A stretch of DNA of 64,000 bases from an uncultured virus (IMG/VR IMGVR_UViG_3300034198_023361) (lineage: Duplodnaviria; Heunggongvirae; Uroviricota; Caudoviricetes), in the IMG/VR virus record IMGVR_UViG_3300034198_023361; one strand, written 5' to 3'. Both the position numbers and the translations under genes were made by a program. Below are positions 1-64,000 of the stretch, piece after piece. Numbering within the stretch: the first letter of the stretch is position 1; every line of letters begins with the position of its first letter. The notes beneath the pieces are model-generated. The model saw only the letters and a program-made list of their open reading frames with translations, did no database searches and was not told where the DNA came from.

Positions 1-36
1 AAGAGGGACATCATCGCCTTCGTACCGGGATATTAA
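1..36 (+). CDS. 3' end of an upstream gene (partial, ...KRDIIAFVPGY*)
   Basis: Frame-1 open to TAA at 34-36, 3 nt before the next ATG. Confidence 0.45.
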   Translation, partial: KRDIIAFVPGY

Positions 37-39
37 CGC

Positions 40-3000
40 ATGAATCTCTACTACAACGCCGCCGTCGATACCGATTGGAACACACTGGGCAACTGGTGGC
101 AGGACGACCAGTTCACGGTTCCGGCCGACGCTCTGCCGACGAGTGCGGATGATGTGTATTTGTATGCAAACGTAGACAGCAACGGCGGCAACGAACCGAC
201 TGTGAATGCGGTTTATGGCGGTAGTGTCTTTACGCTTTCCATCGCCATCACGACCGGATATGCGACGTATTTTTCTATTGGAGCAGAAGGCGTTCTCAAC
301 ATTCTCAACGAAGGTACGTTGTATGGCGTAAACGTGAACGGCACGGTCAACGGCGACTGCACGCTTGACACCTGCACCATTTTTGGTGGGGTTGTCAACG
401 GCGACTGTAATTTCATTAATCAGGCATACAACTACGGAACCGTGAATGGCAACGCCACGTTTGATGAAGGGTCAACAAATTCTTTAAATATTAACACCCA
501 AGGCATCGTGACAGGCGATGCGACGTTCGCTATGGACGGCGAGTATTCCTACGGGATGCTCGGCACCGTGTCCGGCGTCCGCACGTTCACCGGCAACAAC
601 GTGTCGTTCCGGTTGGCGGGCGAGGACTCTTGGACTTACGACACCACGAACTGGGTGTTCCCGAACTGTGTGCCGTTCTGGAGTTTTTACGACAGTTCGT
701 ACAACAGCGGCGCCATCACCGACAATTGCACGTTCAACGACATTTCGTACAACACCGGCACCGTCAGTGGCAACGCCACGTTCAACGCCAGTTCGTACAA
801 CAGCGGCACCATCACCGACAATTGCACGTTCAACAACAGTTCGTACAACACCGGCACCGTCAGTGGCAACGCCACGTTCAACGACAGTTCATCCAACAGC
901 GGCGGCACCGTCAGCGGAGACGCGACGTTCAATGACGGTTCGTACAACACCGGCACCGTCAGTGGCAACGCCACGTTCAACGCCAGTTCGTACAACGACT
1001 TCGGCATCGTAAACGGCGATGCGACGTTCAACGACAGTTCGAACAACAATTACGCTGGCGGCGTTACCGGAGACGCGACGTTTAACGACAGTTCGTCCAA
1101 CAGCGGCGGCACCGTCACTGGCAACGCGACTTTCAACGACAGTTCGTACAACAACGGCGGCACCATTACCGGAGACTGCACGTTTAGCGACAGTTCGTAC
1201 AACGGCGGCACCATCACCGGAGACTGCACGTTTAGCGGCAATTCGTACAGCAACGGATCCATCACCGGCAACTGCACGTTCAACGACAGTTCGCAAAATA
1301 ACGGCGACGTCAGCGGGGATGCTACATTTAACAACGGTTCGTATACCAGCAGCATCAGCACCGTCACCGGCAATGCCACATTCAACGACAGTTCGTACAA
1401 CGGCGGCACCGTCATTGGCGACGCGACGTTCACAGCCAGCGCCTACGACAAAAATCCAGTTGGCGCCGTCTGGCCACGCGGAACAGTCACGTTCAACTCA
1501 GCAAGCCCTGTAGCATTCACGATAACCTATGATAATTGGACGGCCGACACAACCTATTGGGTTTTCACCACAGCCGGACAGAGCTGGACGTTTAACGAAA
1601 GCAGCAATTACTACAGCTACGGCTACACATTGGGAAACAGCGGTACACTCAAAGGCGACGCGACGTTCAACGGCGCTTCGTACAACTACGGCGTCGTTAA
1701 CGGAACCACTACGTTCAACGGCCCGGCGTCCAACATTGGCACCGTCAATGGAAATGCTTTTTTTAGCGGTAATAGTGATTCGTTTAATTGCGGCACCGTC
1801 AACGGCGATGCAACGTTCGGCGGGTCTTCGCGAAACTACAGGAACGCTTCCATAAATGGCCCCGGCTCGACCGGCCCCGGCGGCGTCTACGGCAACGCGA
1901 CGTTCAACGACTATTCAACCAATTCTGGTTGGGGCTACTATAACGTTACTTTGGCCGGCGTCGTCAGTGGCAACGCGACGTTCACAAACAGTTTCTACTA
2001 TGATGATCCAGTTGGCACTTCATCGTATGGTGGTGGTAGTATTTTCGGCACCATTACTTTCAATTCATCTAGCCCGGTTTCGTTTTTTATGTATAGTGAT
2101 TGGTCGCTTAACACAAGCGGTTGGGTCTTCACCACAGCGGGACAGAATTGGACGTTTTATTACTACTACGTCAACTACGGCACCATCTACGGAGACTGCA
2201 CGTTCAACGGTTACAGTTCGTACAACTCCGGCACCATCTACGGAGACTGCACGTTCAACGGCTACAGTTCGTACAACTACAACACCATCTACGGAGCCTG
2301 CACGTTTTACAACTCTTCGTACAACTACAACACCATCTACGGAGCCTGCACGTTTTACAACTCTTCGTACAACTACGGCACCATCGTCGGAATCTGCGTT
2401 TTCCACGACTCTTCGTACAACAGAAACTACATCACGGGAGATTGCACGTTTTATGACGTTAGCAGCACGGGCACAAATTATGATTATGGGTATCCCGGAA
2501 TCTCTACTGGCGCTTTTATTACCGGCAATTGCACGTTCCGCGGCAGTTCAAGACTAATCGCCACTGTCAGCGGCACCAGCGTCTTTTACGATAGCGCAGC
2601 AATTGACGCTTACGGCTACCACGTGGGAAATTGCACGTTTAATAATTCTTCGCAGAATCTTTCTGATGGTTTATACATGTCTCAATCGTGGGGCATTAGC
2701 GGCTCCGCTGTGTTTAATGACAATTCACATCAAACGCCTGACCGCGGAACAATTTCAGGTGACGTTACAGCAAACCACAATAGCCGTATAAACTACAGCC
2801 GGCGCCCGCCGAGCGGGAACTGGTGGGAACCGCAGTATGATGTGGTGCAAACAGCGGTCGGGGGCAGTGTAACGTTAAACAACAACGCGTACGTTTATGG
2901 CGCAGTGATAGGCGGCAATTGCCAATTAAACGACAACTCCTATATTGATTCGCCAAGCTGGGCGGGCGGCCCGGGGAACTGTCCGTGGTATTATTTGGCT

Positions 3001-3123
3001 AATATTGGCGGTAGTTGCACGCTGCGAAAACACGCTTACGTAAAAGCAGGCGCCATTAATGGAAACGTTATTTTGTCGTACGACAAAGGCATCAACGGCA
3101 CCTCAATTTTAGGGATCATCTGA
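40..3123 (+). CDS. Beta-solenoid repeat tail fibre/adhesin-like protein
   Basis: 1027 aa; dozens of ~16-aa repeats G(N/D)(A/C)TFN(D/N)SSYNxGT(V/I); N-terminal 'DTDWNTLGNWW'; lies among tail genes. Confidence 0.7.
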   Translation: MNLYYNAAVDTDWNTLGNWWQDDQFTVPADALPTSADDVYLYANVDSNGGNEPTVNAVYGGSVFTLSIAITTGYATYFSIGAEGVLNILNEGTLYGVNVNGTVNGDCTLDTCTIFGGVVNGDCNFINQAYNYGTVNGNATFDEGSTNSLNINTQGIVTGDATFAMDGEYSYGMLGTVSGVRTFTGNNVSFRLAGEDSWTYDTTNWVFPNCVPFWSFYDSSYNSGAITDNCTFNDISYNTGTVSGNATFNASSYNSGTITDNCTFNNSSYNTGTVSGNATFNDSSSNSGGTVSGDATFNDGSYNTGTVSGNATFNASSYNDFGIVNGDATFNDSSNNNYAGGVTGDATFNDSSSNSGGTVTGNATFNDSSYNNGGTITGDCTFSDSSYNGGTITGDCTFSGNSYSNGSITGNCTFNDSSQNNGDVSGDATFNNGSYTSSISTVTGNATFNDSSYNGGTVIGDATFTASAYDKNPVGAVWPRGTVTFNSASPVAFTITYDNWTADTTYWVFTTAGQSWTFNESSNYYSYGYTLGNSGTLKGDATFNGASYNYGVVNGTTTFNGPASNIGTVNGNAFFSGNSDSFNCGTVNGDATFGGSSRNYRNASINGPGSTGPGGVYGNATFNDYSTNSGWGYYNVTLAGVVSGNATFTNSFYYDDPVGTSSYGGGSIFGTITFNSSSPVSFFMYSDWSLNTSGWVFTTAGQNWTFYYYYVNYGTIYGDCTFNGYSSYNSGTIYGDCTFNGYSSYNYNTIYGACTFYNSSYNYNTIYGACTFYNSSYNYGTIVGICVFHDSSYNRNYITGDCTFYDVSSTGTNYDYGYPGISTGAFITGNCTFRGSSRLIATVSGTSVFYDSAAIDAYGYHVGNCTFNNSSQNLSDGLYMSQSWGISGSAVFNDNSHQTPDRGTISGDVTANHNSRINYSRRPPSGNWWEPQYDVVQTAVGGSVTLNNNAYVYGAVIGGNCQLNDNSYIDSPSWAGGPGNCPWYYLANIGGSCTLRKHAYVKAGAINGNVILSYDKGINGTSILGII

Positions 3124-3124
3124 C

Positions 3125-3475
3125 ATGAATTTACCGCAACCAGTTACGATTCAACCCCCAAGCGTCAAATTTTTAGATGGCACAACGCGAGAGTTTCCGC
3201 CGTTTACGGTAGACAAACTCAATGTCACGCTTCACGACAACGCCACCGCGCGGTCAACGATGGCGCAGATTGATCGGTTCCCGCAGTTTATAGTTCTTTG
3301 GCTCGGCGATGCCTACGACGCTGCCGGCGACTACACGCAAGCGCAGGCCGAAGCCCGCATTCTTGAATTGCTTGGTGCCGATCTTAAAACGGGTTTAGAG
3401 CGCTTGTTTTTCTCAGGGCCGCCTAAACCACAAGAACCGGTAGCCCCGGCTACTGCGCCGGCTGGCGATGCTTGA
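3125..3475 (+). CDS. Small protein, putative fibre chaperone (paralog of 7113-7427)
   Basis: Shares LW..DAYDAAGDYTQAQ.E.R.LELLG.D.K.GLE.LF with 7113-7427; directly follows a fibre gene. Confidence 0.65.
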   Translation: MNLPQPVTIQPPSVKFLDGTTREFPPFTVDKLNVTLHDNATARSTMAQIDRFPQFIVLWLGDAYDAAGDYTQAQAEARILELLGADLKTGLERLFFSGPPKPQEPVAPATAPAGDA

Positions 3476-6400
3476 CATTAAATAACTGCATAAAGCGGTT
3501 TAACATGACAATAAGTTCACGTAATTTTCGTGCTTCAGCGCGCTCAGATGTGCCCGTACCTCGCCGCCTTTTTTTCACTGGCGCCGCAGATAACGACTGG
3601 GCGAATCTGGCAAATTGGTCTGAAAACGCAAGCAACACGCGACCAGCCACGCGACTACCTGTTTTTGTAGATCGCGTAGTTTCGTCTGTCAGTATTACAA
3701 CAAATAGCGGCGCGCCAGCGCGGGTTGCCTCGTTGTCTTTATACGGCGCTAGCGTACTCAGCGTGCCCGTGCAGGTAACGCGGTTCGCTCGGTTTGGCGG
3801 CACCGCGAGCAACAACAGTACCGTTACCGGCCCAGCCCGTTTCGGCGACACTGCTGCGAATAACGGCACTGTCACTGGTGACGCGGAGTTTGAACAGGAT
3901 GCCGTAAACGGCGCTACGGGCGTTGTAACTGGCACAGCAAGTTTTCACGGCACAGAAAACTGTCGCAACAACGGAACTGTTGGCGCAGGCGGCGCATTTT
4001 TATGGCTCGCATGCAACTATGGTTCGCTTACCGGAAATCCAACGTTTACAGGCTACACGCAAAATCACGGCACAATCATCGGGAATCCAATATTTAACGC
4101 TGCCTCCGGCAATAGACCGGGCGGCATTATCACCGGCAATCCGTCATTTACAGGCAACGCGTACAATAACGGCACAATCAACGGGAATCCGACGTTTGTC
4201 GGTCCCCTTTCACAAAATAGCGGTGCTGGCGTAATCAACGGCAATCCAACATTCACGTTCGCCGTTAATCAAGCCACCATCACGGGCGACCCATTATTTT
4301 TGGCTACTTCACGTAACTATGGCCTTATCACCGGCAATCCGACGTTCAACGATAGTGCGAGCAACTACTCCATCGGCACCGTCAACGGCAACGCGACATT
4401 TAACGGCGACTCAAGGAATGAAAACGGCGGCATTATCAACGGCAATGCAACATTTAACATTAACGCGCTAAATAGTGGCAACGGAACCAGAGTCAACGGC
4501 AACGCAACGTTTAACAATAACTCCGTAAACGACGCGAACAGCGTAGTCAGCGGCAACGCGACGTTTAACAATAACGCTAGAAACTCCGGCCGCGTTGATG
4601 GCGACGCGACGTTCCCGCGGTTCACGGCTGTCGACGGTGTTGTAACAACAACGTACACGTCTACTGGATTAAATGGAAACGTTGGCGGTGTTACTCGTGG
4701 CGCTGACAACAACGTAATTACGGTTTGGGTACTGACTAGCGGCAGTGTTAACGGCCCTGTCACGGGCAATCTTACGCTTAACGGCTCAAGCACCGTCGTC
4801 ACCGGCGCGACGATAAACGGCAATGTAACGTTTAACGGCAATTCCATGGCCGGCGGCCAGATAACTGGAAACGCAACTTTTACCGGCAACGCGCACATGC
4901 ACGGCGGCACCGTCACCGGCAACGCAACGTTTACGGCGGCATCGTATACGGGCAATCCAGTAGGTGGCACTATCAACGGAACGGTGACGTTCAACTCAGC
5001 AACCCCCGTAGGATTCTCGCTAACCAATCTTGCTTGGTCTGCTAACGCAAGCAATTGGGTTTTCACTACAGCGGGACAGAATTGGACGTTCTCCGGCACG
5101 GGCGGCAACGCCGGCACCGTCAAGGGCAACGCAACGTTTAACAACTCTACGGCCAACATCGGCACCGTCACCGGCAACGCGACGTTTACGGCGGCATCGT
5201 ATACGAGCAATCCAGTAGGCGGCACTATCAACGGAACGGTGACGTTCAACTCAGCAACCCCTGTAGGATTCTTGCTAACTAATCTCACTTGGTCTGCTAA
5301 CGCAAGCAATTGGGTTTTCACTACAGCGGGACAGAATTGGACGTTTGCCGGCACTTCTTCCAACACTGGCACCGTCAAGGGCGCTGCGGCGTTCTCCGGT
5401 ACTTCCTCCAACACCGGCACCGTCACCGGCAACGCAACGTTCAGTAGCGCTTCTTCCAACAGCGGCACTGTCACTGGCACGGCAACATTTAATGATACAG
5501 CGCAATTTACCAGCGGCACAATTACCGGACTGAAAACTTTTAATAACTCTGCCATAAACGCTGCAACCATTACATCCGGGCCCGCACTCATATTTAACAA
5601 CATCGCAAATAATTCTGGTGTTGTTTCCGTTGCAGGTACGTTCAACGATGGTGCTATTAATACCGGCACTATCGGAACTGGGTCAGTATTCAATACTAGC
5701 ACGTGCAATTTCGGCACCGTTAGCGGCAACGCGACGTTTAACAACAACTCTGCTAACCGCGGTTCAGTTACCGGTTCGGGAACATTTAACAACGCCGCCT
5801 GTAACAGCGGTACGGTCAGCGGCGCTATCATCGGCTCCCCGGCCGTATGCACCGGCGTCTCTGTGCAATACCTCGTTGTAGCTGGCGGCGGCGGCGGTAA
5901 ATACAATGGTGGTGGCGGTGCCGGCGGATTACGCGCGGCCATTAATTACTCAATTGAGCAGGGCAGCGCACTCACTGTAACTGTTGGAGCGGGCGGCGCG
6001 GTGGGTAATAACGGAAGCAATTCTGTTTTTGATGCTATTACGTCTATCGGCGGCGGGCGGGCTGGCACCGTAGCATTACCGGGTGCAAATGGCGGCAGCG
6101 GCGGTGGCGGGAGTTGGCCCTACTGCGGCAGTAATCGAGAAAATGGTTTAGGCACCGCAGGCCAAGGAAACAACGGCGGGCGTGCTGCTATAGGCCACTC
6201 TGGCGGGACTTGTGACGCCATCACCGCCGGCGGCGGCGGTGGCGGAGCCGGTGCGGCGGGCGGTGATGGCGTAGCGCCAACTAGTAATAGTCCTACAGTT
6301 GGTGGGGCAGGTGGTGTTGGGCTACAGTCGTCAATTACCGGCGTCTCAACATATTATGCGGGCGGCGGTGGCGGTGGCGCCCAACGCGATTCATGGGTGG

Positions 6401-6687
6401 GTATAGGCAATGTGCGAATTCCCGGCGCCGGTGGTCTTGGCGGCGGCGGAGCCGGCGGTCAATGTTCATCCGATTATTGCCCCGCGGGCGGGACTGCCGG
6501 AACCGCTAACACTGGTGGCGGCGGTGGCGGGGGATCGCGGCAGGCGTCCCCGGCAGCGGGCGGCTCGGGCGTCGTGATTATTCGTTCTCCGGTGCCGGCA
6601 GTATTGACCACTGGCTCGCCAACAGTAACTACAGTTGGCGGCCAAACGGTTTACAAATTCACCGGCAGCGGCAGCATCAGATTCTAG
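3472..6687 (+). CDS. Second beta-solenoid repeat fibre protein with C-terminal glycine-rich domain
   Basis: GNATFN repeats; C-terminal 'VQYLVVAGGGGG...GGSGVVIIR...YKFTGSGSI' typical of glycine-rich phage tail proteins; real start may be ATG 3505. Confidence 0.75.
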   Translation: MTLNNCIKRFNMTISSRNFRASARSDVPVPRRLFFTGAADNDWANLANWSENASNTRPATRLPVFVDRVVSSVSITTNSGAPARVASLSLYGASVLSVPVQVTRFARFGGTASNNSTVTGPARFGDTAANNGTVTGDAEFEQDAVNGATGVVTGTASFHGTENCRNNGTVGAGGAFLWLACNYGSLTGNPTFTGYTQNHGTIIGNPIFNAASGNRPGGIITGNPSFTGNAYNNGTINGNPTFVGPLSQNSGAGVINGNPTFTFAVNQATITGDPLFLATSRNYGLITGNPTFNDSASNYSIGTVNGNATFNGDSRNENGGIINGNATFNINALNSGNGTRVNGNATFNNNSVNDANSVVSGNATFNNNARNSGRVDGDATFPRFTAVDGVVTTTYTSTGLNGNVGGVTRGADNNVITVWVLTSGSVNGPVTGNLTLNGSSTVVTGATINGNVTFNGNSMAGGQITGNATFTGNAHMHGGTVTGNATFTAASYTGNPVGGTINGTVTFNSATPVGFSLTNLAWSANASNWVFTTAGQNWTFSGTGGNAGTVKGNATFNNSTANIGTVTGNATFTAASYTSNPVGGTINGTVTFNSATPVGFLLTNLTWSANASNWVFTTAGQNWTFAGTSSNTGTVKGAAAFSGTSSNTGTVTGNATFSSASSNSGTVTGTATFNDTAQFTSGTITGLKTFNNSAINAATITSGPALIFNNIANNSGVVSVAGTFNDGAINTGTIGTGSVFNTSTCNFGTVSGNATFNNNSANRGSVTGSGTFNNAACNSGTVSGAIIGSPAVCTGVSVQYLVVAGGGGGKYNGGGGAGGLRAAINYSIEQGSALTVTVGAGGAVGNNGSNSVFDAITSIGGGRAGTVALPGANGGSGGGGSWPYCGSNRENGLGTAGQGNNGGRAAIGHSGGTCDAITAGGGGGGAGAAGGDGVAPTSNSPTVGGAGGVGLQSSITGVSTYYAGGGGGGAQRDSWVGIGNVRIPGAGGLGGGGAGGQCSSDYCPAGGTAGTANTGGGGGGGSRQASPAAGGSGVVIIRSPVPAVLTTGSPTVTTVGGQTVYKFTGSGSIRF
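4905..5345 (+). repeat. ~240 bp near-identical tandem duplication inside the fibre gene
   Basis: GTVTGNATFTAASYT.NPVGGTINGTVTFNSATPVGF.LTNL.WSANASNWVFTTAGQNWTF occurs twice with nearly identical DNA. Confidence 0.85.
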
Positions 6688-6698
6688 AAAGGAAAGAT

Positions 6699-7055
6699 AT
6701 GGCGCACTTTGCTGAACTAGATGAGTCAAACATAGTCACGCAGGTAGTTGTTGTGCATGACAACGAACTGCTTGTTGATGACGTGGAGACTGAGAGCAAA
6801 GGAGTTGACTTTTTAGAATCGCTTTTTGGTCACCGACGTTGGGTGCAGACAAGTTACAACGCTAACAAACGATACAACTACGCCGGTGTCGGTTTCGTTT
6901 ACGACAGCGAGCGTGATGCGTTTATCGCTCCGCAGCCTTATCCGTCATGGTCGCTGGACGAGCAATGCCAGTGGCGAGCCCCAACGCCAAAACCTGACGA
7001 TGGCGCATACTATCATTGGGACGAAACTGCTCGCACTTGGTTTGCCGCTGTTTAA
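6699..7055 (+). CDS. Conserved phage protein (MAHFAEL family) accompanying glycine-rich tail proteins
   Basis: MAHFAELDESNIVTQVVVV...WVQTSYN...YAGVG..YD..RDAFIAPQPYPSW; RBS GAAAGGA. Confidence 0.8.
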   Translation: MAHFAELDESNIVTQVVVVHDNELLVDDVETESKGVDFLESLFGHRRWVQTSYNANKRYNYAGVGFVYDSERDAFIAPQPYPSWSLDEQCQWRAPTPKPDDGAYYHWDETARTWFAAV

Positions 7056-7112
7056 CCGCTATATTGATGCTTTTTGTTTTGTCCCGGTTGTTTTAACAGG
7101 AGTAATTTAACG

Positions 7113-7427
7113 ATGATTCTTTCAAATCCCGTCACTATTCAGCCGCCCACAATCACCCGCAGCACGGGTGAGGTTCGCGTCCAGAAGCCTATCACGCTCA
7201 CTGAACTGGACATCACGGTCATTGATAATGCCAAGCACAAGTCGTGTATTGCGCGAGTTCATCCATGTCCGGTTCCGCTTGTCCTGTGGGAAAAAGAAAC
7301 CTACGACGCAGCCGGTGATTACACGCAGGCGCAGGTCGAAACCCGCGTGTTGGAGTTGCTAGGCAGCGACGTGAAGGCCGGGCTGGAGAATTTGTTTGTG
7401 CCGCCGACAGTTAGGGCGCGTGCGTAG
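7113..7427 (+). CDS. Putative fibre chaperone (paralog of 3125-3475)
   Basis: RBS AGGAG upstream of ATG 7113; clear paralogy. Confidence 0.7.
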   Translation: MILSNPVTIQPPTITRSTGEVRVQKPITLTELDITVIDNAKHKSCIARVHPCPVPLVLWEKETYDAAGDYTQAQVETRVLELLGSDVKAGLENLFVPPTVRARA

Positions 7428-7502
7428 ACAAATCGGAACTGCGTAAGACTGCGCTCCTGACAGCGACGTTCAGCCGTCGTAATGGTAAACACTGCGAAGC
7501 AC

Positions 7503-7546
7503 ACCCGCCGGGCCTCTCGACGATGCTCACTCGGCGGGTCTTTTTT
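7503..7546 (+). terminator. Intrinsic terminator
   Basis: ACCCGCCGGG...CTCGGCGGGT stem followed by CTTTTTT. Confidence 0.7.
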
Positions 7547-7556
7547 AGGTTGTGAC

Positions 7557-7703
7557 ATGAGCGGCTGGTTGATTCTTGTTGTGTCTGCTATTTATGCGTA
7601 TGCTGCTGTTGAACAATGCTGGAAAAATAATCCGTGGCTTGGATTAGCTTTCTTTTGCTACGCCATCAGTAACGTTGCCATGTATCAACTCTCGTCAAAA
7701 TAA
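7557..7703 (+). CDS. Small two-TM membrane protein
   Basis: MSGWLILVVSAIYAYAAVEQ...GLAFFCYAISNVAM. Confidence 0.6.
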   Translation: MSGWLILVVSAIYAYAAVEQCWKNNPWLGLAFFCYAISNVAMYQLSSK

Positions 7704-7711
7704 TTGTACTG

Positions 7712-7981
7712 GTGAATACAATGCTGTTGATTGCGTGCTTTGTGGCGGGGTTGGTCACTGGTGTCGTCGGTTACTGGGTCGGGCATAAAATTTACTGGCA
7801 TGTGAAAACGCCCCGGCTTGTTCGGCGGCATTTTTCAACGCTGCGCTATCGCCGTCGTCTCGGTTTGACGTTACGGCATCGATATCATTTTTTGGCGCGC
7901 CCGCGGACTTACACCGGCCGTCACAGCGATTACAGGCTCAGTAAGCTGTTTAAAAAACTCGACCAGCAAGACAACGATTGA
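7712..7981 (+). CDS. Hypothetical protein with N-terminal TM helix
   Basis: ORF fills the gap between genes; hydrophobic N-terminus, basic tail. Confidence 0.5.
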   Translation: MNTMLLIACFVAGLVTGVVGYWVGHKIYWHVKTPRLVRRHFSTLRYRRRLGLTLRHRYHFLARPRTYTGRHSDYRLSKLFKKLDQQDND

Positions 7982-8006
7982 TCAGCCAAAATATGCTATT
8001 TTATAG

Positions 8007-10385
<2,379 letters not shown>

Positions 10386-11399
10386 ATGATTACACGCATT
10401 TTACTTCGTCGTGGTGCCGCCGTTGACTGGACGGCCGCAAACCCAACGCTCAGCGACGGCGAGATGGGCGTTGAAGTAGACACACGCAAATTCAAGTTTG
10501 GCGACGGTACAACTGCGTGGAACGATCTGCCGTACGCGGTTGGAATAAACAACAGCACCGGCAGCAACATTCAGGGCGTGACGAGCATTTGGCCGCCATC
10601 CGCGACTCCCGCGGTTGGCGACGTTTATATTCTCGCCGATCCCGTACCAACTGGTTCGCCTGCGGGTAGTCAACCGGCCGATGCCGTAATCTGGACGGGC
10701 GTCGCATGGGAAAACATCGGTCCCGTGGCGGTGATACAAGGTCCGACGGGGCTAATGGGCGCCATGGGTGCAACTGGCGTTACAGGTCCGGTTGCTGCCA
10801 CAGGCCCGTCCGGCCCGACGGGGCCCATAGGCCCAACTGGCGCTACGGGCGTAACTGGCCCAACAGGCGTCAACGGCCCCACGGGGGTTATGGGGCCAAC
10901 AGGGCCGTCTGGACCAGCACCGGCTGTTGCGGCCGGTCCGACAGACGATAGCGTGATTATCGGCGGAGTAACTATAAGAGCTGCGCGCGGGCAAACGGGT
11001 CCAACTGGTGTTACAGGCCCAACCGGAGTCACTGGACCAACTGGGCCGACAGGTATTACCGGCCCCACAGGACCATCTGGGCCTACGGGCACGTTTGCTA
11101 TCGCACAAACTGTTAAAACAATTGGTACGTCATATACATTAATAGCCGCCGACGCGGGTGTTGCTTTAATTTGTACTGCCAACGCACCAATAACAATCAC
11201 AATACCGCTCAATGTTTTAAGCGTCGGCGCATACATCGATATTGTGCAACTAGGCGGCGGTCAACTTTCGTTTAATGCTGCCGCCGGCGTCACACTAAAT
11301 GCAACACCCGGCTTCAGGTCACGTGCTCGCTACAGCGTTGCAAGTCTTTTGCAGTATGCCACAAACCAGTGGATCCTAGCCGGCGACCTTGCAGAGTGA
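10386..11399 (+). CDS. Collagen-like fibre with Mtd-N-like N-terminal domain
   Basis: [43 protein letters not shown]; Gly-X-Y tract; C-terminal WILAGDLA. Confidence 0.85.
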
Positions 11400-11402
11400 T
11401 TT

Positions 11403-14400
11403 ATGCGCGGAAAACAAGGCTTCAGGCAAACACGCAATACTGATTTGCGTGTGGTCGTCGCGGGTATTGATGCGGACACATTAAATGTGCTCGTCAACAC
11501 CGCCACGCCTGCAGGTTTAAACGGCACCAATCCAGCAACAATTTTTTCTGGCTTTCAAAACATCTTATTGCCGCAGAATCCAACCGGAGCAGACCTACCG
11601 GTAGTGCGGCTTGCCGCTGACGGTAACAAGTTTGCGCTGTTGTCTTACAGCCCTGACGCGCCGGGCTACACGCCGACTACGTCGCAGATATTCGTATCTC
11701 CCGACGCGAAAAAATGGCGGAAACGCACATTACCGACGCGAGACACGACAGACGCGGTAAAGCACGCGTGGGCTGAGGTGTTTGGTTGCGACGGCCGGTT
11801 TATTGTTTCACACGGTCATTATCCCGACATCGTTATTTCAGACAACAACAACAGTTGGACGTTGTTGCAGAACGTATTTGCTGTGAATAGTTTTCAGCAA
11901 AACGGTATTGTTTATGGCGGTGGTAAATTGCTCGCAGCGGCCGATAATGCAAAAGTAATTTACCGGTCACTCGATAACGGGTCGACGTGGGCACAAGTTG
12001 CGTCAAATATTTTTATCAATGAGTTTAGCGCTAGTCCAACGGCAAAAGCATTAGATCGCGTATTAGCGTTAACGTATGGCGCAGACGGTACTTCAAATGT
12101 GTTTTTTATGCTGGCTAAGCGTAATGATGTTGCACGCTTTCGTTACGTTTTGACGTCGCCTGACGGTGTTACGTGGACGCAGCGGCTAAGAATTGATCTG
12201 GGTGTGTCTGGCACGCCGCAAGAACCGCTCATTGCGTCTTCGCCGGCACACACAATTATTCTGTTGAACAATCTCACAACTGTTCGCACGCTTATAACAA
12301 CAACTTCTGCGGCAACGTGGACACAATTGACGAGCACATTTGTCGATCAAAATGCGTCAATGTCGTTTCTTCTGCAAGAAAATACATACGAAATTTTAGC
12401 GGAAGATACGAGCAACATCGGATTAGACGGACTAAACAATCCGGCGACCAATTGGCGCAGCGTAATATACGACGGCAGTAAATTTGTAGCGTGCGGCGCG
12501 CCAGTTGGTGCTTCTGCTGCGCCGATTATTATGACGCTCGACACGTCTGCGTTGTTGCCAACGTGGAGTGTTAAATTAACCGGCACTCAAAAACTACGCA
12601 GCACGGTCAGTAGCGCGTCGACAGTGCTGCAACCAGATAATTCTGTAGTGCTGCTGCTGCAAATGGCTGGCGAAATTGGTAGCTCCGCATTTGTTGACGC
12701 TAGTCGCATCCCAAAAACAGTTACGGCAACAAACGTTGTTTTTTCAGACGAACAATCAAAATGGCCAGAAAAATACAGTGCGCCGTTTTCGAGTCCAAAC
12801 TCAGCCACATATTTGTCTGTTGCGGGCCATCCAGACATCGCCATGGGCACAGGCGATTTTACAATTGAGGCGTGGATCTGGATTAATTCTTATAACGTTG
12901 GTGGGGCGTTATGGGAGTCAAACCCTATAAATACGTCGGGATATCGACCAAATGGTTTTTTGTGGTACTTATCTAACGAAGGCCGGTTACAGCTGAATAG
13001 AAGCGGCGCTGAAATATTAGTAACAGATACAAATATTGTCCCGCTGCAAACGTGGGTTCACGTCGCGCTAGTGCGCAAAAATAACAGAACTGCAATGTAC
13101 GTTGACGGACAGTTCAAGGGCGATACGAACACCACGTTTAATGATACAGCGGCAACCGGCGGCGCACTTATTAGCCGGTTTTGTGACACGGGCTATTACG
13201 GCCTTGACGGTTACATTGGCGAATTTCGTATAACAAAAGATATCGCGCAATACTCCGGCGCCACGTTTACGGTACCTACAGCGCCGTTTTTAAATTACAG
13301 TGCGCTTAGTGCCCCCACCGCGCTCACCACCGAATCTGGATATAAGCAACTATTCGTTTCGTGGTCGCCGCCTAACGCAACAGCCAACTCGCTGCTTATC
13401 GATTACATTGTCGAGTCTTCTACCGATGACGGCGCAACGTGGGAAATTGTTAATGATGGCGTTTCGCCGGTAACCACGACAACCATATCTAATTTAACAA
13501 ACGGCGATAACTATAAATTTCGTGTAAAAGCCGTGACAGAAGACGATGTTAGTCCGTTTTCAATCGCCTCTGAGCCGATCGTAGTTGGCGGCGATTCGTA
13601 CTTTTCAAATGTCGCGCTGTTGCTGCACATGGACGGAACATTATCGGATTCGTCGATTAGTCAGCTGATAATGACGGCCAACGGCAACGCGCAAGTCAGC
13701 TCAGCGCAAAGCAAATTTGGTGGCGCCAGTGGTTATTTTGACGGCAGCAGCGGCAGCTATCTGTCTTGCGCCGACCCGAAAACCGCTAGTGCTTTTGGCA
13801 CTGGAGATTTTACCGTTGAGTTTTGGGCGCATCCAGATGCGCTACAGGATACTGTCGGGCTTGTTAGTAGCAGAATAAACGGCCAGAATTCGTGGGTTGT
13901 GACTTTTTATCAGGGCAACAACAATCTTCAATGGCACTCACTGTATTCAATCATCATAAACACACAAACGACAATACCAGTTCAAGAGTGGACGCATATA
14001 GCCGTGACGCGCAGTAGCGGTATGCTTGCCGTCTATGTGAACGGAAATAAGGTTGGCTCTGCACAAGACAACAGCGATTACGGCAATACAGCCACGCTCA
14101 ATATTGGCTACGACTCATTTCAAGGCGTGTTCAACGGTTACATAGACGACGTGCGCATTACAAAGGGTGTTGCGCGTTATACCCAGTCAGCGTTTGGTGT
14201 CCCGGCGTTTCCGTATGCTGATGACGGCCCGCTGAGTGCGCCGACAAATCTTCTTGCGGAATCAGAAAATAAGCGCGTTACTTTGTCGTGGCAGGCGCCG
14301 AAATCACGCGGGTTTTCGACGATCGTCGATTACAGCGTGCAGTACTCAGAAGATGCCGGCGCGACGTGGAATACGGCGGCAGACAGCGTATCTACGGCGA

Positions 14401-15167
14401 CCACAACAACAGTGACCGGGCTAGTAAATAACACAAACTATTTGTTTCGTGTTGCGGCTATAAATGACGACGGCACAGGCCCGTATGCCACCACCGCGAC
14501 ACCCGTAGCGCCAACAAATGGCGACCCGTTCTTTAACTCTGTAAGTCTGCTGTTGCGCTTTAATGAAACCACCGGCACGTTTATTGACACGAGCCCGCGA
14601 CCAAAAACAATTACGGCGAATAATGGCGGCGCAACGTTTAACTCGCTGTCAAAATGGGGTGACGGTAGCGCGTTTTTTCAAGGCGGTTCTTTGACAACGC
14701 CTTCAGATACAGATTTCAGCTTCGGCACCGGCGATTTCACAATTGAATTCTGGGCGTATCCTACCGCCGACACATGGGCCGGCGCAATACTAAACGTCGG
14801 CTATTACTACAACGGTATTCTGTTTCGACAGCGAAACAACGTTGACGGATTGTATTTAAACGGCAGCTACGCAAACTGGAACTCGCAAACAAACATGCCG
14901 CTTAATATGTGGACGCACGTGGCGCTTGTGCGCGAAGCCGGCGTTGTGGCGGTATACACAAACGGTACGCGCGTGCTCACATGGAATAACGCAGCTAATT
15001 TGAATCCTAGCGGCACGTTTGTCACAATCGGCGTGGGTGCGCACAGCGGTTTTGGCGAGCCGTTTTTGGGGTATCTTGATGAATTGCGTATCACAAAGGG
15101 CGTTTCGCGGTATTCGGGCGAGACGATTGACGTACCCACCGGACCATTCCTTGTCGCAGGTACGTAA
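11403..15167 (+). CDS. Tail/adhesin protein with BNR-like region, three LamG (concanavalin-like) and two FN3 domains
   Basis: Three GTGDFT(I/V)E.W...W.H.A..R...(I/L)(G/D)(E/D).RITK units; two 'SAPT.L...W..P...DY.V..S.D.G.TW...Y.FRV.A' units; S.DxxxW motifs. Confidence 0.85.
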   Translation: MRGKQGFRQTRNTDLRVVVAGIDADTLNVLVNTATPAGLNGTNPATIFSGFQNILLPQNPTGADLPVVRLAADGNKFALLSYSPDAPGYTPTTSQIFVSPDAKKWRKRTLPTRDTTDAVKHAWAEVFGCDGRFIVSHGHYPDIVISDNNNSWTLLQNVFAVNSFQQNGIVYGGGKLLAAADNAKVIYRSLDNGSTWAQVASNIFINEFSASPTAKALDRVLALTYGADGTSNVFFMLAKRNDVARFRYVLTSPDGVTWTQRLRIDLGVSGTPQEPLIASSPAHTIILLNNLTTVRTLITTTSAATWTQLTSTFVDQNASMSFLLQENTYEILAEDTSNIGLDGLNNPATNWRSVIYDGSKFVACGAPVGASAAPIIMTLDTSALLPTWSVKLTGTQKLRSTVSSASTVLQPDNSVVLLLQMAGEIGSSAFVDASRIPKTVTATNVVFSDEQSKWPEKYSAPFSSPNSATYLSVAGHPDIAMGTGDFTIEAWIWINSYNVGGALWESNPINTSGYRPNGFLWYLSNEGRLQLNRSGAEILVTDTNIVPLQTWVHVALVRKNNRTAMYVDGQFKGDTNTTFNDTAATGGALISRFCDTGYYGLDGYIGEFRITKDIAQYSGATFTVPTAPFLNYSALSAPTALTTESGYKQLFVSWSPPNATANSLLIDYIVESSTDDGATWEIVNDGVSPVTTTTISNLTNGDNYKFRVKAVTEDDVSPFSIASEPIVVGGDSYFSNVALLLHMDGTLSDSSISQLIMTANGNAQVSSAQSKFGGASGYFDGSSGSYLSCADPKTASAFGTGDFTVEFWAHPDALQDTVGLVSSRINGQNSWVVTFYQGNNNLQWHSLYSIIINTQTTIPVQEWTHIAVTRSSGMLAVYVNGNKVGSAQDNSDYGNTATLNIGYDSFQGVFNGYIDDVRITKGVARYTQSAFGVPAFPYADDGPLSAPTNLLAESENKRVTLSWQAPKSRGFSTIVDYSVQYSEDAGATWNTAADSVSTATTTTVTGLVNNTNYLFRVAAINDDGTGPYATTATPVAPTNGDPFFNSVSLLLRFNETTGTFIDTSPRPKTITANNGGATFNSLSKWGDGSAFFQGGSLTTPSDTDFSFGTGDFTIEFWAYPTADTWAGAILNVGYYYNGILFRQRNNVDGLYLNGSYANWNSQTNMPLNMWTHVALVREAGVVAVYTNGTRVLTWNNAANLNPSGTFVTIGVGAHSGFGEPFLGYLDELRITKGVSRYSGETIDVPTGPFLVAGT

Positions 15168-15181
15168 TGTGAGTAAATAAT

Positions 15182-15691
15182 ATGTCTGACGTAATACTTA
15201 CACTGGTAAACGGACGTTTGCGCATAAGCAACAACAGCGCACTTGTAATTTCAAAAAGCACAGCAGAACCGTGTTGCTGTGAAGACTGCAAAATTTGTTT
15301 TTATTTTTCAGCGTACGACGGTTGTCGAGACACGACGCTTGGCAATAAAAAATATCAAAAAACAATAACCGTACCGGCGCGGTTTAAACTGCCGGTAAAA
15401 GTTGTAGCCGACGGCGGTGTTGACGACGTATTTATGTTAGACGGCGACGGCAGCGTTTTTGGGCAAAATCCCGCTCTAAGCGGTACAGGAGCCCACAATT
15501 TTAGTTACGAGTGGGTACAAACAAATCGAACATTTACAGTGGAGGCCCTTGACACGTACGGCGCTTGTACCGGAATCACCTATTTGATTTGTTTTATGCC
15601 AATTGGCGCCAAAACCATTCCGAGTCAGATGAAATTGTGCGAACCAACAACAACGCTTCCGGGCAGTGATAAAACTTATACGGGCGAGTAA
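15182..15691 (+). CDS. Hypothetical Cys-containing virion-associated protein
   Basis: 169 aa ORF, CCCEDC motif, co-linear with tail genes. Confidence 0.6.
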   Translation: MSDVILTLVNGRLRISNNSALVISKSTAEPCCCEDCKICFYFSAYDGCRDTTLGNKKYQKTITVPARFKLPVKVVADGGVDDVFMLDGDGSVFGQNPALSGTGAHNFSYEWVQTNRTFTVEALDTYGACTGITYLICFMPIGAKTIPSQMKLCEPTTTLPGSDKTYTGE

Positions 15692-15703
15692 AAATATTCA
15701 AAT

Positions 15704-16312
15704 ATGCCTAAACTCTACTTTCGTTACGGCACCGTCGGTAGCGCCAAGACACTCAATCTTCTTGCTGTGGCGCACAACTACCGACAGCAAGGTAAAAAAG
15801 TCTTGCTGCTCAAACCCGAGATGGATACCCGGTTTGGCAAAGATATCATTAAGACACGCGCCGGTTTAGAATCTCCAGCAGACGTTCTTATGCCGGCAAC
15901 TGGCAAGTGTCAGCTACCAGATCTTAATGACGTAGTGTGCCTGCTGGTCGACGAAGCCCAGTTTTTATCGGTTGAGGCCGTAGACCAACTACATAACGTT
16001 GCGCATGCGTGCACGTATCCGCCTTATAACCGTGACGGCATCCCGGTTATCTGCTACGGGCTGCGCACTGATTTTCGTCGCCAACTCTTCCCAGCTTCAC
16101 GGCGTCTTTTGGCGCTAGCCGATGCTATTGAAGAAATCAAAACAATCTGTACATTCTGCTTGCGAAAAGCTGTGTTCAACCTTAAGCTGTGCGACGGCCG
16201 ACCAACCCTCGACGGCCCATCTGTAGAACTAGGCTGCGAAGAAAAGTATCTGCCAGTCTGCGCCGCGTGTTATGCAACTAAACACGGACTCAATAACGGT
16301 CGAGCGCGTTGA
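15704..16312 (+). CDS. tdk: Thymidine kinase
   Basis: KLYFRYGTVGSAKT (Walker A-like), LVDEAQF, CYGLRTDF, Zn-site CTFC...CAAC. Confidence 0.95.
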   Translation: MPKLYFRYGTVGSAKTLNLLAVAHNYRQQGKKVLLLKPEMDTRFGKDIIKTRAGLESPADVLMPATGKCQLPDLNDVVCLLVDEAQFLSVEAVDQLHNVAHACTYPPYNRDGIPVICYGLRTDFRRQLFPASRRLLALADAIEEIKTICTFCLRKAVFNLKLCDGRPTLDGPSVELGCEEKYLPVCAACYATKHGLNNGRAR

Positions 16313-16625
16313 GCAACCAGCACCCGCACCGACAAGAAAACCTGACCCTGCCGGGCTGATTGGCGCGGTTGTAATCGCTAGTTTATTTTTGCTGTGGCTC
16401 CGCTTTGACTTCATGCGCGAGCGACAGTGGATGGCGGAACGAAAGAATCGAATGGAGCATTTTCGCATTGAGGCTCGGCGGCGTCATGACGAGCTTGTAA
16501 ATCTTCAGTTTCGTGAACGCCTCGCGGCCCATGTGACGCGCGTCATTCCGCCCGCAACGGCGCCTATCAAAACACCGGTTGAAGCGACACCAAAGCAGCG
16601 CAAGATTTTCAAACTTTACGGTTAA
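16272..16625 (+). CDS. Single-TM hypothetical protein
   Basis: LIGAVVIASLFLLWL hydrophobic helix. Confidence 0.55.
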   Translation: MQLNTDSITVERVEQPAPAPTRKPDPAGLIGAVVIASLFLLWLRFDFMRERQWMAERKNRMEHFRIEARRRHDELVNLQFRERLAAHVTRVIPPATAPIKTPVEATPKQRKIFKLYG

Positions 16626-16634
16626 GGAGACACC

Positions 16635-16844
16635 ATGGCCGCCCGCGTGCCGCCGCCGACAGAAGAAGAAATTGCTTTACGTGCTCTTGAGATACGCCGC
16701 GGGTGGTCGCCGCGTGAAACCGAACGACGTTGCGGGTACAAGACAAAAGTCATATACGTGCCGGTTTCCGAAGACGTGTTTACTGACCGTTGTCCGTGTA
16801 GCGCTGAGTTTCGCCCGTCACGCCGAATTATGCGGTTGAATTGA
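16635..16844 (+). CDS. Small hypothetical protein (PTEEEIALRALEIRRGWSPRE motif)
   Basis: RBS AAGGAG; 69 aa. Confidence 0.7.
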   Translation: MAARVPPPTEEEIALRALEIRRGWSPRETERRCGYKTKVIYVPVSEDVFTDRCPCSAEFRPSRRIMRLN

Positions 16845-16948
16845 CATGCTCGCTAAATGGGTTATTTTTATCGGCGCGATGATCGTCTGGGCCGGCCTGA
16901 TTTTGTATGTCGCATATCGTGACACCTATTACTATCAAAGGAAACGCC

Positions 16949-17389
16949 ATGGGTTGCTGCGCCAACAACAAAAAGTGCGATCGGCCGAGAGAAGAAATGA
17001 TGAGTGCGGAAACGCTGATCGCATTACTCGACGACAGCTCATGGGTGGTCACAAAGCTGCTGGAAATTGCAAAAAGCGGCGTTCGCTTTGTCGGTTTCAA
17101 AAACGAAAAAATCAGCGAACTGGCTGCTGCGATTTCAGCGATTGTGGCGGAGAATAACTATCTAAAAAGCCTACTGGGTATTAACGCGCCCAGTACGCTG
17201 AAAACAGATAACGCCGGCGCGACAGTGTTCTTTGGTCCGCGCGGAGAGTACAGTCTGTTTATTGCAACCCCAACGCAAGAATCCCGTAACAAGCTTGCCG
17301 TCAGTCTTATCGCCGCAGGTAAAGAATTGCAGCTGAACAAAACAACTGCACCAAATCCTCGGCAGCAATTTTTACCGTTTGATCGCTAG
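16949..17389 (+). CDS. Hypothetical protein
   Basis: RBS AAAGGA before ATG 16949 (track ORF 16907-17389). Confidence 0.6.
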   Translation: MGCCANNKKCDRPREEMMSAETLIALLDDSSWVVTKLLEIAKSGVRFVGFKNEKISELAAAISAIVAENNYLKSLLGINAPSTLKTDNAGATVFFGPRGEYSLFIATPTQESRNKLAVSLIAAGKELQLNKTTAPNPRQQFLPFDR

Positions 17390-17397
17390 GACTCACT

Positions 17398-18540
17398 ATG
17401 TCACGGCCGACATTGCATCTCGTTGGTATTTTTCACACAAAGCACACAGCGGCGTATTCGCACTGTGCGTTCACCGGCAAAGCACTGCGCTTTTCTAAAA
17501 TGATGCGCATGTATGGCTATCGCGTGATTGAGTACGCCAACGCCGGTAGTGAAAGTCTGGCTGATGAAAAAGTCGAAATGCTCACACATGACGAGTTTGA
17601 CAACATGTTGGGCAACCGCGACAAAAAATCGTTTCACGGAGATGACGCCGCAGTTGGCACGCCACATCACGGATTATTTGAACAACGGCTGATTGCCGCG
17701 ATGCAACAAAGGGTCAAACCGCGGGATATTATCTGCCATCCGTTCGGCCACGCACATTCTCGGTTGCTCCGCGATTTTCCCAACAACACGCATGTCGAAA
17801 CAGGCATTGGGTATCCGACGCTTGTAGACGGCACGATTAAGATATTTGAAAGCTATGCGTGGCGGCACTACCACGCCGGCAAAGACGGCCGACAGGGCGC
17901 GCATTACGAGTTCGTAATCCCGAACTATTTTGATATAGATGACTGGCAGCCGAGCTTTAAGCCCGGTTCGTACTACGCTTTTCTTGGGCGCATTGACGCG
18001 TGCAAGGGTCTCGACACGTTATATGAGATTGCCAAGTATCTACCCAATATCAACAAAGGCGCCAAAATCGTGTTGTGCGGGCAGGGCGATCACACACGCT
18101 GGGCGCACCCAAACATTATTTACCGCGGGCCTATCGCCGGGCGTGAGCGCAGCGAGTTTATGCGCAACGCTATCTGCTCGCTCATGCCCACGAACTTTAT
18201 CGAACCGTTTGGCGGTTCTGGTGTAGAAGGGCTGCTATGTGGTACGCCGCTGATTGCCACAGACTACGGCGCGTTCACAGAAACCGTACAGCAAGGCGTT
18301 AACGGGTTTCGCTGTAAAACGCTGGCTGACTGGATGCAAGCGCTCAGCAAAGTCCACGACCTTGATCGTGTAGCTATTGCGCAGGCCGCCCGGCGCACAT
18401 ACAGCCTCGAAGCATGTGGCGCCATGTACGACGAAGCTTTTCAAAAAATCTATCAGCTGTACGACAAAGGCTGGTACACTTTGCCGCCCGATTGGGTCGA
18501 GCATAAACGATGTGATGGGCTTGTTTGCGCCCCGGCCTAA
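17398..18540 (+). CDS. GT-B fold glycosyltransferase (GT4-like)
   Basis: FLGRI..CKG, EPFGGSGVEGLLCGTPLIATDYGAFTETV..GVNGF. Confidence 0.9.
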   Translation: MSRPTLHLVGIFHTKHTAAYSHCAFTGKALRFSKMMRMYGYRVIEYANAGSESLADEKVEMLTHDEFDNMLGNRDKKSFHGDDAAVGTPHHGLFEQRLIAAMQQRVKPRDIICHPFGHAHSRLLRDFPNNTHVETGIGYPTLVDGTIKIFESYAWRHYHAGKDGRQGAHYEFVIPNYFDIDDWQPSFKPGSYYAFLGRIDACKGLDTLYEIAKYLPNINKGAKIVLCGQGDHTRWAHPNIIYRGPIAGRERSEFMRNAICSLMPTNFIEPFGGSGVEGLLCGTPLIATDYGAFTETVQQGVNGFRCKTLADWMQALSKVHDLDRVAIAQAARRTYSLEACGAMYDEAFQKIYQLYDKGWYTLPPDWVEHKRCDGLVCAPA

Positions 18541-18544
18541 TTGC

Positions 18545-18572
18545 CTAAATTTTTGGCAATATTCGGGCATAT
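18545..18572 (+). promoter_or_regulatory. Phage promoter motif, copy 1 (CTAAA-N15-GGGCATAT)
   Basis: One of six copies with identical spacing, each upstream of a gene start. Confidence 0.65.
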
Positions 18573-18640
18573 TCCTTGTGCCCCCGCAGATACGTGTCTG
18601 CGGATTTTGGCACTCATTCGGGCTAAGCAAGGAGGATGCC

Positions 18641-18832
18641 ATGCCATACCCGATTATGCGTGAGATCTTGATTGTTATCTGCACTGTGACTGGCGCGGCG
18701 ATTGGGCTAATGGCCGCGCAGTCTCTCCAGATGGGGGAAGCAGTGGCGGTAACGGGTGCATTTGTGGGCTGGTCGCTTTTTGGCGGCTTTGCGCACATGT
18801 GCTTAACAAGGAGTCAGCGAGATGATGATTAA
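18641..18832 (+). CDS. Small two-TM membrane protein
   Basis: RBS AAGGAGG; MPYPIMREILIVICTVTGAAIG. Confidence 0.7.
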   Translation: MPYPIMREILIVICTVTGAAIGLMAAQSLQMGEAVAVTGAFVGWSLFGGFAHMCLTRSQRDDD

Positions 18833-19382
18833 GTTCATGACCCCTGTGATTCTGGTGTTGTTGTCGACCGTTTCTTTTGGCGGCGAGATGAACGCCCGCG
18901 GTCGTAAAGAGATGCAGGCCATCGAGGCCGTTGTGCAAGAAAACTTTCACGCGAGCAACATGAAAAGTGTTGAAGGCGTGATTGGCACGATGACGCCGAA
19001 TTTTCCTAATCAGGAACAGTTCACCGATGAGCTGAAGCAGTTCTTTGATGAGGTCGACTGCTATATGCGTGTTGTCCGTGTCGACTTTGTCGAGGCGGAC
19101 GCTCGCGGGCAAATGGCTGTGGTCAATGTCGTGCAAGAAACGTTTGCCGGCAAAGACGGTGAAGATCTGCCCTACTCCGAGTTTCGCGAACGCAGCGCCA
19201 TGCTGCCGCCGTGGGAACTTTGCGAGTTCAGGCTGATCATGCACAAAGTTCGTGGCAAATGGCTGATCCACGAAATGGGCAGCATGCCGCAGGAAGTAGA
19301 GCGTGAAGAATTGCAAGCCCGGAATGAAACCGCGGCGTGCAAGGACGGCTCGTGCCGCCTCACGAACGTTCGCGCCCGTTAA
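18822..19382 (+). CDS. Secreted NTF2/SnoaL-like protein
   Basis: Signal peptide; 'AIEAVVQENFHASN..SVEGVIGTM' ... 'KVRGKWLI'; C-terminal CKDGSC. Confidence 0.65.
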   Translation: MMIKFMTPVILVLLSTVSFGGEMNARGRKEMQAIEAVVQENFHASNMKSVEGVIGTMTPNFPNQEQFTDELKQFFDEVDCYMRVVRVDFVEADARGQMAVVNVVQETFAGKDGEDLPYSEFRERSAMLPPWELCEFRLIMHKVRGKWLIHEMGSMPQEVEREELQARNETAACKDGSCRLTNVRAR

Positions 19383-19388
19383 GCGCGT

Positions 19389-19461
19389 GGGCCTTTAGCT
19401 CAGTTGGTAGAGCAAGGGACTTTTAATCCTTTGGTCGTGGGTTCGAATCCCACAGGGCCCA
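19389..19461 (+). tRNA. tRNA-Lys(UUU)
   Basis: Acceptor GGGCCTT/AGGGCCC, anticodon loop CTTTTAA, T-loop TTCGAAT; no encoded CCA. Confidence 0.95.
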
Positions 19462-19510
19462 TTGTTCGATTGGTTGTTCAAAGGTCATTTCCAAACAAGG
19501 AGGTTTTGAA

Positions 19511-19744
19511 ATGAGTGGTATCGAAATCAAGGGAAATCTGATTGGTTTGGTGACGGCGTTGCTGATGCTTGCGGGAATCGCGTGGCAGAGCTATGAAGAG
19601 TATCAGAAGGCGCACCCAGCGCCGACAACGCTGCAACCGCCATCTCCGTCTGTGACTCCCGTCTACTGGAACGACGGGCAGCGGTGGTGGTGCCAGATTG
19701 GCGACAAGAGGTACGTCTGGAATGGTGACACAAGAACGAGATGA
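19511..19744 (+). CDS. Small single-TM protein
   Basis: RBS AAGGAGG; TM helix, Pro-rich linker, W-rich end. Confidence 0.7.
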   Translation: MSGIEIKGNLIGLVTALLMLAGIAWQSYEEYQKAHPAPTTLQPPSPSVTPVYWNDGQRWWCQIGDKRYVWNGDTRTR

Positions 19745-20018
19745 CAACGAAGCTACGGCCGATTACTACAACGAGCGTATCGGTATCGAGTTGGAAAAGA
19801 TGCTTGCGATAACGCAGGATCTCGCCGGCAAAATCGGCGCCGGGCAGTCGATGACGTACGGGCAGTTTCTGACTCTGGAACATGCGTTTGAATACGTTCG
19901 CGATGCGATGCACAGCCGAGACAAGTTCGGCACGCACAGCCGTACTGGTAAAGATAGATTTCGGCACATCGCACATCCCGAGCAGTATCCGGCTCCGCAA
20001 GAGCCTGCGCTGGTCTAG
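19722..20018 (+). CDS. Hypothetical protein
   Basis: GAGG RBS; fills the space to tRNA-Leu. Confidence 0.6.
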   Translation: MVTQERDDNEATADYYNERIGIELEKMLAITQDLAGKIGAGQSMTYGQFLTLEHAFEYVRDAMHSRDKFGTHSRTGKDRFRHIAHPEQYPAPQEPALV

Positions 20019-20027
20019 CGGGCGGCT

Positions 20028-20113
20028 GGCTAAGTGGCGAAATCGGCAGACGCAGCGGACTTAAAATCCGCTGGGAGTAATTTCCCGTGCGGGTTCGAGT
20101 CCCGCCTTGGCCA
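20028..20113 (+). tRNA. tRNA-Leu(UAA)
   Basis: GGCTAAG/CTTGGCC acceptor, loop CTTAAAA, long variable arm. Confidence 0.95.
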
Positions 20114-20125
20114 TTGGAGGGCTGT

Positions 20126-20482
20126 ATGGGTAATCCGGTTTACAAGTCGTTGAAGTGCATTCACTGCGGTGGTCGCATCGAAGCGGTCGAGTTCAACGAC
20201 ATCGTGACGATGCGCATTGATGGAACAATGCACAAAGTTCCTATGTATCGTGTGCCGGCGAACCGATGCTTCGACTGCGGCGAAAGCTACGTGGATGGTA
20301 CGTCAGACGAGTCGATGGAATTCTGGACGCAGCAGTACCTCACCGGTATCGGCCGCAACAAGTGGTATCACAAGTTGCGTCGGCGCTGGCGTGCGTATTG
20401 CAATCGCTGGCGGGGCTGGTACTGGAACCGGTCTCCGTGGGCTCGTCGGCGTCAACGCCGCGAGCGAGAGCGCGAGGCGTAG
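20126..20482 (+). CDS. Zinc-ribbon protein (YgiT/MqsA-N-like)
   Basis: RBS GGAGG; CIHCGG...VPANRCFDCGESY. Confidence 0.7.
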   Translation: MGNPVYKSLKCIHCGGRIEAVEFNDIVTMRIDGTMHKVPMYRVPANRCFDCGESYVDGTSDESMEFWTQQYLTGIGRNKWYHKLRRRWRAYCNRWRGWYWNRSPWARRRQRREREREA

Positions 20483-20488
20483 TCTCGC

Positions 20489-20562
20489 AGGCGCATAGCT
20501 CAATTGGTCAGAGCACCTGCTTTACATGCAGGGGGTTAGGGGTTCGAGTCCCTTTGCGCCTA
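20489..20562 (+). tRNA. tRNA-Val(UAC)
   Basis: AGGCGCA/TGCGCCT acceptor, loop TTTACAT. Confidence 0.93.
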
Positions 20563-20688
20563 TTTATCCGGGTTACTCTTCAATCCCGTTGATATCAAAA
20601 CAATCATCGTCTTTACGCGGCGATGATTTCTATGGGAAACAGCTGCGCGTAACAGCTGTAAGTTCAGGGATGATAGAAGGAGATTCTG

Positions 20689-21063
20689 ATGAAGATCCAG
20701 TTTGTTGCCCCCAAGGGCTGCGGTTGTCGGTCGTTCATGCGGGAGATTTTTGAGCAGGTTAATGTGTATCGTCGCACGCTCGGTCTGCGGGCCATGGCGA
20801 TGAACACGTTCTACAAAGTTCGCCAGCATGCGGCCGAAGTGTGGCTCGACGAGCGTGTCAAGAAGTATCCCAAGAGCCCTGATAAGTGGAAGGGTAATCC
20901 GTTTCTGGCAAACGACAAGAACGGTGGATACGTGTTCTCTCAGCGAAACTCGAACGCGCTGCTGGCTGCCGCGGTACAGTACGCATTGTGCCGTCCGCGG
21001 GGTTTGCCGGAGGTCAAGCTGCGCCGCGCTGCGGCCAAACGCCGTAAGCTCGCTGCCGCGTAA
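20689..21063 (+). CDS. Basic hypothetical protein
   Basis: RBS AAGGAG; 124 aa. Confidence 0.7.
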   Translation: MKIQFVAPKGCGCRSFMREIFEQVNVYRRTLGLRAMAMNTFYKVRQHAAEVWLDERVKKYPKSPDKWKGNPFLANDKNGGYVFSQRNSNALLAAAVQYALCRPRGLPEVKLRRAAAKRRKLAAA

Positions 21064-21087
21064 AGACGGGAAACCGTCTGTTTGTGT

Positions 21088-21111
21088 AACCCGGTGTGGG
21101 GTTCTTTTTTT
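21088..21111 (+). terminator. Intrinsic terminator
   Basis: AACCC-GGTGTG-GGGTT then C and T7; preceded by GACGG-GAAA-CCGTC hairpin. Confidence 0.55.
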
Positions 21112-21151
21112 GACGTCGCGCACACCCGCGACAGGATCACGGAGGATCGTT

Positions 21152-21514
21152 ATGTTTCGTTTTCTCATGTGTGTAGCAGTCGTTCTTTCGATGGTCAGCG
21201 TTGCGCATGCTGCCCCGCGACATAGGCGCCACTACACGCCGTCTCAGGTTCCGGCTCCCGTCAAGTCCTACTCGTACGCTACGTCTTATGCCGGGCACAC
21301 CGGTTCGGCGCAGGGCGTAGCCGAGCTTCAGGCCAGCAATGGCCGCATGGGACATCACGGCGGGAACTCAGGCTACGAAGGCGTCGGCACGGGCTCGACG
21401 CCTGAACAGGCGCTGGGCAACTGCTGCTACAGCAACAGCGGCAGAGCGGTCGTAGACCAAGGGGTCGCGCGTGGCAGGGATGGCCGGTGGTATGCGTGCA
21501 AACGCTACCGCTGA
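21152..21514 (+). CDS. Secreted small CAP/SCP-like protein
   Basis: RBS GGAGG; signal peptide; MGHHGG..YEGVG..STPEQALGNCCY...GVARG..GRWYACKRY. Confidence 0.7.
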   Translation: MFRFLMCVAVVLSMVSVAHAAPRHRRHYTPSQVPAPVKSYSYATSYAGHTGSAQGVAELQASNGRMGHHGGNSGYEGVGTGSTPEQALGNCCYSNSGRAVVDQGVARGRDGRWYACKRYR

Positions 21515-21577
21515 AGCGTAGACTCGCTGACGGTGGGGCGCTGGAGGTAGCCCAAGCCTCTGGCGCCCCACCCACGC

Positions 21578-21648
21578 GGGCCGCGGAAACTGGTAGGCAA
21601 GCGAGTCTTATTAACTCGCGATGCAAGGTTCGATTCCTTGGCGGCCCA
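21578..21648 (+). tRNA. Atypical tRNA-like gene, anticodon UAU (Ile), no pairable D-stem
   Basis: Acceptor GGGCCGC/GCGGCCC+A, 6-bp anticodon stem GCGAGT/ACTCGC with loop CTTATTA, T-arm CAAGG-TTCGATT-CCTTG. Confidence 0.7.
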
Positions 21649-21684
21649 TTGGGTTTTGTTATCTTTACACGAAGGAGCAGCGAG

Positions 21685-21870
21685 ATGACACTGGAACGAG
21701 CAGCCGAATTGATATCTAAGTTGCGCGAAACGCAGAACCCCACAGACTTGTCGCCCTGCGATCTGTTTGCTCACTTTGCAGATTTCTTCAAACTCAAAGA
21801 GAAGCAGCTGATCACGTTCGCGCAAATGTGCGGTTTTCTTATCGCGTTAAACGTCGAAAAGGTAGACTGA
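21685..21870 (+). CDS. Small hypothetical protein
   Basis: RBS AAGGAG before ATG 21685. Confidence 0.65.
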   Translation: MTLERAAELISKLRETQNPTDLSPCDLFAHFADFFKLKEKQLITFAQMCGFLIALNVEKVD

Positions 21871-21879
21871 GACGACACT

Positions 21880-21952
21880 GGCCCCATCGTCTAGTGGCCT
21901 AGGACAACGGATTTTCGTTCCGTTTACCGGGGTTCGAATCCCCGTGGGGTCA
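21880..21952 (+). tRNA. tRNA-Glu(UUC)
   Basis: GGCCCCA/TGGGGTC acceptor, loop TTTTCGT. Confidence 0.93.
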
Positions 21953-21992
21953 ATGGTGCGATTGTTTTTAACACCACGCGAAGGAGGAAAAC

Positions 21993-22229
21993 ATGATTGC
22001 AGCGTTGGGTTTTGTTCCGGGCAATGCCGGTTTTGGCGTCGCTATCGTCGAGAGCGACGACATGGACGCTGCAAAGACGGCGTTGTCCGATTGTCATGGC
22101 CGGGATGATTTCGTGCGCGTCATTATCCTCAAGAGCGAAACGCCGATCGAAATCGCCGGCAATTGGTCTGCGCCGTTTGATTTGAAGAACGCGACGCTGG
22201 ATCAAGTCGCAACGCTCATGGGGTCATAG
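21993..22229 (+). CDS. Small hypothetical protein
   Basis: RBS AAGGAGG. Confidence 0.7.
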   Translation: MIAALGFVPGNAGFGVAIVESDDMDAAKTALSDCHGRDDFVRVIILKSETPIEIAGNWSAPFDLKNATLDQVATLMGS

Positions 22230-22252
22230 CTTTTTTAACAGAAAGGAACCAA

Positions 22253-22429
22253 ATGGTTTTTCATTTGACGCCGGCGCAAGTGTTGGCGATTTTAGATTGC
22301 ACGACTTGGACGCGTCGAGCGATCGCGGACGCCGAGAGCGTAACTCCCGAGAACCGCCAGAAGTGTCTGGAGGCAGTCGAAAATCTGAGAGCCGAAGTTG
22401 AAAAACAGCTTCGGCCGCAGCTCGTCTAG
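22253..22429 (+). CDS. 58-aa protein not in the ORF track (MVFHLTPAQVLAILD...)
   Basis: RBS GAAAGGA, ATG 22253, TAG 22427-22429. Confidence 0.65.
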   Translation: MVFHLTPAQVLAILDCTTWTRRAIADAESVTPENRQKCLEAVENLRAEVEKQLRPQLV

Positions 22430-22440
22430 TACAAACAAAT

Positions 22441-22505
22441 TGTGGTGCCAACGCATTCGCTAGGTGTTGGGCTTGGTTAAATGGTTGCCCTATCAACCAG
22501 CCACA
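22441..22505 (+). ncRNA. ~62-nt structured RNA, copy 1
   Basis: Closing stem TGTGGT/GCCACA around hairpins CCAACGC/GTGTTGG and TGGTTG/CAACCA; duplicated at 22786-22850. Confidence 0.6.
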
Positions 22506-22511
22506 TCTTTC

Positions 22512-22593
22512 AACTCGGTGGCGGAACTGGCAGACGCGCTGGATTTAGGTTCCAGTGCCGAAAGGCTTGCGGGTTCGACTCCCGCCCGGGTTA
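22512..22593 (+). tRNA. tRNA-Leu(UAG)
   Basis: AACTCGG/CCGGGTT acceptor, loop TTTAGGT, variable arm GCC-GAAA-GGC. Confidence 0.93.
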
Positions 22594-22595
22594 TT

Positions 22596-22779
22596 GTCTC
22601 GGCAGCGTGTGTACAGCGCTGCGAAATGCGGGGGGAAGTTATGCTCCTTAATGTTGTGGGAGGGTAGTAGCAATACTGTTATGCGGCTAGGTAAGCACTT
22701 ATTTGGGTAACATCACTCGTTACCGTGCAAGCCCCGCAAACCCAGTATGCCCGTTAGCACCACATCCCTGAGTCGAGAC
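22596..22779 (+). ncRNA. ~184-nt structured RNA of unknown class
   Basis: Closing stem GTCTCGGC/GTCGAGAC; internal TGCGGGG/CCCCGCA, GCAA-tetraloop hairpin, GGTAAC/GTTACC. Confidence 0.55.
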
Positions 22780-22785
22780 TTTCGC

Positions 22786-22850
22786 GATGGTGCCAACGCA
22801 TTCGCTAGGTGTTGGGCTTGGGTAAATGGTTGCCTTCTCAACCAGCCATT
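22786..22850 (+). ncRNA. ~62-nt structured RNA, copy 2
   Basis: Near-identical to 22441-22505 with a compensatory change in the closing stem (GATGG/CCATT). Confidence 0.6.
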
Positions 22851-22908
22851 CAATTCAAAATTAGGTCCGCACTGGTATCGACTGTTTTATTTCTTTTATG
22901 AGGACATC

Positions 22909-23094
22909 ATGACTGTTGTAGAATACGCTGAAACGCTCGGTAACAATTGTCGCGTGCTGAAAATGAACGCCGAGCAGGCCGCGACCATGGCGGAAGCGGC
23001 AATTGCTGACGAGCATTTTGATGACTTCTGGCACGGTTACTACTATGGCCGCGCTTACGAAATAACGCCGCTTCCTGCGGTAATAACTTCGTAA
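22909..23094 (+). CDS. Small hypothetical protein
   Basis: RBS GAGGA; MTVVEYAETLG...FWHGYYYG. Confidence 0.6.
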   Translation: MTVVEYAETLGNNCRVLKMNAEQAATMAEAAIADEHFDDFWHGYYYGRAYEITPLPAVITS

Positions 23095-23099
23095 AAACC

Positions 23100-23443
23100 G
23101 GGGGCGTACTGGTATCGACAGGATAAGGAAGGTTAGGACTGCGTGTCGTGGTTGATCGGTTGGCCACGTTAAAAGCCGATTACGTTTCTAGCTGGCGCTT
23201 TTGCACCGGCCCTCGCTGCCTAGTTTTAGGCCAGCGGGTGAGGCGACCTGAGCCTTATTGCCCAATCAGGTTGACGCCGATAATCGGCTGATCTGGCCCA
23301 GCAAGAAAGGGCAAGATGGTGGTAGCCCACCTGACGCCGATAATCGGCTAACTTTGGCAGGAGTGTAAACAACAACTGCCTACACACGTAGACGTTCTTT
23401 CTGGAGCTATCTCTGGACGCGGGTTCGATTCCCGCCGCCTCCA
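23100..23443 (+). ncRNA. ssrA: tmRNA; predicted tag (A)GAFAPALAA*
   Basis: 5' GGGGGCG..GGTATCGAC, 3' GCGGGTTCGATTCCCGCCGCCTCCA, G3:U70 pair; resume context TAGCT-GGC at 23194, TAG at 23221. Confidence 0.93.
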
Positions 23444-23450
23444 TAAACAA

Positions 23451-23726
23451 CGGGGATGAAGGGATAATGCTGCGTCGGTAACAGCCGATTGCAGGTCCCG
23501 GGAAACTAGGGTGGATTGGTATGCCCGAGCCCAAAGTCCTATATCCAGCGCCAGCTAGCATACCTGAGCGCACCGTTGTCTAACCGGGTACTCCTTACCA
23601 TCGGATACCGCTGCGGGAATCTCGTGGCGTGCTGCCGACGTGGAGGGGTTCCAAGAAGAGCTGCAGCTCGTCTTGGGTTATAGGGTTGGGGGCGTAAATC
23701 GACCCGCCCGGTTTTTCTTTTTTTTT
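23451..23726 (+). ncRNA. ~260-nt structured RNA directly after tmRNA, ending in a T-run
   Basis: Multiple stems (CTGCGTCGGT/GCCGATTGCAG, GGTATGC/GCATACC, GCTGCGGG/CTCGTGGC, CCAAGA/TCTTGG); no credible ORF. Confidence 0.5.
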
Positions 23727-23740
23727 GAAAGGCACATCTG

Positions 23741-23986
23741 TTGAAAATCGGCGATCGCATCAAATTGCTGGCCCCCATGACAAACCCGGACTCAAAAACA
23801 ATTCCGGTTGAAGAGGGCATGCCCGCAGGATTAAAAGGGACAATTGTGTATCTCTCGCTGGACGGTCCAGCAGAATGGCACCAAATCGGCGTTAAGTGGG
23901 ACAACGGTCGAACGTTAAACATTCTGCCCAGCGTTGATAAATTTGTCGTCTGTAAGCCACAGGAGTTGACCAATGTTGCTGAATGA
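23741..23986 (+). CDS. DUF4314-like protein
   Basis: GDRIKL..M..P.....G.KGTI......QIGVKWDNGRTLNILP.VDKF. Confidence 0.7.
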   Translation: MKIGDRIKLLAPMTNPDSKTIPVEEGMPAGLKGTIVYLSLDGPAEWHQIGVKWDNGRTLNILPSVDKFVVCKPQELTNVAE

Positions 23987-24263
23987 AAAAACAGCCACGC
24001 TTGATCACTTTGGGCATTGCCCGGAGTGTGAGGCTGATTGGTGTGCAGGAGATATCTTTACGGTCTTGCGCGGGCAGGACTGGTGCAAAGACAAGAGCGA
24101 CGAAGACCTGCGTGAATACATCGCGCAGTGCTATTCGCCGCCTTACAAGTTCAGCCGGCTGATCGGCGTCCAGCTACCGATCAGCCACCCCAAGCACTAC
24201 GACGGCGTGTCGTATTGGGAATGCCCGAATTGCCAGCATCAGTGGCAAAGGTTTAACGATTAG
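23973..24263 (+). CDS. Zinc-binding hypothetical protein
   Basis: CPEC...YDGVSYWECPNC. Confidence 0.7.
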   Translation: MLLNEKTATLDHFGHCPECEADWCAGDIFTVLRGQDWCKDKSDEDLREYIAQCYSPPYKFSRLIGVQLPISHPKHYDGVSYWECPNCQHQWQRFND

Positions 24264-24273
24264 AAAGGACGCT

Positions 24274-24888
24274 ATGAAGGTTTACATCGGTAAGTCTCCC
24301 AAGTGGTGGGGGCCGTATCAGATTGCTGACCTGTTGCAGTGGGTTGGCGTCTCTGAAGACCGCTGCTACAAGATCGGCGAGTGGTTAAACAACACGCGGT
24401 TTGGCGAGTTCTGCGAGTGGTTTCACGGTCGGTTCCGCAAGCAGAAGGTTGTCGTCAAGCTGCACTACTACGACACGTGGAGCGTCGATAGCACCTTGGC
24501 GCCGATCATCCTTCCCTTGCTCAAGCAGCTAAAGGCGACCCAGCACGGGTATCCCTTTACTGATGACGAGGATGTACCGGAAGAGCTTCGGTCAAGCGCT
24601 GCGCCGGCGCTGACTGAAGAAGAGAAGAATTGCAGCGCCCCTGACCAGAACCATGAAAAGCGTTGGGAGTGGATCATAGGTGAGATGATCTGGGCGTTCG
24701 AGCAGTTGAACGACCCGGATCATGACGATCAGTTCTGGCAGGGTCGGGACGAGTTGGCGGATGTAGATAACATCACCGAGCACATGAAGCGGGTGAAGTG
24801 CGATTTCGATGGATTGAAAGCACACGAGGAGCGTATCCGCCGTGGAACGACTCTGTTCGGTAAGTACTACCAAGCCCTGTGGGATTAA
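24274..24888 (+). CDS. Conserved myophage hypothetical protein
   Basis: YDTWSVDSTLA.IILPLLKQL...HG.P...RWEWI..EMIWAFE...LFGKYY..LWD; RBS GAAAGGA. Confidence 0.8.
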   Translation: MKVYIGKSPKWWGPYQIADLLQWVGVSEDRCYKIGEWLNNTRFGEFCEWFHGRFRKQKVVVKLHYYDTWSVDSTLAPIILPLLKQLKATQHGYPFTDDEDVPEELRSSAAPALTEEEKNCSAPDQNHEKRWEWIIGEMIWAFEQLNDPDHDDQFWQGRDELADVDNITEHMKRVKCDFDGLKAHEERIRRGTTLFGKYYQALWD

Positions 24889-24905
24889 CTCAAAGAGGAG
24901 AACTT

Positions 24906-25547
24906 ATGAACGCGCTGGAAGAACACGCATTGGCGCTGCTGAAACGGGATTCGCTCGCTGAGGCTGAAAAAAAGCTCGGCGTAGGCCCGCAATCAGTTGC
25001 GCTGGGCATGATGCTGTTGCAGGATGTTCAACAGCAAAAAGCGGACGTATTCAGTGTGCTCGACGATACGCACTTCAGCATACATTACGATGAATTCGCC
25101 GACGTTGTTGAGCGCCGCCGGTTTGAGAAGGTGTACCACGAAACTCACGGCGACAAAAAAGATGTTTACGAAATCTGGTGGCATTCAGACGGGGTGCTGC
25201 TTACGTCCGAATCTTACGATCGCAAACATGTGAATATGACGCAGGTGTACTACAACTGGATGCCGGCGTCGCGTGCGGCTCCGTACGAGATTCGATCGTC
25301 AGGCGGTTATGTGGCGCCCGGCGTCTGGGCTGGGCATTTCGACGGGCGGGAAGGCTTGTTTACTCACCTGAAAAAATTGAGAAAGACAGGCCATATTCTG
25401 CAGAGCTGGGTCGAGGCCCCGTTTTTGTGGTTGCTGAACTATTCCGACACTAAAGACAAGAACTACGACTACAAGGCAATTAGCCGCCTGAAGTTTTGTG
25501 TCTTGCCGGAGCATGTTCAAAAGGCGATTGGTCCTATTTTGGTTTAA
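24906..25547 (+). CDS. Hypothetical protein
   Basis: RBS GAGGAG. Confidence 0.75.
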   Translation: MNALEEHALALLKRDSLAEAEKKLGVGPQSVALGMMLLQDVQQQKADVFSVLDDTHFSIHYDEFADVVERRRFEKVYHETHGDKKDVYEIWWHSDGVLLTSESYDRKHVNMTQVYYNWMPASRAAPYEIRSSGGYVAPGVWAGHFDGREGLFTHLKKLRKTGHILQSWVEAPFLWLLNYSDTKDKNYDYKAISRLKFCVLPEHVQKAIGPILV

Positions 25548-25571
25548 CTTTCACCCTCAAAGGAGTTTTAC

Positions 25572-25853
25572 ATGTATTTCACGACGTTGCGGCGCATTGG
25601 TTCGTGCGCGGGAATCACCCGCGGCGGGGTGTTTGACGAGGTCGGGCACTGTGTGCTGGAGGTCGGCAACAACTGCGAGTGTGAGCCCCGTTTGCTCGCT
25701 CTTGCCGGCATGTTGCCGGAAATCGAGGAGTTCTTGCTGAAGGTCAACAGCCCGCTCGCCAATCTCATCCTCGACAAGTGGGCCGAGGCTGAGGGCCAGC
25801 TGCGCGACCAGCTGGCGGACAGCGTCAAGCCCGCTGAGAAGGTGGCGTCATGA
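25572..25853 (+). CDS. Hypothetical protein
   Basis: RBS AAGGAG. Confidence 0.7.
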   Translation: MYFTTLRRIGSCAGITRGGVFDEVGHCVLEVGNNCECEPRLLALAGMLPEIEEFLLKVNSPLANLILDKWAEAEGQLRDQLADSVKPAEKVAS

Positions 25854-26134
25854 ATCAGAACTGCCGCTGGTTCGTGCAGGCGTTGCGTGATGCCTGTGAT
25901 CACGCGTTGGAAGACGGCATGATTGGTGACCAGATGGGCCACATCGAGTCGATCGATGTGACTGACGCTGGTTCGCCGATGGAGCTGAAAGTCACATGCT
26001 TTGGCGCCTACTCGCCTACGGAAGCCCGGCGAGTACATGAAAACCAAGGCATCATTCAGGTGATGGATCTTGTTGCCCGGTATTTGGCAGACCGGGCAGT
26101 GGGCTTGAAAGAATCGTTCGACGACCTTCGATAA
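25850..26134 (+). CDS. Hypothetical protein
   Basis: ATGA overlap with the upstream gene. Confidence 0.7.
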   Translation: MNQNCRWFVQALRDACDHALEDGMIGDQMGHIESIDVTDAGSPMELKVTCFGAYSPTEARRVHENQGIIQVMDLVARYLADRAVGLKESFDDLR

Positions 26135-26145
26135 AGGAGAACCGC

Positions 26146-26445
26146 GTGGAAGATCTGTCATTAGCCGGCGCGAAGGCGTTGCTCAAGCTCGCCGAAACGT
26201 TGGTAAAAACCAGAGATGAAATGCGCAACACAATTGACAAGATGGAGCATCTGCGTAAAGTCGTGGATGGTTGCGCAAACACCCTGATTGACACCCTCAA
26301 GGAAGCGCTACTAATAGTAGTGAGTCAAGATGCCAGCGACGAGGACGGCAGTGAACTGGAACAACCAATGGTGGACGGAAGTGGTACACAAGGAGAAGAC
26401 AGCGTTGAAACCGCAGGTGAACACGAAGAGCGGGACGAGGTATAA
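26146..26445 (+). CDS. Coiled-coil protein with acidic tail
   Basis: RBS AAAGGAG, GTG start. Confidence 0.65.
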   Translation: MEDLSLAGAKALLKLAETLVKTRDEMRNTIDKMEHLRKVVDGCANTLIDTLKEALLIVVSQDASDEDGSELEQPMVDGSGTQGEDSVETAGEHEERDEV

Positions 26446-26617
26446 AACAGACGCGGAGATCGAAGTGAAACAACTTCGCCGCGCGCTGTTAAATATCCGC
26501 AAGGCAATGAGTGCGTTGGTCCAAAAGTTAGACCAGCGCTGCGCCGGAAGTGAGGCCGAAGAAATTGTTACGCGTTATGTGTGCGTGACGCAGCACTACA
26601 TTGACACGTTGACGTAG
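26417..26617 (+). CDS. Possible small protein
   Basis: Helical ORF filling the gap before the promoter; start uncertain. Confidence 0.4.
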   Translation: MNTKSGTRYKTDAEIEVKQLRRALLNIRKAMSALVQKLDQRCAGSEAEEIVTRYVCVTQHYIDTLT

Positions 26618-26636
26618 CCAACACGGCCGCTAGAAT
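26609..26636 (+). promoter_or_regulatory. Sigma70-type promoter for the 26642 RNA
   Basis: TTGACG-N16-TAGAAT; expected start coincides with the 5' arm of the 25-bp stem. Confidence 0.7.
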
Positions 26637-26641
26637 CCATA

Positions 26642-26992
26642 CGTTGGCACAAGAAACGCTCGTGAGAAGCATGTGTATGAACCTATCTCTAGGTGCATGC
26701 AGAGGGCTGGGCGAGCAGCTTTCGTGAAATGTTTTGCAGGAACCGTTAGGGTAGATGGCGGAATAGCGGGCATGCCCCGCCCGGGCCTCGTTGGCTATTC
26801 CAAGTGACTCCACTCGACTACACTACATTATGGCTAGGGGAGCGGGTGGTGCAGGTGAAAGACCTGCCGGACTAGTTTTAAATAACATAGTTTTGCGTCC
26901 GTACAACGCGAGACTGTTCGTGACCTAACAAACGGCTGCAGGGCGTAGGTAGGTAGTGATACCTGTCCTCACGAGCGTTTCTTGTGCTAACG
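26642..26992 (+). ncRNA. ~350-nt multi-branched ncRNA closed by a 25-bp stem
   Basis: 26642-26666 pairs with 26968-26992 (24 Watson-Crick + 1 G:U); at least 8 internal stems; promoter upstream, terminator downstream. Confidence 0.7.
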
Positions 26993-27048
26993 CTTTCTTG
27001 GCGACCGATTGGTCGCTTCGGCACGAGCGCGGATCTCGTTAACTTCGC

Positions 27049-27096
27049 AAAGCCGGTAGGGATGCGCTTCCCTGCCGGCTTTTTTTTAGCTATCAG
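27049..27096 (+). terminator. Intrinsic terminator with TTTAGCTATCAG tail
   Basis: AAAGCCGGTAGGGA/TCCCTGCCGGCTTT then T-run. Confidence 0.85.
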
Positions 27097-27103
27097 AACC
27101 TAG

Positions 27104-27131
27104 CTAAATATCTGCCAAAAACACGGCATAT
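27104..27131 (+). promoter_or_regulatory. Phage promoter motif, copy 2
   Basis: CTAAA-N15-CGGCATAT. Confidence 0.75.
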
Positions 27132-27316
27132 CTATTGAGGACCTATATCTCTTGCCGCGGCAGTGTGTATTGCACTGGCCTTACGCATGAAGCTATAGCA
27201 CTTCCTCGCCGTACCCCTGCCCGGTGATAGGTGGGGCCGTCTAATGGCGAGAGACCATTAGCGTGTACCGCCACGAGACGGCGGTTGTTTTATTTCTCTT
27301 CAAGGAGGACGAGATT

Positions 27317-27547
27317 ATGGCTGGTCTGCGCAACAACCCGGCGGTGAAGGTCAATGTGGACGACTACCGGGACATGCTGTTCGTGTTTGCTGTGGCCACT
27401 GCGCCGCCTGACACGGACATCGAGCACTGCCTGCACTGCGGCCTTGAACTGGGCGTCTGCGAGTGCATCCCGGCCGAAGCAGCGATCCTGAACGACGACT
27501 TCGACGGCTACACGGTGATCGACGCCGACTTTGAGGCTGTCACCTGA
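27317..27547 (+). CDS. Small Cys-rich protein (cassette gene)
   Basis: RBS AAGGAGG; CLHC...CEC. Confidence 0.7.
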   Translation: MAGLRNNPAVKVNVDDYRDMLFVFAVATAPPDTDIEHCLHCGLELGVCECIPAEAAILNDDFDGYTVIDADFEAVT

Positions 27548-27552
27548 ATCTT

Positions 27553-27598
27553 GCGCGGCAGTGGTCTTCGGACCCTGACCGCGCTTTTTTTTAGCTAT
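27553..27598 (+). terminator. Intrinsic terminator with TTTAGCTAT tail
   Basis: GCGCGG..GGTC-TTCG-GACC..CCGCGC then T8. Confidence 0.8.
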
Positions 27599-27693
27599 TT
27601 AACGTAACATATTGTCGCGCACAGACTTACGCCAAGCAGGAAAAACCCGCTTGCCCTAAGTCTTTGTATATCAACATGTTACGTAAAATAGCT
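27593..27693. repeat. ~100-bp imperfect palindrome made of two recombinase-site-like arms
   Basis: AGCTATTTAACGTAACAT...ATGTTACGTAAAATAGCT (17/18), inner AGACTTA/TAAGTCT and CAAGC/GCTTG. Confidence 0.75.
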
Positions 27694-27791
27694 GTAAGAA
27701 ATACATATCAAAACTTCTTTACGTTTCGGGACGTGTTATCAAAATCGTATAATTGCGACACGTTTTAACGTCCTGTCGTCTGGAGGTACAC

Positions 27792-27887
27792 ATGCGCACC
27801 AACGCTATTCATATCTTTACCTCAGACGACGACGAAGAATACGAAGACATGGGCTTAGATATCATGATCTGGCTCAGGGCTAAATAA
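27792..27887 (+). CDS. 31-aa acidic peptide (MRTNAIHIFTSDDDEEYEDMGLDIMIWLRAK)
   Basis: RBS GGAGG; TATAAT upstream; not in the ORF track. Confidence 0.5.
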   Translation: MRTNAIHIFTSDDDEEYEDMGLDIMIWLRAK

Positions 27888-27907
27888 GCTGCTATTTCCG
27901 GTCATAT
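27880..27907 (+). promoter_or_regulatory. Phage promoter motif, copy 3
   Basis: CTAAA-N15-GGTCATAT. Confidence 0.75.
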
Positions 27908-27974
27908 TAAGTGACGAATAGGCGTAAGCCAAAAATTACGCTTTACCCGTCACGATTGAAAGGAAGGAAATAGC

Positions 27975-28199
27975 ATGACCACGGCCCTCATGATCTTTGG
28001 CGGGCTGGCGGCGATCGGATGGATCTCTGACAAGTTCCAACCGTCACCGGCGTGGCGTGACATGCAGCACCGTATGACGGCGCCCGTACAGGCGCCCAGT
28101 CATGCGGTTAAGCCTGTCTCCCACGCAGCCAAGCCACGGATTATCAATCCGCTGGATCAGACCTACAACGGCGAGTGGACAACTCTCTCGGCCCAGTAG
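27975..28199 (+). CDS. Small N-terminally anchored protein (cassette gene)
   Basis: RBS AAGGAAGG; hydrophobic N-terminus. Confidence 0.7.
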   Translation: MTTALMIFGGLAAIGWISDKFQPSPAWRDMQHRMTAPVQAPSHAVKPVSHAAKPRIINPLDQTYNGEWTTLSAQ

Positions 28200-28201
28200 G
28201 C

Positions 28202-28252
28202 AAAGCGCCCGTAGGTATGACCTCCACTTGCGGGCGCTTTTTTTAGCTATCA
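28202..28252 (+). terminator. Intrinsic terminator with TTTAGCTATCA tail
   Basis: AAAGCGCCCGTAGGT/ACTTGCGGGCGCTTT then T-run. Confidence 0.85.
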
Positions 28253-28261
28253 ATACGTCGG

Positions 28262-28289
28262 CTAAATAAACGCGTAATTCGCGTCATAT
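28262..28289 (+). promoter_or_regulatory. Phage promoter motif, copy 4
   Basis: CTAAA-N15-CGTCATAT. Confidence 0.75.
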
Positions 28290-28363
28290 TTACTGGTACC
28301 CCGGTAGTGTGTCGGGGTGTTCTATGTCTTTTTGCCGCTTTGCGCGGCTAAGGAGAATGACCG

Positions 28364-28693
28364 ATGAGTCAGCTGTTTGAAACCGATATTGCTGCTCTGC
28401 TGGAGAGCGGCAACGTGGCAACGCACACGCACCTGATGAAGACTATCCACAGTCTCATTGAGCTGCGTGATCGCGTGTCTGAGATCGAGCGGCGCGAGAA
28501 CCGAGTGCTGAACATGATCGGCCAGCTCATGGAACTCGACAAGATGAACAGCGCGGCGCTCGACAATTTGCGCAAGTCTGTGACCGATCTTGCCGCTGGG
28601 CGTGAACGCGTTTGGGCGCATTCGCGCGCACATCAGCAAGCGATCGACCTCTTGCACGAGCGGATCGAGAAGCTGGAAAGGAAAACGTCATGA
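28364..28693 (+). CDS. Coiled-coil protein
   Basis: RBS AAGGAG; heptad pattern. Confidence 0.75.
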   Translation: MSQLFETDIAALLESGNVATHTHLMKTIHSLIELRDRVSEIERRENRVLNMIGQLMELDKMNSAALDNLRKSVTDLAAGRERVWAHSRAHQQAIDLLHERIEKLERKTS

Positions 28694-29832
28694 AACTGTA
28701 TACCGGAAAGCTTCATGACATCGATCTGGATGCCCCGCCAGACGAACGCTGGGCCGGATTCGCGCGTCAGAACGGCGACGCGATTCAGGCCATTCTTGAA
28801 GACGTGGAAACCCATGTCGACGAGGAAATCTTGCCACACCTTTCTGACACCATGAAAAGCGTCGTAAAGAGTGTGACAAGCGGCGGCGGACAACTCGGGA
28901 ACTGGATCCTCACGGGTACAGACCTTGAGTATCCGCAGGAACTCCGGTGCATTGCGAAGCACGCTGAGATTCCTGTCGGCAAGCTTCTGCTGGGGAACTT
29001 AATCTACGACTTTACGTCTCTCGCTGAGATGTATGGTTGTGGCTGCAGTTCGGCCAGCTTCGATGTGAATTCCAGCCCAGTCATTGTGCGCAACATGGAC
29101 TGGGTGACGCCTCCTTCCACTGGGAAGCACACCAAGCTGATTCGCTTTCATCGTGGCCGCAAAAGCTATACGTCAGTAGGCGTAGCGGGCATGGTGGGCG
29201 TCGTCAGCGCGATGTCAGACCAGTGGGGGCTGGTGGTCAACCAAGCTCCGATTGTGAAGTCACTCGTCGAAGAAGAAGACGAAGACGACACAGATTCGGG
29301 CTGGTGGGAGTCGTTAAGTGCGATGTTTGCCTACATGACGAACACCGCGGCATCTGTTAAAGACCTGCTTCAAGCGTGGCCTGCTTTACATCGGGTCCGA
29401 GCAGTCTGTGACAAGATGCCAAGTTACGAGAAGCTTGTTTTTCATCTCCGTACGCAGCAAACCATGGTGCCATTCTTCGCGCACGTGGTCGGTACAAAAG
29501 ATAAAGAACACGCGGTCGTAACACATACCGGGGAACATACCTACATCCGCACAAGGAAACACGGCCTTGTGCAAACCAATCATTACGTGACCGGGGAGCT
29601 GCAAAAGCACAACCCCGAGAACGGCGATGATTGGGTGTGGGATACGTACACGCGGTATGACGATCTATCTCGGGCGTGCAAAGAAGAGAAGCCAGCTCCC
29701 GAGGTTCTACAGGCGAATCCCGCAGCAGCCCTCAAGCTGCTCAAGGATGTCACCAGCACGGATACCATGCAGCAAATGCTGTTATGGCCCGCGCAGGAAA
29801 AGCTGGTTCTCAAAACCCGGTCGATTGGTTGA
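28690..29832 (+). CDS. Ntn-hydrolase, acid ceramidase/NAAA-like
   Basis: IDLDAPPDERW, N-L-x-Y-D then GCSS (Cys nucleophile), RNMDW, G.VG..S, VQTNH. Confidence 0.8.
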   Translation: MKLYTGKLHDIDLDAPPDERWAGFARQNGDAIQAILEDVETHVDEEILPHLSDTMKSVVKSVTSGGGQLGNWILTGTDLEYPQELRCIAKHAEIPVGKLLLGNLIYDFTSLAEMYGCGCSSASFDVNSSPVIVRNMDWVTPPSTGKHTKLIRFHRGRKSYTSVGVAGMVGVVSAMSDQWGLVVNQAPIVKSLVEEEDEDDTDSGWWESLSAMFAYMTNTAASVKDLLQAWPALHRVRAVCDKMPSYEKLVFHLRTQQTMVPFFAHVVGTKDKEHAVVTHTGEHTYIRTRKHGLVQTNHYVTGELQKHNPENGDDWVWDTYTRYDDLSRACKEEKPAPEVLQANPAAALKLLKDVTSTDTMQQMLLWPAQEKLVLKTRSIG

Positions 29833-29835
29833 TAA

Positions 29836-29863
29836 CTAAATAAACCCGAAAAACCGGGTATAT
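29836..29863 (+). promoter_or_regulatory. Phage promoter motif, copy 5
   Basis: CTAAA-N15-GGGTATAT-CTAGTGA. Confidence 0.8.
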
Positions 29864-29961
29864 CTAGTGACCCTCTCTGGTATCGGCGTGTTGTCGATAC
29901 CCCCGCATGTTACCCGGGTTAGGCGTAGCTTGACTCCTCTCTATAGAAAGAAGAGGTTGCG

Positions 29962-30621
29962 ATGACGGTTCAAGTTTCTGCTGCTCCCGCTGTCGGTGGT
30001 CACGCTGGTGTGAAGGCCAAGTCCAAGACTGGCAAGATCACACGAGCACCGCGGCGCGAGCCGGGCTTCTGCGAGACGGCCGGCAAGGGTCTCGGTTCCT
30101 CTCTCGACAACCTGCTCGACTCGCTGCTGGCGGTCGGGCGGGCGGTCTGGGAGTTCATGGGCAAGGTGTTCACCACGATCTACGAGTGGTGCGCCGGCGT
30201 CCTGAACTGGATCGGCGCCCAGATGAAGCGCGCTGTTGGTGACGCCAAGTTGGCGCTGGCCTATGTCCGCAACCTCGTCTCGACGAAGAATGTGGACTGG
30301 ATCAAGCTCAACACGGTCGCCATCAAGATCCTGTGCGGCGCCGCGGCCATCGGCGTTGCTGTCACTGGCGGCGTGCTGGTCGGCAGCACCATCGGCGGCC
30401 TCGCGGTCGCTGCTGGCGCGACGGTCGGTACGGCCAAGCTCGTGAGCGTGCTCACCTGCGCGGTCACCGCCGGCGTGCTCGCCGAGACCTGCTACACCCT
30501 CTTCACGGCGGGTGTGGACAAGGAGGAGATCGCCAAGGCTCGCGCCACGGCGATCAAGAACGGCTCCAAAGGCCGCCGCGCGGTGAAGACCGCCACGGCG
30601 CTCGCTACGGCGACGACCTGA
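29962..30621 (+). CDS. Membrane protein with Gly/Ala-rich hydrophobic hairpin (cassette gene)
   Basis: RBS GAGG; strongly GC3-biased codons. Confidence 0.8.
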   Translation: MTVQVSAAPAVGGHAGVKAKSKTGKITRAPRREPGFCETAGKGLGSSLDNLLDSLLAVGRAVWEFMGKVFTTIYEWCAGVLNWIGAQMKRAVGDAKLALAYVRNLVSTKNVDWIKLNTVAIKILCGAAAIGVAVTGGVLVGSTIGGLAVAAGATVGTAKLVSVLTCAVTAGVLAETCYTLFTAGVDKEEIAKARATAIKNGSKGRRAVKTATALATATT

Positions 30622-30662
30622 TGTGTGCGCAGTAATGTAACCATTGCTGCGCGGAAGCGTAT

Positions 30663-30716
30663 TGCAGCCCCGGGTGCCGCCCAAGCCCCGGGGCTGCATG
30701 CGCTTTTTTTTAACTA
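30663..30716 (+). terminator. Intrinsic terminator (tail TTTTTTTTAACTA)
   Basis: TGCAGCCCCGGG/CCCGGGGCTGCA perfect 12-bp stem, then T-run. Confidence 0.8.
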
Positions 30717-30726
30717 AAGGAACCTA

Positions 30727-30924
30727 ATGACCCCTGCGGATATCATCACAGTCATGATGTTTCAAGCGGTACAGCACGCGTCAAAAGAGCATGACCGACA
30801 GGCTCTTGTACTCGTGCTCGGAATCATGCACCACGTCATAACTGAGCTTCCGGGAGATAACTCGGCGCTGCTCAGTTATGTGATGCAGATGATAAAACAG
30901 TTCAGCGCCGTAAAGACCCTATAA
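30727..30924 (+). CDS. Small hypothetical protein
   Basis: RBS AAAGGA. Confidence 0.6.
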   Translation: MTPADIITVMMFQAVQHASKEHDRQALVLVLGIMHHVITELPGDNSALLSYVMQMIKQFSAVKTL

Positions 30925-30953
30925 CAGGAAAAGCTGCGTCTTTTCTTTAGCTA

Positions 30954-31283
30954 TCAGCGCTTATTCTTTTCCACCCAGCGCTTTAACTGGCGGTAGCCCT
31001 TATAGCCAACCACCCGGGCTAGTTCTTCCCCGGCGTCGTTTAGATAGATAAACGTCGGCAGGCTATTTACGCCATACTGTTCCGCCATTTCTCGGCTCTC
31101 ATCAGTATCGACCACCGCGATATTCCACTCTGCCACCTCGTCTTTATTTTCCAGTAGGTCTTTTTTGGCTATCTGGCAGTATTTGCACCAGTCAGCGGAA
31201 AACATTAACACTGTATCAGCGCAAACCTGCCCCATAGCGATCACGCACAGCAGGCTAAATAACATAATCCGTAGAGCTTTCAT
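30954..31283 (-). CDS. Secreted thioredoxin-like protein (only credible minus-strand gene)
   Basis: Signal peptide, FSADWCKYC, YGVNSLPTF; RBS AAGGAGG on the minus strand. Confidence 0.9.
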   Translation of the reverse strand: MKALRIMLFSLLCVIAMGQVCADTVLMFSADWCKYCQIAKKDLLENKDEVAEWNIAVVDTDESREMAEQYGVNSLPTFIYLNDAGEELARVVGYKGYRQLKRWVEKNKR

Positions 31284-31500
31284 GGCGGCCTCCTTGTCGA
31301 AACGCCAAGTCCATTTTTAAAACCACCTTCTAGTGTATCAGACGCGCCTTCGCCCTTTTCTTCTCAGCCCTTGTATGCCAAAATGGGGGCGTATTCAGCT
31401 TTGGAACAGCCGCGCCGACCAACTTATAGGTTTTTCCGACTAGTTTGAACTCCAACTATCCGGGATTTCCGCTGAGTTCACTATCCTTCGAGCTACGCCA

Positions 31501-34500
31501 ATGCCGTTTAAGTCAGAAAAGCAGCGTAGGTTTCTGTGGGCCGAGCATCCAGAGCTTGCCAAACGCTGGGCGCACGAGTATCCGATCAAAAAGAAACTCC
31601 CCATGTACGCGTCTGACAGTAAAAAAGACAAAGAACCTGACACAGAGGCCAAGCAAGCCGACTTTTCTCCCGGTGCCGCAGCCCGAGACACTGCCGCTGC
31701 CGCTGGATTAAGCACTCTGGGCACAACCGCCGGCCTTGCAGCTGCCGGAATGCTATCAAAACGTGTTGGCTCGCCGATGTTGCAGCAGTTGTTTCAGAAT
31801 GCCGCAAGGGAAAGCGTGCTGTTTTTTAACCCCATGCGCTCATACAGACTGCTCAAGCGCCTCCCCAACGCTGCTGTCCTCTCTGCGCGCCAACTAGAAC
31901 TCTCCGATAAGCTTGTAAACTCAAAACTCCCCAAGACTTTCGCCAACGTCAATAAAAGTACCGTCAATAAAGCCACCAGAGCGTATAAAGACGTCCAGCA
32001 GCTTCAGAATCAGACGCAGCGCTATGTAAAACAACATGGCGAACTCCCTACCGAGACATTAGAGAAGGGTATCGGAGTCGCAAACGGTGTCATGAACCTT
32101 GGTGTTGGTGGAGTTGTCGGGTTTTTGCCCCATGTCACCGGTACCGCAAGCCAATCCCCCATTAACGCAGCCTTTGCAAATAAACCTCCCATGACAACTT
32201 ACAAACAATCGGCTGTAAACTCTGTAGCCCTCGATATTTACAGGAAATTATCCAAGAAAGCGGACACCAAAGAGGTCTATATCGAGCAGCCGGCCAGTGA
32301 TAAGCCCACAGTTGCAGGCGAAAATCCACCCAAGGTCGTTAAAACCAAGGGCGAAAGATGTAACTCGGAAACAAAGCCAAATTATGGTGTAAACACGTTA
32401 ATGGCGAAGCTTTCTGCTGTTTTGTCGCAGCCCATTATGCAGGCGATGGAGAATGAAAGGGCTGAAATGGAGGCCCGAGAGGCTGCCCGGATGCCTGCAA
32501 ACGCCGGAATTAAGCGATATGCCATGCCGGCGATGGGTACGCCGCTCCCTATGGGTATGCAGGCACAGGCGCCACAAGGCCAACCACAGGCTCCCGCCGC
32601 CCAGCCAGCAAACACGGGCTCGCCTGCTCCGTCTGGCCAACTACCCCCTGTTGGCGGCGGTTCGTCTCCCAACGCCAATCCTATTAATTCATACGGCGCG
32701 TTGTCTTCGACGGGTGATATCACAGGGAACGCCGCGTTTGGGACAGCCAATTCTGTAGGCGGGGAGAAGATGGCCGGTTTACTCAGCTCGATTGGTCGCA
32801 TGGCTGGTAAAGCGGTCAGCGGAGTTGCGAAAAAACCAATTGCGGCAGCTGCGCGCACACCGTTCAAAATGCCTGCACGGCCCACGAGCGCCGACCTCAG
32901 TAGTTACATGAAAAACGTTGTAAACGTGAACGACGGCGTACCAGAATGGCAAAAATTGCAAAATTATCAGCTGATGCGCCAGCGAATAGACACGCAACGC
33001 GCCACCGGAGCGGGGCAAGCGGTAACGTCAGCACCTCGGCCGGCAGCGCGTCCGGTTCCCGCTCCTGTTTCGCAGCAAGCTAGACCCACGCCAGTTGCGC
33101 AGCCGGCTCCAACTGCTGTTCCGCGACCAAGCCCAGCCCCGGCAGCTCGTCCGGCTCCCTCGCCAGTTATGCAGCGCCCTGTATCGCCCACTGCAGCGCC
33201 GGCCACACCGCCGGCCGCCCCAGCAACAACAGCCGCGCCGCCTTCGATTCGCCCGGTATCGCCCGCAGATTTTGCTGCGCGTTTTGGTAAAAAAAGCGCA
33301 ATCGAAGCAAAAAAAAAAGAACCCGCTAAGCCCGGTTTAGGGCACTCGATGGGCTGGTACCTCGGTGGCATGCCGGCGACAAATGCTGCGATTGGCGTGC
33401 CATTAACTGCGTACATGAACCGTGTTGCGCGCCCAGAAATGAACGCTGTGCCGACGCTTGAAACATCGCAAGCGTGGCAACAACTCAGTGACTACGCAAA
33501 GGGGCAGGGCGTAGATGTGACAGATAGTTTGAACGTTGCCAGCAAGATTGACCCAAAGATAGCACCTAAAACAACGGGCAACTGGCTTGGCGATCTCATG
33601 AATAACATCAAGTACAGAATGCGCCGTTCAGCGGCTGATAGTGTGCGCAACACCCCCGCGTTTTATACACCGGCAAATCCGGGTATGGGGATATCAAAAC
33701 CCACGATTGGCCATAGTCCGCGCATGAGTAACCCCGGCGTGTTAGCGCACGAGATCGGGCACCACATGGGCGGCAAATGGCTCATGCGCGGTAATCAAAT
33801 CGGTCGGCCGGCGCTGGGATTAGGTACGGCCGGCGCGCTGCTTTCAAACAACGAGACTAACTCTCGGAACTCGGCGATTGCGGGTACAGTCGGCGCAGTG
33901 CCGATGTTAGCGTCTGAGTTTGATGCGTCTCGTCGGGGCGCCAAGCTCATGCGCCAGATGAAGCTCAAGGGCGGCCGATCGGCGTTTATTGGCCTGCCCA
34001 CATACATGCTGGCGTCTTCTGCGCCCATGCTCGCGCACTACGGCAAGAAGACGCTGGGCGGGTTTAAAGCTGACGCCGCGGCCAGACAAGTGACAGATAA
34101 AAAAGCCGGCGTGTATCGCTTTGACGGCGACGTACAAGGCGTAAACCTGCGCAAGTCTTTGCATACTATTTTGGACGAGTTAGACCATCCCGGGATTGCA
34201 TATAACAACGCCCGCACTGGTGAAGCCCGCGCTGTGTTACCCGGTAATAAAAAAAAACAACAGGCCGTGCTTGACCGGCTGCGCAAACACCTAGCAGAGC
34301 GCGAAAATAAAACGCCGCTACAAGAGGGTGTGCATTACAGCATCACGCCCCTGAAAAAACAGCGCGAAAAGCTGCACCCGATTACGATGACGCCGGATGA
34401 TATCAACACGTTTATCGCCACGCAGCAGTTTGATCGGCTGGCCAAAGAAACGCCTGAATATCATAAACAGTGGCTGAAAGAACGCTATCGGTTACAGCCC

Positions 34501-35313
34501 CAACCAGACGGTTCGATCGCTGGCGCTGTGCCCACATTGGCCAAGCAGCAGCTGTTGGCCGGCGAGCCTGTGTATGACTACCAGCTCAAACCCGGCTGGC
34601 CCGACGCGAAAGAAAAGTCGGCTGGGTTAGTTTCTGGCGCTATGGGGCTTGGACGCAGGCTGGGTTTCAAAGGGCTGTCGAAAGGCATGACAGCTGCGCG
34701 CCAGTCGTTCCGCGGGCCCATGACGACGCTGGGTAATTCTGTCCCCGAAGGCATCCTGCACGCCGAGCGCAATCAAGCCCTGCAGGCTGGCAACGAGTTC
34801 TTGTCGTCGTTCAAGCCGCAGGGTTTCCAGACATATGCCGGCCGCGTGAAGACACCCGGAAGCATCGCAGGCCACGGAACAGATCAAGTCACCAACGACT
34901 TACTTGGCTTTCGGCTTTCGTCCAGCCAAGGCTACGGTCAACCTGCTGTTGATTCGTTAACAAAACAACTGACAGACGCTGGTGTGCAAATCACTGGGTC
35001 CAAGATGTTAATGCGCCCCGGCTATCATGGGCATAACATCAAAGGGACGCTCAAAGGCACACCTGTTGAGTTTCAGTTATCGCCCCGGCGGCTACAAGGT
35101 ATGAACGCAGCCGATCACAGCATGGTGTACAAGCCGCAGGAATCCGGCGTGAATCCGACGCTGAGCAAGATGGTGTACGGCCCCGCGATTCGCTACGGCA
35201 TGACCGTGGCATCGCCCATGGTCCCAATGGCTAAGCGCGTGGGCTATGGCGCAGCCGGGGTCGGCGGGCTTGCAGCGGGTGGTGCGGGCGTCGCGTATAC
35301 CGCTAACCGCTGA
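31501..35313 (+). CDS. Modular polyprotein: MPFKS motif, Zn peptidase, acylphosphatase-like and RelA/SpoT-like domains
   Basis: LAHEIGHH...EFDASRRG; FDGDVQGVNLR; GRVKTPGSI...DLLGFR...GYHGH...VEFQL...H..YK; K-x-[AS] linkers. Confidence 0.8.
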   Translation: MPFKSEKQRRFLWAEHPELAKRWAHEYPIKKKLPMYASDSKKDKEPDTEAKQADFSPGAAARDTAAAAGLSTLGTTAGLAAAGMLSKRVGSPMLQQLFQNAARESVLFFNPMRSYRLLKRLPNAAVLSARQLELSDKLVNSKLPKTFANVNKSTVNKATRAYKDVQQLQNQTQRYVKQHGELPTETLEKGIGVANGVMNLGVGGVVGFLPHVTGTASQSPINAAFANKPPMTTYKQSAVNSVALDIYRKLSKKADTKEVYIEQPASDKPTVAGENPPKVVKTKGERCNSETKPNYGVNTLMAKLSAVLSQPIMQAMENERAEMEAREAARMPANAGIKRYAMPAMGTPLPMGMQAQAPQGQPQAPAAQPANTGSPAPSGQLPPVGGGSSPNANPINSYGALSSTGDITGNAAFGTANSVGGEKMAGLLSSIGRMAGKAVSGVAKKPIAAAARTPFKMPARPTSADLSSYMKNVVNVNDGVPEWQKLQNYQLMRQRIDTQRATGAGQAVTSAPRPAARPVPAPVSQQARPTPVAQPAPTAVPRPSPAPAARPAPSPVMQRPVSPTAAPATPPAAPATTAAPPSIRPVSPADFAARFGKKSAIEAKKKEPAKPGLGHSMGWYLGGMPATNAAIGVPLTAYMNRVARPEMNAVPTLETSQAWQQLSDYAKGQGVDVTDSLNVASKIDPKIAPKTTGNWLGDLMNNIKYRMRRSAADSVRNTPAFYTPANPGMGISKPTIGHSPRMSNPGVLAHEIGHHMGGKWLMRGNQIGRPALGLGTAGALLSNNETNSRNSAIAGTVGAVPMLASEFDASRRGAKLMRQMKLKGGRSAFIGLPTYMLASSAPMLAHYGKKTLGGFKADAAARQVTDKKAGVYRFDGDVQGVNLRKSLHTILDELDHPGIAYNNARTGEARAVLPGNKKKQQAVLDRLRKHLAERENKTPLQEGVHYSITPLKKQREKLHPITMTPDDINTFIATQQFDRLAKETPEYHKQWLKERYRLQPQPDGSIAGAVPTLAKQQLLAGEPVYDYQLKPGWPDAKEKSAGLVSGAMGLGRRLGFKGLSKGMTAARQSFRGPMTTLGNSVPEGILHAERNQALQAGNEFLSSFKPQGFQTYAGRVKTPGSIAGHGTDQVTNDLLGFRLSSSQGYGQPAVDSLTKQLTDAGVQITGSKMLMRPGYHGHNIKGTLKGTPVEFQLSPRRLQGMNAADHSMVYKPQESGVNPTLSKMVYGPAIRYGMTVASPMVPMAKRVGYGAAGVGGLAAGGAGVAYTANR

Positions 35314-35316
35314 TAG

Positions 35317-35344
35317 CTAAATAAACGGCCAAAACCGGGTATAT
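35317..35344 (+). promoter_or_regulatory. Phage promoter motif, copy 6
   Basis: CTAAA-N15-GGGTATAT-CTAGTGA, nearly identical to copy 5. Confidence 0.8.
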
Positions 35345-35423
35345 CTAGTGAGGAGCCTAGCTCTTTGCTGGTAAGCCACGTGTTGTGTCTCCAGCCGCAT
35401 TCTTTCCACAAGGGAAAACCACG

Positions 35424-35840
35424 ATGGATACGATTCTGATGTTTGTTGCCGGGCTGATGTACGCGATGGGCCAGTCGCTCATTGCTGGCATGGTAGTCAT
35501 GACAGTGCTGTGGATTGCCTGTCGGCACTTCCTGCCAAGGAAAACCACCACGGACATCACCGCCCCGTTGAGTGAGCGGTTCGTGTGGTCGCCGGCGCTT
35601 AACAAACACAAGTACGTCGACAAAGCTGCGTGGGAAGCCGCGATGACCGAAATCAATGCCAAGATTCGGCAACAGCAAGATTCCCGCGACGCCCTCATCC
35701 GAGCCCTCGCCAAATGGCCGGAAATCGACGCGTGCAACAAAGAAATCGACAATTGTTTTGCGCAATTAACGGTGGTTATTAACCGTGGTTACATGACCAG
35801 CTATGATTACAACGCGGCTATCGCGGAGTCGGTCAATTGA
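35424..35840 (+). CDS. Membrane-anchored hypothetical protein (cassette gene)
   Basis: Hydrophobic N-terminus; lies between the promoter and a TTTAGCTATCA-tailed terminator. Confidence 0.7.
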   Translation: MDTILMFVAGLMYAMGQSLIAGMVVMTVLWIACRHFLPRKTTTDITAPLSERFVWSPALNKHKYVDKAAWEAAMTEINAKIRQQQDSRDALIRALAKWPEIDACNKEIDNCFAQLTVVINRGYMTSYDYNAAIAESVN

Positions 35841-36020
35841 AAAACGCAGACGCAGTCCGGGAGCTAACCACTCCCGGCTGCCAAGCGTTTTTTTAGCTAT
35901 CAGCGCTTTGGTAACTGTTTTTACAGCGCCGTAACTCATTTTCAGTCCAACCCAGCTTTTGTAATAGAATAAAGCGCAGTAGAATGGGCGAGATATTGTT
36001 AGCAAAACAACGGTCGCACT

Positions 36021-38036
36021 ATGCCCGTACAAGATTCTTCGTCAAAAGCGCCGTTTGATTACCGCCCAGTTGGCGCCGGTATCGCTGCTCTTCCGCCCGG
36101 TGTCAGTCTGTTGGAGTACATCTTTCGCGAGTACCCGCAGTACCGCAAGATTCTCGAAGCTGCTCCTGATGCTACGCTCGCCAATGGCCTTGTAGATCTT
36201 AAAAAGGTCATGCAGGAAGTTCAGCCGGGCGACTTTGGCCTGTCTGGCTTACAAGGCGGCGGAGATTTATTCACAAACACATTGGTGCGCGGGTCTCATG
36301 CTGCGTCAGGCGGCCCGGGCGCACACGGCCAAGTAGCCGGCCCATATGTGCGCCCACACTGGAGCGTGACTGGCGTACCCAAGGGTGAGTTGGGCGCGCC
36401 ACTGCCGTACCTCATGAACGACCGCGGCGAGCTGTACTCACCCCAGATGCGCGATCCAAAAGCGTGGCGTAAGTCTGTCGCTGCTGATGCCAAAGAGAAC
36501 ATGCAGGGCACGGAGTCCTACGGTAACGCAAAAGAACGCCTGCGTGGCCGGACGAAACAATTGGCGCAGCTTCAAGCACGGCAGAAAGCATGGGATACAT
36601 ATGACGCGGCTGTCAGTGCCGGGAAATCAGCCACGCCGCCCAAAGTCCCGCGGCCCGATCTCGCTGAAGTAAACAAAGCAGTCGGCGCCAAAACAAAAGC
36701 TGTCAAAGGCTTCAAGCGTTTTCTTGCTCGTGTCTCAGAAGATGCAGGTAAGACACAGACAGGTGAATTAAAAACTAGCCCCAGCGGCAAAACGCGTGCA
36801 ACATGGTCACCGACGTTTGAGGGCGGTTTCTTTGACGGGCCAGATACAAAAGCGCAGAACTTTGATCGTGAATTAACACAATTAACAGGCAGCGCAGACC
36901 GACAAGAAGCACTGGCCAAACGCTTCGACGAGATGGCCGCGAAGAATCCCAAGTTCAAGCAGATTGCGCAAGATCTTCGGCGTACAGCGCCAGAGCGCTG
37001 GGATAATCTTGCACGCAGTATAGAAGCGCGTGGCCCACAAACCACGACGCAGAAGCGCACAGTTGAAGCGCTTCTCGAAGCTGCCGGTGGTAATCCCGCA
37101 GCGCTGCCCAAATCAAAGTTATTTAAACCAAAGCAGTTTGAGACATTTGTGCCCAGCTTGTTACACGGCGGCATGAGCGCCACGAATGTTGGGCGCACGC
37201 CGGCTGATTACATCGCTGCGCACGGCACCGACTTACCCAAAGATGCAATCAAAGGCTGGTGGCAAAAAGGCTTGGGCGGTGCGCGCGACGCTGTGCGTGA
37301 CTGGCTGGACGGCTTTCGAGATAACACTGGGTTACATGACGACGGCTGGATCAAAACTGTTGAGCGCCAGCTGGAAGAGCGCCCGCAGAGATTAGTGCCA
37401 CATGGCGCCGACACGGTTTACAAGCACACGGTCACTGAAGGTTCGAGTCAGAATCCGCGGGGGTATTATCGCGGCAAAAAAGAGCCAATCGGGCACAAGC
37501 CGACGTTATGGATGCGCGTTAAAGAGCCGTATCGCGCTAAGATTAACAACGAGGCAGAGTTTTTACAGGCCGCCAAGCGCATGGGTGTCGATCCCTACGC
37601 TGGTGTTGCTGCTGGTCAAACAGCGGTGGGCGAAGTTGCTGGATTAAATACATTTCGCCGCATGTTTGGCCGCACCAATTGCTACGGCACGCACTGTGGT
37701 GGCGGCCCGGCGAGCTTGTATGAACGTCTCGTTGGCGGCAAGTTCAAGGGCGATCCCAATGCGTGGCTGCCCAATCGCGTAGCGCTCAGCGACATCTTCG
37801 AGCCTGTGTTAGTCACGCACAAAGGCCAAGCGCTGAAAGACCTCACCAAAGGCTTCCGGGGCCGCGTAGGCGCAGGGATTGGCGCCATGGGCCTGATGGG
37901 CGCTGCTGGTTATGGCCTGACTGGTTTAGGTCAAGGCTTGTTGCGCTCGCCCAAGCTTCCGCCGCAACCCAAGCTCGATCCGCACATGTTTGCCAAGGCC
38001 ATGACACTCTTGAAACCTCAACAACCACAAGCATGA
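36021..38036 (+). CDS. Large protein with split permuted NlpC/P60 (papain-like) domain and C-terminal Gly-rich helix
   Basis: QPGDF...HGQV near the N-terminus; Y...HCGGGPASLYE...LP near the C-terminus. Confidence 0.55.
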   Translation: MPVQDSSSKAPFDYRPVGAGIAALPPGVSLLEYIFREYPQYRKILEAAPDATLANGLVDLKKVMQEVQPGDFGLSGLQGGGDLFTNTLVRGSHAASGGPGAHGQVAGPYVRPHWSVTGVPKGELGAPLPYLMNDRGELYSPQMRDPKAWRKSVAADAKENMQGTESYGNAKERLRGRTKQLAQLQARQKAWDTYDAAVSAGKSATPPKVPRPDLAEVNKAVGAKTKAVKGFKRFLARVSEDAGKTQTGELKTSPSGKTRATWSPTFEGGFFDGPDTKAQNFDRELTQLTGSADRQEALAKRFDEMAAKNPKFKQIAQDLRRTAPERWDNLARSIEARGPQTTTQKRTVEALLEAAGGNPAALPKSKLFKPKQFETFVPSLLHGGMSATNVGRTPADYIAAHGTDLPKDAIKGWWQKGLGGARDAVRDWLDGFRDNTGLHDDGWIKTVERQLEERPQRLVPHGADTVYKHTVTEGSSQNPRGYYRGKKEPIGHKPTLWMRVKEPYRAKINNEAEFLQAAKRMGVDPYAGVAAGQTAVGEVAGLNTFRRMFGRTNCYGTHCGGGPASLYERLVGGKFKGDPNAWLPNRVALSDIFEPVLVTHKGQALKDLTKGFRGRVGAGIGAMGLMGAAGYGLTGLGQGLLRSPKLPPQPKLDPHMFAKAMTLLKPQQPQA

Positions 38037-38074
38037 GATAGCAACACTTACATATCAAAGACTGGGGGCTTGCC

Positions 38075-38923
38075 ATGAACGTGCAAGAACTATTTGCCCG
38101 CCTACTACGATTCGTGATTATTCTCTTGGCTGTATCGCGTGCCGCGATGGCCGGCACGATCGACCCCAGCACTCCCGACGACAAGTACGTCGAATTTGGC
38201 AAGCAATTTCCGTTTGTAGTCCGAATTACCAATAACGTCGACTGCAAGAAGTGCGAAAAGAACCACGAACAACTGGCATCAGCGGTCATTATTAGACCGC
38301 ACTGGGCGTTGACCGCGGCGCATGTTATTAACGGCTCCAAAGACGACGTGATTTATGTTGGCGAGAAGAAACACCACGTGGCCTACAAGGTGCAGCACAA
38401 GGACTACAACGAAAACAAAGTTGGCCTGCACGACATTGCGCTCTGTTATGTTGACGATGATTTCAAGCTGAACTTCTACGTGCCGCTGTACACAAAAGCA
38501 GATGAACTTGGGCAGGCTGTCACCATCGCGGGCTGGGGTTCAACTGGAAACTTTACAACGGGCGCCACCAAATCAGACAACCAACGCCGCGCCGGACAGA
38601 ATAAGCTTTCGGCGGCGTTTCTCTCGGTGGTCGCCTGCGCCCCCCGCAAAGACGGCCGGTTTCCGCTAGAGTTCATGATTGCCCCCGGTGATTCTGGCGG
38701 CGGAATGTTTATCGGCAACGAATTAGCCGGAATTAATTCGTTTCTGGCCCACGACGACGGTAAACCGGACGGCACGTATGGCGACGACAGTGCTTTTACC
38801 CGTGTGAGTATGTACCGGGATTGGGTAGAATCGCAGATCAAGCAGCACGAGCTAGCGCTTGCCGCGCAGGCTACCACGGGTCCAGAGCCGGCGACCCATT
38901 TAGATATAAATGAGTCAAAATAG
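38075..38923 (+). CDS. Secreted trypsin-like serine protease
   Basis: Signal peptide; LTAAHV, HDIAL, PGDSGGG. Confidence 0.92.
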   Translation: MNVQELFARLLRFVIILLAVSRAAMAGTIDPSTPDDKYVEFGKQFPFVVRITNNVDCKKCEKNHEQLASAVIIRPHWALTAAHVINGSKDDVIYVGEKKHHVAYKVQHKDYNENKVGLHDIALCYVDDDFKLNFYVPLYTKADELGQAVTIAGWGSTGNFTTGATKSDNQRRAGQNKLSAAFLSVVACAPRKDGRFPLEFMIAPGDSGGGMFIGNELAGINSFLAHDDGKPDGTYGDDSAFTRVSMYRDWVESQIKQHELALAAQATTGPEPATHLDINESK

Positions 38924-38935
38924 GTCACGTGGTTC

Positions 38936-41491
38936 ATGAACAGCATTCTCGACGACGACATTGCGCCGAAGACATCCGCGCTTCCGGCTGGCCTGTGGCA
39001 TAAAGTCGCAGAACTACTTCCCGAAATCCAGCTGCAAGAGCATCAGCAGCGGATTGCCGACCGTATTGCCGGCCCAGATCCCAGACTGCTTGTGTATCAC
39101 GGGCTGGGTTCCGGGAAATCACTCTCGTCTCTGGCTGCTGCTGAAGCGGCCAAAGAGCAAGACAACGAAGACTATGGCGTGGTGGTTCCGGCGAGCTTGC
39201 GCGGTAACTTCGATAAAGAGATCAAAAAGTTCACGCGGAATTCTAACCCCGAGATCATGAGCTACACGGGATTAGCTTTGGGCAAGAAGTTCCAAACGCC
39301 GCCCAAAACGCTCATCATGGACGAGGCGCATAGGCTGCGTAATCCGGGGAGCGCGAGTTCTGCTGGCGCCGCGGAAGCTGCTGCTCAAGCCAAACGCCTG
39401 CTGCTGCTCACAGGCTCGCCGATCACAAATTCGCCCACGGACTTGGCGAACTTGTTGTCGATGCTGAACAACAAATCGATCACGCCCGAGGAATTCGAGA
39501 AGCGCTACATCGACTATAAGACTGTGCGACCGGGCTTATTTGGCTGGCTGCGCGGCGTGAAGCCCGGTGTGAAACCCGTGGTGAAGAATGAGAAAGAATT
39601 GCGAAGCTTGCTACAGGGCAAGGTGGATTACCAGCCGAGCAAGACTCCTGAAGGCGTGAATGTTAACGAAGAAACCGTGCGTGTGCCCCTGTCTCCCGCG
39701 CAGGACAAGATTCAAAAAGCTATTCGCACGAAGATTCCGCCGGGGTTCTTATGGAAGTTGGACCAAGAGTTCCCGCTATCCAAAGACGAGCTGGCGAAGT
39801 TAAACAGCTTCCTCACTGGTTTACGTCAAGTAAGTCTCAGTACACAGCCTTTTCGCGCTGACAAAGATCCAGCCAAGGCGTTTCAGCAGAGCGCAAAGTT
39901 ACAGACGGCGTTTCAAAACCTGCAAAAGACGCTGGGCGAAGACAAACGCAAGAAAGCCATCATCTATTCCAACTTTATTGACTCTGGCTTGGCCCCCTAC
40001 GCTGCTGGCCTAGAGAAAGCCAAGATCCCGCATGCGTTTTTCCACGGCGGCGTTAGCACAAAGGCGCGCCAAGCTGCCGTGGACGCATACAACACCGGCA
40101 AGCTCCGGGCGTTACTCATCGGCCCGGCTGGCGCTGAAGGCTTGTCCACCAAGGGTACGAGTCTCATCCAGCTTCTAGACCCGCACTGGCATGAGTCGCG
40201 CAGCCAGCAAGCTCGCGGTCGTGGTCTGCGCTTTGACTCGCACAGAGACTTACCGGAAGAACTCAAGAACGTTCAAGTCCAAAGATATCTAAGCGCCAGC
40301 CAAGATCCGAGCATCATCGGCAAGCTCATGGGATATCAGCGCGAGCGTACTGGCGACGAAGTACTTGAACACCTCACGGCCGAGAAAGAACAGCTCAACG
40401 AGATCTTCCGCAAGATTTTGCAAGACGAGGGCGACAAATATCGCAAGCAGAAAGTGGCGGAACAACGCACGTTCTACCATGGTTCGCCCAATGCTGATTT
40501 ACAAACATTGGCCGCTGGCAGTTATGTTACGCCAGACTTAGACACGGCTAAACTTATGGGCCGGTTTCACGTCGACACAGGCAAGACGTGGTCTGACGAC
40601 GATTTAGTTGAAAAGCACAAATTTGGCACCCAACCCAAATGGAAACCGGGACGTGAACCTGCAGGTAATGCGGCAATCTACAAACTGCGTGCTGCCATCA
40701 AACAACTTGATCTGTTAGGCAACCCGTACGAGCATACGACGCTGGAAGAATTGCCGATGCAGAAGTACGTGCAAGACAAAATAGCGCAGGCACAACGCGG
40801 GGATGTTTTTCCGGTTTCCTGTCACAAACACGTCACCGAAGCGGAACCGGGTCAGGTGACGTGCGTTGTGTCTGCGCTTTTGAAACGAGCCGCCGCCGAG
40901 CTGCCTGATTTCCAACCTGATTTTACACCGGGCCAGTTACATCGCATGGGTGTGTACAAATCGCTCTATGAGAAAGAAGGCCCGCGGTTAGCTAGCTTGG
41001 GCGAATGGAAGCCAGAATGGGTGACAGAGCATGATCCCAAGGGCTGGCTGGAGTGGTACCAGAACTATAACTCAGGCCGCCGCATTCCCGACGAAGACAC
41101 GCGACAGATCAAGCGCTGGGCAAGCTTCAAAGCCAGACATGGCGGCCCGTTTATGTCTAATCCCACGCCAAGACGTGGCTGGGCGCTACAGCACTGGGCG
41201 ATTGACCCAGCAAAGCTAGTCTCGCGCACTCGGGCTGACAAAGTAAAAACCATGCTTCAAGCCTATCAGGAGCAAGAGTTACAAAAGTATCTCAAGCGGC
41301 GGCGCGGAGAATTAACAGAAGACAAAGAAGTGCAGGAAAAAGCGAGCGCCGTGTTTCAAACGCTCAAATTAACACCGCCCAATAAGCCGCTTTCAAAGAA
41401 GAAGCGCCGGCTGTTAAAATATCCAGACGCCAAGCCACAACCCAGCGCCAGCATTCTGGACGACGAAAATGCCGCCGATTCCAGTAAATAA
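38936..41491 (+). CDS. Polyprotein: SNF2-family helicase, ART-like domain and W-rich conserved domain
   Basis: HGLGSGKS, MDEAH, LTGSP, EGLS, QARGRGLR; FYHGS; DPKGWLEWY...RQIKRW. Confidence 0.85.
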   Translation: MNSILDDDIAPKTSALPAGLWHKVAELLPEIQLQEHQQRIADRIAGPDPRLLVYHGLGSGKSLSSLAAAEAAKEQDNEDYGVVVPASLRGNFDKEIKKFTRNSNPEIMSYTGLALGKKFQTPPKTLIMDEAHRLRNPGSASSAGAAEAAAQAKRLLLLTGSPITNSPTDLANLLSMLNNKSITPEEFEKRYIDYKTVRPGLFGWLRGVKPGVKPVVKNEKELRSLLQGKVDYQPSKTPEGVNVNEETVRVPLSPAQDKIQKAIRTKIPPGFLWKLDQEFPLSKDELAKLNSFLTGLRQVSLSTQPFRADKDPAKAFQQSAKLQTAFQNLQKTLGEDKRKKAIIYSNFIDSGLAPYAAGLEKAKIPHAFFHGGVSTKARQAAVDAYNTGKLRALLIGPAGAEGLSTKGTSLIQLLDPHWHESRSQQARGRGLRFDSHRDLPEELKNVQVQRYLSASQDPSIIGKLMGYQRERTGDEVLEHLTAEKEQLNEIFRKILQDEGDKYRKQKVAEQRTFYHGSPNADLQTLAAGSYVTPDLDTAKLMGRFHVDTGKTWSDDDLVEKHKFGTQPKWKPGREPAGNAAIYKLRAAIKQLDLLGNPYEHTTLEELPMQKYVQDKIAQAQRGDVFPVSCHKHVTEAEPGQVTCVVSALLKRAAAELPDFQPDFTPGQLHRMGVYKSLYEKEGPRLASLGEWKPEWVTEHDPKGWLEWYQNYNSGRRIPDEDTRQIKRWASFKARHGGPFMSNPTPRRGWALQHWAIDPAKLVSRTRADKVKTMLQAYQEQELQKYLKRRRGELTEDKEVQEKASAVFQTLKLTPPNKPLSKKKRRLLKYPDAKPQPSASILDDENAADSSK

Positions 41492-41594
41492 ACTAACTGA
41501 GTTAGCGCTGTCGCGGCGCAAGCTGTTTGAAAAGATCATGCAGCATGTGGCGTCGCGCAAGATTCAAAACCATATGCAAGCTACAGGTGATCGA

Positions 41595-43028
41595 ATGAGC
41601 GTGACGCCCCAGCAATTTGGTATGCAGGTTGGTAAGACCATGGGCAAACAGGCGTTTGTGACGCTGCCGATCACAGCCGGTGTCGGTGCTGGTCTGGGCG
41701 CGGTTACGTCGCCATCTGGGCACCGTATGGAAGGACTGGGCCGCGGCGCTGTCAAAGGCACTGGCACGGGTGCCGGCATGATTGGCGGCGGCATAGGCGG
41801 AGCGCTGGGGGCTCTTGCACTCGCAGCGGCAAGTCCTCGTATCGGCAAAACACTCTTTGGTCCGAGCGCGGCGCAATTAGCCGACGCACTCAAGCGGTTT
41901 GTACAGCGCGGCGGCCGGACGATGTCACGCGGCGGCAAGAAAGTCCCGATTCGTAGCCCGGGACAGCTTTCGCCATACTCTGACGCGTATCTGCGCAATG
42001 CGATTGTGCGCGGCGGTACAACAGGCGCTGTAGGCGGCGCTGGACTGGGCTATGCTGGCGCCAGCGCTGCTATTGGCAAGCCGTCGTGGGAAAATAAAGA
42101 AGCTGGCGCAGGCTCATCTATTCTGAAAAGCCTTCAAAAGGGTCTGGGCAAGGCGACAAAAACTTTAGCCAGTGATGACGTGTTTTATCCGGCTGTTGCC
42201 GGGACTGCTGGCGCCGGTGGTGCGCTGGCCGCGAGCGAAGCCTACCGATCGCTTAAAACACCGGCCGCAAAACCCGTGGCTCCTGTAAACAAAACTCTTC
42301 TCCTCAAACGAATTGTGGGCGGTCTTGATCGAGACGGATTATCGCCGTTTCAACAGATGACGGCGCCGCTGATGCGCGTGTTAACCGGCACGCCCGATGT
42401 GCCGCGTTACGGCGCGCAAAAACAATCGTCGCTGCTCTCTACGCTGGGCGGCGTGGCTGGCGGAGGCATCGGCGGGCTGGCTGGTGGCGCTGGTGGCGGG
42501 ATCATGGGCGCGCTCGCTGGTGGTGCGCTGGGTGGCGGCCCCGGAGCCGGTATCGGCCTGTTAGCGGGCGGCGCTGCTGGTTTGGGTGCCGGTGCGCATC
42601 TGGGTAGTAACATCGGCTCCAGTATCGGCAAGAAAAAGAAAAAGCCCGAAAGCGACGAAAAAGAAGAAAAGTCCGAAGAAAAGTCGGAAGACTCGGGCGA
42701 CGAAGAAGTTAAAAAAAGCGCCGCAGCTGTGCTAGCGCAGCTGCAGAAGAATGCTGTTGATCCGGCGGCTTATTCGCGTGTGTTTGGTAAAGGCAAGGGG
42801 CAGGAAATGGCAAATCGTCAGCAGGGTATGGCGCAACAGGCGCAACAGCTTCGCGCAGCAAATCCGGGCGCGACAACAATGAGCGGCACTTTTCAGCAGG
42901 GTAAATTAATGCCGCAACCCGCCCCGACTTCAGTTCCTGCGCCATCTGCGGCCGCGCCAACCGTTTCTGCAGCGCCACCGTATCCGAAGAAGTCTGTAAC
43001 ATCCGACGATGCCGCGGATTTTTTCTAG
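41595..43028 (+). CDS. Glycine-zipper polyprotein with QFG...KQA leader
   Basis: MSVTPQQFGMQVGKTMGKQAF; GxxxG tracts; track start is 41469 but RBS AGGTGA favours 41595. Confidence 0.75.
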   Translation: MSVTPQQFGMQVGKTMGKQAFVTLPITAGVGAGLGAVTSPSGHRMEGLGRGAVKGTGTGAGMIGGGIGGALGALALAAASPRIGKTLFGPSAAQLADALKRFVQRGGRTMSRGGKKVPIRSPGQLSPYSDAYLRNAIVRGGTTGAVGGAGLGYAGASAAIGKPSWENKEAGAGSSILKSLQKGLGKATKTLASDDVFYPAVAGTAGAGGALAASEAYRSLKTPAAKPVAPVNKTLLLKRIVGGLDRDGLSPFQQMTAPLMRVLTGTPDVPRYGAQKQSSLLSTLGGVAGGGIGGLAGGAGGGIMGALAGGALGGGPGAGIGLLAGGAAGLGAGAHLGSNIGSSIGKKKKKPESDEKEEKSEEKSEDSGDEEVKKSAAAVLAQLQKNAVDPAAYSRVFGKGKGQEMANRQQGMAQQAQQLRAANPGATTMSGTFQQGKLMPQPAPTSVPAPSAAAPTVSAAPPYPKKSVTSDDAADFF

Positions 43029-43120
43029 AATAAATCGCTGCCACCAAACTCCGCCAGCGTCGCAACAGACATACGGCAGAACCACGAACATGTTTGGACT
43101 AAAATAACATAGGAATTATC

Positions 43121-43522
43121 GTGAATCCATTTGAGTTTGGTCGGTTAATAAAACAAGCCCTCGATGCTTACCCCAATATTGATGACGAGGGGTTAGACCG
43201 AGAGGGAATTGAGGCCCGAATTCGGAATGCGCGTTTAAAGGCGAATCTTCCGGCTGGGCAGTATGTAAATGGTGTTCGGGTACAGACGCCTACGGGCCAG
43301 AATGTTCCGGTTCCGCAATCGCAACAGGCAGGGGTGACGGCAGCTCAAGCGCAAACCCAACGATTTAATTCATTGGGCGCTTCTCGCGGAGGTTTAGGGC
43401 GTGCTGGAATGTCGGCTGCGCCTCTCCCGCCTAAACCGCAAGTTCCCGCCCGACCTACAGCTCCTGCCCGCCCGCCCGCCCCGCCAAAAATCACAACTTT
43501 GGGCGAAAGCCCCGATCTCTGA
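43121..43522 (+). CDS. EFG-leader protein, Pro/Gln-rich
   Basis: MNPFEFGRLIKQAL; GTG start after AGGA. Confidence 0.7.
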   Translation: MNPFEFGRLIKQALDAYPNIDDEGLDREGIEARIRNARLKANLPAGQYVNGVRVQTPTGQNVPVPQSQQAGVTAAQAQTQRFNSLGASRGGLGRAGMSAAPLPPKPQVPARPTAPARPPAPPKITTLGESPDL

Positions 43523-43639
43523 AACTTCCGACGACGCTGCAGATTTTTTATGAGTCGCAAATAAACTGCGGCGCCAAACTCCGCCAGCTCAAGTATAATC
43601 ACCCTGTTGCGGCAAGGACGCCCTTCAGGAGGACTGAGC

Positions 43640-43993
43640 ATGGCGGCTCGTTTTAAGTATTACCAAGCCCTCCTGCGGATGCTCAAAGACGAGTGTCCCG
43701 CGGCTTTTCCCGTCAGTGCGCGGCGGGTAAAGCTATCTAAACTAGAGGGCCGCTGCTGGAAACAGGGCAAGAAGTTCCACATTCAGATTGACAAAAGTCT
43801 GGATGAATCTCGCGCTATGGACGTTTTGATCCATGAGTGGGCGCACGCACGGGCATGGAATCACCGACTGGATACCGCGGTGGACGACGCTGCGTTTAAC
43901 AAGCTCGCCCACGACGCTGCGTGGGGCGTGGCGTTTGCTGAGATCTATTCGCACTACGAGAAGAAGTTCACACACGCGTCTACTGTCATGTGA
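43640..43993 (+). CDS. Small zincin metallopeptidase-like protein
   Basis: VLIHEWAHA...HDAAWG (SprT-like); RBS AGGAGG. Confidence 0.75.
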   Translation: MAARFKYYQALLRMLKDECPAAFPVSARRVKLSKLEGRCWKQGKKFHIQIDKSLDESRAMDVLIHEWAHARAWNHRLDTAVDDAAFNKLAHDAAWGVAFAEIYSHYEKKFTHASTVM

Positions 43994-44003
43994 GGCAACA
44001 ACT

Positions 44004-44261
44004 ATGTGGCAGGATTTTCACTGGCCTACGGCGGGCATGATCTTCGTGACGTACGTAGTCATTGATATTCTGTATGCCATGTATGTAATTTGCGTCGGCA
44101 AGCGCCAACCAATTAACGCCGCGGTGGTAAGTTCTTTTTTGTATAGCTTGGGCGCGTATGGCGTGCTTTCGTATTCTAAGAATCCGCTGTATGTATTCCC
44201 GTTGGCGCTCGGTGCTTTTCTCGGGACGTATCTGGTTGTGAAGTACAACGAATGTGAGTAA
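44004..44261 (+). CDS. Three-TM membrane protein
   Basis: RBS GAGG; LGAFLGTY motif. Confidence 0.7.
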   Translation: MWQDFHWPTAGMIFVTYVVIDILYAMYVICVGKRQPINAAVVSSFLYSLGAYGVLSYSKNPLYVFPLALGAFLGTYLVVKYNECE

Positions 44262-44496
44262 GTATCCGCCGCTATCTCGCGAAATTCTTCTGGCGCAGCG
44301 CAGTTGTTGCGGCAAAAAATGCAAACACTGCCCGTATGACCCGCCGTATGCTCGCGGCAGTACGAAAGTCCGACCATGTTTACTTACTTGCGCGACTACT
44401 TCGTCAGCTGGCTGCCGCTCTGGTTGCGGCCTCGGTACATCCTTGAACAGCGGCAGCGAGCAGGCGAGTGGCGCAGAGTCAGGGCCGAGCATTTAA
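44254..44496 (+). CDS. Small Cys-rich protein (DUF5522-like N-terminus)
   Basis: LLAQRSCCGKKCKHCPY; 3' half overlaps the HNH gene. Confidence 0.55.
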   Translation: MSKYPPLSREILLAQRSCCGKKCKHCPYDPPYARGSTKVRPCLLTCATTSSAGCRSGCGLGTSLNSGSEQASGAESGPSI

Positions 44497-44750
44497 AAAA
44501 ACATCCCGCCTGCGAAGTGTGCGGGCGGACAAAAAACCTTGCCGTGCATCATATTTTTCCGGTCAGCATTGCGCCGGAGTTGGAATTGACTGAAAGCAAT
44601 CTTATGACGTTGTGTGAGTCGCCGTGTCACTTTATGTTTGGGCACTTTTTTAACTATCATTGCTATAACCGCAATGTGCGCAAAATGGCGGCGGCTTTTC
44701 GCAGAGAAATGCGTGCACAGCGTCGATGCCCAACCGCGCCACACCAATAA
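44376..44750 (+). CDS. HNH endonuclease
   Basis: WRRVRAEHL..HPACEVCG...VHHIFP...NLMTLC..CH. Confidence 0.85.
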   Translation: MFTYLRDYFVSWLPLWLRPRYILEQRQRAGEWRRVRAEHLKKHPACEVCGRTKNLAVHHIFPVSIAPELELTESNLMTLCESPCHFMFGHFFNYHCYNRNVRKMAAAFRREMRAQRRCPTAPHQ

Positions 44751-44765
44751 ACGGCGATTGCAGTC

Positions 44766-45305
44766 ATGCTCCCATCCGATGTTTACACACTCACGCTTAT
44801 TGACAAGTTTTTGTCGCCCGTTGAAGAACAAACATTGCTCGCGCACATCGAAGCGAACATTCCAACTGGGTACACCCGCCGGCACGCCCGTACGCGAAAC
44901 GTGATTCAGCGGTGGGGTTCGCCTGTTCCGTATCCGAATGATATTTTGTCGGACACGATTCCAGAACATTTTCAGTTTGTGCTGGACAGGCTTGTGGCGC
45001 AGAACCTTGTAGAACAGCGCCCGGACTCCATTACGCTGAATCAATATTTGAAAAAACAGGTGATCAAACCGCATGTGGATTTACCGGAAGGCGGTGCGGT
45101 AATCACGGTATTAAGCTTACTTACGCCTGCCACCATGGTGTTTACACTGCAGAAGCGTGCTTTTTCCGTGGAACTGCCGCCGCGAAGTCTTGTACAACTG
45201 CGCGACGAAATTCGCTACAATTGGAACCATGAAATACTCCCAGTTGCGGATACACGCTATTCGCTGGTATTTCGGTGCAGTCGGGAATGCGCGCCAAAAC
45301 AATAA
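44766..45305 (+). CDS. AlkB-family 2OG-Fe(II) dioxygenase
   Basis: LNQY, PHVD, LPPRSL, WNHEI, RYSLVFR. Confidence 0.88.
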   Translation: MLPSDVYTLTLIDKFLSPVEEQTLLAHIEANIPTGYTRRHARTRNVIQRWGSPVPYPNDILSDTIPEHFQFVLDRLVAQNLVEQRPDSITLNQYLKKQVIKPHVDLPEGGAVITVLSLLTPATMVFTLQKRAFSVELPPRSLVQLRDEIRYNWNHEILPVADTRYSLVFRCSRECAPKQ

Positions 45306-45331
45306 ATTGCTGTTCGCCGCTGGAGTTATCT

Positions 45332-46018
45332 ATGCGTCCATATGAATTTGGCTACAGTGTCGGGCTGGCAACAGAAAAGCGGGCGCAGAACGCCCTTGGT
45401 GACGCAGTACTTGGTACAGGGTCAGCAATGGGTCAAATCAACCCGTTAGGCGACCCAACGCAGCGCGGCATGATTGCTGACACGGCGCTGTACTCGAACC
45501 CGTTTACCGGCGTGCCCACAGCGATTAACGACGTCTCGCGTCACCTGTACAACGGCCGATTTATGGACGCTGGTATGTCTGGGTTGAGCGGCGCGCTGAG
45601 CTTCATTCCCGGCTGGGGCTTTGCTGCCAAGGGCGTTGGCCGCGCGATTGCTGGCGGCGGCAAACAGCTCGCCCGCGCCGGCTTTACGAATACTGGCAAA
45701 GCGCTCACTCGCGGTTCGCAGCAATTTCTAACCAAGGGCACGGCGGCTGTCAGTGGCGCGAATCGGGCTGCCAGCGGTGTCTTGCAGAAGGCGCTGCCGA
45801 CAATTCAAAATCCGGGCAGGGTTGGCAAGATGTACAACGCTGCCATTAAGAATCCGATGCAAACGGCTCCGTTGGCGTTACCGATTGCGGGCGCCGTGGG
45901 GAGTGCAGGTTTAGGCATGATGGGCGTTGGCGGCGGACAACCGGCACAACAGTTCCAGCCCAGCGGTCCCGGCATCTATGGTGGCGGTCAGGCCAACACA
46001 CCGCTGGCCAGCTTTTAA
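45332..46018 (+). CDS. EFG-leader Gly/Ala-rich protein
   Basis: MRPYEFGYSVGLATEKRAQ; RBS GGAG. Confidence 0.75.
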   Translation: MRPYEFGYSVGLATEKRAQNALGDAVLGTGSAMGQINPLGDPTQRGMIADTALYSNPFTGVPTAINDVSRHLYNGRFMDAGMSGLSGALSFIPGWGFAAKGVGRAIAGGGKQLARAGFTNTGKALTRGSQQFLTKGTAAVSGANRAASGVLQKALPTIQNPGRVGKMYNAAIKNPMQTAPLALPIAGAVGSAGLGMMGVGGGQPAQQFQPSGPGIYGGGQANTPLASF

Positions 46019-46036
46019 TATCGAGGAGCAGTAAAC

Positions 46037-46669
46037 ATGAACGCATATGAGTTTGGATACAACGTCGGCCAGCTAGAAAAACAGGGCGCCGGGTTTGAAA
46101 AGATTGTCGCGCGGCTTGCTAACGCGGCGTCTGGTATTGGCCGCGGCGCGCAGACGATCAATCGCGGCTCGCAAAGTATTGTTAAAGGTTTTGGCCGCGG
46201 TTTACAGGGCGCTGGCGAGATTATTGGTACAAAAGCCCGGCCCACGTTCAGTCCAAAAGACGGTACGAGCCTTGGCAACTCAACGGGTCTTGGCGGACTG
46301 CTGTTAGGCACGGGCCGCGGCATGCAGACGACCGGCAAGAGCATGATTAACAATATTGGCAGCGGCAGCACACGAACCACCCGAGATATCCGCGGCGTAC
46401 TTGGCCACGGCATGCGACTCGGCGGCTCGGGCTTGCGCGGCGCCGGTCATGCAGTGAACTTAGCCGGCGAAGGCTTGCAGGCTGTTGGTAAGGGCGTGCG
46501 CGCGGTAGGTGACGCGCCACTTGGCGTCCCGACACTTGCCGCTGCTGGTTTACTTGGCGGGACAGCTGCGGTAGCGCCTAAATTACCTCTACCTAGTGTG
46601 CGGTTTCAGTCGCCGCTCGACGTTGACTTCAGCTACAAGACGCGCAAACCGGTGGAGTTTGAGTGGTAA
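46037..46669 (+). CDS. EFG-leader Gly-rich amphipathic protein
   Basis: MNAYEFGYNVGQLEKQGAG; RBS GAGGAG. Confidence 0.8.
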   Translation: MNAYEFGYNVGQLEKQGAGFEKIVARLANAASGIGRGAQTINRGSQSIVKGFGRGLQGAGEIIGTKARPTFSPKDGTSLGNSTGLGGLLLGTGRGMQTTGKSMINNIGSGSTRTTRDIRGVLGHGMRLGGSGLRGAGHAVNLAGEGLQAVGKGVRAVGDAPLGVPTLAAAGLLGGTAAVAPKLPLPSVRFQSPLDVDFSYKTRKPVEFEW

Positions 46670-46816
46670 TGTGCCCGCAATGCGAAAGCCCCGGAATTGA
46701 AATTCGTGGCAAACTGGTGTGTCCATTTTGTCGCATTATTTTGGAAACATGTTGCGAAGGCGGCCGGTGTAATTACCCAGAGCCGCCACAGATAACAAAA
46801 CAGGAAGAGAACACTC

Positions 46817-49078
46817 ATGAACGCATATGAGTTTGGTCAACACATCGCTGCGCTTGAAAAAGAAGCCGGCGCGCGCGATAAATTACTGAGCGGCATTATC
46901 GGCGCCGGCACTAAAGCCGTCAAAGGTCTTGCCGATGATGCGGTGCGCGGCGGAAAACAGCTCGTCAATCGCGGCACGAGCGCCACGCGCGGCTATCAGC
47001 GCGGCATGCAACAAAACGTTGTTGATCCGCTGACCATTCCGCTCAAGGATCGTTACAAAGCAGTGCCGCTTACGGCGAAACCGACAGGACCCAGCCGTCT
47101 CGATGCTGCTGCCCGTGCCGCGCAAGGTCAGGCCGCTTCTTTGTATCACGGCACACCCGGCCGACTGGCGGGCCAAGCGGTCGATGCCGTCGGCGGCCTT
47201 GGCCGCGGCACGATGAATGTCATGCGGCGTGGTCTTAACAAAGCCGACGACATGGTGCAAGGCGTGCGTGGTTTAGATCCGCGCGCTGCCGGCCAGCGTT
47301 TTGGTGATCAGACGGTTGGTCGGACACAGGCTGCGGCGAAGAATCTTCCTGAGTGGATGGGCGGCGGTTCTTCGGCCATGACGAACGCGCGCAATCCGTT
47401 GAATCTAGCGGTAGGCGCTGGGACCGGCGCGGCCGGCATGCACTATGCCGGAAAAGCCATGGGCCTCGGCAGTGAACCGACGTCTGAAAACGTCGATGCG
47501 CAGCAGATGAATACGCAGATGTCCATGGCGCAGCACGCTGAGGCGAATCCCAACAACGGCGGGCTGACGGGTATGTGGAACAGCCTGCCGATCGAAGCCC
47601 GCTACGCGATCGGCGCTGGTGTTCCGCTGGCGCTGGCTGGTGCGTTTATGGGCGGCCGCGGGAACACGGGTTTGGGTGCCGGCATGGGCGCACTGGGTCT
47701 GGGCGCCGCTGGTCTTGGTGCCGCTGGTGCCGGTATGTTCGGCGACGGTGCTCGGCGCATGGTCGGTCAGGGCGCCAACGGGTTGTACAGCATGCTTGGC
47801 GGTGGTGGCGGGAACCCGATGGATCAGATCAACGCGCTGAGTCAGTTGAGCCCGGAGTTCGGCACGACGATGCTGATGGGGCGCGATCCCAACATGAGCA
47901 GCGGACAGGGTCGGCAGATGTATGACTTTCTGACCCACAATAGAAATATCATTGAACAGCTTATGCCGCAGCTGCAGAACGCGAGCACGAACGGTATGAA
48001 GCAAGGCTCGGCGCTGGAGTTTGGTAAAGCAGCGGGTCGGTGTTGGACTGGTTATGAGCCGGTGCCGGGTAAGAAGCCCTACAGCAACGACTCGTGCCGC
48101 CCGGTCGGCAGCAAGAAGAAAGACAAGAAAGAGAAAAAAGCGCGCTCTAGTGCGGCCCGCGGCAAGACTGAGATGAACTGCACGCCGAGTGCGCGCGGCA
48201 GTAACAAGATTATTGACGACAAGCAACGCTCGGCGCCCAACCCCGTACCGACAGACGCAGCGAACGCGCAGCAGTCGCACGGCGAAAAAGAAGCTGCTGG
48301 GCTCGTGAGTGGTTTAATCGGCGCTGGCGCCAAAGGTCTCGGCGCGATGGCCCGCGGCGGTGGTCGTGCTGTGGCTGGCGGCGCACGCGCTGTAAGTCGG
48401 GCTACCGGCGCCGCGGCTGGCGAGCTTGGTAATGCGGCTGTAAACCGCGGCGCGCGAATGGCCAGCGGCGGCGCACAACAAATGATGCGCGGCGGCGTAG
48501 GTAACGCAGTCGGCGGCGGTATTCGCGCGGCTACTGGTGCCGGCATGTACGGCGCTGGTCAGGTTGCCCGCGGCGCCGGTAGCGTAGCGCGTTGGGCGGG
48601 TACACAGGTTCCGGGCAGCACAGCTATGAACGCTGCGCGCACGGCTGTCGCTATGCCGATCGCGGCTGGAGCTACTTACGGCGCATATCGTGCCACTGCG
48701 CCTGCCGTTGATCCTTATATTAGCTCTGCGCAGCAGTTTGGTTCGGACACGGCCAACCGCGTCGGCGCAGGTTTACAGCAGGCCGGACAGGCAGCTATGG
48801 CCGTACCGCGCGCCATTGGTCAAGGCGTGCATGACGCCGGATCTGCAATTGGCGATGCGGCCGGCACAGCCTACGGTACAGCTCGTAACACTGTTGTAAA
48901 TACAGCCAATGACGTTCGCCGCGGCGTGACAAACGCAGCGCAAACAGCTCGGTCGTACGTGCCTAACGTACGAAACCCGTTCTACTACGGTCCGCAATCA
49001 CCGCAGCCTAACCAAGCTCCGGCCGGCGGCGTTGAGCCGCTTCAGTCTGGTCGTGTAAGCGATCTTGCTGATCTGTGA
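46817..49078 (+). CDS. EFG-leader modular Gly/Ala-rich polyprotein with internal CWTGY motif
   Basis: MNAYEFGQHIAALEKEAG; internal KQGSALEFGKAAGRCWTGYEPVPGKK; EKEAAGLVSG. Confidence 0.8.
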   Translation: MNAYEFGQHIAALEKEAGARDKLLSGIIGAGTKAVKGLADDAVRGGKQLVNRGTSATRGYQRGMQQNVVDPLTIPLKDRYKAVPLTAKPTGPSRLDAAARAAQGQAASLYHGTPGRLAGQAVDAVGGLGRGTMNVMRRGLNKADDMVQGVRGLDPRAAGQRFGDQTVGRTQAAAKNLPEWMGGGSSAMTNARNPLNLAVGAGTGAAGMHYAGKAMGLGSEPTSENVDAQQMNTQMSMAQHAEANPNNGGLTGMWNSLPIEARYAIGAGVPLALAGAFMGGRGNTGLGAGMGALGLGAAGLGAAGAGMFGDGARRMVGQGANGLYSMLGGGGGNPMDQINALSQLSPEFGTTMLMGRDPNMSSGQGRQMYDFLTHNRNIIEQLMPQLQNASTNGMKQGSALEFGKAAGRCWTGYEPVPGKKPYSNDSCRPVGSKKKDKKEKKARSSAARGKTEMNCTPSARGSNKIIDDKQRSAPNPVPTDAANAQQSHGEKEAAGLVSGLIGAGAKGLGAMARGGGRAVAGGARAVSRATGAAAGELGNAAVNRGARMASGGAQQMMRGGVGNAVGGGIRAATGAGMYGAGQVARGAGSVARWAGTQVPGSTAMNAARTAVAMPIAAGATYGAYRATAPAVDPYISSAQQFGSDTANRVGAGLQQAGQAAMAVPRAIGQGVHDAGSAIGDAAGTAYGTARNTVVNTANDVRRGVTNAAQTARSYVPNVRNPFYYGPQSPQPNQAPAGGVEPLQSGRVSDLADL

Positions 49079-49137
49079 CGTAAAGGAGTCTTTACGCCGC
49101 GCTCACACACGTACTACACCAAGGAAGGCACTACTCT

Positions 49138-49845
49138 ATGGCGCCCAAATCACGGCCTACCCGCCGCGCCGAGAAGAAAGAGAAGAAACGCCATGATCAA
49201 CAAGAAAAAGCTAGAGCTTTACTGACGCCGTGCGATATTGAATGGCGCACGGAAACCCAACGTCGCGCGTGGAAAACATTAAACGAGAACGACATCACGT
49301 TCCTGCTCGGCTCCGCCGGCTCGGGCAAGACGTTTCTGGCGATGGCTTTTGCTATCAACGAGATACTGGCCAAGCGCGCCGAATCGATCGTGCTCACCCG
49401 GCCGATCGTGGATGCCGGTGAAAAACTTGGCTATCTGCCGGGCTCATTTGGCGAAAAAGTTAATCCGTACATGCAGCCGCTGTACGACACCATGGACACG
49501 TTGCTGGGTAAGTTCGGCTCCAAACGTGAGTTTGTGAACCGGGCTGTGGTGCTGGCGCCGTTATGTTATCTACGCGGCCGGACGTTCAATGATTCGATCT
49601 GCGTGTTCGACGAGGCGCAGAACGCTACGTACACGCAGTTTAAGTTATTTTTATCCCGCTTCGGGCAGAACTCAAAAATCATCGTCACTGGTGATCCGCA
49701 GCAGACAGACTTGCCCGTTTCGCCGCCACCCATGAACGAAGTCGTGGCGAAGCTTAAAGGGATCTCGGGCATTGATACTGTGCAGTTTGCCCACAGTGAC
49801 GTCGTGCGTCATCCGCTCGTCGGCGCGATTCTAAAAAAGCTGTAA
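49138..49845 (+). CDS. phoH: PhoH-family ATPase
   Basis: GSAGSGKT, LTRP, LGYLPG, LRGRTF, DEAQN, TGDPQQTD, DVVRHPLV. Confidence 0.95.
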   Translation: MAPKSRPTRRAEKKEKKRHDQQEKARALLTPCDIEWRTETQRRAWKTLNENDITFLLGSAGSGKTFLAMAFAINEILAKRAESIVLTRPIVDAGEKLGYLPGSFGEKVNPYMQPLYDTMDTLLGKFGSKREFVNRAVVLAPLCYLRGRTFNDSICVFDEAQNATYTQFKLFLSRFGQNSKIIVTGDPQQTDLPVSPPPMNEVVAKLKGISGIDTVQFAHSDVVRHPLVGAILKKL

Positions 49846-49849
49846 CGTA

Positions 49850-49878
49850 TTGCACGCTGTGAATATACGCGCTACACT
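49850..49878 (+). promoter_or_regulatory. Sigma70-type promoter
   Basis: TTGCAC-N17-TACACT. Confidence 0.55.
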
Positions 49879-49906
49879 TCGCCCACCCCGAAGTGAAAGG
49901 ACGCGT

Positions 49907-50521
49907 ATGACTTCTGCTGTATTCACGCAGCATGTTATTGAAGTGTTTATTACATCCGAGCAGCTAGCGCGGGCATTAGCGCGGGTGGACGAGATGGAAG
50001 CGCGGTTGCTAAAAAAGTACGGCCGCGCGCATTTAAACGACTCGATTCGCGCTGGCTATGGCGTGTTTACGGGGCTCTTGGGTGAAGAAGTTGTGCATGA
50101 CTTCTACGCGCAACAGTGGGATCGGTCGATTGGAGACGACATATACCACTGGGATCTGCGCGATGCGATCTTGGGGCGCATTGACGTCAAAACCAAGCTG
50201 CAGAACTACGACGAAGTTCCGCGCGACTTCTACAACTGCACGGTCTGCGACGCGAATGTCCGGCAGCTCTGTGACTGGTATTGTTTTGCGCGGATCCACA
50301 AAGACTGCGAGCGCGCGTGGTTGCTGGGATTCATGCCTAAAAAGGCTTTTTTCGATATCGCCACGTTCGGCCGCAAAGGCGAGGTTGACCCCACGAGCCA
50401 CAACGGCTGGAAGTACAAGTGGGACTGCTGGAACGTGCCGGTGTCCAAGGTGATCCGGCCACCCGTTGATCTGGCCGGGTTACACATGCTCGCGGAGACG
50501 CACGTAAATGAAAATTCTTGA
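49907..50521 (+). CDS. PD-(D/E)xK nuclease-like protein
   Basis: GLLGEEVV...D...IDVKTK...WLLGF. Confidence 0.6.
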   Translation: MTSAVFTQHVIEVFITSEQLARALARVDEMEARLLKKYGRAHLNDSIRAGYGVFTGLLGEEVVHDFYAQQWDRSIGDDIYHWDLRDAILGRIDVKTKLQNYDEVPRDFYNCTVCDANVRQLCDWYCFARIHKDCERAWLLGFMPKKAFFDIATFGRKGEVDPTSHNGWKYKWDCWNVPVSKVIRPPVDLAGLHMLAETHVNENS

Positions 50522-51050
50522 TGTCGGCTGTGGCCCCGGAATCTATGTCGACGCCCTCCGCGCCGCTGGCTTTATCGTAGACGGCATTGATCCAGACCCG
50601 GCTTGTCCGCACGATAAGTTCAGTGTGTTTGACCCGCAGTTCGACATGTGTCGGGGTTATGATATCTGTTTGTGTCTTGAAGTTGCCGAGCATATCAACC
50701 CGGAACTGGCCGACGCGTTTGTGCAAAAGTTAGTGCAGACGGCGCCGACGATTATTTTTAGTGCCGCGCTTCCGGGGCAGGGCGGACACGGACATATTAA
50801 CTGCCAGCCCAAAGAATACTGGGCGCATAAGTTCGGCTGCCAGAACTACGTGTATGACGAAGAGGCCACAAATCATCTGGTCAACTTTATGCGGGCTGGT
50901 TACCATATGGGCTGGTTCGTCAATAACGTGCAGATCTTTCGGCAGTACGGCGCGGTCTGTTACGAGCAGATCATTCGTGAAGAAACACCGCAGGCCCAAC
51001 GCCTTGCGGCTTACCTGAAGGAGCAGTTGCTATGTCCGACGAAGGAGTAA
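50508..51050 (+). CDS. Class I SAM-dependent methyltransferase
   Basis: ILDVGCGPG, CLEVAEHI, PGQGGHGHIN. Confidence 0.9.
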   Translation: MKILDVGCGPGIYVDALRAAGFIVDGIDPDPACPHDKFSVFDPQFDMCRGYDICLCLEVAEHINPELADAFVQKLVQTAPTIIFSAALPGQGGHGHINCQPKEYWAHKFGCQNYVYDEEATNHLVNFMRAGYHMGWFVNNVQIFRQYGAVCYEQIIREETPQAQRLAAYLKEQLLCPTKE

Positions 51051-51574
51051 CAAATCACAGCGGCGAACCCGGGCCCGAAGGTGAACCGGGTAAATACACG
51101 CTGGCTGAATTCGTGACATTGATCAACGAAGATCTGCAGAACGAATGGACGCACCTGCAGTTCTATCTGTATCACGCTAGCGCTGTAACTGGCTTGCACG
51201 CCGAGGAATACAAAGAGTTTCTGACGGAAGCGGCCAAGGGCGAACTGAATCACGTGCAGCAGTTTCTAGACTGCCTGTACGGGTTTGACTTCGTTCAGCC
51301 CTGCGCCGGCGGACACCCGTTTGCTACGTACACGCGCGTCGAAGATATCTTAATCGAAGCGCACACGCTGGAACGCCAAGTCGTCGTAAACTACGCGAAG
51401 CGCCTTGAACAGCTCAAATCGCTCGATGACAAGGTTGCAGCCGCGTATCTTGAAGTGTTCTATGAAGATCATCTGCAAGATAGCTTTGAAGACTCGCGGC
51501 ACATCCAGCGCATTCTGGCCGACGTCGATAAGCGGCAAGCACGAAAATTAAACAACATGGATTCACGGAGTTGA
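51032..51574 (+). CDS. Ferritin/bacterioferritin-like protein
   Basis: NEW....Y, ELNH, ERQVVVNY four-helix-bundle spacing. Confidence 0.75.
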   Translation: MSDEGVTNHSGEPGPEGEPGKYTLAEFVTLINEDLQNEWTHLQFYLYHASAVTGLHAEEYKEFLTEAAKGELNHVQQFLDCLYGFDFVQPCAGGHPFATYTRVEDILIEAHTLERQVVVNYAKRLEQLKSLDDKVAAAYLEVFYEDHLQDSFEDSRHIQRILADVDKRQARKLNNMDSRS

Positions 51575-51816
51575 ACACGCGGGAGAGTTGCGGCATGGTG
51601 GCCGGAATGCGCTGCGAGCGGATCACTCCCGTCCGTTCTGCGCCAGCCCGGACGTGACGCCGCAGAACACCGGTCGTCCTCCCGGTGTTTGCATCACACT
51701 TGGTTAGCCGTGGTGCCGGATACTGGTTGCTGGGTTTCAAACGTTTCCAAGCGCCTCCTTCGCCCCAACGTTACACGAGCACAAGCGGGACACGAGCGGT
51801 CCTGCTGCCAGTATTC
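51574..51816 (+). ncRNA. Candidate structured RNA (two long irregular hairpins)
   Basis: Nested stems 51574-51689 and 51718-51816 in a gap with no credible ORF. Confidence 0.4.
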
Positions 51817-51836
51817 AACCCGCGTTTATTACAGCT

Positions 51837-52325
51837 ATGCCCGACCACATGGATCCGCTGTTTTACTTGCGCATTGCCTGTCACGTCGCGACAACCGTGT
51901 CGGACGACGTTCACACGCAGAACGGCGCGGTCCTTGTCACGCCGCGTGGCGATATTGTTGTCGAAGCCAACCGCTTGCCACTCGACGTTGTAAAAACTGT
52001 CGATCGACTGCAGCGGCCGCTCAAGTATTCGTACATTGAGCACGCCGAGCGTAATGTTATTTATCGCGCGGCTAAGATGGGTGTGCCGACCCGTAACGCG
52101 ACGCTGTACTGCCCGTGGTTCGCCTGCGCCGAGTGTGCGCGGGCGATTATCTGCGCCGGAATTACTGAAGTTGTCGGGTTTGCGCATCCACCTGCTCACG
52201 GCTCGTGGCAAGAAAGCTGCGACCGCGGCGACGAAATGTTTCGCGAAGCGAGTGTGAAATATATCCGGCTTGAAGAAAAACTTGGCGTTCTTGTGTTGCG
52301 CGATGAAAAATACATTGAAGTGTGA
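51837..52325 (+). CDS. dCMP deaminase family protein
   Basis: EHAERNVI, WFACAECARAII..GI. Confidence 0.9.
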   Translation: MPDHMDPLFYLRIACHVATTVSDDVHTQNGAVLVTPRGDIVVEANRLPLDVVKTVDRLQRPLKYSYIEHAERNVIYRAAKMGVPTRNATLYCPWFACAECARAIICAGITEVVGFAHPPAHGSWQESCDRGDEMFREASVKYIRLEEKLGVLVLRDEKYIEV

Positions 52326-52328
52326 ACT

Positions 52329-52541
52329 ATGCCGCGAGAACCACAGCCCGAGCTAACCGTTGAAGAAACGATCGAGTTAGACGCGAAGATTCTGCAGCGC
52401 CACGACTCGGACGAAATTCGGGCGCGCTATTGGCATACAAACATGCGTATCAGGCGCGTGTTTTTTTCTATTTTGTGGTTAATTGCTGTTGTTCTTGCAT
52501 ATACAACGGTTCCAATTATCGCGCTTAAATTGTTACAATAA
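52329..52541 (+). CDS. Small C-terminal TM protein
   Basis: Hydrophobic C-terminus. Confidence 0.6.
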   Translation: MPREPQPELTVEETIELDAKILQRHDSDEIRARYWHTNMRIRRVFFSILWLIAVVLAYTTVPIIALKLLQ

Positions 52542-52614
52542 CGCAGCCCGGTGACGTAAGTTATCGGCAGCCAAACGGATTTGGCTGAAAACCAGCACTG
52601 AACGGATTCAGTGT

Positions 52615-53319
52615 ATGCGTAAACGCTGGTACTACCTGTATGTGATCCTGTACCCGTCGTTGGGGTACAAGTTCTACTACGGCTCGCGCGTTACCGACCG
52701 CAGCCCAGACGATGATCACGGGTATTTTGGTTCGCCAGTTACATTCGCGCACTACAACGACCCAGAGCACGCAGAATATCAAGCAGACGCGATTAAAATC
52801 GTGCTGCAGGCGCAATACCGCAGGGAGTCAAAAAAGGCTGCAGCGGATCTGTCCAAAGCCGAGACAACCCTAATTAAAGCCGCGCACGCCGACGCAGAAC
52901 ACTTGGGCCCAGAGGTGTGTTTAAACCGGAATGCGGCAGGGCGGTTTCTCCTCACGCCAGCGCAGCGCAAACTAGCCAACCAACGCTCGCACGATAGCGG
53001 CTCTGGGTTTGCGGGCATGGACGCAGCAACCCGGCAAAAATGGGCGAGTATTGGCGGCACCAAGTCAGTCGAAATGAAAACGGGTGTGCACGCTATTCCT
53101 GAGCAGCGGATGGAAGAACTTCGTGAGCGCGGGCGCAACGTTATTCGCGAAAAGTACGCCAAAACGTATAACTTTCTCAATCCAGACGGTGATTTAGTTA
53201 TCATTCACAACCTCAAAGACTTCTGCCGCCACAACGGACTGCGTGACTGCCATATGCGCAGCGTGAACGCCGGGCGCATCAAATCACACCGGGGATGGCG
53301 CAAGCCTGAAACATGCTAA
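52615..53319 (+). CDS. GIY-YIG-like (Seg-type) homing endonuclease
   Basis: YLYVI...FYYGSR...GYFGS, E..LI, CLN; C-terminal NUMOD1-like LKDFCRHNGL...HRGW. Confidence 0.7.
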   Translation: MRKRWYYLYVILYPSLGYKFYYGSRVTDRSPDDDHGYFGSPVTFAHYNDPEHAEYQADAIKIVLQAQYRRESKKAAADLSKAETTLIKAAHADAEHLGPEVCLNRNAAGRFLLTPAQRKLANQRSHDSGSGFAGMDAATRQKWASIGGTKSVEMKTGVHAIPEQRMEELRERGRNVIREKYAKTYNFLNPDGDLVIIHNLKDFCRHNGLRDCHMRSVNAGRIKSHRGWRKPETC

Positions 53320-53657
53320 TTCTGCCCTACTCTGTTGTAGCCTTAATTGTCGCCGGAAGCGTTGCGCTGGGTTACGCAATCGGCCGGCTGGACTGGCTGG
53401 TGGCGCGCGTGGCTGGTATTGTGCCGATGTACGCGCCGACCGCCATTAGCCCGCCTACGACGAATACTCTGCGCGCGGCCATGAAAGAGATCGCGCCCGG
53501 CAAAGGCAAGATAGAAATCGACACCGGCAAATACGTAGGCGCAATTAACACCGAGACGTTGCAAAAAACGCAACAACTCGAACTTGGCAAAACGACGCAG
53601 ACACAGGATGATATTAGTTCGTCCGTGTCCAAGCTCGCGCAGCTGAAGGGGAAGTGA
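53313..53657 (+). CDS. N-terminal TM protein upstream of the actin-like gene
   Basis: TM helix; C-terminal ISSSVSKLAQLKGK. Confidence 0.75.
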   Translation: MLILPYSVVALIVAGSVALGYAIGRLDWLVARVAGIVPMYAPTAISPPTTNTLRAAMKEIAPGKGKIEIDTGKYVGAINTETLQKTQQLELGKTTQTQDDISSSVSKLAQLKGK

Positions 53658-53773
53658 TGAGCTTCTGGGACAAGTGGACGAAGAAGAAGGTCAAGAAACA
53701 GTGCGTTAAATTGCGCGCGCAGGCCAAGTACATTAAAAAGCTGGAAAAAAAGCTCGAAAAGAAAGGGAAGTAA
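53657..53773 (+). CDS. 38-aa very basic peptide (MSFWDKWTKKKVKK...EKKGK), not in the ORF track
   Basis: TGATG coupling upstream; TAA 2 nt before the next ATG. Confidence 0.65.
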   Translation: MSFWDKWTKKKVKKQCVKLRAQAKYIKKLEKKLEKKGK

Positions 53774-53775
53774 TC

Positions 53776-54810
53776 ATGGCCAAGGGTTTAGACGTCGGAA
53801 CATCGTTTATCGTGCTGGCTCAAGACGCTGCCGCTAACTTCACGACCGATCCGCATCTGGTGGGCAACGTAGAATACAAAGACTTCCGTGATGCGTTTTA
53901 CGTCATCAAACCGACGACGCCCGTGGCCACGAAGATGATCGAGAAGGGCCTGCAGGGCAAAGTTTTCGTGAAAGACGCCGACGGGAGTTTTATCATTCTC
54001 GGCCAAGACGCCATTGAGAAAGCCGTCGAGCGCAATGATTCTGCCAAGCGCCCAATGTACCGCGGCGTTGTCAGCCCCAAGGAAAAAGAGGCCAAGCGCG
54101 TGCTGGCGTTTATTCTCAAAGAGGTGGTCGGCACAGCCGGCACGCCCAACGAGAAGCTGATCTTCTGCGTACCAGCTCAACCCGTCGACCAAGAAGACGA
54201 TGATTTTGACGTTGCGTACCACGAAGACGTAGTAAAGACAGTGCTGTCTGAACAGGGTTATGCTGCCCGCGCGATCAACGAAGCCGAGGCGCTGTGCTAC
54301 TCGGAGCTGGAGCACGACGACTACACCGGCATCGGTCTGTCATGGGGCGCCGGCATGGTGAACGTGTGCGTGATGCTCAATGGCGAGCCAACCGTGCTGT
54401 TCTCGACGACAAAGTCCGGCGACTGGATCGATCGCATGACGGCTGTTGCAACGAACGAGCCGGACTCTGTTGTGCAAGCTGAGAAGGAGCACGGCACGTT
54501 TGTTATCGGCGAGGGCGGCGGAGACAACGCAATTCTTGCTGCTGTGAGCGTGTACTATGAGCGCCTGATCGATTACACGACGAAGCAGCTTGCGGCCGCA
54601 CTGCGCGACCATAAAGCGCTGCCCAAGTTCAAAGAGCCGATTCTGATATCTTTGGCCGGCGGTACGACGCGGGCCAAAGGCTTTGTGGAAATGTTCACAA
54701 AGAAGCTTGAAGAGAATGGCTTTCCGTTGCCGGTGAAAGAAGTTCGTCATGCTAAAGATCCGCTGCACGCTGTTGCGCGCGGATGTCTGATTGCCGCCAA
54801 GATTCTTTGA
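53776..54810 (+). CDS. Actin-like ATPase (MreB/FtsA/MamK superfamily)
   Basis: GLDVGTS, INEAEA, SWGAG, SGDWID, LAGG, AVARG. Confidence 0.88.
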   Translation: MAKGLDVGTSFIVLAQDAAANFTTDPHLVGNVEYKDFRDAFYVIKPTTPVATKMIEKGLQGKVFVKDADGSFIILGQDAIEKAVERNDSAKRPMYRGVVSPKEKEAKRVLAFILKEVVGTAGTPNEKLIFCVPAQPVDQEDDDFDVAYHEDVVKTVLSEQGYAARAINEAEALCYSELEHDDYTGIGLSWGAGMVNVCVMLNGEPTVLFSTTKSGDWIDRMTAVATNEPDSVVQAEKEHGTFVIGEGGGDNAILAAVSVYYERLIDYTTKQLAAALRDHKALPKFKEPILISLAGGTTRAKGFVEMFTKKLEENGFPLPVKEVRHAKDPLHAVARGCLIAAKIL

Positions 54811-54897
54811 CGCAACTCGTAGACACACTCTGCGGTCACGAGTAGGATACGCCACATACAAACACGTGGCAGTCGTTAACAAGTCAAGGAAGTTGGC

Positions 54898-55350
54898 ATG
54901 GCGCGCAACACGCGGTTTGACGGTATTTTGATTGCCAATCTCGGCAACATTAACGGGGCGCTGCCGGAGAAAGAAAACCGCTTTGCGTACGTACAGGCCG
55001 CGCTTTCTGCGGGCTGGCATGTATGCGTAAACGTCGTGTTTCATCAGGGAAGTTTTTTGCTGCCATTTGACGGCGGCTTTAACATTGCGCAGCCCGGGTT
55101 TTTTTCCAAGCAGCGCGTCTGGTCGCGGTGCTTTGACGGCGAAACTCTTGACGCGCTATGTAATGTCGGCGCGCATGCTTTCTGCGACAGCGACACCCCC
55201 ACACTGACGAGTGCGCAGTTCATCTGGACGCCTGCTCCTCGTGAACTCACCCAGCGGTCGATCGCCTTTCTTCCTGAAACATCTCACGGCTGGATTGATC
55301 AATTTGAACCCGCCGGTCTGTGCAGTAATTCTCCCGCGCGGTACATTTAG
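54898..55350 (+). CDS. Degenerate GDPD-like protein
   Basis: LIANLGN..G....EN...YVQAALSAGWHVCVNV aligns to I(A/S)HRGN...EN...AL..G.DVE.DV. Confidence 0.55.
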   Translation: MARNTRFDGILIANLGNINGALPEKENRFAYVQAALSAGWHVCVNVVFHQGSFLLPFDGGFNIAQPGFFSKQRVWSRCFDGETLDALCNVGAHAFCDSDTPTLTSAQFIWTPAPRELTQRSIAFLPETSHGWIDQFEPAGLCSNSPARYI

Positions 55351-55428
55351 CAGCGCGCTCTTTGACAATTTATCGCCGCGTTTTATTAGGCAGTATCTTG
55401 CGCCTAATAAAAAATGTTAAACTGAGTT

Positions 55429-55650
55429 TGTGTCAAAAGTTAGCCGTGGTGGTCGGCTGGTTAGGCGTATCTTCCAAGGCAGGGATGCCGCGGGGGTTAC
55501 AGGTTCCGTGGTCAGATTTTGTCGGGCTCACGGGCGGAGGAGCAGCAAATGCCACACGGGACGAAATTATGTCCTTGAAAGTTGCTGCAGAACCGCGGCT
55601 TCGGCCGTGGTAGGTCCTGCGGACAGGGGATCGCAGGGGCTTTTGACACA
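55429..55650 (+). ncRNA. ~220-nt multi-stem ncRNA
   Basis: Closing TGTGTCAAAAG/CTTTTGACACA; six internal stems including C-TTCG-G tetraloop; TGTTAAACT extended -10 just upstream. Confidence 0.65.
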
Positions 55651-55684
55651 TTTATAACATCAACAATTACAGGCGGTTAAAATC

Positions 55685-56041
55685 ATGGGCGACGAAAATT
55701 TACATTCGTTGTCGGTGCTTTTGAGCGCATTTGGCGCTTCTGCGTTTGCGGGTCTGGCAACGCTTTTGCGGTTTGCCAAGAAACTGTCTAAACTAGCTGT
55801 GATCAGCGCGATGCTGAACGCCGGGTTTCTCGGTCTTGCCATCGCCCTGATTTGGTATCAAAACTATCGGAAAGCCGAAAACGTCTACGGCCTGATCGGC
55901 ATTTGCGTGCTGGCGGGTATGGGCGGGTCAACTTTAACGGATCTGGCAATATCGCTATTGTCTGGCGCCGGCATAAAAGTAACCATTGTGCACGAACGTG
56001 ACCGCGAACAGGAGCACGAGCATGACAATGACCGTCCGTAA
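55685..56041 (+). CDS. Holin-like three-TM protein
   Basis: Three hydrophobic helices, LAGMGG motif, charged C-terminus. Confidence 0.6.
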   Translation: MGDENLHSLSVLLSAFGASAFAGLATLLRFAKKLSKLAVISAMLNAGFLGLAIALIWYQNYRKAENVYGLIGICVLAGMGGSTLTDLAISLLSGAGIKVTIVHERDREQEHEHDNDRP

Positions 56042-56171
56042 ACAATTGAGCGTAGCCGCATGGGGCGCTTCTGCCGTGTTTTGCCTCTTGCTGTTGGTGT
56101 CCGCTTACGCGGCAGTTTCTCGTCACGCGGTCGGAGGTATGACAACGCCAAGTATTAGCGCGACCCCGTGA
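56022..56171 (+). CDS. Small signal-anchor peptide
   Basis: RBS AGGAG; single TM. Confidence 0.5.
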   Translation: MTMTVRKQLSVAAWGASAVFCLLLLVSAYAAVSRHAVGGMTTPSISATP

Positions 56172-56178
56172 CCCGCAT

Positions 56179-56250
56179 TGCCTGATAGCACAATGGTAGT
56201 GCACGGCACTGTTAATGCTGGGGTTGTAGGTTCGAGTCCTACTCAGGCAG
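56179..56250 (+). tRNA. tRNA-Asn(GUU)
   Basis: TGCCTGA/TCAGGCA acceptor, loop CTGTTAA. Confidence 0.95.
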
Positions 56251-56264
56251 TTTGAAAGCGCGCT

Positions 56265-57710
56265 ATGGACAGCCTCTCAGCACTTGATCCGCTCTCGTGG
56301 GACCCGCAGTATTATCGCGAGCATCCCGCCTACGCCGCCGGCAACGCGCTCGGCTGGCTCTACCGCAGCGGCAACAAGCAGGCCGCCACAAGTTATCCGC
56401 TTGCTGGTCGGCTCTATCTCGCCAAATCTGGCTGGCTTTTGTTATCTGTACCGAATGCGCTCGTCCGCGGCGTATTTGACGCGTTAACCGAACCCGGCGT
56501 TGAATTACCGACTGCTGGCGTGTTTAACGTTCCAAACGTTAAGGGCGATCTGGTAAATGCGCATATATCAATCATGACGGCCGATGAGGTAGCATCTATC
56601 GGTGCTGACAAGATTAACGAGCGCGGCCACATGTTTGGCTACACGCTGGGCGGGCTGAAAGAAATCGACGTCAAAAACGTCAACGGTGTAAGCAAAGTTT
56701 GGGCAATTCAAGTTTCCGCCCCGGGACTTTCGGCGCTGCGAAAGAGTTACGGACTGTCGGCTCTTCCCAATGACGACCACCCGTTTCACATTACGGTCGC
56801 TGCCAGACGTAAAGGCGTCCTGCTCGACAACGGCAAGTCGAAGGGTTACGAAACCCCTGCCGAAACGACGGAAGGGCAGCGGTTTAGTAACCCCATCAGC
56901 AGGGGAGAGCTTAAAGCCGCCGCAGAACTTTCCCGCTCGGGACAAAACGACCTGTTACCGGGTGGAAAAGCCGATAATGTTCCCGATCGGGATTTTTCTG
57001 TACCAGCGTTAGCCGAAGGAGCTAAACATGAGCACGAACACACAAGAGACGATCAAATCGCCAAAGAAATTGCCAAGGATCATCTGCAAGAAGACCCGCT
57101 GTACTACGAAAAAATCGAAAAAATAGAGAAGGGCGCGGAAGAAGAACCCAAAGTTAAGAAACCGAACACTCTCGACGAGTTGCGTGCGGCGAAAACCCAC
57201 TCCGACCGCCGTGAATACGATCGCAAGCACGAGATCTTGCGGCGATTAATCTCGCAATCGCCGCAGGATTGGAACGTCGATGATCCTAAGCCGAAATACA
57301 AAGGCATTACGCACGGCCCGACCAAGTTTCGGTTTCATGCGCCCGCCGGAGTGATCGGTTCGCAGGTTAAAGCCGCTGACAATAGTGTGTATGCGCAGCA
57401 GTTCCGCAACTTACTCGATCTGCGAACGCCGTTTGTATACGACCACAACAAACCAGTGTTCGCAAACGTGACAGACCATCTGCTCAAGGCTAAACAGCGG
57501 GGTGATTTCATTCTGGCGTCGCGACAGAAGTCGCATTTGTATCGCTCGATGCTCGATCCGCAGTATAGATATCAAATGGCGCAAGCCGCCGCGACCGGAA
57601 CACTGCCGCAAATGAACATGTTCGATAAGGCAACACAGCTATACGGCAATGACATCTTTGACACCATTCAAAACTGGGGGAAAAACAATGGAAACGCCGC
57701 TGCTCGATAA
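56265..57710 (+). CDS. Polyprotein: 2H phosphoesterase, DUF5661-like and further modules
   Basis: HISI (56562) and HITV (56787); LLPGGKAD...EHEHT.D..IAKEIAKDHL.EDP.YY. Confidence 0.8.
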   Translation: MDSLSALDPLSWDPQYYREHPAYAAGNALGWLYRSGNKQAATSYPLAGRLYLAKSGWLLLSVPNALVRGVFDALTEPGVELPTAGVFNVPNVKGDLVNAHISIMTADEVASIGADKINERGHMFGYTLGGLKEIDVKNVNGVSKVWAIQVSAPGLSALRKSYGLSALPNDDHPFHITVAARRKGVLLDNGKSKGYETPAETTEGQRFSNPISRGELKAAAELSRSGQNDLLPGGKADNVPDRDFSVPALAEGAKHEHEHTRDDQIAKEIAKDHLQEDPLYYEKIEKIEKGAEEEPKVKKPNTLDELRAAKTHSDRREYDRKHEILRRLISQSPQDWNVDDPKPKYKGITHGPTKFRFHAPAGVIGSQVKAADNSVYAQQFRNLLDLRTPFVYDHNKPVFANVTDHLLKAKQRGDFILASRQKSHLYRSMLDPQYRYQMAQAAATGTLPQMNMFDKATQLYGNDIFDTIQNWGKNNGNAAAR

Positions 57711-57960
57711 ACTGACCGGTTGGATCTGGAAAAAAAAGACACCAGACGCGCCGCAACCAGCACCGCCGCCCACCCCGACTCCTGCGCCGACGCCGACTGT
57801 TGTGGATTACGTCAAAGCGTGGCGTTTGCTCAAAGAAATTCCTTTTCACAAGCTTGGGCGCGTTGTTAGCCTGAGCGGCGTGATTATTTTTTTCGCTATT
57901 AGCGGCGTGCTGGCGTGGCTGGCATTAGTTGCAAAATTTATGACAGGCATTGCCCGTTAA
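57688..57960 (+). CDS. Small membrane protein with Pro-rich linker
   Basis: PAPPPTPTPAP; C-terminal TM. Confidence 0.65.
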   Translation: METPLLDKLTGWIWKKKTPDAPQPAPPPTPTPAPTPTVVDYVKAWRLLKEIPFHKLGRVVSLSGVIIFFAISGVLAWLALVAKFMTGIAR

Positions 57961-59005
57961 ATTTATGACCGTAGCCCCAACTATTTACGAATGGCAGGCT
58001 GTTCCAGAGCGCGTCGCAACGCTCTTGCCGGTTGCGGTCCAGCTCAAAGTTGCGCACGAACAGACGGCGCTGAAATACGGTTTGCTGGCCACAACTGTGG
58101 CGACGTGGGAACCAGACGTGGGCCTTGTTACGCTGTATGCGCCCGCGTGCACGACAAAACAGGCGACCGACAACTATATCGCTGCAATGCGCGACGCCGG
58201 GTACAGTTCTGCTGTTGTAACATACGGGCCTGCAGCCCCAGATCCCGCAGAAGAGATTATCGTCAAGGTGGGCTCAATGATCCCGGGCCTGTCTACGGTC
58301 TGGAACACCGGCAACAAACTACTCGGCGGCCCGACGCCGTTATCAAACGGGTTAATGACGGGCCTGCTGGCTGGTGGTCTGGGTTACGGCGCCGGCGCAC
58401 TGGCAGAGCAGTTTTTCCCGGAACGCTATCTGGAGCGCGGGAAACTGCGCCGGACGCTCGGTCTGATGGGCGCGCTAAGCGGCGTAGGGCTTGCCGGGCT
58501 CAATTCATATGCAAACGCCAAGGCCATGCGGACGAGCATGTTGCGCGGGCTGCTTACAAATAACAAAACACCCGTCACGTATCCGTACGAAGAAGAGATG
58601 CTGAAAAAATCTTTTTCGCCGCCGGGCGGGCAGACTGGTGCGTTTTCAAACGAGCCGATGTTTGCGCCCACGGTGTCAGTGCCGCAGTTCAATAGTGCGG
58701 CGTGGCAGGATGTAAACATGGGTATGTACCGCGGATTTCAAAACCACACACCGCCGCAATTCGCAGCGGCAACTACTGGGCTAATGAGCGGAATCAGCAC
58801 AAACATGCGCTCGCCAATTATTCGTCCGGTTGACGTAATTAACGGTATTGCGTCTGCCGGAGTTGGGCTGGCCACAGCTACGGTGGCTGGCAAAGCTCTT
58901 TCTGCGCTGGCTGGGTTAACGCCGGCCGGCCAAGCTAAATTACAAGATATGGGCCTGTGGGGCGGGATGATGCACGCCATTGTCCCGAGCCTGTTTGGCC
59001 GATAA
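57950..59005 (+). CDS. Glycine-zipper modular protein
   Basis: GLLAGGLGYGAG; KVA/KQA/KVGS/KKS linkers. Confidence 0.7.
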   Translation: MPVKFMTVAPTIYEWQAVPERVATLLPVAVQLKVAHEQTALKYGLLATTVATWEPDVGLVTLYAPACTTKQATDNYIAAMRDAGYSSAVVTYGPAAPDPAEEIIVKVGSMIPGLSTVWNTGNKLLGGPTPLSNGLMTGLLAGGLGYGAGALAEQFFPERYLERGKLRRTLGLMGALSGVGLAGLNSYANAKAMRTSMLRGLLTNNKTPVTYPYEEEMLKKSFSPPGGQTGAFSNEPMFAPTVSVPQFNSAAWQDVNMGMYRGFQNHTPPQFAAATTGLMSGISTNMRSPIIRPVDVINGIASAGVGLATATVAGKALSALAGLTPAGQAKLQDMGLWGGMMHAIVPSLFGR

Positions 59006-59011
59006 CGCGTG

Positions 59012-59039
59012 TTGCATGTTATTTGCGGCCCGGTACAAT
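59012..59039 (+). promoter_or_regulatory. Sigma70-type promoter
   Basis: TTGCAT-N16-TACAAT. Confidence 0.5.
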
Positions 59040-59068
59040 ACGACCACGTCTTTTTTTTAGGAGAAGTT

Positions 59069-59440
59069 ATGGCTACCAAAAAAAGTGTTGAAACTGTTCG
59101 TGAAGAACTGCGAGTGCTCAATGCCGCTGCTGACGACGCCAACGTAGATTCAAACAACTGGCTGACACCCGAGTTTTGGACAATGGTGACTGTTGCTGTC
59201 ACAAACCTGATCGCCGTAGGTGTATTAATCGGCTGGGTCGACAGTACGCAGGCTGAAGTGCTGACAAAAGCGCTGACCGCCATTGTGGGAGCGACGCAGA
59301 TTGTTGTGCTCAATAGCGCGCTGGTCTGGAAATTTATCGCTAGCCGCACCGAGATTCGTGCGCAGATGATCGACGCGCGGTATCGCTACATGGAAGCGGT
59401 TGCCGTCGAGAAGATGCGCGCTGAACGGACGGCCAACTGA
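59069..59440 (+). CDS. Two-TM holin-like protein
   Basis: WLTPEFW then two TM helices; RBS AGGAG. Confidence 0.6.
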   Translation: MATKKSVETVREELRVLNAAADDANVDSNNWLTPEFWTMVTVAVTNLIAVGVLIGWVDSTQAEVLTKALTAIVGATQIVVLNSALVWKFIASRTEIRAQMIDARYRYMEAVAVEKMRAERTAN

Positions 59441-59844
59441 TGACTACAGAAGAACTGCAGCGCCGCGTGAACGAGTCGCCTGCGCTGGCAGCCCTGAGAG
59501 ACAGGCTCACGGACGAGCTTGTCGCTCAGGGTAACAACTCGTATCAGTTTGATCCGATCACCATCATCATGATTATTTCGATCTTGGTGCAGGTGATCAT
59601 TCACTGCAAAGAAAAGAATGCGGAAGACGCAATCCAGCAGAACATGCGCGAGTTACGAACGCTTCCTCCGCGCAAGCTGATGCGGCTTCGGCGGCGTTTA
59701 AACAACGTGTGGCGCGAGCATTGCGCGAAGACAGGCGTTGAATATACGGCTGATAATCCTGTAGTTCGCGCCGTCTATACGTTGAGTGATACAATTGATG
59801 ATGCCGCGGCTACTGGCCTCATGGAGTTGGCCGCCGCGCAATAA
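59440..59844 (+). CDS. Hypothetical protein (FDPITIIMIISILVQVIIHC)
   Basis: TGATG coupling. Confidence 0.75.
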   Translation: MTTEELQRRVNESPALAALRDRLTDELVAQGNNSYQFDPITIIMIISILVQVIIHCKEKNAEDAIQQNMRELRTLPPRKLMRLRRRLNNVWREHCAKTGVEYTADNPVVRAVYTLSDTIDDAAATGLMELAAAQ

Positions 59845-59864
59845 CATCTGCAAGGACGCGCACG

Positions 59865-60692
59865 ATGGCACGGAAGCCAACAAATCAAGCCAGCGAGTCT
59901 CATGTTCTGCCGATTAGCGAAATTTTGCGCCGGCTCCACACGCTGGGGTATTTCGGCGACAAAACGCTGGCGCAGGTCAAGAAACTCAAAGGCGCTGAAC
60001 TACAGAAAGCGGTTCGGGCGTTTCAGGAATTCAACGGCCTGAACCCGACGGGCACGGTCGGCCCCAAGACCGCGCACCGCATCAATCGCCGGCGCTGCGG
60101 GCTGCCTGATTTCAATATCACAGCTCCCGGCGGCGATCCGTGCAAATGGCCGATGCCGAACATCTCGTACTATCACGAGATTCATCTACCCGGGCTCACC
60201 ACGACTCAAGTAGCCGAAGCGTACGACATTGCGTTTTCGCAGTGGGCCGAGGTGTGTGCGATTGATCCGACGCGCGTTGATACGGCAAACAAAGCGAACA
60301 TTTATGCGCGCTCCGGCATGGGCAAAAAGAACGGTTTAGATAATAAAGGCGGCACGTTGGCGTGGAGTGAGCTGCCGTGCGGAGTTGCCGAGAATGTGCA
60401 GCTTGATCAAATGTTTGACGAAGCCGAAGACTGGTCATTCAACATGGCCGTTGCCGTTATCTGCCACGAACTTGGTCACGCGCTCGGGTTGCCGCATTTA
60501 AACGCCGGCAACCTGATGGCCCCCTACTACGATCCGAATGTTACAAAACCGAAAGAAGGCGACATCTCGGAGATCATCAAGCTGTACGGAAAACGCACAA
60601 AAGCGTATCCGATTACAAAAGATGCCGGATTACAAATTAATGGCACGATCCTTATCAATGGTCGTCCGTATGTACTTGTTCCAAAAACGTGA
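59865..60692 (+). CDS. Matrixin (M10) metalloprotease with PGBD-like prodomain
   Basis: AVRAFQEFNGLNPTG, RRCGLPD cysteine switch, HELGHALGLPH, LMAPYY Met-turn. Confidence 0.92.
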   Translation: MARKPTNQASESHVLPISEILRRLHTLGYFGDKTLAQVKKLKGAELQKAVRAFQEFNGLNPTGTVGPKTAHRINRRRCGLPDFNITAPGGDPCKWPMPNISYYHEIHLPGLTTTQVAEAYDIAFSQWAEVCAIDPTRVDTANKANIYARSGMGKKNGLDNKGGTLAWSELPCGVAENVQLDQMFDEAEDWSFNMAVAVICHELGHALGLPHLNAGNLMAPYYDPNVTKPKEGDISEIIKLYGKRTKAYPITKDAGLQINGTILINGRPYVLVPKT

Positions 60693-60727
60693 TAAAATAA
60701 ATACAACGCGCTAACACTGGAGGTATT

Positions 60728-61021
60728 ATGACAACGTTTCAGCTTTTATCCGCGGCGGTTTTTGCCGCCGTTTTACTCGTCGCGTATCGCAAAGAACTAC
60801 TGGCAAAACTGAAGGGCGTAAATACTAGCTCTTCGGTCGCCACGTCGAATGCGCCCACCGTTCACGACTCAATTGCCGTGCCGCTTGTGGACGACATTCT
60901 GGCCGTGACCCGCCTGCGTGACAAGCTGGCCGCCGAGGATTGCAAGGCTGGCGTTGAAGCCTGCACCGCGTTGCTGCGCGTGATTGTGGAGTACGAACAA
61001 CCGTCAAAGGGTGTTGTATGA
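60728..61021 (+). CDS. N-terminal TM protein
   Basis: RBS GGAGG. Confidence 0.75.
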   Translation: MTTFQLLSAAVFAAVLLVAYRKELLAKLKGVNTSSSVATSNAPTVHDSIAVPLVDDILAVTRLRDKLAAEDCKAGVEACTALLRVIVEYEQPSKGVV

Positions 61022-61446
61022 AAAAGATTGTTTGGGTTGCTGGTTTGCTGCTTTTGCTGTCGGTTGTATTTCCGAACGGTTTGTCGCTAACGAACCCCGT
61101 CAATACAAAACCACCCGGCGCAACAGACGCGAAGATTGTCGAGCTATTGTCGAAGGCCGACGCCGCCGACAAAGCGCGCGTCGAGGGCGTGTACAGCGGG
61201 CTGGTTTACGTTTTGAAGCGCGACAACGGCGGCCGCGTCACGACAACTGAAAAGTGGGAAGAAGTACAACAAAACACGCTTGATCTAGCGATTGAAACGG
61301 TCGGTAAGTACCCCGGGCTCGACGAAGCAATTGAGTCGGTGTTTTTAAAGGCCGTCGGTACCGATGACGTTATGCCGAACAACCCGGAAGTGCTCGCTAA
61401 ATTAATCGCGGCGTGCGAAACTATTGCTAACTCGGCCGCAAAGTAA
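61018..61446 (+). CDS. Secreted or anchored helical protein
   Basis: MKKIVWVAGLLLLLSV signal sequence. Confidence 0.75.
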   Translation: MKKIVWVAGLLLLLSVVFPNGLSLTNPVNTKPPGATDAKIVELLSKADAADKARVEGVYSGLVYVLKRDNGGRVTTTEKWEEVQQNTLDLAIETVGKYPGLDEAIESVFLKAVGTDDVMPNNPEVLAKLIAACETIANSAAK

Positions 61447-61464
61447 CAATGTCGGAGCGCCGCC

Positions 61465-62487
61465 ATGTCGACAGAGCATTTTTTTGACCACGTCTATGAT
61501 GTTGTGGCAGCGTATGAAACGGGCTTTGTGGGGGCGTACGCCAATCACGAAGCCGCCGCGGCGCTACGCGATCAGATTCAATCCGCCGGTGGTATCCCCG
61601 ACGGTGCCATGGCATGCTCGGCATTTAAACTCGAAGAAACTGGCAAAGGTAAATTAAGCTTGCCGTTTCTTGAAATTTTGAAGCTTTACCCGGATTCGCT
61701 TCCGGGCGGCGCACAGGGCCGCGGCGACTGCGTAAGTTGGTCGACCCGCAATGCCTGTCTTGGCACAATGTGCTGCGAGATTACTAGCGGCGTGCCAGAC
61801 CCCAACAGCAGTAAGCTAGAGGGCGCGCCGGAAGTAAGCGATACCGCGCGTTTAAACGGCGTGCTCAGCACGGAAGCGTTTTACAACTGGCGCCGGCACG
61901 GTGGCGACGGTTGGAGCTGTGCCGAAGCGGCCCAAGTTGCGCTTAACGACTCTGGCCTTTGGCTGCGAAAAAAGTACGACGAGATTGATGTCGATTTTAC
62001 GCAGTACAGCTCACGCAATGCCGGTATTTACGGTAGCAAAACACCGCCTGAGTCGTGGCGCAAGGTCGGCGAAAATCACCGCGTGCAGACTATCACGGAA
62101 GTCGAAACATACGAAGCACTGCGCGATTTACTTGCCAACGGTTACTGCATTAGTAGCTGCGGGAGTGAAGGATTTTCAGCAGATCGTGATACAAACGGCG
62201 TAAGTTCACGTCGTGGAAGTTGGGCCCATGCCCTTGCCTATCTGGCTGTCGACGACCGCGTAGAAATTATTAAACTCTACGGCGAGCCGCTTGTATTAGT
62301 TCAAAACAGCTGGGGCGCGTGGAATGGTGGAAGCCGCCGTATTTTTGGTACTGTCGTTGACATTCCTGTTGGCTCTTTCTGGGCTAAATGGTCTGATCTC
62401 AAAAATCGATACATGGTGGCGATCTCGGGAGTAAACGGCTGGCCGCCGAAGAAACTGGCCAGTTACGGCGCCCGCGGCCACATCTAA
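61465..62487 (+). CDS. Papain-like (C1) cysteine protease
   Basis: QGRGDCVSW, WAHAL, VQNSWG. Confidence 0.88.
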   Translation: MSTEHFFDHVYDVVAAYETGFVGAYANHEAAAALRDQIQSAGGIPDGAMACSAFKLEETGKGKLSLPFLEILKLYPDSLPGGAQGRGDCVSWSTRNACLGTMCCEITSGVPDPNSSKLEGAPEVSDTARLNGVLSTEAFYNWRRHGGDGWSCAEAAQVALNDSGLWLRKKYDEIDVDFTQYSSRNAGIYGSKTPPESWRKVGENHRVQTITEVETYEALRDLLANGYCISSCGSEGFSADRDTNGVSSRRGSWAHALAYLAVDDRVEIIKLYGEPLVLVQNSWGAWNGGSRRIFGTVVDIPVGSFWAKWSDLKNRYMVAISGVNGWPPKKLASYGARGHI

Positions 62488-62526
62488 TCAAGACGATTAA
62501 CACACCGACGGGTAGCGAGTAAAATT

Positions 62527-62883
62527 ATGTTTGAATGGCTTATGTTATTTTTTCCGGTGACATATGCAGAACCGCCCAAAAAAGACTATATCGGGATGGT
62601 CGCTGCAGAGGTTGCTTATTCTGCTCTGCTTCCTGATGCGCCGGTAGTTAAACCGCTGGTCGACACCAAGGATTGCAAGCGCTGCGGCGGTACCGGCAAG
62701 ATCCGCACCGGCGACACCATCAGCTGGACGGACTGCCCGGACTGCGAGCCAAAAGACGGCGCGCCAAAGGGAAACGTAAAAGAATCGGCGCCGCTGCCTT
62801 CGATGAAGCTGCAAGTTAAACCGCTTCCGCCGGTAAAAACAAGCGACTGCGAAAACGGCGTTTGTCCTATTCCTCGTACGTAA
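62527..62883 (+). CDS. Protein with DnaJ-type Zn finger
   Basis: CKRCGGTG...CPDC; C-terminal CENGVCP. Confidence 0.7.
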   Translation: MFEWLMLFFPVTYAEPPKKDYIGMVAAEVAYSALLPDAPVVKPLVDTKDCKRCGGTGKIRTGDTISWTDCPDCEPKDGAPKGNVKESAPLPSMKLQVKPLPPVKTSDCENGVCPIPRT

Positions 62884-62891
62884 GGTGTTGA

Positions 62892-63386
62892 ATGCCCGCC
62901 GCTCACGGATCGACCGGGAAGTGCTACAGCTATCGCGGTTTAAAATTTTACGCCAAAAACGGCTTTATCTGCCTTCATGACGAATCTACCGGCGAGTTTT
63001 ACGTTCTGACACGCCGAGAGTTTCTGCAGCGCGCGCAGGCGATTAGCGACGAGGCAAAACGCCTGCGAACGATTGCGGCTGACAACCCCGGCAAGGCCGC
63101 GTGGTTATCGGCAGACCGCGCCGAATTACAGCAGGCAATTGATAATATGGTTGCTGTTACAAAAGAAGCCAAAGAACAGGGCGATCGGGACGATCCTGCG
63201 GTAGACGCGTGGTTTATGCGACACCGCCCGGGCAGAAAGAGTAAGATATCGATGGCCAGCGGCGCTAATTTTACATCAGCGCTGCCGGGCGCGTTACCGC
63301 TTGGTAAGGATACCGGCAAGCACGTAACACCCGACTTCACTGTCGGGGCGCCAACCAAAAAACTTATTTTGCCCGGAGATTTCTGA
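62892..63386 (+). CDS. Hypothetical protein
   Basis: 164 aa, tightly packed. Confidence 0.7.
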   Translation: MPAAHGSTGKCYSYRGLKFYAKNGFICLHDESTGEFYVLTRREFLQRAQAISDEAKRLRTIAADNPGKAAWLSADRAELQQAIDNMVAVTKEAKEQGDRDDPAVDAWFMRHRPGRKSKISMASGANFTSALPGALPLGKDTGKHVTPDFTVGAPTKKLILPGDF

Positions 63387-63387
63387 C

Positions 63388-63747
63388 ATGGATGTCACCG
63401 AAAAAGAAGCATTTAAGCTGGGGTTTCTCCAACGTTGCGCGGAAGAACAATTGACAGGGCCCACGCTGGAATCGCGCATCAAGGCCGCGGAAGCTTTTGT
63501 AAAAGGCGCCGCGCTCCAGCTCCCCTCAATGTCTGATTCGTGGCAGGCGCTGGGTAACGTCGCGTACGCGCCGCTTATGCTGGCCACTGTTGGCGGCGGT
63601 CTAGCCGGGCATCTCGCCGGCAAGATGACGGAGCCAGACGTCGACGAAGAAGACCTGAAAGCCCGCGAACTGGCCGCTGCTTACAAAGCGTACGCGGCCC
63701 GAGCCAAGACCAACAAGAAGTTACGTCTCTACCGTCCAGAAAGGTAA
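63388..63747 (+). CDS. Glycine-zipper protein with K-x-A motifs
   Basis: EKEAFKLGFLQRCAE...VKGAA...GGGLAGHLAG. Confidence 0.7.
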   Translation: MDVTEKEAFKLGFLQRCAEEQLTGPTLESRIKAAEAFVKGAALQLPSMSDSWQALGNVAYAPLMLATVGGGLAGHLAGKMTEPDVDEEDLKARELAAAYKAYAARAKTNKKLRLYRPER

Positions 63748-63750
63748 TTT

Positions 63751-64000
63751 GTGAGCCTGCGCAAATATCACGGCGAACTTGGCGGCCCGCAGCACAATAA
63801 CGCGCAACTGAACTGGCCGGGAACCCTCGACGGGTTTCCTGTGCTGGGAAGCGGGCAGCGGCCGGATTTAAAGCAAGATGAACTGGAAAACATCGATATC
63901 CAGTATGACTTTAAATCTCACATGTTTGAGATGTGGGATCCGGCGCAGAAAGCAGAATTTGACAACATAAATGATAAGATAGTCAACGGTTGGTATCGGC
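63751..64000 (+). CDS. Hypothetical protein, runs off the window (MSLRKYHGELGG...)
   Basis: GTG 63751 after AAAGG; open to the window end. Confidence 0.65.
   Translation, partial: MSLRKYHGELGGPQHNNAQLNWPGTLDGFPVLGSGQRPDLKQDELENIDIQYDFKSHMFEMWDPAQKAEFDNINDKIVNGWYR

Follow-up and report, generated by a model that had tools for sequence, protein, structure and literature searches.

Two near-identical repeats in the tRNA array of the window, the whole 64,000-nucleotide stretch of uncultured phage DNA analysed here, are intact members of one small phage RNA family. Phage relatives hold the same fold through matching mutations, and we therefore regard the element as a genuine RNA gene. Its core is about 60 nt long, and it measures 65-85 nt including the closing stem. 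Its fold, as predicted from the alignment, is a three-way junction of 'tuning-fork' shape whose two hairpin loops kiss. As judged from Rfam 15, GenBank phages and literature keywords, the family is apparently undescribed. Regarding its function, the element may be excised and serve, once free, as a small RNA binding a protein or a small ligand, in the role of decoy, sponge or regulator. We give this reading a probability of roughly 0.45.

Two copies of the element in the tRNA array

The + strand of the window carries a phage-type array composed of tRNA-Lys, Leu(UAA), Val, Glu and Leu(UAG), as identified by ARAGORN. The last gene of the array is a tmRNA (23100..23446, +; Rfam RF00023, 121.8 bits for a gathering score of 47). 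ARAGORN finds 6 tRNAs within the window and none at either repeat. A repeat search returned a direct repeat (D3) of 61 nt, at 22443-22503 and 22788-22848, with 58 of 61 positions identical (95%). A 33-nt core is present exactly twice in the 64 kb and never in 100 shuffles. The duplication proposed by an earlier, sequence-only reading of this region is thus borne out.

With its closing stem, copy 1 spans 22441..22505 (+) and copy 2 spans 22786..22850 (+). A covariance model run on the window matched only these two copies, at 84.1 bits for copy 1 (22435-22511) and 79.9 bits for copy 2; the next best match scored 9.7 bits. Element position p corresponds to window position 22442+p in copy 1 and to 22787+p in copy 2. 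The two copies enclose tRNA-Leu(UAG) (22512..22593, +; ARAGORN, Rfam tRNA 49.8 bits), which starts 8 nt past position 61 of copy 1, as well as a spacer (22594..22785, +). This bracketing is as the sequence-only reading described it, except that the spacer, its '184-nt RNA', measures 192 nt. The first ~70 nt of the spacer are kept behind tRNA-Leu(UAG) in a related phage, window 22512-22665 aligning with contig L004 at 80%. The fold of the spacer is ordinary (z-score -1.0). Contigs of four metatranscriptome runs contained tRNA-like and tmRNA-like parts only and neither copy of the element, which bears neither way on its transcription. Elsewhere in the window are found tail-fibre, baseplate, thymidine kinase, helicase and PhoH genes.

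Within the repeat, the two copies differ at element positions 35 (T/G), 48 (C/T) and 50 (A/C). Position 35 is a single junction base, and positions 48 and 50 belong to the loop of the second hairpin. The pair flanking the repeat differs as well: copy 1 has G-C where copy 2 has A-T. The differences are therefore confined, as claimed beforehand, to one linker base, the second loop and the closing stem. The G-C to A-T change had been read as compensatory, and the family agrees with this view: the corresponding alignment columns 8-75 read GC 12, AU 3, UA 3, CG 2 and unpaired 4 in 24 sequences. Because these columns vary as pairs across the family, the change belongs to a genuinely covarying stem.

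Distribution of the family

In seven pattern scans of IMG/VR, 12 contigs, 21 to 381 kb in length, proved to carry the element. Members accounted for 6/6, 8/13, 10/10, 10/24, 9/25, 12/12 and 11/11 loci in the successive scans. The rest of the matches (5/13, 14/24 and 16/25) were dropped by eye as chance, lacking the 3' AGCC(A) or a complementary hairpin. Each of the four large phage records (4/4) contains exactly one copy, and the flanks are unrelated from lineage to lineage. One genome for each of 185,579 prokaryotic species was also scanned with the 24-nt pattern of the 3' half. This returned 20 loci, 19 of which were dropped as chance matches. The only member, L070, is a 5.2-kb MAG contig in which the copy and its flanks are identical to phage contig L004.

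In metagenome contigs, the 3'-half pattern gave 20 members among the 120 matches listed, hence at least 20. The covariance model gave nineteen of them 50 bits or more, and the twentieth, L185, was recognised by eye. About 90 of the 120 matches listed, the 'Class B' loci, were rejected as a different, very abundant repeat that shares the 24-nt search pattern. This repeat lacks GGUGC and forms a 4-nt loop, and its scores stay at 21-31 bits versus at least 50 for family members. Because it fills the matches listed, the family is under-sampled in metagenomes.

None of 50,697 GenBank phage records matched the 77-nt element (blastn, E up to 1). An Rfam scan had been recommended by the sequence-only reading. 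None of the 4227 models of Rfam 15 matched 22441-22505 or 22786-22850 at its gathering score, and relaxing the threshold to E up to 10 over region 19000-24500 still gave nothing over either copy. No published motif of this kind was found by keyword, a search that an unnamed motif inside a supplement would escape.

Covariation and strand

Alignment A3 contains 24 distinct sequences from ~11 lineages; L100 and L185 were omitted, as they carry long insertions in the first hairpin, P2. From the alignment alone, RNAalifold predicts the closing stem P1 including U4.G58, the C16-G27 pair of P2, and the second hairpin, P3, with U40-A57. According to this prediction, P3 runs into P1 without a break on the 3' strand, which leaves G5 and N35-U-A-A-A as the junction strands.

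When the named structure is applied to the alignment, 87.5% of cells pair, compared with 74.4% in shuffled alignments. The 24 sequences score 0.336 for covariation and their shuffled alignments 0.114, and none of 500 shuffles attained the value of the true alignment. As a slide control, one strand was moved by 1-3 columns, and the score fell to 0.03-0.11. Pairs change on both sides in 13 of 23 cases. The shuffle controls ignore the relatedness of the sequences; we nevertheless argue, from the variety of independent pair types and from the slide control, that the covariation signal is real. The 'selected RNA structure' of the sequence-only reading is accordingly strongly supported. Homologues embedded in unrelated flanks keep their pairs through two-sided changes and do not vary without regard to pairing, the outcome that had been named as refuting.

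Two wobble pairs indicate the strand: G17.U26 keeps its G.U form in 23 of 24 sequences, and U4.G58 does so in all 24. Since these pairs would be mismatches on the opposite strand, the tRNA strand is the functional one. Conservation of a protein-coding sequence was ruled out by the unrelated flanks and by the variation, which follows pairing.

Three helices and a loop-loop pairing

P1 is built on a short core, G2-C60 (23/24), G3-C59 (24/24) and U4.G58. In copy 1, its 5' strand UGUGGU (22441..22446, +) faces the 3' strand GCCACA (22500..22505, +). Of the seven P1 pairs formed by columns 5-11 with columns 72-78, five change on both sides. Those further out than the core covary; for instance, columns 9-74 read UA 17, AU 4, CG 1, GC 1 and UG 1, and columns 7-76 read UA 8, AU 7, GC 6, CG 1 and GU 1. 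The outer part of P1 adds two to nine extra pairs built from non-homologous flanks. On average, the flanks of a locus pair over 4.1 more contiguous positions versus 1.2 for flanks swapped between loci, a control that is weakened by shared ancestry. In total, P1 ranges from 3 to about 15 pairs, with almost nothing beyond 3 in L185.

P2 is a hairpin of variable length that opens at C6-G34 (CG 22, UA 1). In copy 1 it occupies 22448..22476 (+), where CCAA(C)GC (22448-22454) pairs with GCUUGG (22471-22476). Columns 14-17 covary with columns 44-47, as does column 26 with column 39. The inner stem has been rewritten from lineage to lineage, as CUAAACU/AGUUUGG, CCAAGG/CCUUGG, CCAACCC/GGGUUGG and UCAAUGG/CCAAUUGA. 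No pair forms at columns 18-43 in 13 of the 24 rows, nor at columns 19-42 in 15. These low counts arise because the window-type lineage shifts the register of the inner stem. Towards the loop, the C16-G27 pair (CG 16, GC 6, AU 1) adjoins G17.U26; in copy 1 these two inner pairs join 22458-22459 to 22468-22469. The loop carries an unvarying GUGUU. This motif and GGUGC on the 5' side are conserved though never fixed together by any search.

The junction strand J2/3 (22477..22481, + in copy 1) consists of the variable N35, a T in copy 1, followed by the unvarying U36 A37 A38 A39. P3 (22482..22499, + in copy 1) is formed by UGGUUG, a 6-nt loop and CAACCA. It extends from U40-A57 to G45-C52, is unvarying in 24/24 sequences and shows no covariation. 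Most search patterns fixed P3, UAAAU and AGCC. The invariance of P3 and UAAAU is therefore partly built in, the patterns having fixed the 3' half. Two IMG/VR scans that left P3 free yielded no P3 variants, a weak test covering the 12 carrier contigs only. At least 15 conserved bases were fixed by no search pattern.

The loops of P2 and P3 pair with each other. P2-loop residues R20 R21 G22 face C46 Y47 Y48, the bases that open the P3 loop, as AGG/CCU, GGG/CCC, GAG/CUC or AAG/CUU, and 95.8% of these positions are paired. The pseudoknot columns read AU 12, GC 9, GU 1 and other 2 (32-61), GC 15, AU 8 and other 1 (33-60), and GC 24 (34-59). An all-against-all column scan places pseudoknot pairs among the top seven covarying ones. 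In copy 1, A20 G21 G22 (22462..22464, +) are paired with C46 C47 C48 (22488-22490), with a mismatch at A20.C48. In copy 2, P2 is located at 22793-22821, P3 at 22827-22844, and the pseudoknot joins 22807-22809 to 22833-22835.

An alternative stem in the window copies

In both window copies, the energy minimum computed with ViennaRNA contains another stem, CCAACGC/GUGUUGG. With this stem, copy 1 reaches -19.9 kcal/mol versus -14.0 kcal/mol for the conserved fold, and copy 2 reaches -18.4 versus -12.4 kcal/mol; these values leave the pseudoknot uncounted. We take CCAACGC/GUGUUGG to be the middle stem of the sequence-only reading. It was rejected as a family stem, since only 2-3 of its pairs, as read off the alignment, are possible in other lineages. 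The conserved P2 stem instead pairs CCAA.GC with GCUUGG. Thus, of the three-way junction first proposed, the three helices stand, the presumed middle stem is not conserved and the loop-loop pseudoknot had been missed. We take the phylogenetic fold to be the functional one. The other stem may be an alternative state in the window-type lineage.

Several details do not sit easily with the best explanation of the element: the mismatch in the copy 1 pseudoknot, the minimal P1 of L185, the rows with an unpaired inner P2 and the rival stem of ViennaRNA.

Origin of the second copy

The two copies align with different phage arrays. Copy 1 and tRNA-Leu(UAG) form one block with contig G003 (window 22441-22595, 80%). 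In G003 the order is tRNA-Glu, element and tRNA-Leu(UAG), then a small ORF and the tmRNA, and there is no second element. Copy 2 and the next 34 nt form one block with the 'element + tmRNA start' arrangement of L001 and L231, referred to as the G004 type (22788-22882, 84%). Attached to copy 2 is a truncated duplicate of the tmRNA 5' end (22857..22882, +), which matches 23094-23119 at 77% (repeat D7). Judging from these alignments, 22857-22882 is a recombination scar. Since copy 2 and the tmRNA fragment are collinear with the G004 type, copy 2 came by recombination with an array where the element abuts the tmRNA. The two window copies do not function as a pair. The possibility that the copies are recombination scars had been raised beforehand as a refuting case. 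Recombination does explain the copy number, but the copies are not mere scars, both being intact RNAs of the family.

A view at the DNA level would make the repeats recombination or attachment sites, or scars, with an incidental RNA fold. The element lies at different places in related arrays, and copy 2, with its tmRNA fragment from recombination, is identical over 64/64 nt to the copy of an otherwise unrelated phage, the 381-kb record G001; the rest of the two 6-kb regions does not align. However, the covariation includes G.U pairs that exist on one strand only as well as the loop-loop pairing, the outer P1 is built from non-homologous flanks, and the large phages are single-copy. In addition, a PHROGs scan of the 32 large window ORFs found no recombinase. 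We consider this view extremely improbable. An att/attC-like site was rejected on the same strand-specific G.U pairs (23/24 and 24/24) and the lack of a recombinase among the 32 ORFs. The sole nuclease match in the window ORFs is an HNH endonuclease, 30 kb from the element.

Genomic context and possible release of the element

In the 11 tRNA-bearing loci, all 12 copies share the direction of the tRNAs. Position 61 lies 6-8 nt from the next tRNA or tmRNA in 8/8 loci having a close downstream partner. This partner is tRNA-Val(UAC) in 5 loci, tRNA-Leu(UAG) in 2 and the tmRNA in 1. In L137, a tRNA-Met is found 18 nt downstream of the element. On the other side, the end of an upstream tRNA precedes the element by 4, 6 or 14 nt in three loci, and P1 begins 1-2 nt past the upstream tRNA in L001 and L017.

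Other members lie outside such arrangements. A copy of TTGTACCCTA lies 7 nt upstream of the start of the element in G001. This motif is present 71 times forward and 4 times in reverse in G001, packed into about 50 kb, and 0 times when written backwards as a control. It is, from this distribution, probably a phage promoter. If so, the element would be the 5' end of an early transcript in G001. Motifs resembling TTGTACCCTA are located upstream of the element in L083, L133 and L101. In L117, L132 and L152, a ribosome-binding site and an ATG follow P1 by 15-22 nt. In L219, the element is 90 nt behind an ORF and directly 5' of a terminator-like hairpin with a T run. L100 has a hairpin 3' of the element, without a T run, and in L027 and L163 the element ends in a T run. 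The downstream genes share no family: of 11 ORFs, 3 match different PHROGs of unknown function and none matches Pfam.

The excised binding RNA that we favour could arise as follows. The element would be co-transcribed on the tRNA strand within tRNA/tmRNA or early-gene transcripts. It would be released by the maturation cuts of its neighbours, with RNase P acting 6-8 nt downstream, alongside either a terminator or the trimming of the preceding tRNA at its 3' end. The product would be a 65-85-nt RNA with both ends shielded by P1, in which the unvarying junction and loops may form a specific binding site. Most likely, the element is not a switch for one neighbouring gene. The mixed contexts (tRNA spacer, 5' leader, pre-terminator position) would suit a cis role or a ribozyme equally, and count against an excised binding RNA.

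Comparison with riboswitches and a possible cis role

In the tuning-fork aptamer of purine-type riboswitches, two parallel hairpins rise from a closing stem and pair through their loops, and the bases around the junction are conserved. The element resembles it in its closing stem, its side-by-side hairpins, its L2-L3 loop pairing, in which columns 32-61 and 33-60 covary, and its conserved junction. In contrast, it has no Rfam match, and its loop-loop contact counts just 3 pairs. It also lacks a common class of regulated genes or an expression platform, and most members precede phage tRNAs.

Such an architecture could belong to a cis-acting leader, which might sense in the manner of a riboswitch, work as a processive antiterminator or stabilise the transcript from its 5' end. 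The promoter-like motif 7 nt before the element in G001, the ribosome-binding sites with ATG at 15-22 nt in L117, L132 and L152, and the hairpins 3' of the element in L219 (with T run) and L100 (without) would agree with a leader. It is nevertheless quite unlikely, as the downstream genes have no common family, no expression platform is conserved and most members precede tRNAs rather than ORFs. Moreover, the L219 terminator barely overlaps P1 and would thus not be switchable.

Comparison with ribozymes

HDV-like ribozymes adopt a nested double pseudoknot and cleave at their 5' end. The element is a three-way junction with kissing loops, and no HDV-family model of Rfam matched it at E up to 10; membership of the HDV-like and theta group was thus rejected. 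Hammerhead ribozymes are also three-way junctions, with the core CUGANGA / GAAA / UH. The junction strands of the element are G5, N-U-A-A-A and none for the third, and no Rfam hammerhead model matched, so that this class was rejected too. One pistol sequence carries a similar 'GUUAAAU.GUUGC' stretch. As described in a report on pistol ribozymes, these consist of three stems, the loop of P1 forms a pseudoknot with the P2/P3 junction, and a cleavage junction of strictly 2 nt (GU) links P3 and P2 (PMC4604425). The likeness is that a hairpin loop pairs with the strand after the next helix, behind an A-rich linker. Pistol was rejected on the same description: the element has neither a helix like pistol P3 nor a 2-nt junction, it has an extra closing stem, and no Rfam pistol model matched. 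A circularly permuted pistol was rejected because the GCAA/UUGC pairing that it requires clashes with the covarying P2. The misfit to hammerhead, HDV/theta and pistol layouts, seen by eye in the sequence-only reading, is therefore confirmed by the Rfam search, the junction strands and the fold.

Theta ribozymes, which are minimal HDV-like ribozymes, are reported to have their cleavage site beside tRNAs in phages (PMC10879173). By analogy, the element, also a small structured RNA immediately beside tRNA genes of uncultured phages, could plausibly have a role in tRNA maturation. It could then be a new self-cleaving ribozyme that cuts adjacent tRNA-array and early transcripts as theta ribozymes do. 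The element is compact and pseudoknotted, its conserved bases extend beyond those fixed by the search patterns, and it is phage-borne, without a fixed partner gene and directly beside tRNA ends. The reported precedent of small ribozymes cleaving next to phage tRNAs points the same way. We find a ribozyme, the foremost alternative to a binding RNA, rather unlikely, since none of the Rfam ribozyme models matched even with E up to 10, the element offers no nameable signature of a cleavage site, and the fixed gap of 6-8 nt to the next tRNA would be needless for an RNA that cuts itself.

Comparison with tRNA-like RNAs and other phage RNAs

The element shares with tRNA-like domains, including that of tmRNA, three arms, coaxial closing and terminal hairpins, an elbow-like loop contact and tRNA/tmRNA neighbours. 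It differs from them by the lack of a free NCCA end and of a T-loop sequence, by a variable closing stem and by the absence of matches to tRNA/tmRNA models. Membership of the tRNAs themselves was rejected: neither ARAGORN nor the Rfam tRNA clan matches at the repeats, P1 engages the CCA in pairing, and the base at position 61 is not constant.

A three-armed tRNA mimic could address tRNA-handling enzymes or tRNA-targeting defence nucleases. P1 on P3 would then play the part of the acceptor and T arms, with the loop-loop contact in place of the tRNA elbow. Indeed, P1 and P3 join directly on the 3' strand, as acceptor and T stems do, the loop-loop contact closes the fold, and the element resides in tRNA arrays. 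But the element is invisible to ARAGORN and to the Rfam tRNA model, and its P1 can be as short as 3 pairs or reach about 15. The window copies have a base-paired 3' CCA, position 61 can be A, U, G or C, and the 6-nt P3 loop apparently carries no T-loop sequence. A mimic therefore seems very unlikely.

T4 RNAC and RNAD are reported to be small non-tRNA RNAs of a phage tRNA region, with unknown roles (PMC3014915). The element is likewise a small non-tRNA RNA inside a phage tRNA region. By sequence it appears distinct from RNAC and RNAD, with no match among the 50,697 GenBank phage records, from which T4 is possibly absent.

Significance for phage RNA biology

RNAs with such conservation, including a pseudoknot and ~30 of 60 fixed bases, often proved to be ribozymes or ligand sensors. 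We hold it as a tentative possibility that the family represents a new catalytic or ligand-sensing RNA class of large uncultured phages, that is, a self-cleaving ribozyme, or an aptamer or 'RNA sponge' binding a small molecule. The element has a clear, testable fold and is short enough for in vitro synthesis. It is located among tRNA and tmRNA genes, where phages keep small RNAs such as T4 RNAC and RNAD. The family and its covariance model open questions on self-cleavage, on binding and on 'passenger' RNAs of tRNA operons that would be excised by the tRNA-processing enzymes of the host.

RNA genes and hairpins of the tRNA array

The last gene of the tRNA array is a complete phage-encoded tmRNA (23100-23446, + strand; Rfam RF00023, 121.8 bits). 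ARAGORN missed this gene; it calls a tmRNA in two related loci from the pattern scans, L001 and L004. The first ca 25 nt of the tmRNA are found at two places, 22857-22882 and 23094-23119. Copy 2 of the element (22786-22850) is accompanied by an extra tmRNA-start fragment, the one at 22857-22882. Between the two tmRNA starts lies an ORF of 61 amino acids (22909-23094), for which no family match was obtained.

The spacer downstream of tRNA-Leu(UAG) (22594-22785) had been described as a 184-nt RNA in the sequence-only reading. Its conservation is limited to the first ca 70 nt, which are 80% identical to L004, where the stretch also follows tRNA-Leu(UAG). The predicted fold of the spacer is not better than those of shuffled sequences (z-score -1.0).

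A tRNA-like gene that is not called by ARAGORN is located at 21577-21650. Its acceptor stem is GGGCCGC/GCGGCCC, and the anticodon loop, of 7 nt, carries UAU, for AUA codons (Ile). The T arm is normal and the D region aberrant. In Rfam, only a weak match to tRNA-Sec was obtained (20.8 bits). A stretch adjoining tRNA-Val in L001 is 87% identical to this gene. Directly 5' of it and directly 3' of the ORF ending at 21514, a strong 16-bp hairpin is observed (21532-21572), with arms GGTGGGGCGCTGGAGG and CCTCTGGCGCCCCACC.

Outside the array, an abiF RNA motif is found at 7504-7539 (Rfam 42.5 bits, against a gathering score of 37). This motif is associated with abortive-infection genes, which makes it an odd find on a phage.

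Related loci and records

G001, the 381-kb IMG/VR record that holds locus L002, contains 71 forward and 4 reverse copies of the 10-mer TTGTACCCTA, with none in the control. The copies lie within ca 272-323 kb, roughly one per 400-700 bp. The 10-mer looks like a phage-specific promoter, possibly an early one.

In the metagenome scan with the 3' half of the element, about 90 of 120 loci among the matches listed (such as L074-L099) belong to a well conserved and very abundant repeat of at least ca 130 nt. This repeat contains AAATGGTTGCTATGGCAACCAGCC and shares the element search pattern, without the fold of the family.

Two family members, L100 (67-205) and L185 (279-384, minus strand), carry insertions in P2, of 60 and 15 nt respectively. 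Within the L100 insertion lies another loop of the GGUGUU type, the second in this member, which indicates that P2 can accommodate extra hairpins in this family.

What the first reader, a model, noticed from the sequence alone, without database searches (positions are those of the whole stretch)
26609..27096. Stand-alone ~350-nt ncRNA with its own promoter, 25-bp closing stem and terminator
Seen: TTGACG-N16-TAGAAT places the start at about 26642, exactly the 5' arm of CGTTGGCACAAGAAACGCTCGTGAG, which pairs with 26968-26992. The single mismatch is G:U-compatible on the + strand. Internal stems: GCATGT/GCATGC with ACCTA/TAGGT, GAGGGCTG/CAGCTTTC, GTTTTGCAG/CTGCAGGGC enclosing CCGTT/AACGG, GGAATAGC/GCTATTCC, CACTCG/CGGGTG, GCAGGT-GAAAG-ACCTGC and TAGTTTTGCGT/ACGCGAGACTG. 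There are many G:U pairs and no credible ORF. Two more hairpins and a strong terminator follow. I do not recognise the class. Inference: a large ornate phage RNA (ribozyme, scaffold or protein sponge); the long duplex could be an RNase III processing stem.
Basis: partly seen in the sequence, partly recalled or inferred. Interest (0 to 1): 0.8.

Follow-up and report, generated by a model that had tools for sequence, protein, structure and literature searches.

The report
New folded RNA gene in lake phages
A roughly 450-base gene in an uncultured 200-kb lake phage makes a heavily folded RNA instead of a protein; it fits no catalogued RNA family, related phages keep it almost unchanged, and its job is still unknown.

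Summary
Window 26609-27087 is a self-contained RNA gene. It has a sigma-70-like promoter and a 25-bp helix (P1) that starts at the predicted +1. P1 closes a 351-nt core of 15 helices; two small hairpins and a strong terminator follow. I found 10 distinct versions in 12 records, all of them ~200-kb freshwater phages or fragments. Across these, 99.2% of 1190 pair cells stay paired and 26 of 119 pairs show compensatory changes, against 11.0+-2.4 in shuffles and 2-6 with slid partners. G:U pairs mark the + strand as the RNA strand (99.2% against 87.5% paired). There is no conserved ORF. The gene is single-copy in 5 of 5 near-complete genomes. Those five genomes gave no match to reverse transcriptase, resolvase/invertase or integrase profiles. 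Homology with a mosaic relative covers 26643-27086, from the predicted start into the terminator's T-run. Rfam 15 gives no match, even at E<=10. Short contigs from RNA libraries of three studies lie inside the RNA, which is weak evidence of expression. The function is unknown. My best guess is a stable trans-acting RNA, transcribed from a host-type promoter, that binds a protein. An RNA-only assembly or a ribozyme remains possible. Earlier notes of this scan covered the same stretch in related phages, but they concerned promoters and cassette boundaries, not this RNA.

The parts
26609..26636 (+). Sigma-70-like promoter: -35 TTGACG (26609-26614), 16-nt spacer, -10 TAGAAT (26631-26636). The -35 overlaps the stop codon of the upstream small ORF.
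   Evidence: The hexamers and the 16-nt spacing are conserved while the spacer varies. L028 carries a different promoter-like sequence with the same geometry.
26642..26666 (+). P1 5' arm. It begins at the predicted transcription start (about 26641-26643).
   Evidence: 9 of 25 P1 pairs show compensatory changes, and the outer 10 bp are almost invariant, including G:U at pair 5. The homology block with G010 starts at 26643.
26669..26700 (+). Hairpin H2/H3 (GCAUGU...GCAUGC enclosing ACCUA-UCUC-UAGGU) with an invariant asymmetric internal loop.
   Evidence: One compensatory pair in H2; H3 is invariant.
26702..26723 (+). Hairpin H4 (GAGGGCUG/CAGCUUUC), variable in stem and loop.
   Evidence: 4 of 8 pairs with changes on both sides. 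Loop indels of 1-4 nt.
26724..26759 (+). Almost invariant core strand (34 of 36 positions invariant in 10 sequences): junction GUGAA, 5' strands of long-range helices H5 (26729-26739) and H6 (26745-26750), junction GUAGAUGGC.
   Evidence: These helices do not vary, so they give no covariation evidence for or against.
26760..26801 (+). Hairpin H7/H8 (GGAAUAGC...GCUAUUCC with a GC-rich tip).
   Evidence: 3 of 10 H7 pairs compensatory; H8 is invariant.
26810..26849 (+). Irregular hairpin H9/H10 (CCACUCG.../...CGGGUGG).
   Evidence: 1 compensatory pair and 2 one-sided changes. The tip has small indels.
26851..26867 (+). Hairpin H11, GCAGGU-GAAAG-ACCUGC.
26868..26920 (+). Stem H12 carrying hairpins H13 and H14. 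H14 (26889-26915) has a hypervariable stem and an invariant 7-nt loop, CCGUACA.
   Evidence: H14 has 6 of 10 pairs with changes on both sides; H12 and H13 have one each.
26921..26947 (+). Invariant core strand: 3' strands of H6 (26924-26929) and H5 (26936-26946) with junction AAACGG.
26948..26967 (+). Hairpin H15 with an invariant GUGA (GNRA-type) tetraloop, next to P1.
   Evidence: Only one-sided G-C/G-U and A-U/G-U changes.
26968..26992 (+). P1 3' arm.
26993..27048 (+). 3' tail with hairpins at 27000-27017 and 27023-27039. The sequence is highly conserved.
27049..27087 (+). Intrinsic terminator: 14-pair stem followed by T8.
   Evidence: One compensatory pair (A-U/GC, 5 sequences each) in A8. 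The homology block with G010 ends at 27086. L028 and L042 diverge right after the T-run.
27085..27108 (.). Inverted pair of the TAGCTAAA box directly after the terminator. This is the boundary of the cassette, not part of the RNA.
   Evidence: 7 copies in the window against 1.26+-1.11 expected, with 0 of 100 shuffles reaching 7. The same box is described in earlier notes e1-5403781 and e1-5856833.

Best explanation
The stretch is a self-contained gene for a non-coding RNA of a family that is not in Rfam.

Anatomy. A host-type (sigma-70-like) promoter at 26609-26636 starts transcription at about 26641-26643. That is the first base of a 25-bp helix (P1), which closes a 351-nt core of 15 helices arranged around two multi-helix junctions. 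Two small hairpins and an intrinsic terminator follow, ending at 27087. The primary transcript is about 445 nt.

Shown here: the fold, compensatory changes in 8 helices, the + strand as the RNA strand, no conserved reading frame, one copy per genome, and homology that begins at the predicted start and ends in the terminator's T-run even where the flanks have been swapped.

Inferred: it acts in trans as a stable folded RNA.
- The 5' end is buried in P1 from +1 and the 3' end in the terminator hairpin. By established knowledge of RNase E/RppH and 3' exonucleases, this protects an RNA from 5'-end-dependent and 3'-exonucleolytic decay.
- The strictly invariant junction strands and loops (26724-26759, 26921-26967, hairpin 26669-26700) would form the working surface. 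The variable helices (inner P1, H4, H7, H14) would serve only as struts.

My rough odds for the mode of action:
- binds and sequesters or scaffolds a host or phage protein early in infection: ~40%
- RNA-only multimer of the ROOL/GOLLD type: ~15%
- ribozyme: ~10%
- base-pairing regulator: ~10%
- something else: the rest

P1 is long enough to be a substrate of host RNase III. That enzyme could trim the RNA and remove the 3' tail; this is inferred, not tested.
For: Fold: z -7.29 for the 351-nt core and -7.67 for the whole 449 nt.

Covariation on 10 distinct sequences:
- 119 pairs; 99.2% of 1190 cells paired, against 94.3+-0.4 in shuffles (0 of 500 reach it).
- 26 pairs with changes on both sides, against 11.0+-2.4 in shuffles (0 of 500 reach it).
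- With partners slid by 1-3 columns, only 31.9-44.3% of cells pair and 2-6 pairs show such changes.

Strand: 145 G:U cells; 99.2% paired on + against 87.5% on -.

Non-coding: the longest ORFs differ between homologues, there are indels of 1, 2 and 4 nt, and variable columns split 33/32/31 by codon phase.

Conservation: the RNA is 82.9-98.6% identical to the window in 6 relatives, where the upstream 600 nt are 66-89% and the downstream 600 nt 34-92%.

Gene boundaries: blastn against G010 gives a discrete block at window 26643-27086. L028 has another sigma-70-like promoter with the same 16-nt spacing. L028 and L042 have other DNA right after the T-run.

Copy number: one match in each of 5 of 5 genomes that are 97-100% complete.

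No catalogued family: Rfam 15 at gathering score, and at E<=10 on the window and on 5 relatives.

Expression (weak): in 3 of the 4 RNA-library runs laid, from 3 studies, contigs of 199-223 nt lie wholly inside 26680-26936, with nothing laid on the flanks.
Against: - All 10 sequences come from one narrow phage clade and are at least 83% identical to the window. Relatedness inflates covariation counts; a free scan of column pairs finds many spurious 'covarying' pairs.
- Seven of the 15 helices (H3, H5, H6, H8, H10, H11, H15) show no change on both sides; five of them (H3, H6, H8, H10, and H5 apart from one-sided changes) never vary. Their pairing rests on energy alone.
- The interior without P1 folds only modestly better than shuffles (z -1.97).
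- The promoter match alone is not above chance.
- The RNA-library evidence comes from assembled contigs without strand information. DNA carry-over cannot be excluded. The RNA is also the best-conserved part of the stretch, so hits are biased towards it.
- One 840-nt contig of a relative (run X20) runs from the upstream ORF into the RNA. That is either read-through or DNA.
- Nothing tested here bears on function. No partner protein was found: the five relatives' genomes gave no match to TROVE/Ro, RtcB or RNase III profiles.
Confidence: 0.78

Rival explanations
1. It is a cis-acting processing or stability element, not a trans-acting gene. On this reading the structure is an RNase III site and insulator inside a long early transcript. 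It would separate or stabilise the neighbouring messages, as the T7 early processing signals do.
For: A 25-bp duplex is RNase III-sized. An 840-nt RNA-library contig of a relative spans the upstream ORF and the RNA. Earlier notes on other lake phages read stem-closed elements this way (e1-6031303, e1-6031017).
Against: The block has its own promoter geometry and its own terminator. It keeps both when the flanks are exchanged. About 300 nt of invariant, branched interior is far more than a cleavage site needs. The terminator would stop read-through into the next gene, which has its own box and promoter region.
Confidence: 0.1
2. It is a DNA-level element. The 25-bp inverted repeats would be the ends of an invertible segment (inverton) or of a miniature transposable element.
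For: Inverted repeats of 25 bp flanking about 300 bp is the classic inverton or MITE geometry.
Against: - The orientation is the same in all 10 distinct versions.
- The five near-complete relatives gave no match to resolvase/invertase or tyrosine recombinase profiles.
- There is a single copy in 5 of 5 genomes, and the arm word is unique in the window.
- Interior helices covary, and 145 G:U cells make sense only as + strand RNA.
- The repeat itself carries a conserved G:T mismatch and further A-U to G-U changes.
Confidence: 0.03
3. It is a highly divergent member of a known RNA class that Rfam's models miss. Candidates are RNase P RNA, 6S RNA, a Y RNA, retron msr-msd, a group I intron, or manA/GOLLD/ROOL.
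For: - The phage carries tRNAs and a tmRNA 3-7 kb upstream, so an RNA-processing role would fit.
- Long 5'/3' stems occur in Y RNAs, retron RNAs and RNase P (recalled).
- ROOL and GOLLD are also phage RNAs near tRNA islands (passages read).
Against: - No hit to any of 4227 models, even at E<=10 with permissive filters. The best hits are 12-24 bits, far below gathering scores, and fall on different families in different relatives.
- The five relatives gave no reverse transcriptase match.
- They gave no TROVE/Ro match.
- The fold is branched, not a 6S-type rod with a central bubble.
- It is not inserted in a gene, as an intron would be.
Confidence: 0.05
4. It is the primer or pre-primer transcript of a replication origin, comparable to ColE1 RNA II or the T4 origin transcripts.
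For: A promoter followed by a structured non-coding transcript is the layout of such origins (recalled).
Against: There is no turn in GC skew near 26.6 kb. A strong terminator ends the transcript. I saw no AT-rich unwinding element. Compensatory conservation of 8 helices is more than a primer needs.
Confidence: 0.02
5. It encodes one or more small proteins.
For: The window has ORFs of 44 and 45 aa on the + strand and an 81-aa ORF on the - strand (26568-26813) overlapping the stretch.
Against: - The longest ORFs differ from homologue to homologue.
- Indels of 1 and 4 nt at alignment columns 35 and 70-73 fall inside the 81-aa frame.
- Substitutions show no codon periodicity (33/32/31).
- The substitutions are compensatory in helices.
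Confidence: 0.02

Closest known systems
ROOL and GOLLD RNAs (Rfam families; Kretsch et al., bioRxiv 10.1101/2024.12.08.627333, passages read)
   Same: All are large, ornate, stand-alone non-coding RNAs encoded by phages and prophages, often near tRNA islands, with unknown function. This RNA lies about 3 kb downstream of a tRNA/tmRNA island. GOLLD was first seen in lake metagenomes; this RNA occurs in freshwater metagenomes.
   Different: There is no sequence or structure match. At 351 nt for the core and about 445 nt for the transcript, it is smaller than ROOL (659 nt for env-120) or GOLLD (over 800 nt). It is closed by a 25-bp helix. It is confined to one phage clade, whereas ROOL and GOLLD are widespread. 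Whether it forms multimers is untested.
manA RNA motif (RF01745) and the 'double-core manA' RNA noted earlier in this scan (e1-6108937)
   Same: A folded RNA gene in giant aquatic phages, with its own promoter and terminator, closed by a long stem.
   Different: The manA model does not match this RNA or 5 relatives, even at E<=10. It is therefore not a manA derivative.
Y RNAs / YrlA with Ro60 (Rsr) (recalled, not read here)
   Same: The 5' and 3' ends pair into a long helix that closes a structured module. Y RNAs work as protein-binding scaffold RNAs, which is also my favoured mode of action here.
   Different: Y RNAs are about 100-130 nt. No Rfam Y RNA or YrlA hit. The five relatives' genomes gave no TROVE/Ro match. 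The host is unknown.
phi29 pRNA (recalled, not read here)
   Same: A phage-encoded, independently transcribed RNA in which a long 5'/3' helix carries a branched domain.
   Different: pRNA is 120-174 nt, is restricted to phi29-like phages, and oligomerises through loop-loop pairs. No Rfam family, pRNA's included if Rfam holds one, reached E<=10. No loop-loop covariation could be detected here.
RNase III processing stems of phage early transcripts (T7 R1.1 etc., recalled) and PeSL-type cassette boundaries of T4-like phages (cited in earlier notes e1-5403781 and e1-5856833; the papers were not read)
   Same: A duplex of at least 20 bp in a transcript with a host-type promoter. The RNA sits in an array of promoter-gene-terminator cassettes bounded by a repeated box (TAGCTAAA) and is exchanged as a unit.
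   Different: Here the cargo of the cassette is a 351-nt conserved branched RNA rather than a protein gene, and the stem encloses that cargo.

Membership tests
Any Rfam 15 family (4227 models) | Covariance-model score at or above the family's gathering score | tested here: not met
   no match in 26609-27096 at gathering score; at E<=10 only scattered hits of 12-24 bits, on the terminator hairpin or on differing families (mir-3926, L4-Archaeoglobi, group-II-D1D4-4, ATPC and others), none consistent between relatives.
Retron msr-msd RNA | Inverted repeats (a1/a2) pairing the two ends of the RNA | tested here: met
   The 25-bp P1. The resemblance is superficial only.
Retron msr-msd RNA | A cognate reverse transcriptase gene (normally adjacent) | tested here: not met
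   PF00078 gave a match in 0 of 5 near-complete relatives, while the controls rang. No RT domain among the 66 window ORFs scanned with Pfam, out of 82 candidate ORFs.
Inverton (invertible DNA segment) | Inverted repeats flanking a short segment | tested here: met
Inverton (invertible DNA segment) | A site-specific recombinase, and both orientations observed | tested here: not met
   Resolvase matched in 0 of 5 and Phage_integrase in 0 of 5 relatives. The orientation is the same in 10 of 10 distinct versions. Read-level orientation in DNA runs was not examined.
MITE / dispersed repeat | Multiple dispersed copies with terminal inverted repeats and target-site duplications | tested here: not met
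   One match per genome in 5 of 5. One match in the window. The arm word is unique in the window, with 19 one-mismatch matches against 21.3 expected.
6S RNA | A rod-like hairpin with a large central bubble; match to RF00013 or its relatives | tested here: not met
   The consensus fold is a 15-helix branched structure. No 6S hit at E<=10.
RNase P RNA | Conserved regions CR-I to CR-V with the P4 helix; match to the Rfam RNase P models | tested here: not met
   No RNase P model reaches E<=10. A by-eye likeness of two short words to CR-I and CR-V is recalled only and was not pursued. Catalysis cannot be tested here.
RNase III substrate | A regular duplex of about two helical turns (at least 20 bp) | tested here: met
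   P1 has 25 pairs, all standard or G:U.
RNase III substrate | Actual staggered cleavage in the duplex | not testable with these tools
   This needs an in vitro cleavage assay or RNA-end mapping. The RNA-library contigs give no ends.
ROOL/GOLLD-type self-assembling phage RNA | Homology to the ROOL or GOLLD models | tested here: not met
ROOL/GOLLD-type self-assembling phage RNA | Protein-free homo-oligomer formation | not testable with these tools
   This needs native gels, DLS or cryo-EM of the transcript.
Y RNA / Ro RNP | A Ro60 (TROVE) partner | tested here: not met
   PF05731 matched in 0 of 5 phage genomes. The host genome is unknown, so a host partner is not excluded.

The most novel reading that the evidence does not exclude
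This is a new class of large phage RNA that works without a dedicated protein. It could be a self-assembling RNA particle (as ROOL and GOLLD turned out to be) or a new ribozyme, made from a host-type promoter by a lytic 200-kb phage that also brings its own tRNAs and tmRNA. The strictly invariant junction strands would then be inter-subunit contacts or an active site, and the 25-bp P1 a rigid spoke.
Probability: 0.2. Interest if true: 0.85.

Novelty: new variant of a known kind. Interest (0 to 1): 0.6.

Why it matters
Only a handful of bacterial or phage non-coding RNAs above 300 nt with conserved ornate folds are known. Each one studied so far has turned out to do something unexpected: OLE, HEARO/omega RNA, and the ROOL and GOLLD nanocages. 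This RNA is a clean new candidate.

- It has defined ends, a compact 351-nt core and a well-supported secondary structure.
- It is short enough for direct in vitro transcription, chemical probing and cryo-EM.
- It sits in the swappable accessory-gene array of a lytic lake phage under a host-type promoter. That placement points to a role in host take-over or counter-defence.

Its weakness is its narrow range: one clade of uncultured phages with no known host. Genetics is out of reach for now.

Tried and rejected
- blastn ('distant') of 26560-27120 against 50,697 phage records: no match.
- No whole genome is held for the window.
I built a 243-position core model instead.
- The core model found nothing in 13 syntenic loci of more distant phages that share a neighbouring protein at 37-47% identity. 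It also found nothing in 5 of their whole records, one of which is 98% complete. nhmmer agreed. The RNA seems confined to one clade.
- Pattern scans:
  - Two 18-mers and one degenerate 33-mer each returned the same 9 IMG/VR contigs.
  - One pattern was mis-specified by one base and returned 0.
  - The metagenome scan gave 4 loci, 1 of them new.
  - The genome scan gave one 5-kb contig of a MAG, probably binned phage DNA.
- A search for pseudoknots by free covariation was swamped by phylogenetic signal. By-eye candidates were dropped as no better than chance or not conserved: loop CCGUACA against the internal loop UGUAUG, an 11-nt receptor, a K-turn, a T-loop.
- Mimicry of the 16S rRNA 3' domain: local alignment to E. 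coli rrsH was no better than shuffles (94 of 200 as good; for the sub-region, 187 of 1000). The MAG holding L045 gave no 16S.
- GC skew shows no turn at the locus.
- The five relatives gave no match to RNase III, RtcB or Ro profiles.
- Neighbouring ORFs have no informative Pfam or PHROG family.
- Flank cover in RNA runs: no contig was laid on 26300-26680 or 26970-27400 in X15-X17. This is not evidence of silence, since the flanks diverge between strains and the depth is low.
- A 337-nt RNA-library contig (X15, depth 26.1) fits only 26835-26867 but shares a further word with the window. It may be a distant relative. Its 30-nt loose end gave 0 hits and a gapped family pattern gave only 8 known contigs.
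- Two literature searches found no description of this RNA (listings and abstracts only, plus passages of one preprint).
Full report
**What is there.** The window is part of a large phage. Most genes lie on the + strand. It has tail-fibre, baseplate and helicase genes, six tRNAs and a tmRNA. Its relatives are ~200-kb contigs from freshwater metagenomes. No whole genome is held for the window, and no cultured phage is close.

At 26609-26636 lies TTGACG-N16-TAGAAT. Five bases later a 25-nt arm (26642-26666) begins. It pairs with 26968-26992, 301 nt away, with one G:T position. Two hairpins (27000-27017, 27023-27039) follow, then a 14-pair terminator with eight T (27049-27087). The + strand RNA folds to -158.5 kcal/mol (z -7.29) for the 351-nt core and -204.4 kcal/mol (z -7.67) for the whole transcript. 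The - strand is weaker (z -5.21). Much of this signal comes from P1; the interior alone has z -1.97. Single-sequence folding is therefore not enough, and comparative evidence is needed.

**Relatives.** Exact and degenerate word scans and a search through a neighbouring protein found the element in 9 IMG/VR contigs. One further metagenome contig (L042) and a 5-kb contig binned into a MAG (L045) also carry it. With the window this makes 12 records and 10 distinct RNA sequences. L045 reads like L001 by eye.

- Six of the 19 loci that share the neighbouring protein carry the RNA. These are the loci at 73% protein identity or more.
- The 13 loci at 47% or less do not. nhmmer and the covariance model both found nothing within 6 kb of the shared protein.
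- Five of those distant phages' whole records also lack it.
- Each of five 97-100% complete genomes has exactly one copy.

**Is it a structured RNA?** On the 10 sequences, RNAalifold gives 119 pairs in 15 helices. Counting that structure:

- 99.2% of 1190 cells form standard pairs. Shuffles give 94.3+-0.4, and 0 of 500 reach the observed value.
- 26 pairs have changes on both sides. Shuffles give 11.0+-2.4, and 0 of 500 reach it.
- Sliding the partners by 1-3 columns leaves 31.9-44.3% of cells paired and 2-6 such pairs.

Compensatory changes fall in P1 (9 pairs), H4 (4), H7 (3) and H14 (6), with one each in H2, H9, H12 and H13. H14 has at least five stem versions under an invariant loop. In L009 and L025 the inner 13 bp of P1 are rewritten with complementarity kept.

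The structure has 145 G:U cells. Read on the - strand, only 87.5% of cells would pair. The RNA is therefore the + strand. A purely DNA-level palindrome does not explain the pattern.

Caveats: all sequences are close relatives, and a free scan finds many spurious covarying column pairs. H3, H5, H6, H8, H10, H11 and H15 show no change on both sides (H11 and H15 only one-sided or breaking changes), so they are supported by energy only.

**Is it coding?** No. The longest ORFs differ between homologues. Indels of 1, 2 and 4 nt occur. Variable columns split 33/32/31 by phase. The 81-aa ORF on the - strand is broken by the 1- and 4-nt indels at alignment columns 35 and 70-73.

**Is it a stand-alone gene?**
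- The -35 and -10 hexamers and the 16-nt spacing are kept while the spacer changes.
- In L028/G010 the upstream DNA is unrelated, yet it reads TTGACC-N16-TAAACT 8 nt before P1. The first P1 pair changes there from C-G to U-A.
- blastn against G010 gives one discrete block, window 26643-27086, at 90% identity. The sequence before it has been replaced, and about 800 nt are inserted after it.
- L042 and L028 diverge right after the T-run.
- The RNA is more conserved than its flanks: 83-99% against 66-89% upstream and 34-92% downstream.

The conserved unit thus runs from the predicted start into the terminator's T-run. Directly behind it lies an inverted pair of the TAGCTAAA box (7 copies in the window against 1.26 expected). 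Earlier notes of this scan describe that box as the boundary of swappable promoter-gene-terminator cassettes in these phages. Here the cargo of a cassette is an RNA.

**Expression.** Six metatranscriptome runs hold 11-16% of the sampled words, and 14 DNA runs from freshwater hold about a third. I laid 4 of the 6 RNA runs.

- In three of them (three studies), single contigs of 199, 223 and 222 nt lie wholly within 26680-26936. They differ from the window at 1-2 letters (plus 2-3 gaps in two of them), and nothing was laid on the flanks.
- The fourth gave an 840-nt contig of a relative that runs from the upstream ORF to 26948.
- Contigs carry no strand or end information and may derive from DNA. 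I count this as weak support only.
- A 337-nt contig at the highest depth (26.1) fits only 33 nt of H9-H11. It may be a far relative, but I could not recover it.

**What it is not.**
- No Rfam 15 family matches at gathering score. At E<=10 nothing consistent appears on the window or on five relatives.
- Retron or DGR: the five near-complete relatives gave no reverse transcriptase match.
- Inverton: they gave no resolvase or integrase match, and the orientation is the same in all versions.
- MITE: it is single-copy.
- Y RNA: they gave no Ro match. RtcB and RNase III profiles also found nothing.
- 16S mimicry: no better than shuffles.
- Origin transcript: no skew turn.
- Two literature searches found nothing like it (listings and abstracts).

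**How it probably works (inferred).** The gene makes a stable RNA from a host-type promoter, so it can be transcribed by host polymerase before any phage polymerase is made. Its 5' end is paired from +1 and its 3' end sits in a terminator hairpin. By established knowledge of bacterial RNA decay, both features lengthen RNA life.

The pattern of conservation suggests a fixed three-dimensional core held out by interchangeable struts. The junction strands, H2/H3, H5/H6, H8, H11 and the GNRA-capped H15 are invariant. Inner P1, H4, H7 and H14 vary freely but stay paired.

I put about 40% on a protein-binding role (decoy or scaffold). I put about 15% on an RNA-only multimer, as shown for ROOL and GOLLD, which are also phage RNAs near tRNA islands. 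I put about 10% on catalysis, about 10% on base-pairing regulation, and the rest on other roles. P1 is long enough for host RNase III; whether it is cut is untested.

**Verdict.** The finding is real. It is well supported as a new structured RNA family of one clade of lake phages. Its function is open.

Noticed in passing
window 23100-23446 (+): The phage encodes a full-length tmRNA (RF00023, 121.8 bits, model 1-374). ARAGORN does not call it in the window. It does call the homologous genes in two relatives: tag GTFNSVPALAA* in G009, and an odd 25-residue tag in G010, whose tmRNA is 97.7% identical to the window's.
   Followed up: partly
window 7504-7539 (+): Match to the abiF RNA motif (RF03085, 42.5 bits against a gathering score of 37, E 0.0002), at the start of a 73-aa ORF (7482-7700) in a structural-gene region. 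Such an RNA in a phage could be a mimic of a host abortive-infection RNA.
   Followed up: no
window 27085-27108, and 27590-27597, 28242-28249, 30946-30953, 35314-35321, 35892-35899: The word TAGCTAAA occurs 7 times against 1.26 expected. It sits in or beside terminators and ahead of the next gene. This is the same cassette-boundary box as in earlier notes on related phages.
   Followed up: partly
window 27585-27701: An imperfect inverted repeat with 56-nt arms (75% complementary, 5 nt between the arms). It starts with T8-AGCTA, just downstream of the 76-aa ORF 27317-27547. It could be another long hairpin RNA or a bidirectional terminator.
   Followed up: no
window 27190-27316: A structured leader ahead of ORF 27317-27547. 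It includes a terminator-like hairpin (27267-27285, followed by TGTTTTATTT) only about 20 nt before the AAGGAGGA ribosome-binding site. This is a possible attenuator.
   Followed up: no
window 8037-11396: Collagen-repeat tail-fibre genes. The second has an Mtd_N domain (major tropism determinant N-terminus, E 3e-11). The five relatives gave no reverse transcriptase match, so this is not a working diversity-generating retroelement.
   Followed up: partly
window 53776-54807 (+): A 344-aa protein matching Pfam Volactin over its full length (E 2.3e-62). This is an actin-family protein in a phage.
   Followed up: no
window 56178-57707: A tRNA-Asn is directly followed by a 481-aa protein with a 2H phosphoesterase (2H-SAK) domain and DUF5661, a possible RNA-repair or RNA-end-processing enzyme.
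   Followed up: no
run X15, contig record 2, fitting window 26835-26867: A 337-nt contig from an RNA library, at the highest depth laid (26.1), shares only 33 nt (3 differences) plus the word CTCGACTA with this RNA. It may be a much more divergent family member that is expressed.
   Followed up: partly
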